IMG/VR virus record: IMGVR_UViG_3300023180_000018
Source of the DNA: a virus
Length of the DNA: 64,000 nt
Strand: one strand, 5' to 3'
Of the stretch, positions 1-64,000 are shown one piece after another; the first letter of the stretch is position 1, and each line of letters opens with the position of its first letter. The position numbers and the translations under genes were made by a program. The notes below the pieces were generated by a model that saw nothing but the letters and a program-made list of their open reading frames with translations, had not been told where the DNA came from and ran no database searches.

Positions 1-92
1 TCTTGGACATAGATACATTTCAGCAGCCATTTTATCAACTCTATCGCTAAGAGTTCTATCATATTTAAACGACTGTTCTTTTATTAATTTCA

Positions 93-353
93 TTACATTT
101 CACCATAATGTTTTTGCCAAGAAGAACCTGTAACACCTAAACCAGTACCAGCAAGATATACGTAGTACATTATACGACATACTTCATTTGCACTACGTGC
201 TGAATTGATGTCTTGTATCAACCTAGCTTTTTTAAATTTATTTGCTTTAAATAAATTTGACTCTAGCATTTCTAATGCTTTTTCTTTAGCAACAGGGGTT
301 GAGTGATTTACCAAATCATTAATTTGGTCAGTGTTTAATGCTTCTTTAAACAT
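93..353 (-). CDS. hypothetical protein
   Basis: 86-aa ORF overlapping the upstream gene by 8 nt in the same-strand early cluster; no motif recognised. Confidence 0.6.
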   Translation of the reverse strand: MFKEALNTDQINDLVNHSTPVAKEKALEMLESNLFKANKFKKARLIQDINSARSANEVCRIMYYVYLAGTGLGVTGSSWQKHYGEM

Positions 354-732
354 TGCTATACGCCTTTTTAGTAAATTCTGAAGAAGTGTAAGTAGGAATA
401 TGCATATCTTCTACTTCAATAAAACCATATCTAGCAACAATGTGATATTTTTTAGTTTGATTATCGAAAATAACATCGCCAACTGACAAGGAATGCATTT
501 CTTTAAACTTATGAACTTTTTCTGGTTGATTCCAAAAATTAGTTATAAAAAATACTTCATCTAAGTTTTCAGCAGAAACACTAGCAACAATATCGTATTG
601 ATCCCAATTTTTTCTGACTGCATCTTCGAGAAAAATATCTTGATTATTATCATCATCCTCTCGATATCTGCCAATATCAAAAAACAATTCTACATCATTT
701 ACTTGAAAAACTATGTATGTTTGATTTTCCAT
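346..732 (-). CDS. YodL-like domain protein
   Basis: HSLSVGDVI motif followed by YHIVARYGF, resembling the YodL-like family; lies downstream of a sigma70-like promoter. Confidence 0.55.
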   Translation of the reverse strand: MENQTYIVFQVNDVELFFDIGRYREDDDNNQDIFLEDAVRKNWDQYDIVASVSAENLDEVFFITNFWNQPEKVHKFKEMHSLSVGDVIFDNQTKKYHIVARYGFIEVEDMHIPTYTSSEFTKKAYSNV

Positions 733-760
733 GTTTTGCCTTTTTTCAATTTATGGTACT

Positions 761-788
761 ATTCTACCATTTTTTGCGAAAAAGTAAA
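761..788 (-). promoter_or_regulatory. early sigma70-type promoter (TTTACT-N16-TAGAAT)
   Basis: minus strand reads gGTTTACT ttttcgcaaaaaatgg TAGAAT in the intergenic gap; GTTTAC matches the T4-type early -35 box. Confidence 0.6.
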
Positions 789-800
789 CCAGCATATAAG

Positions 801-1211
801 TTATTGATTATTAAACATTTTTGGTAAAAATCCATGGTTTTTTCCATGGTCTGGAGGAGTCCATCCTTCCGGCTTAACAAGATCTGGTAAACCAAGAGGA
901 TTTGGTCGAGTAGGCTTAACTCCTACTTCTTTTGACATATTAGCCATCAGCACTTCATCCCAGGCTTTATGGGCATCTATACCAAAAGCATCAAGAGTAC
1001 CAATAGCCACAACACAAAGATCAATTAAAGCATCTACAATTTCTTCAGGATTATCTTTATTAGCCTTTAGTTCATCTAGTTCTTCTTGCAAAAAGTTTGT
1101 CCGAAACTCAAGAAACATTTTTAATTTTTCCGGTGATAACTCATCAACGACTTTACGTACACCATAATGGGTGTGCATATCAAACATATCTTTTACCCAA
1201 TCTTTACTCAC
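801..1211 (-). CDS. MazG-like / PRA-PH family NTP pyrophosphohydrolase
   Basis: LQEELDEL...EEIVDALIDL acidic helices, EVLMANMSK and C-terminal KPEGWTPPD, typical of the all-alpha NTP-PPase family. Confidence 0.8.
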   Translation of the reverse strand: MSKDWVKDMFDMHTHYGVRKVVDELSPEKLKMFLEFRTNFLQEELDELKANKDNPEEIVDALIDLCVVAIGTLDAFGIDAHKAWDEVLMANMSKEVGVKPTRPNPLGLPDLVKPEGWTPPDHGKNHGFLPKMFNNQ

Positions 1212-1807
1212 GATAAATTCCTCTTCAGTTGTTCTTCTGTATTAATTGAAAACATTGTTTGGTTTGGTTCTTCTACGATTGGAGAAGGTTTATACATTTC
1301 TTTCAATGCTTTATCTAATTCTTTATTTTTTCTTCGTGCTAATTTTAATTTTCTTTTTCTTTGATCTACGTGAAATTTATTAGAACGACTTAAATAGTTA
1401 ACGCCATTCAAATGATCCATTTCATGTAGATAACATCTAGCAGTTAGACCTGCTAAAGTAGTTTCTACTTCTTCCCATTGATAATTAATATACTTAACAC
1501 CAATTTCATCTGGTCGCTTAATCTTAACATATAATCCTGGAAATGTCAAACAACCTTCTTCACCTTCTTCTAAATTTGAGCTTTCCCACACAACACTAGG
1601 GTTAATAATAGCTGCAGTTTTTTCTCCGCGAAGAAGAAATACTCTAGAATCTAAACCGAGCTGATTTGCAGAAATGCCCAAAGCACTCCCTAAATATTTT
1701 TCCATCTCTTTAATAGCAGCTTTGCATTTTCTTTTTTCTTCAAAATCTGTTATATCAACTTCTTTAATTATAGAATTGAAAATTTTATTATCTGGCTTTA
1801 CTAACAT
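1208..1807 (-). CDS. def: peptide deformylase
   Basis: three PDF motifs GISANQ, EGCLT, HEMDH; start reassigned to the ATG at 1807 behind an AGGAG RBS. Confidence 0.92.
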   Translation of the reverse strand: MLVKPDNKIFNSIIKEVDITDFEEKRKCKAAIKEMEKYLGSALGISANQLGLDSRVFLLRGEKTAAIINPSVVWESSNLEEGEEGCLTFPGLYVKIKRPDEIGVKYINYQWEEVETTLAGLTARCYLHEMDHLNGVNYLSRSNKFHVDQRKRKLKLARRKNKELDKALKEMYKPSPIVEEPNQTMFSINTEEQLKRNLS

Positions 1808-2564
1808 CAAATACTCCTGGATCAAAATCAATATAGTCTCTTTCAAGTGGAATTCCTTTACCTATAACTGGAAAGGAAATCGTTATTCGTGGCTCTTTAG
1901 TAATAGATTTATGGAAAACATTTTTTGGCAAATATAAAATATCTCCTGGGTGTAAAACTTTGTGAAATTCTAATTCATGTTCTTTTTCTTGTTCCTCTGA
2001 CAAACTAGCAGAGTTTGTCTGGAACTTTTTATAAACTTTCCATTCTACCGAACCGGCTATATGAAATAAGAAATTTTCACTTAGATCAAGGTGTGCTGGA
2101 AAAGTACTAGAATTTTTTTCTCTAGAAATGTAAATATTAGTATCTATAAGTTGTGGTGAAAAATCTCTTTCATAAGTCTTACACAAATTATTAATATCTT
2201 CATTTATTAAAGAAGACCTTGGCAAAATAATAGTACAATTTTTTTCCCAGTAAGATGCTAATATTTTTTTCGAAACATAAAAAGTAGCTGTTTCTATTCT
2301 TGTTTGGCTACTATTTACATATGTAGGTAAATCTCTATTAATATATAATTTAGTATCCCAATTTCTAATTTTATTTTTACCATCAAATATTTGCAAATTT
2401 GTTAATCTTCTATTATCATGAAAATAATCTGAAATTTGTTTCCAATTTAAAAGATTAGTAATGAAATTTTTATGTGTTTGGTTTTTACAACGTATTACAA
2501 AAGGTTTTCTTTTTTTATATTTTAAAACAAAATCTTTAGGTAATAAATCTAAAAAATCAATCAT
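1788..2564 (-). CDS. JmjC/cupin 2OG-Fe(II) oxygenase (Cupin_4/ROX-like)
   Basis: NIYIS...FPAHLD..ENF..HIAGSVEWKVY...LHPGDILYLPKNVFH, giving the HxD...H triad. Confidence 0.8.
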   Translation of the reverse strand: MIDFLDLLPKDFVLKYKKRKPFVIRCKNQTHKNFITNLLNWKQISDYFHDNRRLTNLQIFDGKNKIRNWDTKLYINRDLPTYVNSSQTRIETATFYVSKKILASYWEKNCTIILPRSSLINEDINNLCKTYERDFSPQLIDTNIYISREKNSSTFPAHLDLSENFLFHIAGSVEWKVYKKFQTNSASLSEEQEKEHELEFHKVLHPGDILYLPKNVFHKSITKEPRITISFPVIGKGIPLERDYIDFDPGVFDVSKAR

Positions 2565-2745
2565 CTTTTTCTACAATCTTATAGAAACCTTCTTTTAATT
2601 TCATGTTTTTAATTGCACCATTGACTTTAGTCATATCTTCAAATTTTCTTTCTTGTTTTTTAAACAATTGCGCGGCTCGCATATCAATAATAGGATCCCA
2701 CTCTTCTGTTTCTTCACTTAATCTAGTATAAATTACATAATGCAT
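2557..2745 (-). CDS. hypothetical protein
   Basis: 62-aa ORF with a GGAGAG RBS filling the gap between gp46 and the JmjC gene. Confidence 0.55.
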   Translation of the reverse strand: MHYVIYTRLSEETEEWDPIIDMRAAQLFKKQERKFEDMTKVNGAIKNMKLKEGFYKIVEKDD

Positions 2746-2754
2746 TTCTCTCTC

Positions 2755-4464
2755 CTATGCTGCTATTTGTGAAAAGTTTTTAACTTTTTCAAATTTAATA
2801 TTACTATTGAATTTATCAAACAATTGATCACCTTTATGACTGATTACAAATACGTTTGATCCAGAACCAAGTTGTGTAATTATTTTAAGAAATTCATCTG
2901 TTCCTGTATTGTCAAGTGAACTATCAAATACTTCATCTAAGATAAGTAAATTTGTTGTAATAGAATTTCTTAATTTAGATACCGCGCGCCACGTAAATAA
3001 TAAAGATAAATCAATTCTCATTTTTTCGCCTTCAGAGAATGAATCATATTTAAATTCATCTCTAAATCTTGATTTAATTTTTTCATCAAAATTTTCATCA
3101 AGTTCAAACTGAACAAAGAAATCCATTGCTGCTAAGTATTTGTTCATAAGCTTATTTATGATAGGTATATATTGTTTTATAATTTTAGCTTTAATGCCAC
3201 CATCTCTAAGTAATGTACTAGCAATATTATGAACTTCTCTTTGACTGAGTAAACTTTCATAATCTAAAGTGTATTGTTTTAATTCATTTTTAAATGTTTT
3301 AATATCATCAAGAGAAGTATCTTCATTAATAATATTTTGTTCATGTAATGAATCATTAAGTTCTTTAATATTTCTTTTATGGGACGTTATTTGAGTATTA
3401 ATATTCATCAATTCTTGTGTATATTTTTGAATAATAGATTGTATTTCAAAAATTTGAGATAGTCTTACTTCTACTTCATCAAAATGTGTTTTTAATTGTT
3501 CAATGCCATCTCGTATCTCTACTCTTTTTTCTTTCTTATTATTAGTTACACATTCTTTATGATTTTCATCAATTGGTTGACTACATGTAGGACAATCATT
3601 ATGATCATTAAAAAAAGAAATTTCATTTTCAACAGTATTTAATTTTTGTGTTAATTGAACTTTTAATTTATCAAGTTTTTGTTTTTTATTATTAGTAATT
3701 TCTAAATCATTTATGTCATTATTGTGATTATTAATCTTTGACATAATAATATTTTGTTGCGCTTCTAATTCTAAAATTTCTTTATTAATTTCTTCAATCT
3801 TATTATTTTTGGTATCAATATCACTTTGCTTTATAGAACGTATTTCGTTCATATGCTTTTTAGTCATTTCAATTTTTTGAGTAAGTAAGTCTATTTGATA
3901 CTTTGCTTCAGTAATATTATCTTTGTTTTTTGCAATCTTATCTTTAAGTACCAAATACATTTTTGAAAAGATTTCAATATCCAGTAAGTCTTCAATAATT
4001 TGACGACGTTCATATGGTTTGAGCTGCATAAATGGTACAAAGTTTGCAGAACCAACAACGATAATTTGAGTAAATGATTTGTGGTTAAGCTTTAGAATAT
4101 TTTTTTCTAAATTTTCTTGGTATTCTTTTATGCTAGCATTTTGATCTATTAGTTTATCATCAGCATAAATTTCAAAAATAGCAGGCTTGATTCCACGTCG
4201 AATAAAGTAATTGACGCTACCAATCGTAAACTCAATTTCAACTAAACAGTTTTTATTGGTAATACTATTTACAAGCAATGGCTTATTGATATTACGATAT
4301 GGCTTGCCATATAAAGCAAATGATAGTGCATCTAACATTGTAGATTTACCAGCACCATTTTCACCAACGATTAATGTGGAAGGAGAACGATCTAACTTGA
4401 TCTCAGTAAACACATTTCCAGTAGACAAAAAATTCTGCCACCGGATAGTTTTAAAATGAATCAT
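2755..4464 (-). CDS. gp46: recombination endonuclease subunit, SbcC/Rad50-like ATPase
   Basis: Walker A GENGAGKST, coiled coil with CPTC zinc hook, FSEGEK signature, LILDEVFD Walker B. Confidence 0.96.
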   Translation of the reverse strand: MIHFKTIRWQNFLSTGNVFTEIKLDRSPSTLIVGENGAGKSTMLDALSFALYGKPYRNINKPLLVNSITNKNCLVEIEFTIGSVNYFIRRGIKPAIFEIYADDKLIDQNASIKEYQENLEKNILKLNHKSFTQIIVVGSANFVPFMQLKPYERRQIIEDLLDIEIFSKMYLVLKDKIAKNKDNITEAKYQIDLLTQKIEMTKKHMNEIRSIKQSDIDTKNNKIEEINKEILELEAQQNIIMSKINNHNNDINDLEITNNKKQKLDKLKVQLTQKLNTVENEISFFNDHNDCPTCSQPIDENHKECVTNNKKEKRVEIRDGIEQLKTHFDEVEVRLSQIFEIQSIIQKYTQELMNINTQITSHKRNIKELNDSLHEQNIINEDTSLDDIKTFKNELKQYTLDYESLLSQREVHNIASTLLRDGGIKAKIIKQYIPIINKLMNKYLAAMDFFVQFELDENFDEKIKSRFRDEFKYDSFSEGEKMRIDLSLLFTWRAVSKLRNSITTNLLILDEVFDSSLDNTGTDEFLKIITQLGSGSNVFVISHKGDQLFDKFNSNIKFEKVKNFSQIAA

Positions 4465-4467
4465 ATA

Positions 4468-5508
4468 TTATTCAACCGCGATTGCATCATGATATAGTTC
4501 GTAGAATAAATCTTCTACGGGTTTAGAATTTTCTAAGTTTAGATTTCCTAAGTAATTTTTAATAATTGTTACAGTATCTTCTGCTTCATTAATAATTTCA
4601 GTATCATCTTCTAAATTGAGATTGAAATTATCTTCTACTACCTGAAGATTCGCTGGTTCATATGAATTTAATTTATCAACAAATAAATCAAAGGCGTATG
4701 GATTTTTCTTTTGCTGTACAATTAATTTCACATATGTATCTTTTATACATGACAAATCTTCATTATATTCTTGACTATCATCATAGAATATTTTATTAAA
4801 CATTATATAAGGATTCACTATATGTGTCAACTGTAATGTTTCTGTATCAAAAATATGAAAACCTCTCGCGTCATTATAATCTGACCAAGTCATTTCATAT
4901 GGTGCACCGAGATAATGTATATTATTATGAGAAGATTTATGATGGAAATGTCCTGACATAACCATATCATATTTTGAAAATAAAGATTGACTTAATCCAT
5001 GATCATTAATAGCACCACGATACATTTCAAATCCTTTCAATTCTAAATGACCCATTAAAACTTTACATCCACTATTTTCAATATAATGCATGGCTTCTTC
5101 ATAATTACTATTATTAATCCATGGCATCATTAAAACATTAAGGTTATCAAACTGACACACCGTAGGTTCGTCATAAACATTTAATTCATATTCATTTAAT
5201 AATAGATCTGGAGAGTTAATACGATTTGTATTTTTAAAATAAATGTCGTGGTTACCAACAATACAGTGTAATTCTATATTCCTAGATCTGATCTCATCAA
5301 ACCAATACCGTTTACAACGAGTAAGACTGTCGTAATTAATGTACTTGCGACGATCAAATATATCGCCCAATTCAACAATAGTTGTAATGTTTTCTTTTTC
5401 AAGAAAAGGAAAAAAGAATTCTTTGTAAAATTTTGAAAAATATTCATGAAATTGTATGCTATCGTTTCTTGCACCAAAGTGCTGATCAGTTATTAATGCT
5501 ATCTTCAT
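4468..5508 (-). CDS. gp47: recombination endonuclease subunit, SbcD/Mre11-like nuclease
   Basis: DQHFG, LGDIFD, GNHD and SGHFH phosphoesterase motifs; adjacent to gp46. Confidence 0.96.
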   Translation of the reverse strand: MKIALITDQHFGARNDSIQFHEYFSKFYKEFFFPFLEKENITTIVELGDIFDRRKYINYDSLTRCKRYWFDEIRSRNIELHCIVGNHDIYFKNTNRINSPDLLLNEYELNVYDEPTVCQFDNLNVLMMPWINNSNYEEAMHYIENSGCKVLMGHLELKGFEMYRGAINDHGLSQSLFSKYDMVMSGHFHHKSSHNNIHYLGAPYEMTWSDYNDARGFHIFDTETLQLTHIVNPYIMFNKIFYDDSQEYNEDLSCIKDTYVKLIVQQKKNPYAFDLFVDKLNSYEPANLQVVEDNFNLNLEDDTEIINEAEDTVTIIKNYLGNLNLENSKPVEDLFYELYHDAIAVE

Positions 5509-7243
5509 TGTCTATATTCTCAACATAATATAAATTTCCATCAAATTCAGTCACAAATCCATCTAAAAAAGTATTTATAACCATCCATGCAGCTTCGTCA
5601 TATGTATTTAATATTCCACGCCCTGCAACATTAAATGATGTATTCAATAGCGGGGAACCATATAATTTTAAAATTTCCCATAACAATGGATTATCTTTTT
5701 TATGCAAACCTTGCACTCTAGCAGTATCATCTAGATGCGTAATTGCGGACAATGTATCTTTATACTCTGGTCTAACTTTTAAAGCAAATGACATTGTTTC
5801 TAAATTTCTATAATCATGACTTTCAAAATATTTTGGCACGTCTTCATAAATACAAATTGGTGCAAACGGCCTAAACCATTCTCTACGCTTTACTTTATTT
5901 ACCATTGTTTTCATACCTTTTCCAGCAGTAGATAAAATAGATCTACGTCCTAAAGCGCGGGGACCAATTTCAGAATTTCCAGATATAAATCCAATTACTT
6001 TTTTTGTTTTTAATATGTTAACCACATCATTAATGTTTATTTTTTTACAAAATAAATTACGTTTTTTTACAATATCGTGTAAATTATCTCTTATGCTACG
6101 ACCCTCAAATGTTAAATCTTGACGTTTTGGTTTTATACCTTTTTCTAATAAATAATTTATAAGTATTCCATGCGATTGGCATACATCGTGTGGATTTGGA
6201 GGAACATACACATTTAACTGCGGCCACGTTTCTCTTATTTTCTGATTAGTTAATACATTAAGAGCAGAACCCCCAGTAAGAATAAGATTATTATCACATT
6301 CAGCAATTTCATTTATATGAGAGGAAATCGTTTCTAATGTTTTTTCTTCGAACCATTTTTGAGCACCATAAGCAACGTTTCTTTCTTGCTGATCAGTTAA
6401 ACATTTGAGTTTTTTATTTTTACCATCCCATCCATCTAGATTAAACGCATCAGAAATTGAAGCGTAAATCTTTTTTTTCATGTTTTTAGAAAAAAGATTT
6501 CTATCAGGAAATGGATTTCCTATAAAAGCGGTATTTAAACACTGTTCTAAAACTTCCATAATAATTTTAGATTCTTTAGATTCTTTTCCATACGCTGATA
6601 ATCCCATTAGCTTTCCTGCGAAATCAACATAATTCCACGTATATTGAAGTTCGCGCAGACCCGTGGCGGTCGCGCTATATACGTGTGAAATAGAAGGAAC
6701 ATACAGCTTTATGTTACTTTCTTCATAATCATTAAATATTGAAAATCTTCTAGAGGAAACATCTCCAAAACCGTCGAAAGTAAAACACCCGGCACGCTTA
6801 AAAGGCGATTGAGCATACGCAGATAGTGCATGACATTTGTGATGATAATCATCACCATTATTAACATAATGCATTACATTTGCTTCTTCAATTTGTTGTA
6901 TTGGAAAAAGCTTTTGTCCATAATACATTATAAATCTTTTTTTACCATTTATAGGCGGTTTCTGGACAATAAGTTTTTCAAACTCTTCAACATTAAATAA
7001 ATTTTTAAAATATAAAATAGCGTCTTTAAAATCTTTACTTATAATCTTACTGTAATCACGGTACCCTTCAGGTCCCTCGGGAAAAAAACTTCGCAATGCA
7101 GTAACAGAATAATGTTTAATACTGCCAGTTTTAAGGTTAGAAGAATTTTTTTCAAATTCATATATATAAAATTTATCCGTGTATGGATCATATCCAGTCA
7201 TATTTGCATCATGACCCATATAAAATGAAAGTATAGGTTTCAT
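5486..7243 (-). CDS. O-carbamoyltransferase (NodU/CmcH/TobZ family), copy 1
   Basis: GHD, HHKCH, DGFG, GKLMGLSAYG, GGSALN, EIGPRALGRRS, KRREWFRPFAP, LLNTSFN. Confidence 0.9.
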   Translation of the reverse strand: MKPILSFYMGHDANMTGYDPYTDKFYIYEFEKNSSNLKTGSIKHYSVTALRSFFPEGPEGYRDYSKIISKDFKDAILYFKNLFNVEEFEKLIVQKPPINGKKRFIMYYGQKLFPIQQIEEANVMHYVNNGDDYHHKCHALSAYAQSPFKRAGCFTFDGFGDVSSRRFSIFNDYEESNIKLYVPSISHVYSATATGLRELQYTWNYVDFAGKLMGLSAYGKESKESKIIMEVLEQCLNTAFIGNPFPDRNLFSKNMKKKIYASISDAFNLDGWDGKNKKLKCLTDQQERNVAYGAQKWFEEKTLETISSHINEIAECDNNLILTGGSALNVLTNQKIRETWPQLNVYVPPNPHDVCQSHGILINYLLEKGIKPKRQDLTFEGRSIRDNLHDIVKKRNLFCKKININDVVNILKTKKVIGFISGNSEIGPRALGRRSILSTAGKGMKTMVNKVKRREWFRPFAPICIYEDVPKYFESHDYRNLETMSFALKVRPEYKDTLSAITHLDDTARVQGLHKKDNPLLWEILKLYGSPLLNTSFNVAGRGILNTYDEAAWMVINTFLDGFVTEFDGNLYYVENIDNEDSINN

Positions 7244-8922
7244 ATAATTTTTATTTCCTGGCCGTTATAATATACAATGTGATCCAAGTTGGTATATTTT
7301 AAAACGCGTAATGCCTCATTCATAGAATTTAAAATAGGTTTACCTTGTACATTAAACGAAGTATTCAATAAAGGAGTACCTAATGTATTTATTAAACTGT
7401 ATAAAAATTCATTATCCTCTTTTTTTACAATTTGTAATCTAGCAGTATTATCTACATGTGTAATTGCATCTAATTCATTTTTATACTTTTCATTTATTTT
7501 AATAGCATATGACATTGATTCCATGTTATCAAAACTATTTGAAACAAAATATTTTTGTGCCATTTCCGGTGTACATACTGGAGCAAAAGGTCTAAACCAT
7601 TCCCTAAATTTTACCTTTTCATTTATTTTTTTCTTCATTCCAAATTTTGGTAAACATATAATAGAACGATGACCTAGTGCTCTGGGCCCAATTTCAGAAT
7701 CACCGTGCAGCAAACCTATTATTTTTTCTTCTTTAATTAATTCTATTAATTCAGTTAAAGTAATAGTTTTTTTAAAAACATCAGTATTTCCTTTTAATTC
7801 CATTCCGGAGTATAACATAGAAGTGTGATTATTAAAATCTATTTTATCTGATAAGTATTTTGCAAGCATTCCTAATGATAATCCACAATCACTTGGATTA
7901 GGAGAAACATAAAAATTAATATCTTTAAATTTTTCTCTAGCTTTTTGATTTGCTAATACGTTTAATGCAACACCACCTGAAAGTATTAAATTATTATTAC
8001 ATTCCTTTATAAGAGTTTTTTTCTCTTCAATTAATTGAATTAATTTATTTTCAATCCAATTCTGTACTGCCCAAGCCACGTCCATTTCTTCAGATCCATA
8101 TAAAAAATGTCTTTTATATTTTATATATTTTGTATCTTTTATTGCGTTTAAAGCTTTGTGTACTCTAATAGTATTAAATAAAACACGGTGATCAGACATA
8201 TTTAAATTTTTATTTAAAATTGAATTATCAAAAAAAGAAAATATTTTTTCAAATACTATTCCCCTGTCAGTTATTTTATCATGCGTTTCTAATATATGAT
8301 CTAATAGATTTTGGAATTTTTTTGTAAATTCAGTAGGCCTACCATAAGCAGATAATCCCATAGTTTTACCAGCATAATCTAAACTATTTCCAGTATCTAT
8401 CAAACTACTAAACATTCTACTGACGTATTCATATATGTATCCATAAAATTTCGAGTTTTCTTCGTACATAACTTCTTTTTGTTTATCAAACATCATATAA
8501 GAATTAGAAGCCCAATCGCCAGTACCATCCCAGGTAATTGTAAATGCTTTATCAAATGGTGATTGTATATAAGAAGACCACGCGTGTAATACATGATGCT
8601 TATATTCACGGAGAATACGACTATCTCTAAGATAGAATTTTTGTGTATAATTATTTAACCAATTAAAATGTTCATATAATTGTTCATTTAAATTATAATT
8701 GTGCTTTAATAAAATAGTTTCAAAACTATTTTGTTCGTAATGTTTATTGAAATATTTTTCATAATTATACGACGCATCTTTATAATTATTGCCAGGTCTA
8801 AAATGTTTTGTTTGTAATAATTTATCTAATTCTATAATTTTAAATTTATCTTTTACTTTATCATAGACCGTAAAAGTAGAATCATGACCTAAATAAACTG
8901 CACCTATATATCTAGTCATCAA
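7240..8922 (-). CDS. O-carbamoyltransferase (NodU/CmcH/TobZ family), copy 2
   Basis: GHD, HHVLH, DGTG, GKTMGLSAYG, GGVALN, EIGPRALGHRS, KFREWFRPFAP, LLNTSFN. Confidence 0.9.
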   Translation of the reverse strand: MMTRYIGAVYLGHDSTFTVYDKVKDKFKIIELDKLLQTKHFRPGNNYKDASYNYEKYFNKHYEQNSFETILLKHNYNLNEQLYEHFNWLNNYTQKFYLRDSRILREYKHHVLHAWSSYIQSPFDKAFTITWDGTGDWASNSYMMFDKQKEVMYEENSKFYGYIYEYVSRMFSSLIDTGNSLDYAGKTMGLSAYGRPTEFTKKFQNLLDHILETHDKITDRGIVFEKIFSFFDNSILNKNLNMSDHRVLFNTIRVHKALNAIKDTKYIKYKRHFLYGSEEMDVAWAVQNWIENKLIQLIEEKKTLIKECNNNLILSGGVALNVLANQKAREKFKDINFYVSPNPSDCGLSLGMLAKYLSDKIDFNNHTSMLYSGMELKGNTDVFKKTITLTELIELIKEEKIIGLLHGDSEIGPRALGHRSIICLPKFGMKKKINEKVKFREWFRPFAPVCTPEMAQKYFVSNSFDNMESMSYAIKINEKYKNELDAITHVDNTARLQIVKKEDNEFLYSLINTLGTPLLNTSFNVQGKPILNSMNEALRVLKYTNLDHIVYYNGQEIKII

Positions 8923-9424
8923 TAAATTTCTCTAGACCTTTTTTAGGTTTTTTAGTTATTTTTTTACTATCAAACTTTTCAATAATAGGTTTCATTTTTT
9001 CATTTGTAATGTCAAAGTTTGCATAAGTTGCATCTTCATCTTCTAGTAATGAATTGTCAATAATTATATTTTCTAATGCTTTATATTTAACATAGGTTTG
9101 TTTTTTTTCTTTTTCTATTCTACGTAAAAAAGCATACCAAATAATTTGAGTAAAATAAGCAAAAGGGTTTTTAGATTTTTCAGGATTAAAACTATGTATA
9201 GCAATAACACAATTTTCTAATGCGTCGTTAATCATTTCATCTTTATAAGTATAACCTACAAAATTACCTTTACTTGCTAATTTTGTTGCAATCATTATAA
9301 AACATTTACCTATTTCTTCAGGAATTCTCGGCTGTGGTTTATTTTGTTTATGCGCTGTGTTGCAAGTATCTTTATAATCTACAAGTAACTGATAGAATTC
9401 TTTATTGTTTATATAATTAGCCAT
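8912..9424 (-). CDS. gp55: late transcription sigma factor
   Basis: YINNKEF...NFVGYTYKDEMINDALENC...KSKNPFAYFTQIIWYAFLRRIEKEKKQ. Confidence 0.95.
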   Translation of the reverse strand: MANYINNKEFYQLLVDYKDTCNTAHKQNKPQPRIPEEIGKCFIMIATKLASKGNFVGYTYKDEMINDALENCVIAIHSFNPEKSKNPFAYFTQIIWYAFLRRIEKEKKQTYVKYKALENIIIDNSLLEDEDATYANFDITNEKMKPIIEKFDSKKITKKPKKGLEKFIDD

Positions 9425-9825
9425 TAATGAATATCCTTATCATCTTTCATCATTCGTTGTAACATTTCATTAACAATATCAATATCATGTTTCGGCGCAT
9501 TATCATTATTAATGTTCATATTAATATTAAGATCTTTATACATATTTCTTTGATTTTCTAATTGTTTATAATAAAAATCTAACACCATAGGATTTGGATC
9601 TGAGAATCTATTCATAATAAAATCGTGTTCGATTCTTACCATAAAGCTATCATTCCAAGGACAATATTTTTTCATGAATATGATTGGAACACCGGAAAAA
9701 TTATGTTTTAATTCTACCATAAGACAGCCATCTATGTCAATACAGCGATCATTTTCTCCTCTTAGTTCACCCATGATCTGTTCACCGTTTGTTAATTTTA
9801 CGATGATAATAGGATATTCTTCCAT
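9424..9825 (-). CDS. conserved T4-like protein (Sm-like N-terminus) between uvsW and gp55
   Basis: IVKLTNGEQIMGE start; same position as in many T4-like phages. Confidence 0.6.
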   Translation of the reverse strand: MEEYPIIIVKLTNGEQIMGELRGENDRCIDIDGCLMVELKHNFSGVPIIFMKKYCPWNDSFMVRIEHDFIMNRFSDPNPMVLDFYYKQLENQRNMYKDLNINMNINNDNAPKHDIDIVNEMLQRMMKDDKDIH

Positions 9826-11270
9826 TACATTACCTTTACTTTATAAATTTTATAATCAAACTTTTCATCATCATAAATTTTAACACGTTCTATTAGATGT
9901 TTCAGAGTAAAGTTTGTTTTAGATTTCCAACTTAAGTCATCCGCGATATCATACAACGTAGCGGAATCTTTTGTATCTGATTTACGTAACGCTCTTCCAA
10001 TACTTTGCAAATTCCTGATTTTGGATTTAGATGGAGAGGCAAATATAACGGAATGTAGGTTTCTGATATTAACTCCGGTTGAAAAAGTACCATAACTAGC
10101 AACAATGATAGCGTCGGTTTCATTTTCAACGATATGTCTGATTTCATCACGTTCTTCACCTTTAATTCCTCCGTGTATAAAAAACACTTTCCTATCTTTA
10201 ACTTTTCTTTTTATCATTTCTTCGAGTAATTTACCATGTTTTTCTACGTATTGGAAAAGTAATAATGTATTTCCTTCTAAAGATACTGCTAAATTACAAA
10301 TAAAATTATTTCTTTCTTCATTTTGTACAAGAAAATCCATTTCATCTTGGTATTTTAAAGAAGAAACTCCTTTTTTGATTTCATCTAGATAATTGAGTGT
10401 TATTATTTTAATTTTAAAATCTGCTAATGTTCCTTGATCCATCAATTCTTTTGATGTTGTTACTTTATTAACTGGTCCAAATAATCCTTCTAATACTAGC
10501 TGATGTGTTTGTGATCCATCAAGTGTTCCTGTAAATCCAAATCTATATTCACAATTTTCTAGTTTAGTCATTATAGATGTAAGAGATTTAGCTTTAAACA
10601 AATGTGCTTCATCTCCAATCACAACATCAAAATTTTCAAACCAATCTTTTCTTAATTTATATATAGATTGCCACGTAGTAATTACAATAGGTTTATCTGT
10701 GTTTTTATCTTGTCCAGAAAATATTTTATGACAATATTTTTCAGATTTAAATCCATAAGATTCAAAGTCAGAATACATCTGATGTACAAGCGTTGTTGTT
10801 GGTACAATAATAAGTGTTGGTCTTAGATACCAACGCATTATCATATAAATTATAAAAGATTTTCCGGATGCAGTAGGAGAAAGAAATACACCTCGGCTAT
10901 AACGCACAGCATCTAAAAAAGCAGTAACCTGATAATCCCTAGGAGTGAGAGTAAATTTTTGTTTTTCTAGAAATTCATTTGCTTCTATTAACGAAATATT
11001 AGTAGCAGAATTATCATATTCATATTCATAATTATAACCACGTTCTTTACAAAATTTTTCAACATACTTAGTTAATCCTGCATATAACATTTGAGTTGCA
11101 GTATTATATAATCGTATTTGACCATCCCACACTTTCATTTTATATTGTGGCATAAATTGATAGCCTGGAACTTTAAACGTAAAGTAGTCCGACATTTCTT
11201 GTGCCGCACCCATATCATCTGTAGCAATCTGATTATAGACTGCGTTGACTTTACGTATATAAAATGTCAT
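9825..11270 (-). CDS. uvsW: SF2 DNA helicase UvsW
   Basis: PRDYQ, SPTASGKS, GDEAH, GFTGT, QSIGRALR motifs. Confidence 0.95.
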   Translation of the reverse strand: MTFYIRKVNAVYNQIATDDMGAAQEMSDYFTFKVPGYQFMPQYKMKVWDGQIRLYNTATQMLYAGLTKYVEKFCKERGYNYEYEYDNSATNISLIEANEFLEKQKFTLTPRDYQVTAFLDAVRYSRGVFLSPTASGKSFIIYMIMRWYLRPTLIIVPTTTLVHQMYSDFESYGFKSEKYCHKIFSGQDKNTDKPIVITTWQSIYKLRKDWFENFDVVIGDEAHLFKAKSLTSIMTKLENCEYRFGFTGTLDGSQTHQLVLEGLFGPVNKVTTSKELMDQGTLADFKIKIITLNYLDEIKKGVSSLKYQDEMDFLVQNEERNNFICNLAVSLEGNTLLLFQYVEKHGKLLEEMIKRKVKDRKVFFIHGGIKGEERDEIRHIVENETDAIIVASYGTFSTGVNIRNLHSVIFASPSKSKIRNLQSIGRALRKSDTKDSATLYDIADDLSWKSKTNFTLKHLIERVKIYDDEKFDYKIYKVKVM

Positions 11271-11719
11271 GCGCCAACTTTAAACTTTTCCCATTCAATA
11301 TAAGATTTAATTTGGAAACCACGATTACTAATAGTTTTAATAATAGAGTCCAGTAATTCTAATTTTTCTTTTTGATACGCTAATTTTAAATTAGCAGCTA
11401 TTATATCAGAATCTGCATCTACATATGTGGTAACATCATTTTTAAGAATTCTACCTTTAGAAGGTAGTTTCCAACCTTTTTCAATTTGTTCTTCCGTAGG
11501 ACCATCTTGATAAAATTCTTGTTTTTCTAATTTAAGAATTTTAATATCAGATTCCATTTTTTTATGGACTAATTTTTCTTGGGAATATATACGATAATAT
11601 TTGTGATGTAATTTTGCAATATCTAAAGCTGCGTTACCTATTTCACTTCTATTTACATCAGAATCTTTTTCCCATAACTCAAAGATTTCTTCAAGCGACA
11701 TAATATAAATTCCATTCAA
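11267..11719 (-). CDS. uvsY: recombination mediator UvsY
   Basis: LHHKY, YVDADSDI, ISNRGFQIKSYIEWEKF; upstream of uvsW; true start probably 11701. Confidence 0.88.
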   Translation of the reverse strand: MNGIYIMSLEEIFELWEKDSDVNRSEIGNAALDIAKLHHKYYRIYSQEKLVHKKMESDIKILKLEKQEFYQDGPTEEQIEKGWKLPSKGRILKNDVTTYVDADSDIIAANLKLAYQKEKLELLDSIIKTISNRGFQIKSYIEWEKFKVGA

Positions 11720-11726
11720 AAATATA

Positions 11727-11755
11727 ATTATAACACATTATTCTAGTGTTGTAAA
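11727..11755 (-). promoter_or_regulatory. sigma70-type promoter (TTTACA-N17-TATAAT) for the uvsY-uvsW operon
   Basis: motif read on the minus strand just upstream of uvsY. Confidence 0.6.
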
Positions 11756-12259
11756 GGTATATCCCGTGTATTTAAAACTAGCAGTTGCTTCAATATAATC
11801 AATTCCAGTATCTGCGGTATTAAAATCTAAACTACTTAATGAGATAGGAATCAAATCTCTAAAGTTTACTTGGATGATAGGATTCATTGCGCTTGAAAGA
11901 ATCATTAACGTTCCATCAGAATAAATGCCTTCGCCAGTGAAAGTTTCTGCGGTTGCAATATTTTGATGTTGTCCAAAATTATCTGGAAAAGTAATTGCTA
12001 CTAACCAATCATGTAATTCTCTATAATTAGATAGATCTTCGTTTACTTTAAATCCAATCTGCAATTCTTCGTATACTAAATGATCACCATAAACAGGAAT
12101 AGCTTTAAGAGGTGTAGGTATTTCTGGAGATCCTGTAGTAATACCCGGAATGTTAGCGCGCTGTACAAAAAAATTCATACCTGGTGATCTTTTTATAGAA
12201 AAAGAAAACCCGACGGGCGATAACATATTTTTATTAAAGTCAGCCATATGATTACTCAT
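11738..12259 (-). CDS. gp3: tail tube terminator / tail completion protein
   Basis: NMLSPVGFSF, FFVQRANIPGI, FKVNEDLSNYRELHDW, SDGTLMILSS; position between gp23 and uvsY. Confidence 0.85.
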   Translation of the reverse strand: MSNHMADFNKNMLSPVGFSFSIKRSPGMNFFVQRANIPGITTGSPEIPTPLKAIPVYGDHLVYEELQIGFKVNEDLSNYRELHDWLVAITFPDNFGQHQNIATAETFTGEGIYSDGTLMILSSAMNPIIQVNFRDLIPISLSSLDFNTADTGIDYIEATASFKYTGYTFTTLE

Positions 12260-12276
12260 TATAGAGATATTTTATA

Positions 12277-12284
12277 TATTTATA
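12277..12284 (-). promoter_or_regulatory. T4-type late promoter TATAAATA (gp3)
   Basis: exact gp55 consensus upstream of gp3. Confidence 0.75.
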
Positions 12285-13281
12285 ATGTTTTAGTATAGCC
12301 TTCAAATACTCTATTAAATTGATTATTGACTCTAATAAATGTTGCGCATTTACTTAATTGCTTTAAAGTGGGGGCCCCAACATAAGTACAAGCAGACCTA
12401 AGACCACCAAGAATATCTTGAATTGTGGGGTCAATGGGCCCACGGTAAGGAACTTCAACAACACGTCCTTCACTAGCTCTATAATCTTTGAAATCATCGC
12501 CCTGGGCTTCCTTTGATGACATTCCATAAAATTTGACATGCTGGCCTACAACTTCTCCACCTCCTTCATCATGTCCAGCTAGCATGCCCCCTAGCATTAC
12601 AAAATCTGCACCTGCAGCAAAAGCTTTTACGATATCGCCAGGTGAAGTACAACCACCATCAGCAATAATATGTCCACCGAGACCATGCGCAGCATCGGCA
12701 CATTCGATGACCGCAGACAACTGTGGATAGCCAATCCCAGTTTTAATACGAGTAGTGCATACACTGCCAGGTCCAATACCAACTTTAACGATGTCTGCTC
12801 CACGTAAAATCAATTCCTCTGTAATATCTGGCGTGACTACATTCCCAGCTATAATAGTATGACCAGGATACTTTTCTCTTGTTTCTTGTACAAAATTTAT
12901 AAATCTTTCACTATATCCATTTGCAACATCAATACATATGTATTCTACAAACGGGTTATTTTTTAAGAGTTTATCTAATCTTTTAGAATCATTATCAGTA
13001 ATTCCAGTACTGATTGCTACATGTTTACTGACTGGAATATGATCATATGTTTTAACTAAACATGTAAATAATTCCATTTTAGATAGTGCTACAGCCATAT
13101 TCCATGTGCCTACACCATCCATATTAGAAGCCATGATAGGTATACCTTTATATCCTTGGCCACTATTTCGAAATTTAAAAACTCTTTCTAAGCTAACTTC
13201 TTTTCTTGAGCCTAAAGTACTTCTCTTTGGTCTCAGTAATACATCGCTGTAATCAAGTTTAATATCATTTTCTAGTCTCAT
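12280..13281 (-). CDS. guaC: GMP reductase
   Basis: [63 protein letters not shown]; start reassigned to the ATG at 13281 behind AAGGTGG. Confidence 0.95.
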
Positions 13282-13314
13282 AATTAGAACCACCTTATAG
13301 TTAACTCAATATCT

Positions 13315-13342
13315 ATTATACGCAATTGCGTTAAAATGTCAA
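13315..13342 (-). promoter_or_regulatory. consensus sigma70 promoter TTGACA-N16-TATAAT driving guaC
   Basis: perfect hexamers; the spacer holds most of the palindrome ACGCAATTGCGT (13320-13331). Confidence 0.8.
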
Positions 13343-13357
13343 CTATATTTAGTATAT

Positions 13358-13383
13358 AAAAAAAGGGACCCGAAGGTCCCTTT
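13358..13383 (-). terminator. intrinsic terminator of gp23 with CUUCGG loop
   Basis: minus strand AAAGGGAC-CTTCGG-GTCCC-TTTTTTT; the C(UUCG)G hairpin is characteristic of T4-like terminators. Confidence 0.9.
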
Positions 13384-13416
13384 AAAATCTCTGGCTTAAA
13401 GCTATTAGAGTTTTTA

Positions 13417-14766
13417 TTATAGCAAGTTAGATACCACTGTACGACGATAGTACACATTGCTATCAACTGTCAGAGTGCCTGCAGTTGTGCCTCCACCAGT
13501 GTGGAATGGGTTAGCAACCATACCATAACGAGTCTTAAAGCCAATTTTTGGCTGGAACGTGTTCTGATCAACAGCACGTACCATTTGCAGAGGAACATAC
13601 GGGCAATAGAAGAGACCAGCGTCAAATGCATTTGAACCCTTATAACCTACTGTCATATAATTACCAGTAGTATATGGATCAATGTATACGCGGAATCGAC
13701 CATTCAGTACACCTGCAAAAGTATTACCTGTGTCATCAACCTGAAGGTTGTTGCTATTAAGAGCAGGTGTATAATCAAGTACACCAGCCATTTGAAGGGC
13801 AGAAGCAACATCAGAAGAACAAATCAGGATGTTAGCCTTACCACGACGAGTATCTTTTGCAATACCGTTAGCTTCACGCTCGATGTGGAACATCAAACCC
13901 TTGAACTTCTCAACTGACCAACGGCCGTTAGCATCAACGTCGAGATCAAAGAAACCAGGATTAGTAGTACCAGAAGCTGAACCGCGCTTAGCAGTAACGT
14001 TAATTGTACGTACTACTTCACGGTTAATTTCAGCAAGAATTTCAGCAGCAAGAATGTTGCTCAATTCTGCTTCAGCGTCTAAGCCGTGAACTGCTTTCAG
14101 GTCTTGCGCCAATTCTAAGCTGTAATCAGCTTTCAGAGCACGAGTACCGGCAGTAACCGTTACTTTATCGATGCTGAAAGACATCTCAGCAAAATCAACC
14201 GAAGTATTAGTACCTAATGCTTCAGCAGTTGCTGTAGGAATAGAATCAGCATAGTTATATTCGCCAGAACCAGCGATGTCAGCGTTATCAGCGTCACCAT
14301 CGAAGTCAGTACCAGCGTGGGCACCACCAGGATTAGTGTCGCCATTAGCGCCACCAGAAAAGGCAGTGTTAGCTTCATTGTAGAATGCCTCAGTGCCTTG
14401 ATCACCATAGCGAGACTTCATAGCGAAGATCAAGCCAGTAGGACCAGACATAGGCTGAACGCCACATACGTCATATGCCATAAGATTAGGCATAGCACGA
14501 CGAACGAGGCTGATCAAAATTGGATCATAACCAGTAATAGGGCCAGTTGAACCAGAACCCATACCATTAGCACCAATAACGTTAGTAGGTGCTTCTGATA
14601 AAAGTTGCTGATGTGCACCGATGTTAGCAGCTTCGCGAAGAGACTGTTCGGTGTTTTCCAGAATCATTGCCGTAACTGAACGACGATGAGTGTCCTGGAT
14701 AGCAGGAAGATCAGGATGATTAATCACCGAGTCCCACTTCTGTTGGATTTGCTCATTTAAGTTCAT
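13417..14766 (-). CDS. gp23: major capsid protein
   Basis: YDPILISLVRRAMP, GVQPMSGPTGLIFA, ELAQDLKAVHGLDAEAEL, FQPKIGFKTRYG. Confidence 0.98.
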   Translation of the reverse strand: MNLNEQIQQKWDSVINHPDLPAIQDTHRRSVTAMILENTEQSLREAANIGAHQQLLSEAPTNVIGANGMGSGSTGPITGYDPILISLVRRAMPNLMAYDVCGVQPMSGPTGLIFAMKSRYGDQGTEAFYNEANTAFSGGANGDTNPGGAHAGTDFDGDADNADIAGSGEYNYADSIPTATAEALGTNTSVDFAEMSFSIDKVTVTAGTRALKADYSLELAQDLKAVHGLDAEAELSNILAAEILAEINREVVRTINVTAKRGSASGTTNPGFFDLDVDANGRWSVEKFKGLMFHIEREANGIAKDTRRGKANILICSSDVASALQMAGVLDYTPALNSNNLQVDDTGNTFAGVLNGRFRVYIDPYTTGNYMTVGYKGSNAFDAGLFYCPYVPLQMVRAVDQNTFQPKIGFKTRYGMVANPFHTGGGTTAGTLTVDSNVYYRRTVVSNLL

Positions 14767-14805
14767 ATTTACTCCTTGAATGTTTTAATGGGCGTTGCTA
14801 TATTT

Positions 14806-14813
14806 TATTTATA
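14806..14813 (-). promoter_or_regulatory. late promoter TATAAATA (gp23)
   Basis: exact consensus about 40 nt upstream of gp23. Confidence 0.8.
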
Positions 14814-14818
14814 AAAAT

Positions 14819-15877
14819 TTACTTTTTAATCGACCTTGCGATCGCACTGACGTAAGCTTTCATTTCTACTGGAACTACAGCTTCTTCTTCTGGAGCATCA
14901 TTTGATGCAATAGAATCTTCTTCTGTAATTAAACCTGTAGAAGTTGACGGTGCTTCTTCAACTGACTCAGAAAAATACTGCGACTTAATCATTTTAAGTT
15001 TTGCAGCATATTCTTCTTTGGTTGAATACTCAACACCTTCTGTCAACGTACGAAACTTTTCTGTCTGAGTATCAGCAAGACCTTCAGCAACGTTGGCAAA
15101 AACCCCATTTGCTTCCAGTTCAGACAGAGAATTTGAGAGGCGGATATTCTCTGCTTGTGCAGAATTCAACGATTCTTCCATCTCTTCGACTTTATTGACA
15201 AGCTCTTCTACCATATCAACTTTATCTTCTGGAACTTCAACATAGTTTTGTTCAAAAAGATCTTTCAGACCTTGGATAAAGCTTTCAGTGACTTCAACAC
15301 GATAATTATTTTCAATTGCAACTTCATTCTGTTCCATCCATTGCTCTACAACATAGTCCATGTATTCATTTACTTGGTTGTGCAAGGTATCAACAGATTC
15401 GGTTACTTTTTCTTCGAGCTGTGACTCGAATTCTTCTTCAATTCGTGCAACTTCAATAGCTACACGATTTGCAACAGCTGCTTCAAAAAGAGTTGATGCT
15501 TGATCTTTAAACTCTTCAGATAATTCTTGGCCGGCAAACATTTCTTCAACATCTTCTTTTACAGCTTTAGCAGAAGGTGAAGGAACGCCAGCTCCATTTT
15601 GCTTAATAGACGCAACATTTTGTGCGTGGGTGCTTGGTGTAGGCTCGTTGCCAACTTGAGCAAGAACTTTCGTTAAAAACGAAGAAAGATCTTGCTTTGA
15701 CATACCAGCTACATGCTTCATAAGGTCTCCGAGCATTGCTGATTTTGTTGAACCTGGCTTTAAAGAGCTTTGAGCATTTTCATCAATCTGCTCTTCAGCT
15801 ACTTCAACTTCAGTTTCAACAACGTCAGTTTCGAGCTCCTCGACATTAACTTCGAGATTTTGGTCGGTCATGTACAT
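14819..15877 (-). CDS. gp22: prohead core scaffolding protein
   Basis: acidic; LSEEFKDQASTLFEAAV, YMDYVVEQWM; between gp21 and gp23. Confidence 0.92.
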   Translation of the reverse strand: MYMTDQNLEVNVEELETDVVETEVEVAEEQIDENAQSSLKPGSTKSAMLGDLMKHVAGMSKQDLSSFLTKVLAQVGNEPTPSTHAQNVASIKQNGAGVPSPSAKAVKEDVEEMFAGQELSEEFKDQASTLFEAAVANRVAIEVARIEEEFESQLEEKVTESVDTLHNQVNEYMDYVVEQWMEQNEVAIENNYRVEVTESFIQGLKDLFEQNYVEVPEDKVDMVEELVNKVEEMEESLNSAQAENIRLSNSLSELEANGVFANVAEGLADTQTEKFRTLTEGVEYSTKEEYAAKLKMIKSQYFSESVEEAPSTSTGLITEEDSIASNDAPEEEAVVPVEMKAYVSAIARSIKK

Positions 15878-15906
15878 GTACTCCCTAGTTTAATTCTAGC
15901 TAATAT

Positions 15907-15914
15907 TATTTATA
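15907..15914 (-). promoter_or_regulatory. late promoter TATAAATA (gp22)
   Basis: exact consensus in the intergenic gap. Confidence 0.75.
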
Positions 15915-15925
15915 AAAATTTTTAT

Positions 15926-16582
15926 TTAAGACAATCCGTTGATAAATGACTGAAAGGCCTTCATCATTGCCTGTTCATTGAGTTTCTTTTTACGAGAAGC
16001 TTCTTCAATTTGAGCTCGAACTTCTTCAGCTTTACGTTCTGCTAATTTTCCATTATCCCATATCCACTCAACACCCTCCATAATACCATTAACGAATGCA
16101 TCTGGGGCTGAAGGGTCTGCTACAATATCTGCAGCTGTTGCAAGCCAAAAATCGTCTTGCACTTCCATTACACCATCTTTACGTTCTTTGATAGAACCCA
16201 TACCACGAGAAGATACTCCTAGTTGAGCTCCATCTTCAATAAGACCGCGAGCAATAGTACCCATTGGCGTAGAAGAAATTTTTGCTTTACCTATAAAATT
16301 ATCACCATCTTGTTTTAATTCTGTGATGATATGTGAAACTCTATCTAAATTAATTCCAGGTCCATCTGGATGTCCTAACTCACCATATGCTCGGCCTTTT
16401 GAGACATTTTCTTTCATATACCTATTAACTTCATTCGATAAAATATCAGTAGAATACCAACGGCCGTTTCTATTCTTAAGGTTTCCTTGTAAAAAAACAC
16501 CTTCAATATAAAGGTTCTTTTTGCCGTCTTGTTCTTCTACTAAATAAGTTACTTGCTCGGTGAGTTCTTTAATTAGTTTCAT
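15926..16582 (-). CDS. gp21: prohead core protease
   Basis: NRNGRWY, AYGELGHP, GVSSRGMGS, DIVADPSAPDAFV. Confidence 0.96.
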   Translation of the reverse strand: MKLIKELTEQVTYLVEEQDGKKNLYIEGVFLQGNLKNRNGRWYSTDILSNEVNRYMKENVSKGRAYGELGHPDGPGINLDRVSHIITELKQDGDNFIGKAKISSTPMGTIARGLIEDGAQLGVSSRGMGSIKERKDGVMEVQDDFWLATAADIVADPSAPDAFVNGIMEGVEWIWDNGKLAERKAEEVRAQIEEASRKKKLNEQAMMKAFQSFINGLS

Positions 16583-16587
16583 ATTTA

Positions 16588-16839
16588 TTAGCCTGTTGTA
16601 TAAGCAATAGAAGTAGCTTTAACCGTTTGAGTTGAAGCTAATGTATCTGTTGATGCTTTTTCTAAAAACATAATTGCACCATTTGGACATGTAATAGTTC
16701 CAATCGTATTAGCTTCACTGTCTGCTCTTGTAATTAACGCAGGATTACCACTATCATTTAAAATACGAACAACTACTGCAGAAGAAATATTATCAGCAGT
16801 AGTTAAGTTAGCTTCTGTTGAAAGAATTTTTACTAACAT
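16588..16839 (-). CDS. small conserved head-region protein
   Basis: 83-aa beta-rich ORF immediately upstream of gp21. Confidence 0.6.
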   Translation of the reverse strand: MLVKILSTEANLTTADNISSAVVVRILNDSGNPALITRADSEANTIGTITCPNGAIMFLEKASTDTLASTQTVKATSIAYTTG

Positions 16840-16841
16840 TA

Positions 16842-17393
16842 TTAGTCATCCTCGCATTCACATGGATCACAATCACATTTTTCACAATGGTCTTCATCAT
16901 CTTCTTCATCATCTTCTTCATCGTCTTCTTCAAAAATCATATCTAAAAATTCTTCATAACCTTCATCGGTAGAAAGCATTTCGTCAATTAGTGCTTGTTC
17001 TTCTTCTGTTGCTTCTTGATAAAAGTCACTGACTGCTTCATCGATAATAGAAAGATATTGTGAAGTTTCTTCATCTAAATCTACTATATTAAATAAATCT
17101 TGTTCAATAGATTCGATCATTTCTTCACTTAAATTTAATTCTGACATTGCAGTTTTAATTTCATCGAGTGTGAAAGATGCGCTTTCATACATTTCTTCAT
17201 CTTGTGGAGCTTCAGGCTGCGCTACACGAGATGTTGCATTTGCTGCAGCTTGTGCTTCTTTTACACCAGGGCCGTCAAATACAGAAATATTATCAGTATG
17301 CTTATCTGCAAATCTTTGCTCATCCCCGTCTGGCCGCACTGTGCGAACTTTATATTTTTCTAAAATGTTTTGTAGCATATCAGACATTTTCAT
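16842..17393 (-). CDS. acidic putative prohead core protein with Cys-rich C-terminus
   Basis: very acidic, in the gp67/gp68 position; ends DHCEKCDCDPCECEDD. Confidence 0.55.
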   Translation of the reverse strand: MKMSDMLQNILEKYKVRTVRPDGDEQRFADKHTDNISVFDGPGVKEAQAAANATSRVAQPEAPQDEEMYESASFTLDEIKTAMSELNLSEEMIESIEQDLFNIVDLDEETSQYLSIIDEAVSDFYQEATEEEQALIDEMLSTDEGYEEFLDMIFEEDDEEDDEEDDEDHCEKCDCDPCECEDD

Positions 17394-17598
17394 CGTCCTC
17401 TAGTTCTTGTACTTCTACTTCTGTTGGTTCTTCTAATTCTACAGAAGTTTTATTAAAAATTTGGTTAGTAACTTCTATTTTTCTATTGTCTAATGCTGCT
17501 TGTATTTTAGGTTCCATCGCCGATGAAAACGCCTTAATTGCCTGCACTGGCCTGTCTGCAACGGCAGCACTAATAAAATCTGTTAAATCATTATTCAT
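17380..17598 (-). CDS. prohead core protein (gp67-like)
   Basis: small, helical then acidic (AIKAFSSAMEPKIQAALDNRK); GGAGA RBS before the ATG at 17598; head-gene position. Confidence 0.55.
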   Translation of the reverse strand: MNNDLTDFISAAVADRPVQAIKAFSSAMEPKIQAALDNRKIEVTNQIFNKTSVELEEPTEVEVQELEDDENV

Positions 17599-17612
17599 AA
17601 TAATCTCCAATA

Positions 17613-17620
17613 TATTTATA
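17613..17620 (-). promoter_or_regulatory. late promoter TATAAATA (prohead core genes)
   Basis: exact consensus. Confidence 0.7.
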
Positions 17621-17626
17621 TATTTA

Positions 17627-18211
17627 TTATCTTAAAGCGATATCTTGTATTTTTGTTGCAATCTTGCCAAGTTTATTGCCGGTTGTTCCAACCGTGACAT
17701 GATCGACAAGAGCTTCATCCCAAACACTGTCAGCAATCGCAGCAATATCTGTATTTGTAATATTTACACCAAGTGCTTCAACTCTAATCAAATCTACAAT
17801 GTTAGATCTTACGAGTGAAGTGGATACACCTTCGGCAAAAAGGAATGGATTTTGTCCGGTTTCTCGTGTGTAAATATTTCCTTCTACTGTTAACACATAT
17901 GGATCTTTGCTAGCAAACGGCTGTATTCTCCATCCATTCTCAAGGAAGTATGTTGTACCAACATTACGATCGTCAGTAATCGGATCACCACCAATTGCTG
18001 TAATAGCCTTTGGCCACGTCGATGCTGTGCCTTGTTCTGGAGAATAGATACTCCACTCTTTCCATGCAGAATAGATATCAACCTTTACATCAAGTTCTGT
18101 AACACCTTCACTTACGAATATGGTTTTCGTAGGCCCATCAAATACTACCTTTTGATCGGGATAGTCAGCCCAATTCCACCAATTGCCGTAATTGAAATGG
18201 ATAGAAGGCAT
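17627..18211 (-). CDS. putative virion structural protein
   Basis: DIYSAWKEW...YFLENGWRI segment shared with the 698-aa protein; C-terminal IADSVWDEAL..H...GTTG motif. Confidence 0.55.
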   Translation of the reverse strand: MPSIHFNYGNWWNWADYPDQKVVFDGPTKTIFVSEGVTELDVKVDIYSAWKEWSIYSPEQGTASTWPKAITAIGGDPITDDRNVGTTYFLENGWRIQPFASKDPYVLTVEGNIYTRETGQNPFLFAEGVSTSLVRSNIVDLIRVEALGVNITNTDIAAIADSVWDEALVDHVTVGTTGNKLGKIATKIQDIALR

Positions 18212-20961
18212 TACTGTAACTTCTCACGCCAGAATATATTCCAATTTGTTCTGGAATTTTTCTTAACTGGTGCTCGGTCACCGTCATCGTCTTCGTTTGG
18301 ATTATCCAAATGCTTAATCATAAATGTCCATGCTGCTCTTGGATTTGGATTACCGTATAACGCCAAACCAGTATAAGTCGGAGCAGTTGAACCTGATAAA
18401 TCTTCGTCAGCATCCATACCCAAATCAGTGTAACTAAGGGCATTGATCGAGGTCCAGTAATCTTTAGCGACACCTGCATCGGTACCATTTGATGTGATTG
18501 TACCAGCACCACCACCGTCTGTAGTAAATAATCCCAAGTAATCTGTCTGGGCCGAACTTCTACCACAAATTGCCACTGTGCCTGCTGTGCCACTTGTTGC
18601 CACTAATGTACCTGTTCCTGTACCCGCACCGGTGGCAGTAAAGATAGTGCCCGGATTATTATCTGGTGCTCCAATAGCAGTGAAGTCAGTTGTACCTCTT
18701 GTAACAATTTGATATTCAGCAGTAGTTGCTGCTGTCGCTGCAATTGCACCAGTAGTATCCACGTCTATCTTCATAATAAACGCAGTTGCACCAGTAGGTG
18801 TTACGGTGAGTTTTTGCCCTAAATCTAAACTTAGACAATCATCTACATCAATAGTACGAGTCAAACGATCATCATCGATATCTGCTTGACTATTATATAA
18901 CCAAGCCTCGTTTCTATCTACATACGATATATAATGCCAATCCGCAGGATTATCTATTTGATCTACAGAAGCATACCCAGAAGCACCTGCTGTTTTAATA
19001 TTTGTGAAAGTTGTTGCAGTGCTAAATGCGTCACTGATTACTTGATCTCCATCAACCTCTCTGATTGCAACAGGTTGTTTATCTGCAAAATAGTGTATGC
19101 TGGAACCATAAACTGGATCTGGACCTACTGCAACCACGACTTTGGCTTGTCCGGTGCCATAACGATCATCGGTGCTTGTCCATCCTGTCAAAGGTTGTAG
19201 TGCTCTTGACAATTTTTGGTCACTAAGATTTCTTACAGTACCGTATTGGAAATTGTCCGATAGTTCACTGAAGTTGAATTCCTTTGAACCGTCAATCACA
19301 AATCTACCAATTTCTATTACGTGGGCTAAATGGTCACCTTCTTCATCAAAAAGAACAGTTGGGGTGCTTGGTTTGCTGTCGTCCCATTCGAACCCTCGCA
19401 TTATACAACCATAGAAAGCACGAATCTCTACAAGAGATGGGTCTCCGGTTTCTATCTCGTGATTATTTAACTGAAAAATAATTGGCTGATACACAGTGTG
19501 GTTTTCATCCCCGTTAGATAAAAACTGTTCGGGAGATAAAGTCATTGCATACTGTGTGCTGCTTTGACTGCTATATGTACCTGATTTTAACAGGGCGGGG
19601 AAACTGCTGGAACTACCACTTCGAGTTTGTTTAGTTCTCCAATAAGGTTGAAGTTCTGGTTGACCCCATGTTTTTGTCTGTACATCAATACTAATTTGTT
19701 GAGCAGATTTTAATGGATCTGTTGATGCTTCAATGAATACACCAGCGCCATAAGCATAAAATTCTGAACTACTACCAGCAGTTCCATAATTAGCCATTGC
19801 CCAACACACAGGTCTATTGGGATTAGAAATCGGATGACTATTTTGAGTCATTGGACCTTCTTCTGCATTGCCATGAATCATTTCATGACATACAATGCGG
19901 TCACCTCTATAGAATACACCCCAACGAGTTCTACCTCCTCCTAAGTATTGATAGTCAACCCAATACGTATTTATTTTTGTAACGTCTAATTGCATACCAG
20001 AGGGGTTTGTAGCACCACCAGTACCTAAGAGAGTGTCTTTGTTCCACTCATTTTGAAGTATTTCGTGATTACCCGTTGTACCATTGAATGTATAACGATG
20101 AACAATTCTTAATGCTGAACCTGCGCCAGGAGTTACTGATACTGGCATACCCATTTGTGTTCTGCCACCTGGTGCTGCGTCCGATCCTTTTATTTGGAAA
20201 AAGTATCCATCTGTTGAATCAAATGCTCCCCAGTTTCGGGCAACATTTTCCTTTCCTGCATCACCACTTCTGGTAGCCATCACGAACAACATACTTGCGC
20301 CATCTTCTGTACTGTGAAACAGGTTTGATGTTTGTGTTACACGATCACCTTGATCTACACCCACCGCAAGTTTTACACCACGAGTAACAGGATCCCATGT
20401 GTTACTTACTGCTGAACCACCTTCTCGTGAGTTTACAAATTCGTTAGGTAAATTGCTTTTATTAAAATCATAAGTGGCCAATATTCTAGCATCGTTAACT
20501 TTAAGTGAACCGAACCCAGTAAGCAGAGGTGGACCCTCCGCAAATGTAACAGGTCCAGAACCAAAACGATCAATGTTCCACCCATATTCCGGATTGTCAT
20601 ATCCCATAATGTTTTGTGCAGGGATATAAACATCATATGCATTTTCAACTTGACCAACGTTTACACCGTCAAGCGAGATTAACGAATCAGCTTCCGGAAC
20701 GTTGTTTTCCATCTTAGCGGTTTGAGAGTAATGTACTGCAAGAATACCAGTGCCATCCTGACGGTCATACACACCATGAACGTGAACCATTCCAAATCCA
20801 GCAACATCATATCTTTGACCTGTTTTCCAGTCGTGATTACCATATGTTGCTGTTGGAGAATTACCGCCGTTCTTAAATTCAACTTCCGCAGTGTGTATCA
20901 TGTACACACGGTCGCCAGTACTCTCCGGTGGTATCCTAGTATATCTCTTTTCGCCTGCCAT
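18211..20961 (-). CDS. large putative virion protein (lectin-like beta-sandwich core)
   Basis: 916 aa, G/T-rich; YWVDYQYLGGGRTRWG motif and a TDFTAIGA..N.PGT.FTATG segment of the kind seen in phage structural proteins. Confidence 0.55.
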   Translation of the reverse strand: MAGEKRYTRIPPESTGDRVYMIHTAEVEFKNGGNSPTATYGNHDWKTGQRYDVAGFGMVHVHGVYDRQDGTGILAVHYSQTAKMENNVPEADSLISLDGVNVGQVENAYDVYIPAQNIMGYDNPEYGWNIDRFGSGPVTFAEGPPLLTGFGSLKVNDARILATYDFNKSNLPNEFVNSREGGSAVSNTWDPVTRGVKLAVGVDQGDRVTQTSNLFHSTEDGASMLFVMATRSGDAGKENVARNWGAFDSTDGYFFQIKGSDAAPGGRTQMGMPVSVTPGAGSALRIVHRYTFNGTTGNHEILQNEWNKDTLLGTGGATNPSGMQLDVTKINTYWVDYQYLGGGRTRWGVFYRGDRIVCHEMIHGNAEEGPMTQNSHPISNPNRPVCWAMANYGTAGSSSEFYAYGAGVFIEASTDPLKSAQQISIDVQTKTWGQPELQPYWRTKQTRSGSSSSFPALLKSGTYSSQSSTQYAMTLSPEQFLSNGDENHTVYQPIIFQLNNHEIETGDPSLVEIRAFYGCIMRGFEWDDSKPSTPTVLFDEEGDHLAHVIEIGRFVIDGSKEFNFSELSDNFQYGTVRNLSDQKLSRALQPLTGWTSTDDRYGTGQAKVVVAVGPDPVYGSSIHYFADKQPVAIREVDGDQVISDAFSTATTFTNIKTAGASGYASVDQIDNPADWHYISYVDRNEAWLYNSQADIDDDRLTRTIDVDDCLSLDLGQKLTVTPTGATAFIMKIDVDTTGAIAATAATTAEYQIVTRGTTDFTAIGAPDNNPGTIFTATGAGTGTGTLVATSGTAGTVAICGRSSAQTDYLGLFTTDGGGAGTITSNGTDAGVAKDYWTSINALSYTDLGMDADEDLSGSTAPTYTGLALYGNPNPRAAWTFMIKHLDNPNEDDDGDRAPVKKNSRTNWNIFWREKLQ

Positions 20962-20964
20962 TTA

Positions 20965-21513
20965 TTACTCCAATATCTTTACGACATGTTCGACCGGTGT
21001 GACATTTCGTCTTGCAATTTCAGCGTCCGGATCTCCTGAAGCTTCTTCTAATTGCTTCTTAATCATTGCATCGATGACGTCTTGTGTAATTTCTACTTTT
21101 TGTGCCGGCTTTCTTTTTATTAATTTAGTTAGAATTCTTTTGTTATCTTGATCCTGTGTTAAAGCCCACTCAACGCGATAATTTTGCCATGTCATAATGT
21201 CATCGAGAAATTGAGATTCGATTGATTCTAAAATAGCAAGTTCTTCATCATTAAACTCAGGATCGGCCCCTATTTTTTCTGCCATTTGTTTCTGTGCGCA
21301 AACTGTTTCAGCTTGTTGTAAATCATGAATAGCGCGAATAATTTTTATTTCATCTCTTACAATAGCAATATCCCACCATGTTGAAAACCCGAACCACGTA
21401 TAGCCTTTTTCTTCGAGCATAGGTTCTATTATTTTCACAATTTCAGGAAACTTAACTGCATTTCCTTTTTTCATTTTAAAACATGTATTTCTTACATCGC
21501 GTCTTGTTAGCAT
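20965..21513 (-). CDS. hypothetical protein
   Basis: 182-aa ORF with GAGGA RBS; no motif recognised. Confidence 0.65.
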   Translation of the reverse strand: MLTRRDVRNTCFKMKKGNAVKFPEIVKIIEPMLEEKGYTWFGFSTWWDIAIVRDEIKIIRAIHDLQQAETVCAQKQMAEKIGADPEFNDEELAILESIESQFLDDIMTWQNYRVEWALTQDQDNKRILTKLIKRKPAQKVEITQDVIDAMIKKQLEEASGDPDAEIARRNVTPVEHVVKILE

Positions 21514-21532
21514 ATTATCCTCTCAAATTATG

Positions 21533-21550
21533 GGGCCCCAGTTGGGGCCC
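21533..21550 (-). terminator. GC-rich hairpin after the 698-aa gene (terminator or processing site)
   Basis: GGGCCCC-AACT-GGGGCCC about 15 nt after the stop codon; weak U-tract. Confidence 0.55.
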
Positions 21551-21565
21551 TTCATAAACTATTTA

Positions 21566-23662
21566 TTACGCTGGGTTAGCGTAGTTTCTCTCAAGTGGCG
21601 CAACAAGAGATACTGTCAAGTCAGCTCGCTGAATTGTTGCAGATGCAGCAACATATTGCGCAGTATTAGCACCAATTGCAACTACGGTAATTGGCGCATC
21701 TTCACCAGCTGAGGCCGAGCCTCTCTGAACGTTTGAATCATACGCGTATGATTTCTGTATAGAAGTTGCACCAGAAATTGTACCAGCAATATCAGTGCCA
21801 CTACTATCGTCTACTATGATTGCATCCTTCGTACCAAAGTCACGACCAGTATTATCACCGGCATCATCATTTGTAAAGAATACTCGATAGATAGCTACCG
21901 TATCATTTTCAAGATTTGGATTAAAATTAATTGTCAATGTAGATACGAATGGGAACGTGATATTATCAAATTCCGCAGGTTCTGCAATTGATGCACCAGT
22001 TACTGTTGCTGACTCATTAGCTCCAGTTTGAGCATATGCGAATGTTGTAGATGTTGGTGCTGGTGACGATAAAATTTCAAAGTTACCATTAAACGAATCA
22101 GTAGTTGCGTCTGTGTTTGCAATAGTAATGTAATCACCAGCAATAAAATTGTGATCAGCTGAAGTTGTCACTGTTACAACGCTCGCGGAGCGCGATGCAG
22201 ATGAAATAGTTGCAGCTGCATTTTGCTCTGAACCATAACCGAAGAAGTGCAATCTGTTTTGATCTCCAGTCGCAAAGTCTTGGATATAAACACCTTCGTA
22301 GTCATCAGAGCCCGGTACGTCTTTCTTACCGATTGTGAATAAGTCATCACCCACAAATCGTAATTTGAGCGGCGTAATATCTCCACGCTTAGTACCTGTA
22401 TCGCCACTATTAGCATTGATATCGCTTGATTTACGTAGTTGAGCTTGAGTCCACATGTATATCTTTTCAGCCGAAGCTTTAGTTACTAACGCATCACTGA
22501 CATCGGCATCAATATTTACAGTAAAGTACGCTGTTGGAATGGATACACCGGTTGTGTCGAATGTATCATTAAATCCAGTTTCTGAAGTATCAACTGAAGT
22601 ATTAGCCCAAGAAATACTCATATTATTAAATAAGTTACCTGAAACTGTACCGCCTGAAGTATATGTACCAGGATCAGCTGCTTCGGCATAAGAAATATCT
22701 GTACCAGTTACTGCAGTAATAGTAAATGTACCATTATAATCAGAAGGAGTAACACCAGCTATATCAATAACATCATCGACTTCAAAACTATGGCCGGCGG
22801 TTACAATTGTAGTAGTACCCGCGGCGTGTGAACCACCGGTGATGGAAACTGTATCTCCAGATGCAGCAGCTTCTGATTGTGTAATCTTTGGATCTTGTGC
22901 ATTCGCAAGTGGGAATCGATATGCCTGATATGTTACACCATCGGCGGCACCAATATCAGTCAGAGTTGTTTGTGTATATGTCTTACCGAATGTACGAATA
23001 AAGATTTCAAAGAAGTTTGTATAATCAAATTCGTTTGTATCAGCCGTGTCATCATCAGCATCCGGATTATCGTTACGATAGAATTGTACTGCCTGATTTA
23101 CTGTACCTTCTAGAAATACATCTGTTGGTGCAGTTGTATCATCGTTAATTTGACGATAGTAAACTTGGTCATTTGCATCAAGAGCACCAAGAGTAATAGC
23201 ACCAAACCAACGCTCTGAATCACGTACTGTGCCAACATAACCAGCGCGTGCATTGTTTACCGCCCAACCGCCGGTGCGAATAAGATATGGTGTGGTTACA
23301 CCTGAACCATCGTTACCAGTACCAGATGTTGTAGTTTTTTCTAAATTCCATCCTTGTGTAAATTCAAACTGCTCATCAGTAATAGGAGTCATAGGAAATG
23401 GGAATTTGATAAGATCGGCGTTTGTGCGCCATTCTTCTTTGAGGAACGAATAAAGACATTTGAGTGTCAGACCGGCTTCTTTCATACCATTATTACCATC
23501 ATCAATAACTACAGCGATCGTACGAGGATCGGCAGGAGTTCCTGCGGGTGTAGTATCGATAAAAATCTCATCAGCCGCCGCTCGTGTCTCAGTTGTCAAT
23601 TTTACTGTTGCGGACAAATCATCCGGATCAGTAATAATATCTGTAGCTACGAAAACTGCCAT
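21566..23662 (-). CDS. putative abundant virion structural or decoration protein
   Basis: 698 aa, D/T-rich; own late promoter and downstream hairpin; two repeated T..H.F..(G/D)D.I.I....(Y/F)NG.F.I domains. Confidence 0.6.
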   Translation of the reverse strand: MAVFVATDIITDPDDLSATVKLTTETRAAADEIFIDTTPAGTPADPRTIAVVIDDGNNGMKEAGLTLKCLYSFLKEEWRTNADLIKFPFPMTPITDEQFEFTQGWNLEKTTTSGTGNDGSGVTTPYLIRTGGWAVNNARAGYVGTVRDSERWFGAITLGALDANDQVYYRQINDDTTAPTDVFLEGTVNQAVQFYRNDNPDADDDTADTNEFDYTNFFEIFIRTFGKTYTQTTLTDIGAADGVTYQAYRFPLANAQDPKITQSEAAASGDTVSITGGSHAAGTTTIVTAGHSFEVDDVIDIAGVTPSDYNGTFTITAVTGTDISYAEAADPGTYTSGGTVSGNLFNNMSISWANTSVDTSETGFNDTFDTTGVSIPTAYFTVNIDADVSDALVTKASAEKIYMWTQAQLRKSSDINANSGDTGTKRGDITPLKLRFVGDDLFTIGKKDVPGSDDYEGVYIQDFATGDQNRLHFFGYGSEQNAAATISSASRSASVVTVTTSADHNFIAGDYITIANTDATTDSFNGNFEILSSPAPTSTTFAYAQTGANESATVTGASIAEPAEFDNITFPFVSTLTINFNPNLENDTVAIYRVFFTNDDAGDNTGRDFGTKDAIIVDDSSGTDIAGTISGATSIQKSYAYDSNVQRGSASAGEDAPITVVAIGANTAQYVAASATIQRADLTVSLVAPLERNYANPA

Positions 23663-23699
23663 TGTTGAATCTCCTGTGAAGAGGTGTTATTGTTATTTT

Positions 23700-23707
23700 T
23701 ATTTATA
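23700..23707 (-). promoter_or_regulatory. late promoter TATAAATA
   Basis: exact consensus upstream of the 698-aa gene. Confidence 0.7.
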
Positions 23708-23711
23708 AAAA

Positions 23712-26114
23712 TTATGGATTCTCATACTGTCTATCTAATACTTGATTAATTTGCAAAGTTGAATTAGTAGATACTAAAGTAGTTTCTAATCTTTGATATT
23801 GATATTCAAGTGAATGTGCTACTACATATATATCTGTATCAGATGTATATACATACGTATATTTAATATCATATAGTCCTGTTGTCGCATCAGGATGCGA
23901 ACCAGCCACAGCTGTGAACGCAGTATCATATGACGATGTATTACCAACTGATTCAACACCACCTAATAGAGACAGAGCTGGATTTGTGAACAATCTAACT
24001 TCGGTATCTTCATGCAAATTACTAATTGTAAATTCTACAACTGTTGGTGAATTGAATAATGCGCCACTATCAGAAGTAAAGAAATCTACTTCTGTTGCTA
24101 GCAAACCGCGTATATAGACACCTTCAGTTTTTGTAACATTTCGTTTAGTTGATAACTCATTATTTTCTTTAAACACCATATGAGTGTGTTCAGTGCCATT
24201 AAACTCCATCACTGATGCTGTATAAGTATTAGAAGTTTGGCTATCAAGTGCTGCAAATTGATAATCGTAAATTGCTGCAATATCAGTATTTGATGCTGCA
24301 GTAGGATCATACTCCCATGTATATTCTTGATATAAAGAAGCAGTATTTGTCGTAGCTGTAAAACCAGTACCTGTCAATGATTCGTTATCACCAAATTCAG
24401 TACCATTCCAGTTTTCAACTAACACAAATCCACTCGTAACATCAGAAATAAATGTAGTATCAAAGAATTCTACCACATCTCCAGTTGCACCACCACCTGC
24501 GGTTAATGTCGTTCCAGCTGATGGCAAAGTACCAGAGCCACCATCATATGCTAGTAATTTCATTGGTTGTGTATCAGTTTCACCGGCGCCGTGTCGAGTA
24601 ATCACCGTGCCGCTTCCTTCTGTATTAGCGGTGGCTTGAGTCGCCTGTGTTATTTCTGGATCAGCAATAGCGGTAAAAGAAAAATCCCAACCTTCATTTC
24701 TACCTACTGGGCTCAGCAATCCTGTATCTAATGGTATATCACCGTACTCATATATTTTTACAGCATAATTATTAAAGTTTTGTGTATTTACAGTGGTGCC
24801 TGACGTATACGTATATGTATTAGCAGTAAGTGAAGTGTTAGCAACACCATCTGTACCAATAGGCACCGAATCGCCGACTTGGCCGTCTGTTTGAGTAGTT
24901 TCATAAATTCTATATCGAGCATCTACTGCAGTCTGATTTATATCTTGTACTGTTAGATTTAATCTAAGTGATCTATCAACAGACGATGACGAACTTAATG
25001 CTCTAAATACATCTCCACCATTTGATACTAAATTTAAATCAGGTGGGTTACTACTAAATCGACAATCGATAGCAGTAATATTAACTGGACCAGCTTGGAG
25101 AACGGTTGTATCATTAATATTTCCAACACAGTTTACAAATTGACAATTTCTTAGTGTGGCACCCCCACCAAATGGAAATGCTAATCCACTTAATGTGTTA
25201 AAGATAACATTTTCAAACGGTCCTGTAGTACTACCAGCGAAGTTATCCATTGTTTGCACTGAAGATGTTGTATTATCTGAACCTGTAATACTAACATCTT
25301 TTATATTGAAATTGTCGCCGCTTAAAGACAAGCTATTTGTCAGATTTGCAATAAATACATTCTCAAATTCACTATACAAAGTAGGAGTAACTACAGTATC
25401 ACCGGTATATACAATACTATTCAAATCTGCTACTGGTGCAATCAAGGAAGTATTATAGATTTGCATTGAACATGTATTAGCCATTTCAAATGCATTCTCA
25501 CCATCAGATGCACTAAGAAATAGTATTGTACCACCTGATACTGCCGTATCTGCAACTTTAAATCCACTTTGAAAACGTGATCGTTGGCCAATAATAAGAC
25601 CAGTACCTGACGCGCCAGCGTCGTTAACTTCTAGCAATTCTGAATCAAGTACGGCTAACCAAGGAAAAGTGCCGGCGGCTGGTTGAGCTGTATTATCACC
25701 AATAATTAAATTTCGAGCGGCTTCAAATACTCCTGTTCGAGTTCGATATGTATAACCTGTTGCGGTTGATAAATCTTCGGCTCTGTAACAAAATTGAATT
25801 TCATCGTTTTGTGCAGGTTCTTCACCCGAAGCAAATGCTTCTGATACTGTTAAAATTCGAGTTGTGCCAGTTCCTGCAGTATCAGCTGTAACACGACGTA
25901 TCACTTCTGTTGATGAATGTGGTCTAATACAAACTAATCTACCAACAAATGTAGAACCTGGTCCAACTGTTCCAGCTCCGATATCACCGTTGTTTAGGTT
26001 TGCAAAAGTATCAGATACGACAAATTCAAATGCAGTTGTCGCTTGTGTTTGAGCAGGAGCAGTATCACTTGCAGCAGACGAATCGACAACAATTGGGTTT
26101 CCTCCGATAGCCAT
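23712..26114 (-). CDS. putative virion structural protein (beta-helix-like middle)
   Basis: 800 aa, T/S/G/N-rich; C-terminus DRQYENP resembles that of the downstream gene. Confidence 0.55.
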   Translation of the reverse strand: MAIGGNPIVVDSSAASDTAPAQTQATTAFEFVVSDTFANLNNGDIGAGTVGPGSTFVGRLVCIRPHSSTEVIRRVTADTAGTGTTRILTVSEAFASGEEPAQNDEIQFCYRAEDLSTATGYTYRTRTGVFEAARNLIIGDNTAQPAAGTFPWLAVLDSELLEVNDAGASGTGLIIGQRSRFQSGFKVADTAVSGGTILFLSASDGENAFEMANTCSMQIYNTSLIAPVADLNSIVYTGDTVVTPTLYSEFENVFIANLTNSLSLSGDNFNIKDVSITGSDNTTSSVQTMDNFAGSTTGPFENVIFNTLSGLAFPFGGGATLRNCQFVNCVGNINDTTVLQAGPVNITAIDCRFSSNPPDLNLVSNGGDVFRALSSSSSVDRSLRLNLTVQDINQTAVDARYRIYETTQTDGQVGDSVPIGTDGVANTSLTANTYTYTSGTTVNTQNFNNYAVKIYEYGDIPLDTGLLSPVGRNEGWDFSFTAIADPEITQATQATANTEGSGTVITRHGAGETDTQPMKLLAYDGGSGTLPSAGTTLTAGGGATGDVVEFFDTTFISDVTSGFVLVENWNGTEFGDNESLTGTGFTATTNTASLYQEYTWEYDPTAASNTDIAAIYDYQFAALDSQTSNTYTASVMEFNGTEHTHMVFKENNELSTKRNVTKTEGVYIRGLLATEVDFFTSDSGALFNSPTVVEFTISNLHEDTEVRLFTNPALSLLGGVESVGNTSSYDTAFTAVAGSHPDATTGLYDIKYTYVYTSDTDIYVVAHSLEYQYQRLETTLVSTNSTLQINQVLDRQYENP

Positions 26115-26500
26115 TAGACACTACACCTTACTAAAAATCCATTTGCTATAAAAGTATTTTCAGATGAAATAACATCTGTAACTATTTTATTTTTTTCAAT
26201 TTCCCATGATTGTACAACTTTACTACCAGAATTTAGCGTATCTCCAATAACAATGTCTGTTGCTAATTTCCATCCATCGTCAGTGTATATTTCTTGTGTA
26301 GTTCCATACTGATGTAATGTGTCATCAGTATAATAAAAAATAATTTGATCTGCTAGTTTTACAGTATTACCAGTGACAGTTGCTTCTACATCTGCTAATG
26401 TATCATAGTTTTTTGTTTTAATAACATCACCGATTGAAATGCTAGCGATTTCTTTTTGTGTATCGTCATTGAGAGTTGTTAAACAATTTGGATTACACAT
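26114..26500 (-). CDS. stand-alone degenerate Hint (intein-like) domain protein
   Basis: LNDDTQKEIASISIGDVIKT, IYTDDGWKLATDIVIGDTL and NTFIANGFLV follow Hint block patterns; catalytic residues absent. Confidence 0.7.
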   Translation of the reverse strand: MCNPNCLTTLNDDTQKEIASISIGDVIKTKNYDTLADVEATVTGNTVKLADQIIFYYTDDTLHQYGTTQEIYTDDGWKLATDIVIGDTLNSGSKVVQSWEIEKNKIVTDVISSENTFIANGFLVRCSV

Positions 26501-27672
26501 TAGTTATACTCATATGTTGCTCGATCGTCCCATACTAATTCTGTATTGGCAGTGTTATTTGCCCAAATGATTTCAATATCATCGCCTATTTCATAGACTC
26601 TTTTAATTCTCCATACCGCCGCGTCACGTGCAGAACCTGGCTCTGCTTCACCAATATAAGTAAAATTGCCTTCTTGATCAACTAATTTATCGTATTGCAC
26701 TTCTAATGCCGTCCCAATATTTAATTCTAACCTATCTATAATAGCGCTAAATGATTCTGATACAAATTTCTTTATATTTGCATCAAATATTAAAATAGCA
26801 TCACCTTCTACTTCATGTCTCTTTTGAAACTGAACATCATCCATCTGTAGGATATTTACCGAACCACCCCCAGCTGAAGATGCCCATTGGCCCATTCTTG
26901 TGTTAATGTTTTGTTTAAAATCGTTGAACTGTTTTTCAAGCTCACGTTTAAATTTTGTATCTGAAGAACTAGAATTATCTAAATTATCTTTTAACTGTTT
27001 TTCTAATGTATTTATTTCTTCTTTGGTCTGTTCAATAAAATCTAAATGTCTTTTTTCACTTTCTTCAATTTTTGTATTAATTTCAGAATATAAATTATTG
27101 AACTGAGAAGTAAAATCGGGCCCGGCCGCGCCAGCAGGTCCAGCAGGTCCTATTTCTCCTGGCTCGCCTTTTTCTCCTTTTTCACCTTTAGGTCCAGATT
27201 CACCTTTATCTCCCTTATCTCCTTTTGGACCTTGGATTCCTTGGGGGCCCACGTTTCCGATATCACCTTTTTCTCCTCGCGGGCCAGTTTCGCCAACAGA
27301 CCCGGGAATTCCTTGTTCACCTTTTTCACCGCGTTCGCCACGTTCTCCTTTTTCACCGCGTTCTCCCTGAGGGCCGCGTTGTCCATCAATGCCTGGTTCT
27401 CCTTGCGGTCCTTGCAAACCCTGCGGACCTTGTTCACCAGATTCACCTTGAATTCCTGGATCGCCTTTATCACCTTTTTCTCCTTTTTCTCCGCGAATTC
27501 CCATAGGACCAGGCAATCCAGTGGGTCCACGTTCTCCTTGAAATCCTTGTGGGCCTTGAAGAGCTTGTAAATCTTCAAAGATATTAGATAGTTTATCTTC
27601 TACTTTTGCTGCTTCTTTTTTAGCTGCTGCAATAGCAAATGAAGTTATAATAGGATCAATATTATTTTTCAT
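26500..27672 (-). CDS. collagen-like (Gly-X-Y) fibre protein
   Basis: uninterrupted GXY run of about 49 triplets, then a coiled coil and a C-terminal YIGEAEPGS...WRIKR...WDDRATY domain. Confidence 0.85.
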
Positions 27673-29368
27673 CTAAGTACTTAGTCATACTTTCTATAAG
27701 TTTGAGTTGGCTTTCTTTTAAAGCATCCTCATCACGAATATATTCTTCCTCTTCTTGATCTTGTTCTATACTATCTGGTGGTTCACTTTTTATTTCTACT
27801 GGACCGGGTTCTTCTTCATCTTCTTCTGGTCCTTGCATTTCAGGAGGTTCTTCAGCATACCGCGGATCAGTTTTTTCTGCTTTAATTTGCTTATCTATTT
27901 CTGTAATTTCTTCATCAGATTGTTGTAAAAGATAATTTCTAACCCATTCATGTGAAAAATATTTACCAACATATTCGTCCATATCACGTAATACGCCAAT
28001 TCTTTCACGTTGAATTTCCATTTGTTTCAATTCTTGGAAATAGTTATCAATAGCATAATCATAATTAATTTGTGTTTTCCAATCTTTCCATTCTTCTGCA
28101 GTACAAATTTTCTTAAGAATAAGTTGTCTTTCTAATAATTTAGTAAATAATTCACCAAACTTATTTCTTAATCTAACAATAAACTTTGAAAACTTAACTT
28201 CGTCTCGAGATATTTCTGTTGCTCTACCTAAAGTAAATGAAGATTCTGGCTGTAATCTTGTAGCAGGAACATTAAGAGATCTAAATAAAAGATTTTGGAA
28301 ATATAAAACATCTTCAATTTCACTTAAATTTTGACCACCTGGTAACGTAGTAATTTCAGTACCTTTTCCACCTTCTCTACGCGGTAACCAAAAATCTTCA
28401 AGCATAGTCATAAATTTACGATCATCACGAATTTCACCAGTGTTAGAATCATAAACAATTTTATTCTTAAATTTAGTCATTAAATCGTGTAAATATTGTT
28501 CAGCTTTAGCTTTAGGTAAACCACCAACATCTACATAAAAAATTCTTCTTTCAGGTGCTCGAGAAATTCTATAAATGACAACAGAATCTTCCAATGAACG
28601 TAATTGATTTAATGGTCTAATTGCTTTGTGTAAATATGAAAGAATGAGTTTATTATCTACATCCATATATCCACTTGTACAATATACGATTGCATCTTTT
28701 GAAATTTTCATTCCTTCTGCTTCAACAGCATTCGAAGCACCAAACGTCGCTTGCGAACCAGCTTTTTTCATAAAACCAGCAGGATTATAAAGATAATATT
28801 CGCCAATTAATTTTTCTAAAGGAATTCCAGTTTTAGGATCTTTTTCTTTTTTAACTTCACGAATTTTTTTAATATTACGAGGATCAATATATCTTACTTC
28901 TTTAATACCCTCATTTGGCTTAGATTCATCAATAAGAACATGATAATATAATCGACCATCAACATACCATCTTTTAAATATTTCATAACTCATCCTATTA
29001 AATTCTAAAATATTTAAAATACTTTCAAATTCATTATTAATTTTACTTTTAATGCTTTTAGGTATATCAATATCATCTAATACAAGACTAACAGTGTCTT
29101 CGTCTGAATCTTCTACAATGGCTTCATTGCAAATGTCTTGTATAGCTAAATCACATATTGGATCTAGTGCTAATGCTCGATATTTAGTTACTAATTCTGC
29201 TTCTGTTCTGACTGAACCGTCTAGATCAACATATGTGCCATAAACGCCGCCTGAAGCGACAGTCATTGCACCATCATCATTACTGGGGGATACAAAAGAA
29301 ACTAATTTTTTTTCTTCTTGTTCTTGTTTTTTTCGATTTATTTCAAAACCGAATAATTCTATAGCCAT
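27662..29368 (-). CDS. gp20: portal protein
   Basis: [45 protein letters not shown]. Confidence 0.97.
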
Positions 29369-29380
29369 TGAGTCATCTCC

Positions 29381-29421
29381 AAAAAAATAATGGGAGTTAT
29401 ATAGTTATTTATATAACCCCC
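29381..29421 (-). terminator. gp19 terminator hairpin containing the gp20 late promoter
   Basis: minus strand GGGGGTTATATA-AATAAC-TATATAACTCCC then ATTATTTTTTT; TATAAATA at 29406-29413. Confidence 0.65.
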
Positions 29422-29453
29422 ACACCATACTATTAAATTAGATGAGTTATATC

Positions 29454-29957
29454 TTAGAACCCTTCGTTCATGTAATCAAATGCCCACGTAACTTCATACG
29501 TTGCAATTGTATCTGTAGTGTTCCAATCCAAATTGATTACGCCTACATCTGTTGGCCAACATCCTTCCAAACTATACCTACGGATAATTGTTCCTTGCTT
29601 ATCAAATAATTTTACTGTAGCATTTTGTTTATATTCTTCACCTGTCAGTAATCTTACGTTTGAATCGCCATAATTAATGTCCATTGACCATTGCTCTAAA
29701 TTAGAACGAACATCGTCGTTTTCTTCCATCATTAAAGTCGTTGTCCACTCAGCGTAAGTCCTATCTCCTGCAATTTTAACCTTACGACCAAAATATGGAA
29801 CTTCAATTACACCCATTGTATATGCAGGAGTAGCAGTAGCTGCGCAAAGAAAACCAAATTGAGAGCCAGCGTATGTAACATCAACTTCAAAAAGGGTAGG
29901 TCTATACCCACCCCTTTGAATGGCGTTTGATTTAAAATCTGTAACGCTAAAAGCCAT
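29454..29957 (-). CDS. gp19: tail tube protein
   Basis: GGYRPTLFEV, YFGRKVKIAGDRTYAEWT, WPTDVGVINLDW. Confidence 0.95.
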   Translation of the reverse strand: MAFSVTDFKSNAIQRGGYRPTLFEVDVTYAGSQFGFLCAATATPAYTMGVIEVPYFGRKVKIAGDRTYAEWTTTLMMEENDDVRSNLEQWSMDINYGDSNVRLLTGEEYKQNATVKLFDKQGTIIRRYSLEGCWPTDVGVINLDWNTTDTIATYEVTWAFDYMNEGF

Positions 29958-29991
29958 TTTATTCTCCTATTTGTTTTAACTATTTTATTTA

Positions 29992-32280
29992 TTAAAAATT
30001 GCCAATAACTTCGGAGAATTCTACTCCGGTTCTAACTGCAACAAAATTCAATTGGATAAAGTTAATTGATTTAGCTGGTTTGATGTAAATATCTCCAATA
30101 AACTCGTTTCTATCAATTACTTCACCAGTATTATTTGTTTCATCACACACAACAGCAAAGTCATATACTCCACGACGGCCTTGAATATCTCTTAAGAAAG
30201 GAGTAACTAAATTAACAAAGCTTGCGCGCGTAAAGGCATCATTAAATTCAAATAATGTAAATTTAGCTGCAGTAGCAATAGCTTTTTCTAATACAATGAA
30301 CAATCTACGAACATTGATTCTATCAAAAGCTGATGGCTTAGCTAATAATGTTTTATCACCAAATAAGATAATACCATTTCCTGGGAAATTAACAACAGGA
30401 TTAATACCGCTCTTATAAATGATATCGCGTTCTGCTTTTTTAGGATTCCACGCCAATTTAACAACGTTTTTAATAGCACCACGATTAAATCCTGCTGGAG
30501 ACCACCAAGCATCGCGGGCCTGATCTGTTGCAGCGCAAAGACCAGCAACATCACCATTTAATGGAACCCATCGATAAATGTCATTATACTTATCATATGC
30601 ATACTTATAACCGGAGTCTAATGTAGCATAAGAAGTAGATCGACATGAATTTCTAAATTCAACAACTCTAGCTTCAGTATCGCCGGTAGTAATGTTTACA
30701 ACGTCTGATTTATCTGGCGAAATAAATGCAATACAATCTTTTCTTGCTTCGCAAATATTATCAACGATATAATTAGCAAGTTGCTCTCCGTTTGTACCAC
30801 CACGTGCTTTACCTGCTAACACTAATGAAATATCAATATCTTCAGCAGATTTAAATAAATTATAAGAATTAATTAAGTCTGCAATAGCAACAGTATCTTC
30901 GCCCTTTGTATCACGTCCACCAACCAAAGATTTTGTATATGGATTAACATTTGTTGAGCTAGTAAGATTTAACGCGGTAGCAGAACCTGAATTACTGCGA
31001 TCCTGGGCCCACCACAAATATTTTGAAGATTGATTGATTACTTCTTTATAATGAAGAGTTGATCCATCTTCACTTTTAACATTTGTTCCACGAGATAATC
31101 CTTGGAATACTTCTAAGATTGTACCAGGAACTCCACTGAATCCACCATCTTCATCAGCAATAACTACATGAAGTTCGTCTTGAGCTGATGTATTACCTTG
31201 TGTAAATTGATATGTAGATTGTCCTGGCGCGCCTTCTACTGAATCCCAATATTCCCACTTTCTAGAAAGTTTTGTATCAGAAAAATCTGTAGATAAACCA
31301 TATGGATCTTTAAATGTAATAGTCGCAGTAACCACACCAGTTTCAACGGCGAGTGCTTCAACTTTAGTAATCTCGCTAATTTCTTCTACTTGAAGATATT
31401 GAACACCAATAGTTGTATTACCGAGTTTAACCTGGTCTCCTACAATAATTGTATCTAACGCAGTTTGTAATGAATCGGCGCCTGAGTTAGCATCTCCGGC
31501 TGCGGTGTTAGCAATAGTAATTGTTGCAACCTTAGAACCAACTGAAATACTTAACGTAGCAGAAGATGTATTAGCAGCATCAATTGCAGTTAAATCTGTT
31601 TCTGTTTCAAACGCGGCCGCACTATCACACACAGATACTTTTAATGAATTACCTAATTCGCCTGGGTATTTAGCAACCCATTGTACGTCTGCATCAAAAG
31701 TTACTGTTTCATAGTGTTCATCGTTTTTTACGATTTGACCCGGCAAAGACGCAACATTTGAGTTTGCAATAGCGTTGAGCGAATAATCAGCATCAAAATA
31801 TTGCAATTGAACTGTTGTTGGTGTATTTGGGCCTATAGCAGCTTGGCTTAATACGATATCTGTATTAGATCCATTTTCTGTAGCTGAAACTACTGTTGTT
31901 CCATCTGGAATATATTGTCCAAAAACTGCTTCACCACCAGTAAGTCCAAGATCTAAACTTTGAACTGTGATGGCAGTGGTATCACCTACTTCAGAATCTT
32001 CAATTACAACAGTTCCTGTTGAATGTGAAGCACGACTTACGTTTAATTTATTGCCATAAGCTAAAAAGCTAGAAGCAGTAAAAAACGTTTCTGCGTTTAA
32101 ATTCGAAGGCTTACCATAACGAGAAACGAGAGCGTCTTCTGAACTAATTAGCAATGATTTTTCTACAGGTCCCCAACGAAAAACACCACCAATAGCTGCA
32201 TCGGTGGTTGCTACCGCTGGAATTACTGTAGTAAGATCAACCTCAGTTACATTAACGCCTGGGCTTAATTGAAAAGGCAT
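29992..32280 (-). CDS. gp18: tail sheath protein
   Basis: SPGVNVTEVDLT, WWSPAGFNRG, FDRINVRRLF, IYIKPAKSINFIQLNFVA. Confidence 0.97.
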   Translation of the reverse strand: MPFQLSPGVNVTEVDLTTVIPAVATTDAAIGGVFRWGPVEKSLLISSEDALVSRYGKPSNLNAETFFTASSFLAYGNKLNVSRASHSTGTVVIEDSEVGDTTAITVQSLDLGLTGGEAVFGQYIPDGTTVVSATENGSNTDIVLSQAAIGPNTPTTVQLQYFDADYSLNAIANSNVASLPGQIVKNDEHYETVTFDADVQWVAKYPGELGNSLKVSVCDSAAAFETETDLTAIDAANTSSATLSISVGSKVATITIANTAAGDANSGADSLQTALDTIIVGDQVKLGNTTIGVQYLQVEEISEITKVEALAVETGVVTATITFKDPYGLSTDFSDTKLSRKWEYWDSVEGAPGQSTYQFTQGNTSAQDELHVVIADEDGGFSGVPGTILEVFQGLSRGTNVKSEDGSTLHYKEVINQSSKYLWWAQDRSNSGSATALNLTSSTNVNPYTKSLVGGRDTKGEDTVAIADLINSYNLFKSAEDIDISLVLAGKARGGTNGEQLANYIVDNICEARKDCIAFISPDKSDVVNITTGDTEARVVEFRNSCRSTSYATLDSGYKYAYDKYNDIYRWVPLNGDVAGLCAATDQARDAWWSPAGFNRGAIKNVVKLAWNPKKAERDIIYKSGINPVVNFPGNGIILFGDKTLLAKPSAFDRINVRRLFIVLEKAIATAAKFTLFEFNDAFTRASFVNLVTPFLRDIQGRRGVYDFAVVCDETNNTGEVIDRNEFIGDIYIKPAKSINFIQLNFVAVRTGVEFSEVIGNF

Positions 32281-32335
32281 ATTGTTTTTCTCCCTATAGG
32301 CTTTGTATTCAATATTGAATTGGAATCATTATAGT

Positions 32336-32343
32336 TATTTATA
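32336..32343 (-). promoter_or_regulatory. late promoter TATAAATA (gp18)
   Basis: exact consensus. Confidence 0.75.
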
Positions 32344-32349
32344 AAAATC

Positions 32350-33993
32350 TTATTTTCTTAAAAACTGATCAAAATCACTGACAGCATAAATAACTTCTTC
32401 AATATATTCATCTCGCCCATCATCAATTATGCCGAATGGCACCAATTCATTCATAATTTGTTCGTTATTCATATCTCTAAGATGATTTATAGTATTTATA
32501 TCGGTTAATTCTTTAAAATATTGTTGATTACTTAACCACGCAAATAAACCTAGGCACATTGTTAAGTCGTCATGATTCCCTGGTTCGGCCTCATAACTAC
32601 TTCCTTTTTTACTAAAAGTAGATAGTTCTTTAATTGTTTCAAAATCACTTATAATTAATTGGTTTTGTTCTATTAATAATTTCAATAAAGAACACGCTAA
32701 AGATTTAACAGCTTTTGTTGTTCTTACACCTTTATCCGCTTGCCCAGAAAATCCTGCAGATAATCTTTTACCACTTCTACCCATGTTTTCCGTAAATAAC
32801 ATATTTTCATATTCTAAATCCTCGAATAAAGTTACCGATACTTGTTCACCTATATCATTAATTTCTACTAATACTTGTGCATCATTATAGTGTTTTGCTA
32901 ATTGATAGATAATATCAGTAAAATCTCTTGGAGTAATCATATTATCTCTAAAAATACATACTTGCAAATATGGCATTTTAGTCACATCAATAATTTGGAA
33001 TGCTGAATAATCTAGTCCTTTTCCACGAGAAACATCGACAGTCATAACATAAGATCTTTGCGCTTTTGGAGATTGATACATTTTAACCCCGTGCGATTCA
33101 TGAATAGGATCTTTATATACTAATTCTTTAAGTTTCCATCCAGCAATTAATGTTCCAGAACTACCTAAAAATTCACACTCCATTTCTTGCGCAAATTTTT
33201 CTTCATCAAAATCCATAGCAGCAAGAGTTTCTTTTCGCCAGGCTGCGTCTCTTCCAGGAACATCATTCCATTTAACTTCAATAAATTTATATCCATTCCT
33301 TCCATCTTTTGCACCTTCACACGTTTTATAAAAATGATTTAAACCATTTGGTGTAGATGTTAATAATATCTTTGTAGTATCACCAGAAGAAATTGTTGGA
33401 AATACAGAAGCAAAAAATTCATCCCAATTTTCAACAAATGCTGTTTCGTCTATATAAAGGAAAGATACAGATTTACCACGAATAGCTGAAGAAGATGTAG
33501 CTGCAGCTATAATTTTAGAACCATTTTCAAATTCAACAGTTCCTTTATTCCATTCAACTACACCTTGTTGCATCCATTTTGGTAATGCTTCATACGCAAC
33601 TTTAATTCTTTCTAAAATTTCTCTCGCAGCATCACCCTTATTTGCTAATAAAGCGACCGTTTTATGCTCATTAAATAAAATATAATGCAATATTAAACAA
33701 ACAGCAGTAGTAGTTTTACCTGCCTGACGAGATGTAACTACTACTGTTCTTCTATTATTACTAGTAGTATCAATAATTTCACTTTGATAAGGATATAAAT
33801 CTATAGGTATTAATCCACGATCAACATGAACAATTTTGATGTATGTTTGTGAAAAATGAATTGGATCAGCAGCACATTTTAAAAATTCTTGGACCATTTC
33901 TTCGGTCCAATTAATGTTTACGCCTTTTCTTTTAAGATTTACATTTCCTAAATAGGATTTATAATCATCAATATCTTCAATTGTTTGTTGCAT
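32350..33993 (-). CDS. gp17: terminase large subunit
   Basis: SRQAGKTT Walker A, YIDETAF Walker B, STPNGLNHFY, DVSRGKGLDYS, HDDLTM. Confidence 0.97.
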   Translation of the reverse strand: MQQTIEDIDDYKSYLGNVNLKRKGVNINWTEEMVQEFLKCAADPIHFSQTYIKIVHVDRGLIPIDLYPYQSEIIDTTSNNRRTVVVTSRQAGKTTTAVCLILHYILFNEHKTVALLANKGDAAREILERIKVAYEALPKWMQQGVVEWNKGTVEFENGSKIIAAATSSSAIRGKSVSFLYIDETAFVENWDEFFASVFPTISSGDTTKILLTSTPNGLNHFYKTCEGAKDGRNGYKFIEVKWNDVPGRDAAWRKETLAAMDFDEEKFAQEMECEFLGSSGTLIAGWKLKELVYKDPIHESHGVKMYQSPKAQRSYVMTVDVSRGKGLDYSAFQIIDVTKMPYLQVCIFRDNMITPRDFTDIIYQLAKHYNDAQVLVEINDIGEQVSVTLFEDLEYENMLFTENMGRSGKRLSAGFSGQADKGVRTTKAVKSLACSLLKLLIEQNQLIISDFETIKELSTFSKKGSSYEAEPGNHDDLTMCLGLFAWLSNQQYFKELTDINTINHLRDMNNEQIMNELVPFGIIDDGRDEYIEEVIYAVSDFDQFLRK

Positions 33994-34387
33994 CGTCTTT
34001 ATTCATTAATTTTAGTAAATCGCTGGTGCTTCCAACAAATAAATTATTATTAATTGTTCCTGCTATTTCTTCTGGTTTTAATAAATCTTTTTTCTTTTTT
34101 TGTATTTCTAATAAATCTTTATTTACATCAACCAAAGTTTTAATCATTTGAGCTAAAACTTCATATGAACGAGGGTGTTGAGATTGATCTGCAATAGACA
34201 TTAACTCATCCATTGCGCCATGTCCTTTCTCTATAATATCATATAAGTTTTGTCTAACGTATTTTAAATCTTGTTCTGCTTCATGATCTGTTTGAATAGA
34301 TGGTTTATAAGCTGTAGGTAATTGCGTATCATTTTCTATTTCAATAGGATTCATATTTAAAACATCACTAATTATATCTTTACTCAC
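33977..34387 (-). CDS. gp16: terminase small subunit
   Basis: HPRSYEVLAQMIK and NNNLFVGSTSDL; upstream of gp17. Confidence 0.9.
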   Translation of the reverse strand: MSKDIISDVLNMNPIEIENDTQLPTAYKPSIQTDHEAEQDLKYVRQNLYDIIEKGHGAMDELMSIADQSQHPRSYEVLAQMIKTLVDVNKDLLEIQKKKKDLLKPEEIAGTINNNLFVGSTSDLLKLMNKDDATNN

Positions 34388-35256
34388 TATTCAATGTCCT
34401 TAGGGTCTTGTATATCTACAATAAATCCATAATTGTCTTCCGATGAAATGTTATTGGCAGAAATACTTAATGCAGAATTAGAAGTTGGTTCACCGTTTGC
34501 AGTTAATCCTGGGCTGACATCAACAGAAGCTATTGCATTAACTAAAGATGAATCAATATCATTATATAATGATGAATCATATAATTCTGTATTTGCAACG
34601 TTAATAATTCCAGAATTTTTGATAGGACCAAAGAATTGTGCTTTCATAACAAAATTTAAAGTCCAAATAAGAGATCTTCTACTGTCATAATCTCCTTCAT
34701 ATACATCATCTTGAGAAACATCAGTTAAAACTAAAGGAACATCTAAAACAATATCAGGATCATTTATTAATTTAACCGTAGTATTCCATTCTGGAGTAAA
34801 ATATGGTAAAATTTGTTCAACAATTGCAGTGCCATCTTCTGTATTCTTACAAAATACAGAAAGTGAAAAATTTATATCGTATGGAACCGGATTGTATGTA
34901 TATTTTCTGCTAGTATCATCACTTGTAACATCTTTAACAATAAACCTATTAATAGTAGATAATTTTCTTTCTGGCGCATAATTCATTCCTACAATTTCAA
35001 ATCCTAAGCGAGGTAAAACTATAGCAACAGGCCTAGTCATAGGATCTTCATCACTTTGTGCACCAGTATAACCAGTTATTCCGCCAGTAATTCTTGATAA
35101 AAATTTATCACGGGGTCCATATGCTATAGGTATTTTTATAGATTGAATTACTTTACCATTATTATCTTTTCGATTAATCCAAAGATCATTAAATAGTGTG
35201 CCAAATAGAATAACATACTTTTTTATCATTTCGTGGTAAAAAGTTTGGCCAAACAT
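34387..35256 (-). CDS. gp15: tail sheath stabilizer / completion protein
   Basis: FGTLFNDL, IPIAYGPRDKF, LPRLGFE, EQILPYFTP. Confidence 0.93.
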   Translation of the reverse strand: MFGQTFYHEMIKKYVILFGTLFNDLWINRKDNNGKVIQSIKIPIAYGPRDKFLSRITGGITGYTGAQSDEDPMTRPVAIVLPRLGFEIVGMNYAPERKLSTINRFIVKDVTSDDTSRKYTYNPVPYDINFSLSVFCKNTEDGTAIVEQILPYFTPEWNTTVKLINDPDIVLDVPLVLTDVSQDDVYEGDYDSRRSLIWTLNFVMKAQFFGPIKNSGIINVANTELYDSSLYNDIDSSLVNAIASVDVSPGLTANGEPTSNSALSISANNISSEDNYGFIVDIQDPKDIE

Positions 35257-35984
35257 TAAATATTACCTTCAGAAAATGGATTTGTTTCACTAAAATCAAT
35301 AATATTATCACCATCTGTTTCTAAAGTTACATTATCTGCAAAAGGATCAGTTGAAATAAATGATGTATTTGCGTTTTGTATTCTTCCCGTATCAACATCA
35401 ATTATAATATCACCATTTGCGTATAAATCACCCCGATCAAGAATTCCAGCATCTAATGAATATTGTTTTTGAATTGAATCTATTGCATCTAATCCTGTAC
35501 TCAATTCTTCATTACTATATTCAAATAATTCACAACGAATATCATATGTTTGTAACCCACCCATTTGATAAAATACTGCCTCATGCTCTACAAATTTAAC
35601 TTGATAAACACGATTTGTTAATGGTAAATAAATTAAATCGCCTTCTCTTGGTCTACTTTGTATTTCAATAGCACCAATTTCATTATTAAAAACCCTTTGT
35701 GCAATAGAGAACGTAATTTCATCTCTAATTTGAACACCAAATTTAGAAAGAAAATCACCCTCTCCTTCGAATCCTTCAATATTCTTAATATACATTTCAA
35801 CCAAATACGTATTAACATATCTAGAAATTCTATCTTCGTTAAATGTAGAATCAATTGCTACTAATTGCCGCGGAGAATAATAAACGTCGTGGCCATACAT
35901 TTTAATAGACTCGATAATTAAATCTTCTATTAAATTTTTTTCTGCATAACTATCAAAGTTATTAAAAAATACATTAGTAGCCAT
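35256..35984 (-). CDS. gp14: neck protein
   Basis: EDLIIESIKMYG, GEGDFLSKFG, RPREGDLIY, FSETNPF. Confidence 0.93.
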   Translation of the reverse strand: MATNVFFNNFDSYAEKNLIEDLIIESIKMYGHDVYYSPRQLVAIDSTFNEDRISRYVNTYLVEMYIKNIEGFEGEGDFLSKFGVQIRDEITFSIAQRVFNNEIGAIEIQSRPREGDLIYLPLTNRVYQVKFVEHEAVFYQMGGLQTYDIRCELFEYSNEELSTGLDAIDSIQKQYSLDAGILDRGDLYANGDIIIDVDTGRIQNANTSFISTDPFADNVTLETDGDNIIDFSETNPFSEGNI

Positions 35985-35990
35985 AACTGG

Positions 35991-36018
35991 TTGACATTTC
36001 CTGTTTTTTGCGTATAAT
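35991..36018 (+). promoter_or_regulatory. consensus sigma70 promoter TTGACA-N16-TATAAT, antisense to gp13
   Basis: TTGACA tttcctgttttttgcg TATAAT on the plus strand in the gp13-gp14 gap. Confidence 0.65.
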
Positions 36019-36038
36019 AGCTATTGAGCTAATAATAA

Positions 36039-36782
36039 TTATCCTCTCATATCCATTACTGGTAATGAGTAGTTATTAATCATTTGTTCTTCTAGTTTAG
36101 TAATTTCTGCTTGAGCATCATCGTACAGTTTAGCGCCATTAAAGGTTATACCGCCAGGCAATTGCATCCCTTCAAATTTTGTTAAATTAGAACCCCATTG
36201 TCTTTTAATTAATTGCGTAGTATAATGCTTAAGCCATCTGTCATTCCAAACATCTGTGTATGTATCTGGATCTACGATTTCGTAAGCTTCTACTAAAACA
36301 TATTTGTCTAATTCTAAAGCAGCCTCGCCTTTATCAATGTGTAATATATTTCTATGTCTATTATAACGTATAGGAGTTCTACCTACTAAAATTTCTTGAA
36401 CTAACGCAAGATGTTCCATTGACATGTAATAATCGATTAATCCAACATTAACTAATGTATATAAATCATTTAAAGCAATTTGATATCGTATATTAAATAA
36501 ATCACCAGCACTAGTTGCAGGATCACTCATTTCAAATATTTTTACAACTCCCATTATATTTTCCGGAAGAGTAATAGATTTATCATCAATGTTTTGCTGA
36601 GTTATTTGATGCTTATAATAAACTTTTGATGTTCCATCGAAATGATAATCATAGTAAAATCTTAAAGCTTCATCAATTCTATCATCTACTTGATCATCAT
36701 CTACATTAATTTCTATTACTGGCTTACCTAAAGCTCTTAAGCAATATTCTTTAAATTCAGATCTTGTAGTTGGATTAGCCAT
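36039..36782 (-). CDS. gp13: neck protein
   Basis: YCLRALGKPVIEINVDDDQ, KRQWGSNLTKFEGMQLPGG. Confidence 0.94.
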   Translation of the reverse strand: MANPTTRSEFKEYCLRALGKPVIEINVDDDQVDDRIDEALRFYYDYHFDGTSKVYYKHQITQQNIDDKSITLPENIMGVVKIFEMSDPATSAGDLFNIRYQIALNDLYTLVNVGLIDYYMSMEHLALVQEILVGRTPIRYNRHRNILHIDKGEAALELDKYVLVEAYEIVDPDTYTDVWNDRWLKHYTTQLIKRQWGSNLTKFEGMQLPGGITFNGAKLYDDAQAEITKLEEQMINNYSLPVMDMRG

Positions 36783-36796
36783 TATTGTATCTCTAG

Positions 36797-37609
36797 TTAA
36801 AGTGTAATTTCATCCATGTTAACACTGCCATGTAAAGCTATAAATGCTAAAATTGTATCGTCACTTGTTGCAATAATTTCTTGTGAATTTGTTGGATCAT
36901 AATCAACGTATTGATTTATTGATACGTTTTCAGAATTTATAGTAAAAGAACCATTTAAACATACAATTCTACCACCAATTGCACCTGGAAATACTTTTGT
37001 GTTCATTGTTTCTGAAGAAGAAAGTTGCGCGCAATCCCACAGTTGAGTTGGAGTATCTAATGTCTGTAAGCTTGGAGGTACACCTATTTGCCAACACTCC
37101 CAGCCGCCTACTCCGGCTACTAGTTTACTTCCAGTATTTCGAAAATAAGATTCTGGATTTAAATTTAATCCATTTTCACACACTGTAGATTCAATTTGAT
37201 TTCCAGTATCATATTGAATGATAATATCTTCTTGTGAATTTAATTTTAAAGTGTGCGTTCCATTTCCCCTAATAATCCCTATATGATAACATGGGCACAA
37301 GATTTCAGGATTATACGAAGAATGATTTGTATATACGTCATCTATATTTAACTTCAATATAGGCGTTTTTCTAATCATATTTACGTCACTTATAGTGCTA
37401 GATAAGTGCATATTTTCTCTTAAATCAATCTCGGGATCATCTCCTGCACATAATATATAATGATTTTCACTTAAAACAGATTTTAATACTACTAAATTCC
37501 TCCAATATATCTGATGATCATCAACATCAAACATACCTTTTGTAACCGTTACACCCGGACCAAAAGCAATATTAGTGTGTGAATCGTAATTTATATTTCT
37601 AACTGTCAT
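36797..37609 (-). CDS. hypothetical protein (possible cupin-like beta-barrels)
   Basis: 270-aa beta-rich ORF; weak cupin/pirin-like pattern at the C-terminus only. Confidence 0.5.
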   Translation of the reverse strand: MTVRNINYDSHTNIAFGPGVTVTKGMFDVDDHQIYWRNLVVLKSVLSENHYILCAGDDPEIDLRENMHLSSTISDVNMIRKTPILKLNIDDVYTNHSSYNPEILCPCYHIGIIRGNGTHTLKLNSQEDIIIQYDTGNQIESTVCENGLNLNPESYFRNTGSKLVAGVGGWECWQIGVPPSLQTLDTPTQLWDCAQLSSSETMNTKVFPGAIGGRIVCLNGSFTINSENVSINQYVDYDPTNSQEIIATSDDTILAFIALHGSVNMDEITL

Positions 37610-37611
37610 TT

Positions 37612-38385
37612 TTAACCTGCGCTATTTCTAGATTTTAAACATCTACCATTGTTAATTGGTAAATATTTTTCATTTATATCCATTTTTAATTTTAGAATCA
37701 TATCTGATTCTTTTTTTGCAATTTGTTCAATGTTTCTAATATATTTATAATTCAAATGATCTGTGTACTCTAATAAACGATTAAAATTATATGTCCATGC
37801 TTCTGCAACAGTACATCTTCCAGTTTTTACAAATTTTCTATAATCATGACATACAGCACTTAATCCCTTTACGCCATAATTTAAACAGTTCTTAGCATCA
37901 AACGCATGATCTATTAAAGGATCTTCTTTATGTAAATAGTTTATTGGCATATCTGTTACTGCCACTTTACTTAAAAATCCGGAATCTTGTTCAGGAATAT
38001 AATTAAATAAGAATGGATTTAATATAAAAAATGATAAATCTGCTATTCCAGGATTTGCTTTTATTCTTAAATTATTATAATAACTTGCAAGATTTGAATC
38101 TTTTGAAAAAGTATATCTTTTATTTTTATAAAACGCAAAATTCGAATTGCAAATAGAATTATATTGTAAATTAATTAAATTTAGATCGCATATAATTCCA
38201 CTGGCCAAGGCAATAGTTGGTCTTGTACAATTTTTTAATACAGTATTAACTTTTTTATTATTTTCACATTGAATAATTGACCATTTCCAATCTGGAGTAT
38301 TTTTTTTCAAAGAATTAATAGTTAAAGGTAAAAGATCATTATCATTATTTAATATGATAACATCAAATTTTTGAATGTTGCTCAT
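37612..38385 (-). CDS. putative glycosyltransferase-like protein (divergent GT-A)
   Basis: N-terminal DVIIL...LTINSLKKN strand-helix resembles GT-A starts; no clear DxD; start reassigned to the ATG at 38385. Confidence 0.4.
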   Translation of the reverse strand: MSNIQKFDVIILNNDNDLLPLTINSLKKNTPDWKWSIIQCENNKKVNTVLKNCTRPTIALASGIICDLNLINLQYNSICNSNFAFYKNKRYTFSKDSNLASYYNNLRIKANPGIADLSFFILNPFLFNYIPEQDSGFLSKVAVTDMPINYLHKEDPLIDHAFDAKNCLNYGVKGLSAVCHDYRKFVKTGRCTVAEAWTYNFNRLLEYTDHLNYKYIRNIEQIAKKESDMILKLKMDINEKYLPINNGRCLKSRNSAG

Positions 38386-39274
38386 GTTCAAATTTATCCT
38401 CAAAATATTTAAAATAATTATAAATTCTTTCTTCTTGATTTTTACTATCAACTGAAATCAATCCGTTAAAATTACAAGAAAATATTGATTTCAAATCTTG
38501 TTGTATTTCTTTTTTCATTTCGTTTGGATTTTTTTTATCAAAATATATATGCTTATAAAAATTGGAATAAGTATATGATCCACGTTCTTTTCCAACGTAT
38601 GCTGTATCTAACCCTTTAATAAAGGCGATAAGGCCCATTTCAGTATTTTCACAAAATCCAACTTTATTACAATTAGCAAGAATTTCATGTCCGGACAATT
38701 CTTTATTGATAATGTTATTTTTTCCAAATTTATACTGTAGATGAGATAACATAGATTCAGGTGTTATAGGATGACACTTTATTTTAGCATTTTCACTTTT
38801 TATTAATTGCGTTATTTTATCTTCATCTACAATTTTATTGTAAATATTGTTGCCGGGTAAAAATATAACAAAATCGTTATAATCTTTATTTCGCGTAGGT
38901 CTCAATGAATATTTGTCGACATGTTTCTCATATAAAATGTTGAAAATATTTTCACCATCTTCATTAATTTTTGTCTTTTTACTTTCTTTAATTATTTCAG
39001 AATTTCTTAATCTAGATGAACATCTAATATATACAAATTTACCTAAACAATCTGTATAAAAATATCCAGAAATTTTATTATCATTTCGAGAGGAATAAGA
39101 AACATCATATTCTAATTTCGTTTTTCTTTCTTCAATTTCTTTAAATGGTAATTTTTCTCGTAATTTTGTTAATTCAACGTCATTACTAACAGATCTTAAC
39201 GCGGTACCAGATTTAAAAAAATGTGCAGATATATTTCCTAAATTGTCATCACTCGCTAGAAATTTTAGTGGCAT
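38363..39274 (-). CDS. capsule-polysaccharide synthesis (KpsS/KpsC-like GT-B) related protein
   Basis: IKCHP...SGHEILANCNKVGFCENTEMGLIAFIKG resembles the KxHP...ll...V...nStvGleA..G pattern. Confidence 0.5.
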   Translation of the reverse strand: MPLKFLASDDNLGNISAHFFKSGTALRSVSNDVELTKLREKLPFKEIEERKTKLEYDVSYSSRNDNKISGYFYTDCLGKFVYIRCSSRLRNSEIIKESKKTKINEDGENIFNILYEKHVDKYSLRPTRNKDYNDFVIFLPGNNIYNKIVDEDKITQLIKSENAKIKCHPITPESMLSHLQYKFGKNNIINKELSGHEILANCNKVGFCENTEMGLIAFIKGLDTAYVGKERGSYTYSNFYKHIYFDKKNPNEMKKEIQQDLKSIFSCNFNGLISVDSKNQEERIYNYFKYFEDKFEHEQHSKI

Positions 39275-39419
39275 TTTTTAATTCCTCAATATTTTTTTCT
39301 AATGCTATAATATCTTTTTCAAATTCATTTAATCTATCATCAACTTTTCTAAAATGTTCCATAATGATTGTAATCATAACTTCAAATTTATTATCTAATG
39401 TTTCAAAACTTTTTTCCAT
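39249..39419 (-). CDS. small coiled-coil protein (56 aa, not in the ORF track)
   Basis: MEKSFETLDNKFEVMITIIMEHFRKVDDRLNEFEKDIIALEKNIEELKNATKISSE; GGTGA RBS; fills the gap between the fibre and the KpsS-like gene. Confidence 0.7.
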   Translation of the reverse strand: MEKSFETLDNKFEVMITIIMEHFRKVDDRLNEFEKDIIALEKNIEELKNATKISSE

Positions 39420-39430
39420 AATAATTCACC

Positions 39431-42232
39431 TTATAGTGTCCAAGTATTACCATCCCAAGTCTGAGGAATTAATGTATCTAACGTTGTATCGTATACTGTT
39501 AACGTAGTTCTATTAGTATCTATATCAGTATTATAACCAGTATCAAATACCGTTAACGTAGCTCTAGTAGTAATTCTGTCTGTATCATATCCAGTATCAA
39601 ACGCTGTTAACGTAGTTCTAGTAGTATCTATATCAGTATTATAACCAGTATCAAATGCGGTCAGCGTAGTTCTAGTAGTATCTATATCAGTATTATAACC
39701 AGTATCAAACGCTGTTAATGTAACTCTATCAGTGTCTCTATCAGTTGATACTGCGGTATTGAATGCCGATTCATACGCTGTTACAGTAGTTCTATCCGTA
39801 TTTTTGCCAGTATCAAATGCAGTTAACGTAGTTCTAGTAGTATCAATTGTCGTATTTTGACCAGTATCAAATGCCGTTAACGTAGTTCTATCCGTATTTT
39901 TGCCAGTATCAAATACCGTTAACGTAGTTCTAGTAGTAGCAATATTAGTACCAAATACTGAATCATACGCTGTTACAGTAGTTCTATTGGTTGCTATTGC
40001 AGTATTAAATGCTGATTCATACGCTGTTACAGTTTGTCTATCAGTATTATAACCAGTATCAAATACCGTTAACGTAGTTCTACTAGTTCCTATTGCCGTA
40101 TTGAATCCTGATTCATACGCTGTTACAGTAGTTCTATCCGTATTTTGTCCAGTCTCAAACACTGTTAATGTTTCTATGTTTGTTTCTACTGCAGTATTAA
40201 ACGCTGATTCATACGCTGTTACAGTAGTTCTATCCGTATTTTTTCCAGTCTCAAACACTGTTAATGTAATTACATTGGTTTCTACTGCGGTATTAAACGC
40301 TGAATCGTATGCTGTAATCGTATCTCTATTCGTATTTCTTAGAGTCTCAAATGCAGTTAACGTAGTTCTAGTAGTATCTTTGGTCGTATTGGCGCCAGTA
40401 TCAAATACCGTTAGTGTAGTTTTAGTAGTACTAATATTAGTACCAAATCCTGATTCATATGCTGTAACTGTATTTCTATTAGTTCCTACTGCGGTATTAA
40501 ATGATGATTCATATGCTGTAACTGTATTTCTATTAGTTGATACTGCGGTATTAAATGCTGATTCATACGCGGTAACTGTAGCTTTATTAGTTTCTACTGC
40601 GGTATTGAATGACGAATCATACGCCGTAACAGTTGATCTATTAGTTGAGACAGAGGATGTGGCCCTATTGATCTGAAATGACCCGCCACCAAATTTATCA
40701 GATTGAATTAACGGTCCTTTGTAATAAGTAAATCCATCAGGATGCGCATAGCCGCTCAGGATCAGTGGGCCACTGTATTTTTGTACCGATGCCCAGATAA
40801 CAGAGGTGGTCGCAGTACCTGATTGGGCCCAAACATACGAGCCGGCGACTATCGTATTTGGTCCTTGCGCGCCTGTAGTATTAAATACCGTCAATGTAGC
40901 TCTAGTAGTAGCAATATTAGTATTTTGTCCAGTCTCAAACACTGTTAATGTAGATCTAGTAGTACTAATATTAGTATTCAAACCCGTCTCAAACGCTGTA
41001 AGTGTAGTTTTAGTAGTATCTTTGGTCGTATTGGCGCCAGTATCAAATACCGTTAGTGTAGTTCTAGTAGTATTGATATTAGTATTAAACGCTGATTCAT
41101 ACGCGGTAACTGTAGCTCTATTAGTTCCTACTGCGGTATTAAATGCCGATTCATATGCTGTAATCGTATCTTTATTCGTATCTCTTAGAGTCTCAAACGC
41201 TGTAAGTGTAGTTCTAGTAGTAGCAATATTAGTATCTTGACCAGTCTCAAACACCGTTAATGTTTCTATGTTTGTTTCTACTGCAGTATTAAACGCTGTA
41301 ATAGTATTTTTAGTAGTATCTTTGGTCGTATTTTGTCCAGTCTCAAACACTGTTAATGTAATTATATTGGTTTCTACTGCGGTATTGAATGCTGTAATAG
41401 TATTTTTAGTAGTATCAATATTAGTATCTTTACCAGTATCAAATGCTGTAATCGTATCTTTATTGGTTGCTACTGCAGTGTTGAATGCTGTAATAGTAGA
41501 TTTAGTAGTATCAATTGTCGTATCTTGACCAGTATTAAACACCGTTAGTGTAGTTTTAGTAGTAGCAATATTAGTATTAAACGCTGAATCGTATGCTGTA
41601 ATCGTATTTTTGTTGGTTTCTACTGCAGTGTTGAATGCTGTAATCGTATTTCTGTTGGTTTCTATTGCAGTATTGAATGCCGATTCATATGCTGTAATCG
41701 TATCACGATTAGTTTCTACTGCAGTATTAAACGCTGTAACCGTATCTCTAGTAGTATCAATTGTCGTATCTTGACCAGTATCAAACACCGTATTAAAAGC
41801 AGTAATCGTATCACGATTAGTTTCTACTGCAGTATTGAATGCTGAAACAAAAGCAGTAACCGTATTACGATTAGTTTCTACTGCAGTATTGAATGCTGAA
41901 ACAAAAGCAGTAACCGTATTACGATTAGTTTCTACTGCAGTATCAAACGCGGTAATAAATGCAGTTACTGTAGCTTTATTGGTTGCTACTGCGGTATTAA
42001 ATGCTGATACGAAAGCAGTAAGAGTAGTACGATTCGTATTGAATGTAGTAAGGAATAATGTATCAATTGTAGCATTATAAAAATCACCTAAAGAAATAGC
42101 GCCAGTAGGTTTAGCTGGATCTGGAAATTGTCGTACATAATTAATGTTTAGACTGATACTACTATTGCTAGTATTACCCATCTCGACATTAATGTCAGAC
42201 ATTGATATTGGGCCTGAACCTTGTAGCGCCAT
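39431..42232 (-). CDS. Thr-rich mirror-repeat fibre protein with central tip domain
   Basis: N-terminal MALQGSGPISMSDI..E.G...ISLGDFY module, two arms of 22 repeat units (14/18/22 aa), central non-repeat domain. Confidence 0.85.
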   Translation of the reverse strand: MALQGSGPISMSDINVEMGNTSNSSISLNINYVRQFPDPAKPTGAISLGDFYNATIDTLFLTTFNTNRTTLTAFVSAFNTAVATNKATVTAFITAFDTAVETNRNTVTAFVSAFNTAVETNRNTVTAFVSAFNTAVETNRDTITAFNTVFDTGQDTTIDTTRDTVTAFNTAVETNRDTITAYESAFNTAIETNRNTITAFNTAVETNKNTITAYDSAFNTNIATTKTTLTVFNTGQDTTIDTTKSTITAFNTAVATNKDTITAFDTGKDTNIDTTKNTITAFNTAVETNIITLTVFETGQNTTKDTTKNTITAFNTAVETNIETLTVFETGQDTNIATTRTTLTAFETLRDTNKDTITAYESAFNTAVGTNRATVTAYESAFNTNINTTRTTLTVFDTGANTTKDTTKTTLTAFETGLNTNISTTRSTLTVFETGQNTNIATTRATLTVFNTTGAQGPNTIVAGSYVWAQSGTATTSVIWASVQKYSGPLILSGYAHPDGFTYYKGPLIQSDKFGGGSFQINRATSSVSTNRSTVTAYDSSFNTAVETNKATVTAYESAFNTAVSTNRNTVTAYESSFNTAVGTNRNTVTAYESGFGTNISTTKTTLTVFDTGANTTKDTTRTTLTAFETLRNTNRDTITAYDSAFNTAVETNVITLTVFETGKNTDRTTVTAYESAFNTAVETNIETLTVFETGQNTDRTTVTAYESGFNTAIGTSRTTLTVFDTGYNTDRQTVTAYESAFNTAIATNRTTVTAYDSVFGTNIATTRTTLTVFDTGKNTDRTTLTAFDTGQNTTIDTTRTTLTAFDTGKNTDRTTVTAYESAFNTAVSTDRDTDRVTLTAFDTGYNTDIDTTRTTLTAFDTGYNTDIDTTRTTLTAFDTGYDTDRITTRATLTVFDTGYNTDIDTNRTTLTVYDTTLDTLIPQTWDGNTWTL
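39506..42025 (-). repeat. coding tandem repeats of 42/54/66 nt in two arms (42025-40898 and 40633-39506)
   Basis: units delimited by T[LVI]T, counted from the translation. Confidence 0.9.
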
Positions 42233-42251
42233 TTAAATTTCTCTTATATAT

Positions 42252-42791
42252 TTAACTATTTATAGTTTTAAGTTCATCTATTTGTTTTTGTTGTTCTTTG
42301 ACAACTTCAATGAGCAAAGCTACTATTCTGTCATATTTTACGGCTAATAATCCATTTTCTCTTTCTGCTACAAGTTCAGGTAAAACATTTTGTAATTCTT
42401 GTGCAATAACTCCTACATCTGCTTTTCTAATATTATAATCATCAACTCCGCCTACACTTTCTAAATGGGCATCAGTCCAATCAAAGTTATATCCATTTAA
42501 AGCTTTTACTTTTTCAATAGGATTTTCAATATTTCTTACATTTTCTTTTAACCTAGAATCAGATGAATAAAACGCAGTTATATCGCCTGTTGCAGTAATA
42601 TTGCCAGTAACTGAAATTCCTGCAGAAAAAGTCATCGCACCTGCGGCGGTATCTGCAACATCACTTCTCAAAAAGTTTGCGCCTTCAATTCCATCCACCG
42701 TATCTGCATTTAATCCAGACCCAGGCCCATCATTACCGGCGTGCCAAACAAGTGAACCACCTATAGTTGTTCCTGTTCTAAGTTTCGACAT
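42252..42791 (-). CDS. short tail-fibre protein with peptidase S74 intramolecular chaperone domain
   Basis: GSGLNADTVDG, ATGDITAFYSSDSRLKENV, GVIAQE, VKYDRIVALLIE. Confidence 0.85.
   Translation of the reverse strand: MSKLRTGTTIGGSLVWHAGNDGPGSGLNADTVDGIEGANFLRSDVADTAAGAMTFSAGISVTGNITATGDITAFYSSDSRLKENVRNIENPIEKVKALNGYNFDWTDAHLESVGGVDDYNIRKADVGVIAQELQNVLPELVAERENGLLAVKYDRIVALLIEVVKEQQKQIDELKTINS
42257..42264 (-). promoter_or_regulatory. late promoter TATAAATA (Thr-rich fibre cassette)
   Basis: exact consensus 25 nt upstream of the fibre start codon. Confidence 0.7.
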
Positions 42792-42942
42792 TATTATTCT
42801 CTATTAAATTAAGTAATTCTTGCATTCTTTCAATATATTGATTTTCAATAGATCGTCTTTCTTCTTCAGTATTTCCTAGATCTATTTGAGTATTTATAAA
42901 ACCAATTTCGTTTAATGCTGCATCGATTTCTTCTTGTGTCAT
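42778..42942 (-). CDS. small helical hypothetical protein (54 aa, not in the ORF track)
   Basis: MTQEEIDAALNEIGFINTQIDLGNTEEERRSIENQYIERMQELLNLIENNNVET; ATGA overlap with the upstream gene. Confidence 0.55.
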   Translation of the reverse strand: MTQEEIDAALNEIGFINTQIDLGNTEEERRSIENQYIERMQELLNLIENNNVET

Positions 42943-44447
42943 ACCCTTACCCTCAAATACGCTTTACGTTTATACGTACTATCACTAGCGCCAGAACCAT
43001 CTTCTTTAATTAATCTCGGTGTTCCTGCCGTGTTTATACCTATTGCTGCATATGTATTTCTTACATCAGCAGCATTAGTATTCCATAGATAAATTGTCCC
43101 ATAACCTTTTTTCCACATAAAAGATCCGGCATTTACTAATAAATTTCGTAAATTTGGATTATTATCGTGCAATAATTCAGTACCTATTGCATCGTAGGAT
43201 GTTAGAATCCAATAATTACCATTAGCTACACTATTGATAGCACTTGCTAAATTATCTGCTGCAGTGCCTGAATCATGTATATCATACGTTGTATTTGAAA
43301 CTATTCCAAACGTAGATCCATTTACGACAGTTAATTGTAATCCTCTTCCTGTTGCAACACCGGTCGAAGAACCATTTACAGTAACTGCTCTATTACCTTC
43401 TACAGCAAAAACGTCTGTACCGTCATCGCTTCTTGCCTGGCCAACACCCGCTGTTCCGGTTGCAGTGATTTCAGTGCCTTCAACAATTCTATCTGCTAAC
43501 AGCGTATCAATACTTCTATCATATTTAAACCTACTCGTATATGTAGGCTCAGTAATTTCTGTTAACTCTAAGTTATCAATATGAACATGAGTTCCTCGTG
43601 CATTTTGTGCTTGATACGTAAATCCAATTTTTAAATCATTATATAAATTAAAATATCCTGCGGCTGCACCCCCTGTATATTTTGCGTCATATGCTCCAGT
43701 GGTTGGGTTATTAACCCACTCTGTTTCTGGATCTGTTCCTAGTGTTGGTGCGGGTCGTGCATCCCTTTTTCTATATAAATTTCCATTATAACGAATTCCA
43801 TAATCACCGCCAGACGGATATTGAGTAGTTGAGTTCCAATCATATGCTCCTGCTACCCAGTTTAAATAAGTATTGCTCACCGTAAATTCATATGAAAAAT
43901 GCTGCCATTCCCAAGTATCAAATGCTGATATAGTAGACGACCATGGTGATGTTAAATTAACTCCATTTGAAGACCATCCAACAGTATATGCAATATAATT
44001 CTGCATGCCGTAACCACCACTATATCCGCGATAGTCATAACTGAATCTAAATTTTTTCCCATCAGTTCTTAAAGTAGTTGGATCCGGAAATAAACGCATC
44101 CCTCCCCAAGTATTACTACTCGCAATATCTGGGGCTCTTTTAATGACATACCCATAACGATTGCCTGCTATAGTATTACGTTCACGACTCGATACAGATA
44201 TATTCGCTTGTGTATATGTACCATAATCTCCGCCAATTGTTCCAGTATCTGGAGATTTAGTAGGTGATTTATCATAAATTATATCATACCCTTCATCTAC
44301 ATCATATACTTGAAGATCACCATTCGATTTAAGCTTCATTTGGCCAGCTGGCAAACTTGCAGTAGTATCAATTTCTCCACCACCACTAGTACCATTGACC
44401 AAAGTTAATTCATTATAATTTTTTCTATAAATTAATTTACTAGTCAT
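42939..44447 (-). CDS. putative receptor/carbohydrate-binding virion protein with C-terminal ILEI/PANDER-like domain
   Basis: GRGLQLTVVN...TYD...NLASAINSV..GNYWILTSYDA...YAAIG; aromatic CBM-like middle region. Confidence 0.6.
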   Translation of the reverse strand: MTSKLIYRKNYNELTLVNGTSGGGEIDTTASLPAGQMKLKSNGDLQVYDVDEGYDIIYDKSPTKSPDTGTIGGDYGTYTQANISVSSRERNTIAGNRYGYVIKRAPDIASSNTWGGMRLFPDPTTLRTDGKKFRFSYDYRGYSGGYGMQNYIAYTVGWSSNGVNLTSPWSSTISAFDTWEWQHFSYEFTVSNTYLNWVAGAYDWNSTTQYPSGGDYGIRYNGNLYRKRDARPAPTLGTDPETEWVNNPTTGAYDAKYTGGAAAGYFNLYNDLKIGFTYQAQNARGTHVHIDNLELTEITEPTYTSRFKYDRSIDTLLADRIVEGTEITATGTAGVGQARSDDGTDVFAVEGNRAVTVNGSSTGVATGRGLQLTVVNGSTFGIVSNTTYDIHDSGTAADNLASAINSVANGNYWILTSYDAIGTELLHDNNPNLRNLLVNAGSFMWKKGYGTIYLWNTNAADVRNTYAAIGINTAGTPRLIKEDGSGASDSTYKRKAYLRVRV

Positions 44448-44448
44448 A

Positions 44449-47400
44449 TTATGCGAAATCGAATATCAAATCACCGGCCGCATCCTCATACATCGACCAT
44501 GTTCCTGGGGTATTATTAACTTTAACAGCGCTTCCGTTAGTTATCAGCTCTATATCTCCACCAGAGTACATATCCGCAGTAGCTTCTATATCTCCTACAA
44601 CTTTGACTACAGTTCGTGTTTCTGTTCCAGAAAATATCCATCCATCAGTGCTATTACCGCCTGTAGTTGTAACCGCGCCATCAGAATGTAAATATTGAAT
44701 AGTACCTACTTGTCCATACGATCCCGAAGCATGGTCACTAAAATCAATAGTTGCCCCAGCACCATTTGTAGCAGAACGAACAGTAATACCACTATCGCTT
44801 GTAAATGTTTTCGCACCAGTAAAATTTTGTGTAGTTGTAAGATGTGCGGTATCAGCATCTAAATAATCAGAAGCAATAACACTACCGTTCCATGTACCTG
44901 TAGCAATTGTACCCAAAGTTGTCACATTCGATGATCCTGTCCACCCACCAAGGCCGTCGGGTGTTACAGCCCGAGTGGCATCAGTGCCCGTATTTGTTTC
45001 GGCTATAGTTGCTAACTCGACGATACCAGAAACTGTCGTACTAGCAGCTGGCTCATCACCAGTGTTTGTACCACTAAGATTAGAAATATATGCTGTACTA
45101 ATTGCACTACCTTGCCAAGTACCTGAAGTGATAGTACCAACTTGTGTGATAGCTAAGGCATTAATGTCAGCTTGTGTCTGATCTGCTGTTGCACCATCTT
45201 CTACGTTAATCAATGCTCTTACTTCAGCAGCAGTAAGGTCTACAGGATTTGCTGCTGATCCTGTATTATTACCTTTGATGGTATTATTTGACATATTACT
45301 AAGTTTATCATTTGAAACGGCATCATCAGCAATCATCTCTGCAGCTACTTGAACTTCTCCAATCAAACCTGCTGCTGTTCCACCCAATAATCTATTACCG
45401 GTAACAAGATTTTGCATTTTAGCATATGTTACAGCATCATCAGCAATAACAGTTGCTCCATCACCGGTTGATGTTACGTCGCCGGTGTGGTTGGGGTGTG
45501 TATAAGCATTAGCATTAGTATCGATGGTATCTAACTTGGTACCATCAGTTGCAACATCTCGGCCATCGACGGTACCGGTAAGAGTAATATTTCCTTGGAC
45601 ATCAAATACAGCGCCTGAGCCACTATAGCGAAGTATATTATCACTTGAATCATCAACTATAGCAAGGGTCATATCACCACTTGCACCAGCCTTAAAAACA
45701 AAACCTTCACCGGGATCTGCAATTTCTAATTGATTAACTCCAGTTATATTAAAATTCGTTCCAGAAATGCCGTTATTAATATCAAACCCACTAATACCGC
45801 CACTAGCAACCAGTCCTCCACTAAACGTCTTAGCGCCTGTAAATGTTTGTGCACCAGTTAGATGGGCAGTATCTGAATCAAGATATGCTGAAGCAATAAC
45901 ACTACCGTTCCATGTACCAGATGAAATAGTACCAAGTGTTGTGATGCTAGTACTGCCAGCCCAAGTAGATAGTGCTGTATTTTCTACATTGTTAAGACTT
46001 AAATCAGTTTTAACTTCTGACGCACTTCTTCCTTCTAATCCGGATGCAGTAAATTTAGCATAGTCATTATCAGCAACAGTTGCAGAGTCTATAACTACGC
46101 TATTAGTGTCTGCAATACCAAAGGTAAGTGCATCCTGTTTACCACTCACTGTAGTATTTAAAGCAGCAATGTCTACGCCGTCGACTGTTCCTGTTAAAGT
46201 AAAGTTTCCACTAGCGTCAAAAGCTGCAATTTCAGCACTTCCATGAAAAATTTGTAGTTCTGAAGAATCGTTATCATTAGCATCAAAATATAAATTTAAA
46301 CCTGCAAGTGATTTAATAGAAGTTGCATTTGTACCGTTTCCACTGGCGTCGTCATCAAAATCAATTGTTGATGCTTGAGTAGATCCTGTGATTGTATCTA
46401 ACGTAATTCCGCCGCTGAACGTTTTTGCACCAGTAAAGGTTTGTGTACCCGATAGATGAGCAGTATCAGAATCAAGATAAGCCGACGCAATAACACTGCC
46501 TTGCCAAGTACCAGATGAAATAGTACCAACTTGTGTGATTGCTAATGCATTAATGTCAGCTTGAGTCTGATCTGCTGTTGCACCATCTTCTACACCAGTT
46601 GCAATATTATGATAAGTACTACCATCATTTGTAAATTCCCAGCGATCATTAGTTTCATTATATTGTAATAATACGTTTGCAGATGTTCCACGTTCAAGTT
46701 CAATACCACCATTCTGTGATGGAGTTCCTGTTTCATCAGAATTCAAAATAAGTATCGAATCACCAATATTAACTTCGTTTGAATTAATTGTAGTTGTTGT
46801 ACCAGAAACAGTCAAGTTACCACTAACTATTACATCGCCTGACATAGTAAGTTGAACGTCAGCAGCATCTCCAATTGTAGTATCAGTACTAATTTGTCCT
46901 AATCGTGTTCTTAAATTAGCAACACTGACATCTTCATCAGTATTATCGCTCGCTGGTATTGTTACAGTTGAAACATCAATCGCTGTAATATGTCCATTAG
47001 CATCCGACGTTACACTTGTAACAGCCTCAAATGTTCCACCATACGCTGGAGCATCTGTAGAAGTTGTATCAGATCTGGTGGGTGTTGGGTGAATATAATT
47101 AATAGTTCCGGCTTGATCTACGTCTAAGTTTGTTCTTGCAGTAGCAGCATCTGAAGCGCCAGTACCGCCGTGGGCAACGGCAACGTCTGTACCTTGCCAT
47201 GTACCTGTTGCAATAGTACCAAGAGTTGTTATATTAGTTGATCCTGGCCATGTAGATAGTGCAGTGTTTTCTACGTTGTTAAGACTAAGATCAGTCTTAA
47301 CTTCAGAAGCGTTTCTTCCTTCAAGACCTGTAGCTGTAAATTTAGCATAGTCATTGTCAGCTACTGTCGCTGAGTTTATAACTACACTATTTGTATCTGC

Positions 47401-48627
47401 AATGCCAAATGTAAGCGCATCTTGTTTTGCATTCCAAGTAGCAGCAGATGAAATGTAAGCATCGGCAATCGCTGTACCTTGCCAAGTACCTGAAGTGATA
47501 GTACCTACTTCAGTAATTGCTAGTGAATTAATATCTGCTTGTGTTTGATCTGCTGTTGCGTTAGTTTCAATACCTTCGAGCTTTGTTACTTGCTCGTCCG
47601 TCATTGCGCCCCATGCAGAAGTATTTGCCGCAGGAATACTTGCGTTTGTTCCAGTGCTGCTTGTAATTTCTAAAGCAGTATCATTCGCAGTTGCGGTTAA
47701 ATCTGTTACACCAGTTGGTAGAGTAAAATTGTTTGCTTGAACTGCAGTAACGTGACCTCTTGCATTTGTAGTGACAGAAGAAATAGCAGTAAACGTACCT
47801 TCATTAGCAAGAGTATTATTTCCCGCAGTAGGATCTGATCTTGTTACATCAGCGTGATTAATAACAATGTCAGTTTCTGTTGATTTATCGGCTGTAAAAT
47901 CACCGCCGGTAATTGTTAAACTTATTTCTGTTCCTTCGTTAATATCCAATAAACCATCATTAGGTACAGCGCCAGCGGGTAGTGTAAATGTATTTGCCTG
48001 AATTGCTGTAACATGCCCGCGAGCATTTGTTGTTACACCAGTAATCGCGCTAAATGTACCTTCATGTGTAAGTGTATCTGCGCCTGCAGCTGGATCTGAT
48101 CTTGTTACATCAGCGTGATTAATAACAATGTCAGTTTCTGTTGATTTGTTTGCAGTAAAATCGCCACCAGTAATAGTAAGAGCAATCTCTGTGCCTTGGT
48201 TTATATCAAGTAATGCGTCATTAATATCAGACGGGACTGCGTATCTTCCATCTAAATTTATAACAACGTCTGATAATTGTCCAGATCTTGTTAGAGTAAG
48301 ATTGCCATCTCCTGTTCCAAAACTTCCACCGTCGACGTAATTATCTGTGGTTGAAACTGTTTGGAAAGTTAAAGTACCTTCGCCGTCGGTTACGAGAATT
48401 TGTGCATTAGCGCCATCTGATGTTGGAAATGCATAATCTCCAATTTGAAAAGAAGAAACATTTGCACCTATTTCGAAAAGGGTTGTTCCATCTGTAGAAT
48501 AAAGAATTCTATCATTGACGTTAATGGCTAATTCGCCGACATCAATAAATGCAGAATCTTCAGTATTTGCAACTTCTGGTAGATTGCCCGCAACATTTGT
48601 GCGTTTTATTTGAAATTTAGTAGCCAT
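44449..48627 (-). CDS. long tail fibre protein
   Basis: N-terminal FQIKR...GELAIN..DRILY fibre module; repeated GT(I/W)..GTWQG segments; internal duplications. Confidence 0.8.
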   Translation of the reverse strand: MATKFQIKRTNVAGNLPEVANTEDSAFIDVGELAINVNDRILYSTDGTTLFEIGANVSSFQIGDYAFPTSDGANAQILVTDGEGTLTFQTVSTTDNYVDGGSFGTGDGNLTLTRSGQLSDVVINLDGRYAVPSDINDALLDINQGTEIALTITGGDFTANKSTETDIVINHADVTRSDPAAGADTLTHEGTFSAITGVTTNARGHVTAIQANTFTLPAGAVPNDGLLDINEGTEISLTITGGDFTADKSTETDIVINHADVTRSDPTAGNNTLANEGTFTAISSVTTNARGHVTAVQANNFTLPTGVTDLTATANDTALEITSSTGTNASIPAANTSAWGAMTDEQVTKLEGIETNATADQTQADINSLAITEVGTITSGTWQGTAIADAYISSAATWNAKQDALTFGIADTNSVVINSATVADNDYAKFTATGLEGRNASEVKTDLSLNNVENTALSTWPGSTNITTLGTIATGTWQGTDVAVAHGGTGASDAATARTNLDVDQAGTINYIHPTPTRSDTTSTDAPAYGGTFEAVTSVTSDANGHITAIDVSTVTIPASDNTDEDVSVANLRTRLGQISTDTTIGDAADVQLTMSGDVIVSGNLTVSGTTTTINSNEVNIGDSILILNSDETGTPSQNGGIELERGTSANVLLQYNETNDRWEFTNDGSTYHNIATGVEDGATADQTQADINALAITQVGTISSGTWQGSVIASAYLDSDTAHLSGTQTFTGAKTFSGGITLDTITGSTQASTIDFDDDASGNGTNATSIKSLAGLNLYFDANDNDSSELQIFHGSAEIAAFDASGNFTLTGTVDGVDIAALNTTVSGKQDALTFGIADTNSVVIDSATVADNDYAKFTASGLEGRSASEVKTDLSLNNVENTALSTWAGSTSITTLGTISSGTWNGSVIASAYLDSDTAHLTGAQTFTGAKTFSGGLVASGGISGFDINNGISGTNFNITGVNQLEIADPGEGFVFKAGASGDMTLAIVDDSSDNILRYSGSGAVFDVQGNITLTGTVDGRDVATDGTKLDTIDTNANAYTHPNHTGDVTSTGDGATVIADDAVTYAKMQNLVTGNRLLGGTAAGLIGEVQVAAEMIADDAVSNDKLSNMSNNTIKGNNTGSAANPVDLTAAEVRALINVEDGATADQTQADINALAITQVGTITSGTWQGSAISTAYISNLSGTNTGDEPAASTTVSGIVELATIAETNTGTDATRAVTPDGLGGWTGSSNVTTLGTIATGTWNGSVIASDYLDADTAHLTTTQNFTGAKTFTSDSGITVRSATNGAGATIDFSDHASGSYGQVGTIQYLHSDGAVTTTGGNSTDGWIFSGTETRTVVKVVGDIEATADMYSGGDIELITNGSAVKVNNTPGTWSMYEDAAGDLIFDFA

Positions 48628-48677
48628 ATTGTTCTCTATATAGATATAAACAATAACTTATATAAGTTACCCTATTT

Positions 48678-48685
48678 TATTTATA
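48678..48685 (-). promoter_or_regulatory. late promoter TATAAATA (long fibre)
   Basis: exact consensus. Confidence 0.7.
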
Positions 48686-49307
48686 CAAACTTTGGCCCGT
48701 AAACCCACCAAACAATTGACTTTCTTAGTCCAGTTTTTACTCTACCAACTCGATGTAAAGTCCAGGAAGGAAATGCAATTAAAGTATTTCTTTTTTGTTC
48801 TAACGTAGTTAGTACACCAGAATCCATTATTTGGAATTTTCCACCTTTATATTCTTCTGGATCTGATAGAATTAAACTAAAACTTAATTTTCTATGCATT
48901 GCAGAATTCATTTCTAAATTTGTATTTAAATCTGAAAATTTATCACAATGTAAAGAATAGTGTTGACCTTTATAATACGATGTCAATTGTATAAAATTAA
49001 AACCAGTTAGATTAAATCCAAAATAAGCATCATTGATACTTTCTGTTAATGTATAGAGAGAATGGAACGCAGCAATAGATAATTCATTTGTATCATCGTA
49101 GTTATAAAAACTTAAATTAGAAGATCTAATTTTTGAGTCTTTTATTCCATCACTACTGTCGATACCATCTTTTCTTATTGCTTGAGGATCTGTTGAATTA
49201 AAATATTCTTCTAAAATATTTAATTCGTCTTCTGGCATAGCATTTTCAAAAATTAAATAATCTTCTTGACATAATAATTTTTTTTCTGGATAGGGCGTTA
49301 ATGGCAT
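48681..49307 (-). CDS. 2OG-Fe(II) oxygenase (prolyl-4-hydroxylase/PKHD-like)
   Basis: HCD, RKLSFSLILSDPEEYKGG, FPSWTLHRVGRVKTGLRKSIVWW. Confidence 0.88.
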   Translation of the reverse strand: MPLTPYPEKKLLCQEDYLIFENAMPEDELNILEEYFNSTDPQAIRKDGIDSSDGIKDSKIRSSNLSFYNYDDTNELSIAAFHSLYTLTESINDAYFGFNLTGFNFIQLTSYYKGQHYSLHCDKFSDLNTNLEMNSAMHRKLSFSLILSDPEEYKGGKFQIMDSGVLTTLEQKRNTLIAFPSWTLHRVGRVKTGLRKSIVWWVYGPKFV

Positions 49308-49335
49308 AATATAATTCCATAATATAAAATACTAT

Positions 49336-50280
49336 TTATGTATTTTTTAAAGCATCTATTTCGGCTTTGAGTGCTTTGCACACTGATATTAAAAACGCAG
49401 ATAGTTTTTGATAATCTACAGCTTTAAATCCATTTTCACGAGTTTCAACTAATGTAGGTTGTATTTCTTCAATTTCTTGTGCAATTACACCAATAGCGTG
49501 ACCGGTTTGTTGATGAATATCTGGAAAAGGAATCCAATCATATTCATATCCATTTATTTGATCTAACTTAGATAAAGCATCAGTGATAGGAGTAATATTT
49601 TCTTTTAATCTTTGATCCGAAGAAGCAAACGCTGTAACATCACCGGTACAAGAAAGTGCACCTACGATTCTACTATTTCCATTAACATGTAAAGCATATG
49701 CGCCGGGAGCAGTATTAACGCCTACTCTAGTTGCAGTTGTATCAACGTGTAAAATTGGAGTTGCAACAGCACCAAATACTGTATTTCCACCAGTAACATT
49801 AAGTACTTCATCTGCAGAAAGATATTTAAAAACTACGTCTGAACCAGTTCCAAAGTTGATAGCTTGATCGTCAACTAAAGTAACACTACCTTTTCTCATA
49901 CGAACATTTGCAGCTATATGATTTTCAGGATCAGGATCAGAAACATCACCAAAACTCAATGTTTTTTCTGCGGTACCAAAATATTCATCATCTTCATCTG
50001 AGCGTAAAAACTGGCTTGAAGATAAACCTCCGACTGCAGATCCATTTACATTAGTTAATTGAGAACCATTTCCAAAGAAATACGGCGCTACAACATTTGC
50101 AGCAGCTTCAATAGCATTTTGTGTATTTCCACTGTGTGATTGCCCAATCGACATTACGCCATTAGTACCATCAACATAAAATTTATTAGTGTTTACTGTA
50201 ATATTAGCATCACCTATAACGACGTCGCCGTCTGTAGTTAAGCCTTCTAATACTTCAAATTTTATTGCTTGATTTGCCAT
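49336..50280 (-). CDS. tail-fibre protein with peptidase S74 chaperone domain
   Basis: TGDVTAFASSDQRLKENI, GVIAQE, KAVDYQKL. Confidence 0.85.
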   Translation of the reverse strand: MANQAIKFEVLEGLTTDGDVVIGDANITVNTNKFYVDGTNGVMSIGQSHSGNTQNAIEAAANVVAPYFFGNGSQLTNVNGSAVGGLSSSQFLRSDEDDEYFGTAEKTLSFGDVSDPDPENHIAANVRMRKGSVTLVDDQAINFGTGSDVVFKYLSADEVLNVTGGNTVFGAVATPILHVDTTATRVGVNTAPGAYALHVNGNSRIVGALSCTGDVTAFASSDQRLKENITPITDALSKLDQINGYEYDWIPFPDIHQQTGHAIGVIAQEIEEIQPTLVETRENGFKAVDYQKLSAFLISVCKALKAEIDALKNT

Positions 50281-50283
50281 TTA

Positions 50284-50697
50284 TTAGATCCTAAAAATGC
50301 CAGAAGTATTCCAAGTGACGTCAATATTACCGCCACTAGGAGTAATTGGAAAACCTGTAATACCAGTATCTAACCACGCTACTAATCTAGATGTTGTTGT
50401 AACTGATGTGTCAATCCAAATGAGTAATGCTTCACATGGATCGCCGGCAGGAACAGATAAGAACGATACATCATCAGCGTTAAAAATACCATCTGTAACT
50501 GTTTTATTAGATAAAGTTATTGTAGAAATAATACTAGCACCAGGAATATCTGAATAGAAAGTATCTGTTGGATCATACGTTCCACCAGCAACACCAGTAT
50601 CAATTAATGAAACTTTAACGGTAGAAGTGCTAAGAGCTGTATCAGAATCTCCATTCAATAATGCTTGCTTATAATCTGGATATATCGCATTAGCCAT
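50284..50697 (-). CDS. conserved virion or tail-associated protein
   Basis: MANAIY..YK.ALL...PITPSGGNIDVTW....IF pattern common in phage tail regions. Confidence 0.6.
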   Translation of the reverse strand: MANAIYPDYKQALLNGDSDTALSTSTVKVSLIDTGVAGGTYDPTDTFYSDIPGASIISTITLSNKTVTDGIFNADDVSFLSVPAGDPCEALLIWIDTSVTTTSRLVAWLDTGITGFPITPSGGNIDVTWNTSGIFRI

Positions 50698-50893
50698 CTA
50701 CTTTTTCCTCTTTTTCTTCTGTTTCAGTTTGTTGTGGTGTTAATTGACTAATTTGTGTTTGTAAGTTATCAATAACTTCTTTTGCAACCTGTAATTGTGT
50801 TTCTAAGTTAATAACATCAGCTAATGCTGCGTTTAGTTTTCCTTGTTGTACTTGTACATATTTGTTAATAAAATCAACTTGTCCAGCTTCCAT
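50690..50893 (-). CDS. small coiled-coil protein (possible fibre assembly helper)
   Basis: heptad pattern; GGTGA RBS. Confidence 0.55.
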   Translation of the reverse strand: MEAGQVDFINKYVQVQQGKLNAALADVINLETQLQVAKEVIDNLQTQISQLTPQQTETEEKEEKVDG

Positions 50894-50911
50894 AATTTAT
50901 TCACCTTTTAT

Positions 50912-52066
50912 TTAAAATGTTCCTCCGTCCAAACTTGTAAATGTCGGGACACCGCTTGCATCTAATTGTAATACGTCATATGCTACACCAGCAACCTCAG
51001 CAAGAGCGCTAGTACCTTGACCATACAATAAAGAATTTGTTGTTACACTAGATTTTCCAGTACCACCATGTTCTACTGCAAGATCTGATGTTAATGTTAA
51101 TGACGCTGCAGCTAAAGCACCCATATCTACTGGAGCTAATGTACCGGTACCTACAGTATCACCTGTAGGCTCAGTCGCTAATCCAGTGATAAATTTAAAA
51201 GTACCTGCATCTGATGCATCTCTAAATAACCCTGCGTATTTAGTACCAGTATCATCGTATTCACCATAAAATCCAAAATCTACTGCATCTGTTTGGTTAT
51301 TAGAAGCTAACTTAATCATGTTATCTTCTACTGCTAACGTTGACGTAGTAATCTCGGTAATGCTACCTTGTACATATAAATTACCAGTAGCTGTAATATC
51401 TCTAAACGTTACATCATCTGTAGTTGCAACTGGCTGTCCAATATTAATGCCAGTACCATCTACAGTAACGCCCGTACCGCCAACCGCATATAAACCTGAA
51501 GAATTGGCTAATAAACCGTCTTGTGCATCTACCGCTACATCATCAGCGTTTACAGTAATACCATTACCAGTTCCTACGGTAAGTGTTCTACTTATTGTAA
51601 TATCACCACCGCCGGTTAAACCAGAACCGGCAGTAATATTAACAGCAGAATGATCAATGTGTTCATTCGATACGAAGTTAATTAAAGCATCGTGATCAAT
51701 CGCAGCATCTCTGGCATCTACATAAGCTTTAATTGATTCAGAAGATGCAATAGAAGTATTTGAAACACCTGTAGTCATAGTATCATCATCAATGATACTA
51801 GTAATACCGTACGGCGTGCCACTTGGTCCTAACGTTACTTTAGAAGTTTTTACTTCATCAATAAATGAAATTGAATTTGCGACTAATGCTTGATTAGCTG
51901 TTAAGACTCCTGGAAATCTTTCACCGGCAATTGCAGTTACTGCACTAAAATTACCAATATATAATACGTCACCATTGCCAGACCACGCTAACTCACCATT
52001 GGCTAAACTTAAAGGTTCAGCAACGGTTTCAGATCTTTTAATTTGTATTAAGTTTTGTGTTGCCAT
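50912..52066 (-). CDS. tail fibre-like protein
   Basis: IQIKRS...LANGELAW N-terminal module; LAVEHGGTG; ends LDGGTF. Confidence 0.7.
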   Translation of the reverse strand: MATQNLIQIKRSETVAEPLSLANGELAWSGNGDVLYIGNFSAVTAIAGERFPGVLTANQALVANSISFIDEVKTSKVTLGPSGTPYGITSIIDDDTMTTGVSNTSIASSESIKAYVDARDAAIDHDALINFVSNEHIDHSAVNITAGSGLTGGGDITISRTLTVGTGNGITVNADDVAVDAQDGLLANSSGLYAVGGTGVTVDGTGINIGQPVATTDDVTFRDITATGNLYVQGSITEITTSTLAVEDNMIKLASNNQTDAVDFGFYGEYDDTGTKYAGLFRDASDAGTFKFITGLATEPTGDTVGTGTLAPVDMGALAAASLTLTSDLAVEHGGTGKSSVTTNSLLYGQGTSALAEVAGVAYDVLQLDASGVPTFTSLDGGTF

Positions 52067-52084
52067 CTAAGACTCCAATTTAAT

Positions 52085-52330
52085 TTAGAAGCTTCCACCA
52101 TCCATATAAGCTAGTTTTATTTCATATTTTTGATTACTAGAATTATATTGGAGAGTGGCTCCATCTACTTTATTTACCTCAGTTACGCTTTCAATAGATT
52201 TTAAATCAGACAATACAATATCCTTTACAGTGTTTCTTAAAGTTAAAGGGGCGCTTGTTTGCAAACGACCAGCACTGTTATTGATATCAATTTCAAGACC
52301 GTATGATCTTTGAAAATTTTGATCTGCCAT
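52085..52330 (-). CDS. small virion protein
   Basis: DGATLQYNSSNQKY; ends MDGGSF; GGAGA RBS. Confidence 0.6.
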   Translation of the reverse strand: MADQNFQRSYGLEIDINNSAGRLQTSAPLTLRNTVKDIVLSDLKSIESVTEVNKVDGATLQYNSSNQKYEIKLAYMDGGSF

Positions 52331-52353
52331 TTAAATCTCCAACTATTTGTTAT

Positions 52354-52361
52354 TATTTATA
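52354..52361 (-). promoter_or_regulatory. late promoter TATAAATA
   Basis: exact consensus. Confidence 0.65.
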
Positions 52362-52691
52362 TTAAATTTTAGTTACACCAGGATTTACTGTTAAAATACC
52401 TTCTATAATTCTAGAAACAAGTCCTAAATCATTAGTCAATTCAACATCATAAACATATCTTCCAGGCTCCATTGAATTTGTAGTTGTAGAATCTAGTGTT
52501 AATGTAACAGTACCGTCGGGAACACTTAAAGCTACACCAATATTAATCGCAGTAGAAGAAGTATAATATCTTCTAATTTGACCTGCTCCAGTATATCCTT
52601 GTAGATCTATTGCAGCACCATCTTCTTTTAATGTAATAACAGTTTCCCAATCAGCACCTTGATCTATATTTAAATTTGCTTTCGTTGCCAT
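52362..52691 (-). CDS. conserved Ig-like (BppU-N-like) virion protein
   Basis: NLNIDQGADW...DLQGYT..QIRR...GRYVYDVEL...RIIEGILTVNPGVT. Confidence 0.7.
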   Translation of the reverse strand: MATKANLNIDQGADWETVITLKEDGAAIDLQGYTGAGQIRRYYTSSTAINIGVALSVPDGTVTLTLDSTTTNSMEPGRYVYDVELTNDLGLVSRIIEGILTVNPGVTKI

Positions 52692-55600
52692 TAAGTTGTC
52701 TCTATTTTAACTACATTAAATCTATGTATATCTGTTCCTGTTGCATCAGGACAGTTTGCATTTAAAATAATATGACTATTGTTTGTTGTTGGTGTAATTG
52801 TTACATCTATGCTATTACTTATTTCGCCATATCTGGAGAAAAATACATCTGTTCCATTATGTACACACATAATTTCTACACCATACGCACTCGTAGCATC
52901 ATTTTCATTTCTACCCTGTACAATATACTTGAATCCTCGAGATTCACTGAAAGGTAAACTATCAATTTCTTGATCGCCTGTAGCAGTAACTGCGGTTTCA
53001 GTTGCTAACATAGCAACACCGTTTGCAGTTAATACTTCAATTTCTAGTGAAAAGATATTTGCTACACCTTCAACAATAATATTTGTAAATGTTGCATTAG
53101 CGTTAAAATCTGATTCTGCATTAACTGTTAAAGTATCAGCGCCATCACTACCTAAAACAGTATTATTATTAACAGTTAATGCATTAATATTTGCATCATT
53201 ACCAAAGATATCCCATCTTAATGACGATGAACCTAAATCATCACCTGAAGTTGCAGGATATAAGTATGTTGCTACAGAAGTATTAGAAAGGAATGCATCC
53301 CACCTATGAGTTGAATCTCCAAGATCTTGTCCTGTTTCGTTCGGTTTTGCTGTACTTCCAAATGTTACTGCGCCAGTGAGCGTTGAAGAAGAAGTTACTG
53401 TAGCAGTACCAGTAACTTTAAATGCTTCTGTTGGAGTATCAGTTCCACCTACATGCAATTTGGATGAAACATAACCACTACCATCAACGTTAAGGCCATC
53501 GCTAACTGCGGTGCCTGTTACATTTACGCCGGTGTCTGACGTTTGTAATTTGCTAGCAGCTGCATAATATAATTCAACAGCCCCGTCAGCAGTCATATCA
53601 ATGTAGTTTCCACCTTCTGTATTTTCGATAACTACATTATTGCCTTGTACTATTAAACTTCCAGCACCATTTTCCGTGATGTATGAATGGTTATCAGCAC
53701 TACTATGATACAATTGAAAATCTTGCTCGTCGCCTAATTGTAATTTATCGTTATCACCCGCAACAAAACCATCGGCAACAACATTACCCGTAACAGTGAT
53801 ACCACCTGCCTGTGTATCTAACTTTGCAACACTATTATGATATAGTGTTGCTTCACCGCCAGCAGTACCGACAAAATAATTTCCACCTTCAGTGTCTTCT
53901 ATAACTACACCATTAGCTTGAAGTGCTAAAGAACCTGTACCAGATTCTCGAACATATGAAGTTGTACCATCATTAAAAATTTCCATCGTGGTGCCAAGAG
54001 TAACTTTCTCGCTGTTACCCATTGTTAAACCATCAGAAATAATTGTGCCTGTTACCGTAACACCAGTATTAGTTGTTTGTAATCTTGCGGTTGCAGCAGA
54101 ATATAGAATTGCCGAAGTATTTGTACCGCTTGCAGATATAATTGGTGTAATACCGCCAGAACCATTGTCTGATGAAATAATTACATCTGCATTATCAGCA
54201 TTATTTGTAATGTTTAAATTGCCAGTTTTATTTGTAATAAGAGAAGCTGTACCATTATGATATAATTCTAGATCTTGAGCAGCACCTAGCTGTACTCTTT
54301 CATTGTCGCCTGCGACAAAACCATCTGATACAACATTACCGGTAACAACAACACCACCTGTTGCAGTAGCTAATTTAGCAGCGCCGGCATAATATAAATT
54401 TAAAGCCCCACCAGCCGCCATATCAATATAATTTCCACCTTCTGTATTTTCAAGGATCATATTATTACCTTGAAGTACTAATGAACCGCCGCCTGATTCT
54501 TTGATGATAGAATTGCCTGATGCTTCATGGAAAATTTGTAAATCTTGAGAAGCACCTAGTTGTAATTTTTCTCCATCTCCTGCAACGAAACCATCTGATA
54601 CAACGTTACCGGTAACTGTAATTCCACCGGCCTGAGTAGTAAGTTTTTGTGCATTATTGTGATACATCACGACCGCGCCATTTAATGTTGCAGTAACATA
54701 TGCTTCTGAACCGGTATGACTTCTTACTTCTAGCTTATCAGTAAATAAATTTGTATTAGTGGAACCTCTGACATCTAAAATCGCAGTATTGATATTTGCT
54801 CGTGCGCCAGTATGATAAATTGAAAGATCTGCATCAGTTCCCATCGTAATAAAGTTATTATCATCAAAATTAAGGGTATTAGCTGATTTATCCCATGTAA
54901 GAGTATTAACTGAGGTAGAACCTTCAATGCTAATATCATCTTCGAATAGTGAAGTACTTCTTACACGCAGTGTACTTGTATTAGCTAAATCAGTAATATG
55001 AACTTGATTATTATTAGCTAATAGCGCTGGTGAATCGTCTGGCGAATATAGATAGGTTCCAACACCATCATCGCCAACAAGGTAACGCGACGCATCTGCA
55101 GCGCGCAATGTAAGATCTGTTGCTTGGATAATTAATGAACCAGTTCCTGACTCAGAAATGATAGAATTATTTGCAGCAGCATCAAAATAAATTTCTAATT
55201 CGCCGTCTGTACCAAATGTTGCTTTCGCGTTATCATTCCAATTCATTGTACGTGTTGTAGCAGTCCATGTTAATGCATCTTCATTTGTTGATACCGCATC
55301 AGATTCAAACTTAACATTAGATTGAACACGCAATGTATCTGTATTTGCTTCACCTTCGATTTCAACACCATAAGACTTAGTAGCAAGTTTTTGTGTACCA
55401 TAATGATAAAGAACAACATCACCGCTACTACCATCGGCTCTAATATAATCTGCTACGCCACCGTTGCTGTCGTCTGTAGCAATAAGAATATCGGCGTTAT
55501 CAGCATTATTTTTAATAACAATGTTGCCAGTAGAGTTGTCAATTCGTGAAGTAGTAGCATCGTGATAAATAGATAAATCACCACTCGTACCAAAAGTAGC

Positions 55601-57850
55601 ATAGTTATTGTCATTAAAGTTAAGAGTATTTGCTGACTTATCCCAACTAAGAGCTTCACCGCTTGTAGAACCTTCAATGCTAATATCATCTTCGAATAGC
55701 GATGTAGATCTAACACGCAATGTATTTGTGTTAGCTAAATCAGTAATATGAACTTGATTATTATTTGATGTTAATGCAATAGTGTTATCCGGCGAATATA
55801 AGTACGTAGCAACACCATCAATGCCTTCTAAATATCTAGAATCATCTGTCGCTCTTAAAATTAAATTAGTACCTTCAATAACTAAATTTCCAGTTGCAGT
55901 TTCTGCAATGATAGAATTATTTCCAGTATTATCGAAATAAATCTCAAGATCACCGTCTGTACCGAACGTGGCCTTAGCATTGTCATTCCAATTAAATGTT
56001 CTAGTTGTAGCAGTCCATGTTAATGCATCTTCATTTGTTGATACCGCATCAGATTCAAAATCGACATTACCTTGAACTCTTAAGGTATCGGTATTAGCTT
56101 CACCTTCAATATTAATCCCGATGTTTGTTGTTTCTAATTTATTAGCATTATTATAATAAAGTTTAACGGCCAGATTTTCCTGTGCATCGATCAATGTTTC
56201 TAAACCATCAGCACTTCTTACAATAAAATTATTAGTATCTAGATAAACCTTGCCGGTACCAGATGTATCTTGTAAATATGTGTGTGATCCATCGTGACGA
56301 ATTGTGAAATCATCATCATCACCCCATGTAACAATTGTATCATCACGATAATGCCAAGTATTAGCAGATGCATCCCAGAATACGTTATTAGAGTTTAATC
56401 CTGTAGATCCATCGAAGTTTGCATCGCCTAAAACTCTTGCTGTTGAAGTATTAGCTTCGCCATACACTTCGATGCCAGTTGAATTTGTTTGAAGTTTTGC
56501 AGTATTATTATGATAGAGAGTTACTTCGCCAGCAGTATTAGCGACAATAGCATTTACTGTGCCGGTTGCGTTTTGAATTAATAAATTTGTGGCAGTCCAG
56601 ATGTGAGTATTGCCAGTTCCACTATCTACGATGTAACTATGTGAACCATTGTGGTAGATATTAAAATCATCACCTGTTCCCCATGTAGTTCTAACATTAT
56701 CGAGATGGCGCAGATATCCTTGAGTTCCTCGTGAAGCATCCCAGATTACTCTATCAACACCATTATTAGTAAATGCAACATCGCCATTTGCATAGATTGT
56801 CTGTCGTCGAACACCATTAGTTTGAAAATCAATATCAGCTGTTGTTACACCGCGGGCTGTATCATCGACTGATATTACAAGAGATTCATCGTCAATTGTT
56901 TTAATGACTGTATCTAAGTGATTTGTCGTATCAGCTAATGTTGTTTGCCAACCAATACCAGAAACACTGGCGTCTGATTTGCGAATGTTAACCCAGTGAG
57001 CATGACCCGCTGCACCATCAGTCCAATTTGTATTACCAACGTATACATTAGATGTTAATGAACCGTCGACTGTTAATTGATCGACTCGAACTTCAGCATC
57101 AACATCAAGTGCTGTATTTGCTTCAGGCGCAGTCTTTCTAATTCCAAGACCACCGGTGTTAGTGTCATGTGCCCCTTCCCAACGAGCCTGTACTGATGCA
57201 CCAGTTGCGTCATAAAAGTCAACGTTACCACTCGTAACTGTCAGACTATCTTTATTATCAACACGTAAACTTAAGATCGAATCTGCTGTACCATTTGCAC
57301 CAAGGTCTGCATCAATAATTAAACTACCATCATCATTGGTAATAATTTTACCAACTGAGTTAGAAGAGTATGTATTAAACTCAATATTTGCGCCTGTAAT
57401 TTTAAGAGAATCAACTGTAGTATTTCTAACATCACCAGTAACTTGACTACCAATTTCTAAATATTGTTCTACATAAGCATCACCATACGCTCTTAAATCA
57501 CCACTAGTTTCTGATACATGCAAATTTGCATATGTATTAGCGTTTCCAATTACGTTAATATCTTTCCAAACAATAGTTAATAAAGCAGTATTTTGTATTT
57601 CAACATTTGATGTAATAAAAAGATTAGCAGACGTAGTATAGTTACCGCCACGCAAACTATCTTCAATAACGACATCATTCGCTGTAAATTGTCCTGTTAA
57701 TACTGCATCACCATTTGTATTAGCACCAGATGTATTTGCAGTTATAACATTATCGCGCATCAGCACGATCATTTGGTTAGTTTTTTCTAACCAATCACTA
57801 AATGTAGCTGATGCGGCATTTAATTCGTCGAAACCTGATAAAAGAGCCAT
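52691..57850 (-). CDS. very long repetitive tail fibre protein
   Basis: 1719 aa with recurring (F/W/L)G...DL.IYH...S.I...GTG.L and V.LY.NN..KL.T...G..V.G units. Confidence 0.8.
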   Translation of the reverse strand: MALLSGFDELNAASATFSDWLEKTNQMIVLMRDNVITANTSGANTNGDAVLTGQFTANDVVIEDSLRGGNYTTSANLFITSNVEIQNTALLTIVWKDINVIGNANTYANLHVSETSGDLRAYGDAYVEQYLEIGSQVTGDVRNTTVDSLKITGANIEFNTYSSNSVGKIITNDDGSLIIDADLGANGTADSILSLRVDNKDSLTVTSGNVDFYDATGASVQARWEGAHDTNTGGLGIRKTAPEANTALDVDAEVRVDQLTVDGSLTSNVYVGNTNWTDGAAGHAHWVNIRKSDASVSGIGWQTTLADTTNHLDTVIKTIDDESLVISVDDTARGVTTADIDFQTNGVRRQTIYANGDVAFTNNGVDRVIWDASRGTQGYLRHLDNVRTTWGTGDDFNIYHNGSHSYIVDSGTGNTHIWTATNLLIQNATGTVNAIVANTAGEVTLYHNNTAKLQTNSTGIEVYGEANTSTARVLGDANFDGSTGLNSNNVFWDASANTWHYRDDTIVTWGDDDDFTIRHDGSHTYLQDTSGTGKVYLDTNNFIVRSADGLETLIDAQENLAVKLYYNNANKLETTNIGINIEGEANTDTLRVQGNVDFESDAVSTNEDALTWTATTRTFNWNDNAKATFGTDGDLEIYFDNTGNNSIIAETATGNLVIEGTNLILRATDDSRYLEGIDGVATYLYSPDNTIALTSNNNQVHITDLANTNTLRVRSTSLFEDDISIEGSTSGEALSWDKSANTLNFNDNNYATFGTSGDLSIYHDATTSRIDNSTGNIVIKNNADNADILIATDDSNGGVADYIRADGSSGDVVLYHYGTQKLATKSYGVEIEGEANTDTLRVQSNVKFESDAVSTNEDALTWTATTRTMNWNDNAKATFGTDGELEIYFDAAANNSIISESGTGSLIIQATDLTLRAADASRYLVGDDGVGTYLYSPDDSPALLANNNQVHITDLANTSTLRVRSTSLFEDDISIEGSTSVNTLTWDKSANTLNFDDNNFITMGTDADLSIYHTGARANINTAILDVRGSTNTNLFTDKLEVRSHTGSEAYVTATLNGAVVMYHNNAQKLTTQAGGITVTGNVVSDGFVAGDGEKLQLGASQDLQIFHEASGNSIIKESGGGSLVLQGNNMILENTEGGNYIDMAAGGALNLYYAGAAKLATATGGVVVTGNVVSDGFVAGDNERVQLGAAQDLELYHNGTASLITNKTGNLNITNNADNADVIISSDNGSGGITPIISASGTNTSAILYSAATARLQTTNTGVTVTGTIISDGLTMGNSEKVTLGTTMEIFNDGTTSYVRESGTGSLALQANGVVIEDTEGGNYFVGTAGGEATLYHNSVAKLDTQAGGITVTGNVVADGFVAGDNDKLQLGDEQDFQLYHSSADNHSYITENGAGSLIVQGNNVVIENTEGGNYIDMTADGAVELYYAAASKLQTSDTGVNVTGTAVSDGLNVDGSGYVSSKLHVGGTDTPTEAFKVTGTATVTSSSTLTGAVTFGSTAKPNETGQDLGDSTHRWDAFLSNTSVATYLYPATSGDDLGSSSLRWDIFGNDANINALTVNNNTVLGSDGADTLTVNAESDFNANATFTNIIVEGVANIFSLEIEVLTANGVAMLATETAVTATGDQEIDSLPFSESRGFKYIVQGRNENDATSAYGVEIMCVHNGTDVFFSRYGEISNSIDVTITPTTNNSHIILNANCPDATGTDIHRFNVVKIETT

Positions 57851-57855
57851 TCAAT

Positions 57856-58059
57856 TTAACCTATCTTTGCGTGAAAATCCGTAAGTATTTTTTTAATTTG
57901 TATTATATCTTTTTCTATTTTAGAAAGTCTTTTATCAACTTCTATTTGTCTAAAAGACTTTTCCCTTTCCATTTTATATCTTTTAAAATCATCAATGTTT
58001 GTATTAATAACAGCCCCATCATCAGTTTTAATAAAATCATCACTATTGTTATTTATCAT
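57856..58059 (-). CDS. small conserved protein following baseplate genes
   Basis: GAVINTN...YKMER followed by a coiled coil. Confidence 0.6.
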   Translation of the reverse strand: MINNNSDDFIKTDDGAVINTNIDDFKRYKMEREKSFRQIEVDKRLSKIEKDIIQIKKILTDFHAKIG

Positions 58060-58060
58060 A

Positions 58061-60832
58061 TTATGCAGAAACTCCTATCACTCTATAATCATCTATAGAA
58101 GGAACAATGGTAGATGAATCAGATAATAATACTGTCTTAATTGCAATAGCATTATATGTATCATATACTCCACCATTTTGACTAAAATATCTTACTATAT
58201 TAAAATTATCAGTGTTGTTAAACGCAGTGTATGGCGTAGAAATCTTATCAATTTTTAATCCAGTATCTTGTATATTTACATTTGCTACTGCTTCATGTAA
58301 AGTAATTTGTAAATCATTATCTACAGTATCTACTAAAAATATACCATAATTTTCTTCGAATAATGGACTATAAATTTTAACCACATCACCAGATGATAAG
58401 TCAGAAGTAAATGTTGTATTAACACCGGTTACTACAGTAGTGCCAGCATTAGTATCAACAGTTCCACTTAGTGTACTTGCACTTGGAGGATATGCAGGAA
58501 ATCCAAATTCTACTTCAATTAAATCATCTAAATCGCTTACATCACTAAATACATTTTCATTGCCGGATGTTACTTCTAATTCTGTCCAAAATTTGTCATC
58601 AAAAAGATCAGGGTCGGATTCGTTTATAATTTTAGCATAACACTTAAAATCTGTACCCGGTGGTTTATGCGCAGTATATATTACTCTAACATCTTCTGCA
58701 TTAACACCATCGCCAAATACTAATTTTTTAGAAATATGTTTACTAGCAGCTTCTCCATCATTAGTGTGTTCATTTGCATAATCGTTATTAATTTCAAAAT
58801 AAGAAGTCGCAATAGAAGAATTTTCTACGTCAAAATCTGGTGATTCGTATGTAGTAGCCGTTTCACCATTCCAACGATATAATATTCTAATTCTACAGGA
58901 TTTATCTCCAGTACCATCATCATTTTCATCATACAAATGTGTTCCATTAACTACTTCTGAAGATCTAGATAATATATATGGTGTGTATACAGCCTGTGAT
59001 GTAGAATTTATAAATTGCTCTAAGAAATTAGGAGAATTCATTTCAATTTGTCTTGTATAATCTGACGTTGTACTAACTCTAAAATTAGTACCATCAAAAT
59101 AAGTAAAAGATCCTTCTACAATAACTGTAGTTCTAGAAGGAATATCTAAATCAAATTTTGGCGTAAAAGCAGAAATTGGTAATACATCTAAAGTAGAAAC
59201 ATCGCCAGACGCACCCGAATCAATTCCAATAACAGTAGAACCAACTTCAAATCTATTTGTTGAAGTAGCTTCGGAATCTGTACAGATTAAAGTATCTCCA
59301 AGTGGATCCCAATGATATACTTGAGCCACTACAGGTTTTTTATGAGTACCATTAGTAATTGAATATGGTGCTAAATTTTTTACAATTATTCTTGTATCAC
59401 TTTTAACATCACTAATTTCAAAAATTTCAGTATTTCCAGCAGTTCCATCTGTAAGTAAAATCCAATCATCATCATTAAAATCTGCAGTAAATGTTGTATT
59501 AACACCTGTTATAATTCGATCATTACCTGTTATACTAATTGTGCCTGTTAATGTTGAAGAATCTTTATATACATATTCTCCGCCAATATAATCACCAGTG
59601 ACAGTGCCCATTGTAAAAAATTCATAATCTTCATTGACAATATTAACAGCAGCCACAGCGCTCTCATATTCGCATCCCTCAATGTCAAATTTTAAATCTT
59701 CAGTAGTTGATGCTTTTTGTTTAATATAAGATTTTGATGCGTTTGGCTTATTCTTATATCCAATATATAAATCACCTTGATGATCTTTTTGTGCACCACC
59801 AGATTTAGTATTAGTTCCAGTTTTTCTATCACCAACTTTACATGTCCACAACTCATACACATTATCTTGATATGCTACGGTAAAAGCATAATATTTTCCA
59901 GTTTTAACTCTTACTGGAGTATCAAAATCAAAAGTAGTTGCAATAGATGCATCTGAAGAAGTATTGATTTCTGATAATGTTAATGCAACTTTAGAAGATT
60001 CGTATTCTCTTTTAAAAACTGGAATTCCATCTTCAACATCAATCAAACTAACAATTACGCCTTTATCTTTTCTACCTTTACCAGAAATTGGATTTGGTTT
60101 TTTCTTAAAATATAAATTAATTCCAGTTAAATCTACAGTTTTTGCGCCTCCAAGTTTAGCATCATTTAAAAAGAAAGTTTGTACATAATCAAAATCTGCT
60201 TCTTGCTTTATTGTACGCGTACGAATCTGCGACGCGCGTTTGACAAGCTTTGGCTGTTTAGGTAATACAAATTTACCTACTCCTTGGACTCCAAGTAACT
60301 GATCTGCAATATCTTTTGCAATCTTTACTGGAGCAGTATTTGAAGTAGGTGCAATTACGTTTAATTTTTCTAATGTTTTATTGTTAATAGTAACATTAGT
60401 CGTATTTAATGTTGTTCCAAATGGAATTAGAGTAATACTTTCTTCAGATAAAGTCTTTTCTTTCATACTCATTAATTGCTCTACAGTTCCTCTTGGAATT
60501 TTCTGCCAAGCAAGCCAATACATAGAGAAAGATAAATCACCATCTTCGTCAGTCCATAAGAAAGTTTGACCATATCTGTTTCCATCACCAGAAACACCTT
60601 TTGGCTTATAACCTCTAGAACCACCATAACCATAACACCATTCAGTAATATTAAGATCTTGAAAAAATACTTTATATTTTGTATTAGGTTTTAAATTTTT
60701 AAACGTAAAAGGTCCGCGCCTTTGAATTGGTTGTATTGAAGAAGCAACGTCACTGGTTTCTCTCAAACCTTTAAATGAAGAATTAAGATCTAATTTAAAA
60801 TTCGATCCTAAGTTACCTAAATTAATATTCAT
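58061..60832 (-). CDS. baseplate/virion structural protein (C-terminal half of a VrlC/DUF4815-like protein)
   Basis: YVQTFF, INLYFKKK, EDLKF, ASKHISK, YNAIAIKTVLLS...P.IDDYRVI. Confidence 0.65.
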   Translation of the reverse strand: MNINLGNLGSNFKLDLNSSFKGLRETSDVASSIQPIQRRGPFTFKNLKPNTKYKVFFQDLNITEWCYGYGGSRGYKPKGVSGDGNRYGQTFLWTDEDGDLSFSMYWLAWQKIPRGTVEQLMSMKEKTLSEESITLIPFGTTLNTTNVTINNKTLEKLNVIAPTSNTAPVKIAKDIADQLLGVQGVGKFVLPKQPKLVKRASQIRTRTIKQEADFDYVQTFFLNDAKLGGAKTVDLTGINLYFKKKPNPISGKGRKDKGVIVSLIDVEDGIPVFKREYESSKVALTLSEINTSSDASIATTFDFDTPVRVKTGKYYAFTVAYQDNVYELWTCKVGDRKTGTNTKSGGAQKDHQGDLYIGYKNKPNASKSYIKQKASTTEDLKFDIEGCEYESAVAAVNIVNEDYEFFTMGTVTGDYIGGEYVYKDSSTLTGTISITGNDRIITGVNTTFTADFNDDDWILLTDGTAGNTEIFEISDVKSDTRIIVKNLAPYSITNGTHKKPVVAQVYHWDPLGDTLICTDSEATSTNRFEVGSTVIGIDSGASGDVSTLDVLPISAFTPKFDLDIPSRTTVIVEGSFTYFDGTNFRVSTTSDYTRQIEMNSPNFLEQFINSTSQAVYTPYILSRSSEVVNGTHLYDENDDGTGDKSCRIRILYRWNGETATTYESPDFDVENSSIATSYFEINNDYANEHTNDGEAASKHISKKLVFGDGVNAEDVRVIYTAHKPPGTDFKCYAKIINESDPDLFDDKFWTELEVTSGNENVFSDVSDLDDLIEVEFGFPAYPPSASTLSGTVDTNAGTTVVTGVNTTFTSDLSSGDVVKIYSPLFEENYGIFLVDTVDNDLQITLHEAVANVNIQDTGLKIDKISTPYTAFNNTDNFNIVRYFSQNGGVYDTYNAIAIKTVLLSDSSTIVPSIDDYRVIGVSA

Positions 60833-60834
60833 CT

Positions 60835-63800
60835 CTAAATGCCTCCAATGTTGCCAATATTAATTTTTCCAATTTTAATACCTTTAATTGCAATGTTTTT
60901 TGTAACGTCTACTTTAACTGTCGTAGACGGTGCTTTTGGTTTACTGCCTGAAATTTTAGCAGTAATAGCTGCTATTGCAGGTGGTACGATTCCTTTTGAT
61001 AAATCTACACTTTTAACCACATTCTTAGGTGGAGCTGGTCTTGGCACTTTCCTCTTTTTCTTAGGAAGCGCTGGTGGCTCCGGCGGTGGCGGTGGCGGTA
61101 GATTTGGAACTGGTGGTTTTGGTGGAACCACTATTCTAGCACTGCTAGTTCTAACGCTTCCAGTCTGCTTAAACGTATCAAGAAGATCTCTAGTTCGAGC
61201 ATCCACTTTATGATCTTCACTGAAAATTATTCTTCTTGTAGAAGGCGTCTTAGGCGGCCGCTTAGGAGGTCTAGCCGGCACGACTTTAGGTGGTGCCTTA
61301 GGCGTCTTAGGCGGACTAACTACTTGCACCGTTGCTGCTATTGGAATGTTAATAGGTACAGTAGCACTAAATCCATAACCGCTAATATTTATTGTTTGCG
61401 GTAACACCACTACATCTCCAGTCGTTGTTGGAGCTGTAGAAGGTGGAACAGAAGGTGGCGAAGGCACGGGTGTTGGTGGCTTCGGCGGTGCAGGTGGAGG
61501 AGTTGCTGGAAGAGTCACAGCTACCGGTGGAGGATTAGTTGGAGGTGGAACTTTAACCGGATTTGCTTGATACACCGGATCAATCACTAATTTTGGAGCT
61601 GGATAGCAGAAAACTGCGTTCCAAGCTGTACCAACACCACTTCTAACAGTAATTGTAATTTTATTTCCAAGAGATGAATTATAAGTAAAATCATATGCTC
61701 CTAGATTAGTAACCCAATAGTTATTATCATATACTGCATTTGCCTTCACCGACCCTGCAGGTCCTTCGTCCCAGCGAATCCTTGAGCTCTTACCACCAGG
61801 CTTTTCTCTTTTTTCTGCTGCAGTAAGAGTTCTAAACGCTTTAGTAGAACTAGTGAATAAAGTAGTAGATCCCTGTTTTACTTCAAAACGATCAGCACCG
61901 TTATACACATCAAAAAATATTGTACATATTTGTCCATTGGCTGCACTATTAGATGATAATGTAAAAGTGTATGAATCTGATGGGAAAATTGATTCTTCGC
62001 CATTAAGTCCTGGGCCATTAGTGTTATTTTTATTTTTAATTGCTACACACTTAGTTTCTACCTCTTCTACTACAACAGGTGGAGGAGGAATTACTGGTGG
62101 TGGAACTGGTCTTTCACGTGTCGGTGGAACCACTGGAGGAGGTGGAGGTACTACAATTACAGGTCCATCTGTAGAACTTTTTTGACTAACAATATTAACA
62201 ACATTATATTTAAATTTAATCTTTTTACCATCACTATTTGTTGAACCATTATTAGCAGGCCTAAATGCAACTTCTAAAGGATTCTTAGATGGGCGTAGTC
62301 TATAATCATATATTGAAGAGTTTTGTGCAGGATCGTCTACGTTAGTCATTGATGCATCAATAAATTCATCAGTAAAAAATCCAAATTTATATCTTTCTAA
62401 AGTAGGATCAACTGAACTAGATAATACTTTATTTTTAACTTTTGTTTCATTATCACTTAAACTTACATAATATTCTAAAGCTGCAATCCTGTTTTCTAAG
62501 GACTTAATTTCATCCATACTATATCCAGGAGTTTGCATAGAACTCGCTTCAGTTGTAATAGTATATCTTTCCAATCTTCCGGTTTGAATAGTTTCATTAT
62601 AAACATTAACTGCTAATATCTCAGTCATGTTTTCTGATAATCTTTCAGGAAGAGATGGATATGGAGGAATATCAGCAGTATATAATAAGAACTCATCTGC
62701 CTGTCTAGCTTGTCTTAATTTTTCTCCTTCTAATATATCGAAAGTACCATCAGTATTTAAAATAATACTATCATCTCTAGAATCGTAATAAGTATAACTT
62801 AGTGTTATATCACCTTCTGGTACTGGAAACCTTTTATCTGTAGCAGCAAATCTAGTAGACTCTGTTACTGCACTTGGATTAGTTGGTGCTAATGCAGGAT
62901 CTGTCTGATATGTTGTTGTAGCTGAGGTGATAGGTCTAAAATCTAAAACTTCTCTTAAATCATAATAGTTTCCCTCAGGTCCTGTGATTTCAGGAATTTC
63001 TAATGTATTAATTACAGTTCCATCAGTATCTAATTCTGATAATGTTTTTGTATCATCTAAAGAATATGAAGAAATAGTTTTTAATCCTTCTGAAGACGTT
63101 GTAAAGCAATCTAATTCAATTAAATATACATCACTCGCACCTACTGTCCATTTTGGATTTTTCTTTAAATGTAAATAACCAACGTCTGCGTAATTTGTTT
63201 TATGATTATGATTTACGTAAAAATAATTTGTAATATTTGTATCGCTAGTAGTAGAACCGTCATAAACTGCACGAAGTCTAAAAATATCTGGTATACCTAA
63301 ACACCATGGTCCAGATGTACCTGCAGCATTAGATGAAACATCAATCTTGACATAAACTTTTCTATTAACTGTTTTTGATGTTGGATTAGTTAAAGTTATT
63401 TTTTGATTGAAGATAATTGATGTAGTTCCAACCCCAGATGTTAAACTCTCTCCGAGATCAATATCTAAATTATTTCCATTTACAGTAGCAGTTCTATTAG
63501 CCCTAGTTGAAAACTCAATTGGAACATTTGCAGGTAATATTCTTTCAAAAGTTGCAGATGCATCAATATCTGCTAATGCAGCGGTGGGTTGAAATTTAAA
63601 AGAAGTATTGTTAAGAATACTTCGTACTCGAATAATAGCTGTATTAGAACCACCATCGGTTAATTTAAGATAATCACCATCAGTCAATTCTGAAGTAAAT
63701 TGTGTACTTAATCCAGTCAATGTTCCACTACTATCTGAAGAATACGTTCCAGAAATACTATCTGATATGATTAAATCAGTTTCAGGCGTAATTATAATTT

Positions 63801-63999
63801 CTCTTTTTTCAGCAGTAGTGAGGGAACCAACGTATGGCCATGCAGCACCAGCATCTGCAGCAACGCTGAATTGGGAAAGAGTATCTACGATAATGCCAGT
63901 TTCTTCAGTTTTATATTTGTACGTAATGTTGGTTGTTTCTACTAAAGGCAATTGCGTATTATACATTAATGCGTTATTAGCAACACCATATAATTTAGC
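60835..63999 (-). CDS. VrlC/DUF4815-like virion structural protein with Pro-rich tail (5'-truncated by window)
   Basis: DLREVLDFRP, GYSMDEIKSLENRIAALEYYVSLS, RYKFGFFTDEF; the frame stays open to the window edge. Confidence 0.7.
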   Translation of the reverse strand, partial: AKLYGVANNALMYNTQLPLVETTNITYKYKTEETGIIVDTLSQFSVAADAGAAWPYVGSLTTAEKREIIITPETDLIISDSISGTYSSDSSGTLTGLSTQFTSELTDGDYLKLTDGGSNTAIIRVRSILNNTSFKFQPTAALADIDASATFERILPANVPIEFSTRANRTATVNGNNLDIDLGESLTSGVGTTSIIFNQKITLTNPTSKTVNRKVYVKIDVSSNAAGTSGPWCLGIPDIFRLRAVYDGSTTSDTNITNYFYVNHNHKTNYADVGYLHLKKNPKWTVGASDVYLIELDCFTTSSEGLKTISSYSLDDTKTLSELDTDGTVINTLEIPEITGPEGNYYDLREVLDFRPITSATTTYQTDPALAPTNPSAVTESTRFAATDKRFPVPEGDITLSYTYYDSRDDSIILNTDGTFDILEGEKLRQARQADEFLLYTADIPPYPSLPERLSENMTEILAVNVYNETIQTGRLERYTITTEASSMQTPGYSMDEIKSLENRIAALEYYVSLSDNETKVKNKVLSSSVDPTLERYKFGFFTDEFIDASMTNVDDPAQNSSIYDYRLRPSKNPLEVAFRPANNGSTNSDGKKIKFKYNVVNIVSQKSSTDGPVIVVPPPPPVVPPTRERPVPPPVIPPPPVVVEEVETKCVAIKNKNNTNGPGLNGEESIFPSDSYTFTLSSNSAANGQICTIFFDVYNGADRFEVKQGSTTLFTSSTKAFRTLTAAEKREKPGGKSSRIRWDEGPAGSVKANAVYDNNYWVTNLGAYDFTYNSSLGNKITITVRSGVGTAWNAVFCYPAPKLVIDPVYQANPVKVPPPTNPPPVAVTLPATPPPAPPKPPTPVPSPPSVPPSTAPTTTGDVVVLPQTINISGYGFSATVPINIPIAATVQVVSPPKTPKAPPKVVPARPPKRPPKTPSTRRIIFSEDHKVDARTRDLLDTFKQTGSVRTSSARIVVPPKPPVPNLPPPPPPEPPALPKKKRKVPRPAPPKNVVKSVDLSKGIVPPAIAAITAKISGSKPKAPSTTVKVDVTKNIAIKGIKIGKINIGNIGGI

Positions 64000-64000
64000 A

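What the first reader, a model, noticed from the sequence alone, without database searches (positions are those of the whole stretch)
39431..42232. Protein stem-loop: a 933-aa fibre whose two arms are exact mirror-complementary repeat arrays
Seen in sequence: cutting the protein at each T[LVI]T gives 22 units before and 22 units after a central 88-aa domain (aa 446-533), with 376 aa per arm. N-arm unit lengths are 18,18,18,18,22,14,18,14,18,18,14,18,14,18,14,18,14,18,18,18,18,18, and the C-arm gives exactly the reversed series. Mirrored units are complements, not copies. Type A (AYESAFNTAVETNRN) always faces type B (VFDTGxNTxIDTTRT), 14-mer a (AFNTAVETNRD) faces b (VFDTGKNTDRT), and the single 22-mers face each other. 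Hybrid types C (AYESAFNTNIxTTRT) and D (AFETLRxTNxD) face their own kind. Written antiparallel, Thr/Ser lies opposite Thr, F/Y mostly opposite R/K, and F opposite I; C and D are self-complementary under these rules. Inference: the chain folds back into one very long antiparallel beta-hairpin, roughly 120-130 nm if fully extended, whose register is set by a residue-level pairing code like a nucleic-acid stem, with a globular tip at the far end. I know of no described phage fibre with this architecture.
Basis: partly seen in the sequence, partly recalled or inferred. Interest (0 to 1): 0.93.

Follow-up and report, generated by a model that had tools for sequence, protein, structure and literature searches.

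The report
Fold-back Thr-ladder phage fibre protein
A late gene of an uncultured T4-type phage encodes a 933-residue protein whose first and second halves match each other in reverse order, residue by residue, under a simple pairing rule. The chain most likely runs out, turns at a small tip domain and zips back on itself as a very long, thin two-stranded beta ribbon, a fibre design I could not find described.

Summary
The gene lies on the minus strand (39431-42232). It has 22 + 22 units around a central domain. The unit-length series of the C-arm is exactly the reverse of the N-arm (1 of 1.19 million arrangements).

Thr faces Thr at 93 positions with i+j = 982. All 126 Phe/Tyr/Trp/Arg/Lys of the two arms (125 without the one Trp) sit on one residue parity. 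Every non-Thr rung on that face carries at most one aromatic: 71 of 86 rungs have one, facing Arg/Lys or Ile/Val, and none has two.

No DNA inverted repeat explains this. The same mirror and the same code occur in a distant family, the gp7-like 'baseplate wedge' proteins that include Stenotrophomonas phage DLP_6. There, insertions and deletions come in mirrored pairs, and the aromatic swaps arms in 17 of 55 rungs (2-7 in slid controls).

I conclude that the arms pair antiparallel in residue register, as beta strands rather than helices. The oligomeric state is open, and structure prediction gave no usable model.

The closest known architecture is the out-and-back needle of T4 gp37, but the protein is not a member of that family. 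This scan has noted similar mirror-coded fibres on other phage DNA. I found no published description.

The parts
39431..42232 (-). Whole coding sequence, 933 aa plus stop (P0001)
42257..42264 (-). T4-type late promoter motif TATAAATA, 25 nt upstream of the ATG, inside the end of the upstream gene
   Evidence: all 14 matches in the window are on the minus strand, most just upstream of gene starts
42068..42232 (-). N-terminal module, aa 1-55. It contains two G-x-I-S-x-x-D motifs and is a probable attachment adaptor.
   Evidence: the same module heads unrelated proteins (P0022, P0025, P0031, P0035 and others).: these carry gp38-like (below the Pfam cut-off) or FG-GAP beta-propeller C-terminal parts.: weak hit to phrog_26817 (unknown function).
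40877..42067 (-). Outgoing arm, aa 56-452: Thr every fourth residue, with T-x-T phase slips every 14, 18 or 22 residues
40646..40876 (-). Tip domain, aa 453-529: non-repetitive and rich in Gly, Pro, Trp and Tyr. It holds 4 of the 9 prolines and the only His.
39455..40645 (-). Return arm, aa 530-926: mirror partner of the outgoing arm at i+j = 982
39434..39454 (-). C-terminal tail, aa 927-933, ending next to the N-terminal module

Best explanation
The gene encodes a late-expressed virion appendage of a T4-superfamily myovirus.

Proposed layout:
- A 55-residue N-terminal adaptor module fixes the protein to the particle.
- Residues 56-452 run outward as one uninterrupted extended (beta) segment.
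- Residues 453-529 form a small Gly/aromatic-rich tip domain.
- Residues 530-926 run back alongside the outgoing segment, antiparallel and in exact residue register (i+j = 982). Both chain ends therefore lie at the base and the tip domain lies at the far end.

Proposed structure of the ribbon:
- One face of the two-stranded ribbon is a ladder in which Thr:Thr rungs alternate with rungs holding exactly one aromatic residue opposite Arg/Lys or Ile/Val.
- The other face carries small and polar residues (Ala, Asn, Asp, Glu, Gly).
- The T-x-T phase slips fall at irregular intervals (14/18/22). They act as register marks that make the correct alignment of the two periodic arms the best one.

If straight, about 390 rungs at roughly 0.33 nm each give a filament of the order of 100-130 nm. 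This is an inference.

What is shown: the mirror, the code, its conservation and its compensatory evolution, which imply that the arms are in contact; and the beta-type periodicity.

What is inferred: pairing within one chain rather than between chains; the length; attachment by the N-terminal module; and host binding by the tip. Whether the ribbon stays single or several ribbons bundle (for example three, as in the T4 gp37 needle) is open.
For: (1) The unit-length palindrome is exact and the type pairing holds in 22 of 22 unit pairs. There are 93 Thr:Thr rungs at one register. Shuffled unit order never reaches the observed value.

(2) The pairing code is one aromatic per rung: 71 of 86 rungs have one, 0 have two, and there is 1 cation:cation rung. 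The same statistics hold in five distant homologues.

(3) No long DNA inverted repeat joins the arms, so the mirror exists only at the protein level.

(4) The 18 gp7-like homologues share 35% identity or less with P0001 and 38-92% with each other. Almost all show one sharp mirror peak.

(5) Relative to P0006, their indels are mirrored:
- +10 at -38 with +10 at +42 from the axis (five proteins)
- -14 at -22 with -14 at +46/+58 (two proteins)
- +4 at -138 with +4 at +140, and +15 at about -230 with +16 at +234 (five proteins)

(6) In 17 of 55 rungs the aromatic sits on the outgoing arm in some homologues and on the return arm in others. With partners slid by 2, 4 or 8 residues this happens in only 2-7 rungs.

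(7) Beta rather than helix:
- All 126 Phe/Tyr/Trp/Arg/Lys of both arms lie on one residue parity.
- The side-chain-size spectrum peaks at 180 degrees (122 and 201) against 2 and 12 at 100 degrees.
- Thr is 31% of the arms (116 and 117 of 376 residues) and 28% of the whole protein. Gly recurs in type-B units, and Pro occurs in the arms of homologues.
- Thr is almost the only invariant residue in the family alignment.
- Thr-rich repeats are reported to favour beta hairpins (PMC11936462, abstract).

(8) Late structural gene: a TATAAATA motif lies 25 nt upstream. The gene sits in a block of tail-fibre genes, upstream of gp14 and gp15.

(9) Within the gene, units 18-20 and 26-28 are direct DNA copies (89%, 83% and 98% identity). 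Because the block A-C-B is self-complementary under the code, a direct duplication across the tip yields a stem. The ages of tandem duplications at mirrored positions correlate (r = 0.54, n = 22, pairs not independent).
Against: There is no structural model. AlphaFold2 gave pLDDT 37 for the single sequence and predicted helices for type-A units. With the family alignment it gave pLDDT 35, although that model was all-beta with strands of 20-36 residues.

A free two-stranded ribbon of about 390 rungs has no precedent and no conventional hydrophobic core.

Registers shifted by one 18-residue unit still give 76-79 Thr:Thr matches against 86, so discrimination by Thr alone is modest.

The units within P0001 are related by duplication, so within-protein statistics overstate independence.

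The family alignment is uncertain in its most divergent members.

No close orthologue of P0001 itself was found, so the mirrored-indel test rests on the distant family.
Confidence: 0.7

Rival explanations
1. The same antiparallel pairing occurs, but between chains. The outgoing arm of one molecule pairs with the return arm of another, giving an antiparallel dimer or a staggered polymer rather than a hairpin.
For: The mirror, the code and the compensatory changes show only that the arms pair, not that both belong to one chain.
Against: The arms are joined by only 77 residues, so intramolecular pairing has a large kinetic advantage. In homologues such as P0006 the Thr:Thr rungs continue to within 8 residues of the axis, which fits a turn. 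The mirror axis stays centred between fixed anchors at both ends in all homologues tested.
Confidence: 0.12
2. The protein is an alpha-helical antiparallel coiled-coil hairpin. Units of 18, 14 and 22 residues equal 5, 4 and 6 helical turns, with large residues at unit positions 2, 5, 9, 13 and 17 as the core stripe.
For: 18/5 = 3.6 residues per turn, and 14 and 22 are two heptads and two hendecads (arithmetic only). Single-sequence AlphaFold2 drew helices over type-A units at pLDDT 50-60. The gene lies near the position that fibritin, a coiled coil, holds in T4 (established T4 gene order).
Against: The strict two-residue alternation over 376 residues per arm has no rationale in a helix (126 of 126 large residues on one parity). 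In a helix the invariant Thr would lie opposite the hydrophobic stripe, yet Thr is the most conserved feature. The arms are 31% Thr, with recurrent Gly, Asn and Asp, and Pro occurs in homologues' arms. With an alignment, AlphaFold2 gives all-beta (low confidence).
Confidence: 0.06
3. The protein is a beta-solenoid or parallel triple beta-helix in which each 14-22-residue unit is one coil. In this reading the mirror order of the units is a historical accident of duplication.
For: Units with T-x-T motifs resemble coils of insect antifreeze solenoids (from memory). Most phage fibre shafts are parallel trimers (established knowledge).
Against: A solenoid gives no reason for an exact length palindrome. 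It gives no reason for mirrored indels as small as 4 residues in a distant family, for arm-swapping of the aromatic, or for an alternation that is never broken at coil corners.
Confidence: 0.05
4. The arms are a disordered, mucin-like Thr-rich spacer, perhaps glycosylated, with no defined pairing.
For: The protein is 28% Thr. Other first-reader notes on this window suggested neighbouring glycosyltransferases (e1-5729471).
Against: The arms contain no Pro. They have strict periodicity and conserved aromatic and cationic positions, and the mirror is conserved across the family. The three neighbouring genes have no glycosyltransferase or other Pfam family.
Confidence: 0.02

Closest known systems
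Needle and head of the phage T4 long tail fibre tip, gp37 C-terminal region (Bartual et al. 2010, as described in PMC9659904)
   Same: The chain runs out to a distal head domain and returns, so antiparallel strands from one chain lie side by side in a thin fibre. It is a phage host-recognition appendage, and both ends of the segment lie at the proximal side.
   Different: gp37's needle is short (tens of residues per arm) and is an obligate trimer forming a six-stranded tube. It is held by iron ions bound to H-x-H motifs. P0001 has a single His, about 390 rungs, a repeat code, and no sequence similarity to any solved chain. A mirror test on gp37's His positions was ambiguous.
gp7-like 'baseplate wedge subunit' proteins of Stenotrophomonas phage DLP_6 and metagenomic relatives (P0002-P0013, P0045-P0052; Pfam PF23786 N-terminal domain)
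   Same: They share the Thr-every-fourth-residue repeat, the mirror between an outgoing and a returning arm, and the one-aromatic-per-rung code. They are the only detectable sequence relatives.
   Different: In them the stem is the C-terminal extension of a roughly 530-aa baseplate wedge domain (the gene sits at the gp7 position). Their arms are about 250 residues, their units are less regular and their tips are small. A domain of about 134 residues seems to be inserted in the outgoing arm only. P0001 has no wedge domain. It has a different N-terminal adaptor and much more regular arms of about 390 residues.
Elongated single-layer beta-sheet proteins (Borrelia OspA central sheet; Staphylococcus SasG G5-E rods), recalled from my own knowledge
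   Same: They are long, thin beta structures without a conventional hydrophobic core, stabilised by cross-strand side-chain pairs.
   Different: They are built from short strands that reverse many times, not from two strands hundreds of residues long. They have no mirror code.
Nucleic-acid stem-loops (conceptual analogue)
   Same: Two arms are read in opposite directions. A complementarity rule sets the register. Indels and substitutions are compensated on the opposite arm, and there are loop and bulge elements.
   Different: The rule here is binary and steric/electrostatic (one aromatic per rung, Thr opposite Thr), not hydrogen-bonded base pairing. It acts on a peptide backbone ladder.

Membership tests
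T4 gp37 needle/tip | Sequence similarity to gp37 or another solved fibre tip | tested here: not met
   No PDB chain matches at E <= 1. No Pfam or PHROG family is found.
T4 gp37 needle/tip | H-x-H motifs that coordinate iron along the needle | tested here: not met
   The whole protein has one His, and it lies in the tip. T4 gp37 has seven H-x-H motifs in aa 883-1000.
T4 gp37 needle/tip | Out-and-back antiparallel strands with a distal head domain | tested here: inconclusive
   Implied by the mirror, the mirrored indels and the compensatory swaps, but no structure was obtained.
T4 gp37 needle/tip | Homotrimer forming a six-stranded tube | not testable with these tools
   The one trimer prediction job returned no verdict (see Tried and rejected).
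gp7-like baseplate wedge proteins with a Thr-repeat extension (PF23786) | N-terminal baseplate wedge domain | tested here: not met
   P0001 has no Pfam family. Its homologues carry PF23786.
gp7-like baseplate wedge proteins with a Thr-repeat extension (PF23786) | Mirrored Thr-tetrad arms with a one-aromatic-per-rung code | tested here: met
Fibritin (T4 wac) | Parallel trimeric coiled coil with heptad repeats and a C-terminal foldon | tested here: not met
   No family hit. The arms have period-2 beta-type alternation, not heptads. Only the map position near gp13-gp15 is similar.
T-x-T beta-solenoids (insect antifreeze type) | Constant coil length, contacts only between successive coils, Cys or other coil staples | tested here: not met
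   Coil lengths vary in a palindromic series. There is no Cys. Comparative data require long-range mirrored contacts.

The most novel reading that the evidence does not exclude
A class of phage fibre built as a single polypeptide 'stem-loop'. It would be a two-stranded beta ribbon some hundred nanometres long. Its register is written in a binary residue code (Thr opposite Thr; one aromatic opposite a cationic or aliphatic residue). It grows by matched duplications, tolerates bulge domains, and evolves by compensatory changes as an RNA helix does. Such a design would be a programmable, length-adjustable protein rod.
Probability: 0.45. Interest if true: 0.95.

Novelty: categorically new. Interest (0 to 1): 0.86.

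Why it matters
If the fold-back ribbon is real, it is the longest known regular two-stranded beta structure. It is also a rare case in which a protein's long-range contacts can be read from the sequence by a pairing rule, with compensatory evolution like that of RNA stems.

It would give phage biology a new kind of host-reaching appendage that uses very little coding capacity per nanometre. It would explain unannotated Thr-rich regions in baseplate and fibre proteins of T4-type phages, including a cultured one (DLP_6) in which it can be tested.

It would also offer protein designers a simple code for rods of chosen length carrying an exchangeable tip.

Tried and rejected
Structure prediction:
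- AlphaFold2 on the whole protein without an alignment gave pLDDT 37, which is unusable.
- AlphaFold2 on the P0006 stem with the 18-sequence alignment A1 gave pLDDT 35. The model was all-beta, but its confidence is too low to use for contacts or fold search.
- One complex job (three copies of aa 374-608) returned 'no answer' with score 0.00 and uncertain chain folds. It says nothing either way.

Searches for relatives and families:
- blastn and tblastn against phage records found only the DLP_6 repeat region.
- Viral and metagenome contig scans found no close relatives.
- No whole genome is held for this window.
- Pfam, PHROGs and PDB sequence searches found no family.
- The ESM Atlas found nothing for the tip domain.

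Hypotheses tested and dropped:
- A DNA palindrome as the cause of the mirror is rejected: there is no long inverted repeat between the arms.
- The mirror test on the His positions of T4 gp37, meant as a positive control, was ambiguous (two equal weak peaks).
- Several phmmer hits (P0014-P0021 and others) turned out to be unrelated repeat proteins with no mirror signal.

Literature: four full-text searches found no description of such a fibre. 'Tentaclins' and chaperone 'tentacles' are unrelated short hairpins.
Full report
**What is there**

The finding's coordinates hold one ORF on the minus strand: 933 aa, ATG at 42232, stop at 39431-39433. It belongs to a continuous block of minus-strand genes.

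The portal protein of the window is 54% identical to those of Stenotrophomonas phage DLP_6 and T4-like Synechococcus phages. The T4 neck protein gp14 and the sheath stabiliser gp15 are recognised a few genes downstream. The DNA is therefore from an uncultured T4-superfamily myovirus with 34% GC.

The neighbours are tail-fibre genes. Two proteins carry the endosialidase-chaperone domain, one is like a long-tail-fibre connector, and several are large fibre-like proteins.

A T4 late-promoter motif, TATAAATA, lies 25 nt upstream of the start codon. All 14 copies of this motif in the window are on the minus strand, most of them just upstream of genes. This is a late, presumably structural gene.

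Cutting the protein at T[LVI]T gives 22 units (aa 70-445), an 88-aa centre, 22 units (aa 534-909) and a short tail. The C-arm length series read backwards is identical to the N-arm series. That is one arrangement out of 1,193,808.

At the residue level a mirror autocorrelation of Thr positions peaks at i+j = 982. There are 93 Thr:Thr rungs, from 62:920 to 452:530. The paired stretch is thus about 390 rungs and the unpaired tip is 77 aa.

Shuffling the order of the C-arm units never reproduces the observed Thr:Thr count (0 of 3000). No other ORF of the window has a comparable signal.

The arms are not a DNA inverted repeat, so the mirror exists only in the protein.

**The code**

Each arm shows an unbroken two-residue alternation over its whole length.

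- One parity holds Thr and every one of the 126 Phe, Tyr, Trp, Arg and Lys residues.
- The other parity holds Ala, Asn, Asp, Glu, Gly, and the aliphatic residue at the centre of each T-x-T.

On the first face, Thr:Thr rungs alternate with rungs that hold exactly one aromatic residue. Of 86 such rungs, 47 are aromatic:Arg/Lys, 24 are aromatic:aliphatic, none is aromatic:aromatic (expected 14.6) and one is cation:cation (expected 8.2).

Each unit carries its aromatics in its first half and its Ile/Val and Arg/Lys in its second half. It is therefore complementary to any unit of equal length placed antiparallel to it. The T-x-T motif is where the Thr/large-residue phase slips by two.

**Comparative evidence**

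HMMER searches found one true family of relatives: proteins of about 1250-1400 aa with an N-terminal Pfam 'Baseplate_wedge' domain. One of them is the DLP_6 protein, which sits at the gp7 position of its baseplate operon. Their C-terminal 570-700 residues are Thr-tetrad repeats with a different, less regular unit series.

- Almost all of them show one sharp mirror peak of their own, and Thr:Thr rungs run to within a few residues of the axis.
- In their alignment Thr is nearly the only invariant residue.
- Relative to P0006, indels come in mirrored pairs: +10 at -38 with +10 at +42 from the axis; -14 at -22 with -14 at +46/+58; +4 at -138 with +4 at +140; +15 near -230 with +16 at +234.
- The one-aromatic rule holds in each homologue tested.
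- In 17 of 55 rungs the aromatic lies on the outgoing arm in some homologues and on the return arm in others. Only 2-7 rungs do so when the partner column is slid by 2, 4 or 8.

This is the protein analogue of compensatory change in an RNA stem.

In this family a domain of about 134 residues appears to be inserted in the outgoing arm only, with pairing resuming below it (modest signal, 10-13 against 8-11 matches).

**Beta or helix**

Units of 18, 14 and 22 residues also fit 5, 4 and 6 helical turns, and single-sequence AlphaFold2 drew helices over type-A units. I therefore weighed an antiparallel coiled coil. I reject it for five reasons:

- The strict period-2 pattern. The side-chain-size spectrum gives 122 and 201 at 180 degrees against 2 and 12 at 100 degrees, and 126 of 126 large residues lie on one parity.
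- The composition: 31% Thr in the arms, with recurrent Gly, Asn and Asp.
- Pro occurs inside homologues' arms.
- In a helix the invariant Thr would lie opposite the hydrophobic stripe.
- With the family alignment AlphaFold2 gave an all-beta model with strands of 20-36 residues, although at pLDDT 35.

In a two-stranded antiparallel ribbon all non-hydrogen-bonded pairs project to one face and all hydrogen-bonded pairs to the other (established geometry). This would explain two chemically distinct faces without invoking a bundle.

**How it probably evolved**

Tandem-repeat blocks are arranged symmetrically around the tip, as 54-bp, 96-bp and 54-bp arrays on each side.

Most units have their closest DNA relative in their own arm (28 of 44). 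Similarities of neighbouring units at mirrored positions correlate (r = 0.54). This fits matched expansions in both arms.

Units 18-20 and 26-28 are direct copies of one another (89, 83 and 98% DNA identity). The block A-C-B is self-complementary under the code, so a direct duplication across the tip creates paired stem.

**Function**

The first 55 residues are a module that also heads unrelated metagenomic proteins. The C-terminal parts of those proteins are gp38-like glycine-rich regions (below the Pfam cut-off) or FG-GAP beta-propellers. I read this module as an attachment adaptor and the distal 77-aa Gly/Trp/Tyr-rich domain as the binding end. Both readings are inferences.

The partner on the virion and the oligomeric state are unknown.

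**Comparison with what is known**

The T4 gp37 needle is the closest solved architecture: antiparallel strands running out to a head domain and back (PMC9659904). P0001 fails its defining features of sequence and metal-binding motifs. It is not fibritin despite its map position.

Four full-text searches found no description of such a mirror-coded fibre.

This scan has noted similar fold-back or mirror-coded Thr-rich fibres in other marine T4-like phage genomes. Those are unchecked AI notes and not independent evidence. They do suggest that the design is widespread.

**Verdict**

Pairing of the arms is well supported by evolution-based evidence. Beta character is well supported by periodicity. 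Hairpin against in-trans pairing, the oligomeric state, the length and the function all remain to be shown experimentally.

Noticed in passing
window 42252-42791 (-) and 49336-50280 (-): Two small proteins (179 and 314 aa) consist largely of the endosialidase-type intramolecular chaperone domain (Peptidase_S74) that normally ends tail fibres. The 179-aa one lies directly upstream of the fold-back gene. It could be a stand-alone fibre chaperone like those described for Alteromonas phages (PMC10579305).
   Followed up: partly
window, 14 sites such as 12277-12284, 29406-29413, 42257-42264, 48678-48685: All 14 copies of the T4 late-promoter motif TATAAATA are on the minus strand and most sit just upstream of gene starts. 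The total count is not above chance (14.9 expected), so it is the strand bias and placement that stand out.
   Followed up: partly
window 40634-40897: The tip-domain DNA is 46% GC against 36% for the gene and 34% for the window. This may simply reflect its Gly/Pro/Ala-rich composition, or it may mark an exchanged module.
   Followed up: partly
window 36797-39274 (-), three genes of 303, 279 and 270 aa: Other first-reader notes call these genes glycosyltransferase-like. They have no Pfam family even at E = 1. The 303-aa protein matches only PHROG families of unknown function.
   Followed up: partly
window 48681-49307 (-): A 2OG-Fe(II) oxygenase-like protein (phrog_61, E 5e-31) sits inside the fibre gene block. 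It is possibly a fibre-modifying hydroxylase.
   Followed up: no
window 52362-52691 (-): A 109-aa protein matches tail-fibre assembly chaperone families (phrog_3304, L-shaped tail fibre assembly). It lies directly downstream of the 1719-aa fibre-like gene.
   Followed up: no
P0006 (DLP_6 gp7-like protein) aa 533-573 with aa 1242-1282; L001 6799-10665: In the gp7-like family the last ~50 residues mirror a short Thr repeat that lies before a ~134-residue globular insert. It is as if the stem carried a bulge domain in its outgoing arm only.
   Followed up: partly
L003 6001-7050 (P0025) and P0031, P0035: The N-terminal 55-aa module of the fold-back protein also heads gp38-like glycine-rich proteins and an FG-GAP beta-propeller protein in metagenomic contigs. 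It looks like a portable attachment adaptor of unknown partner.
   Followed up: partly
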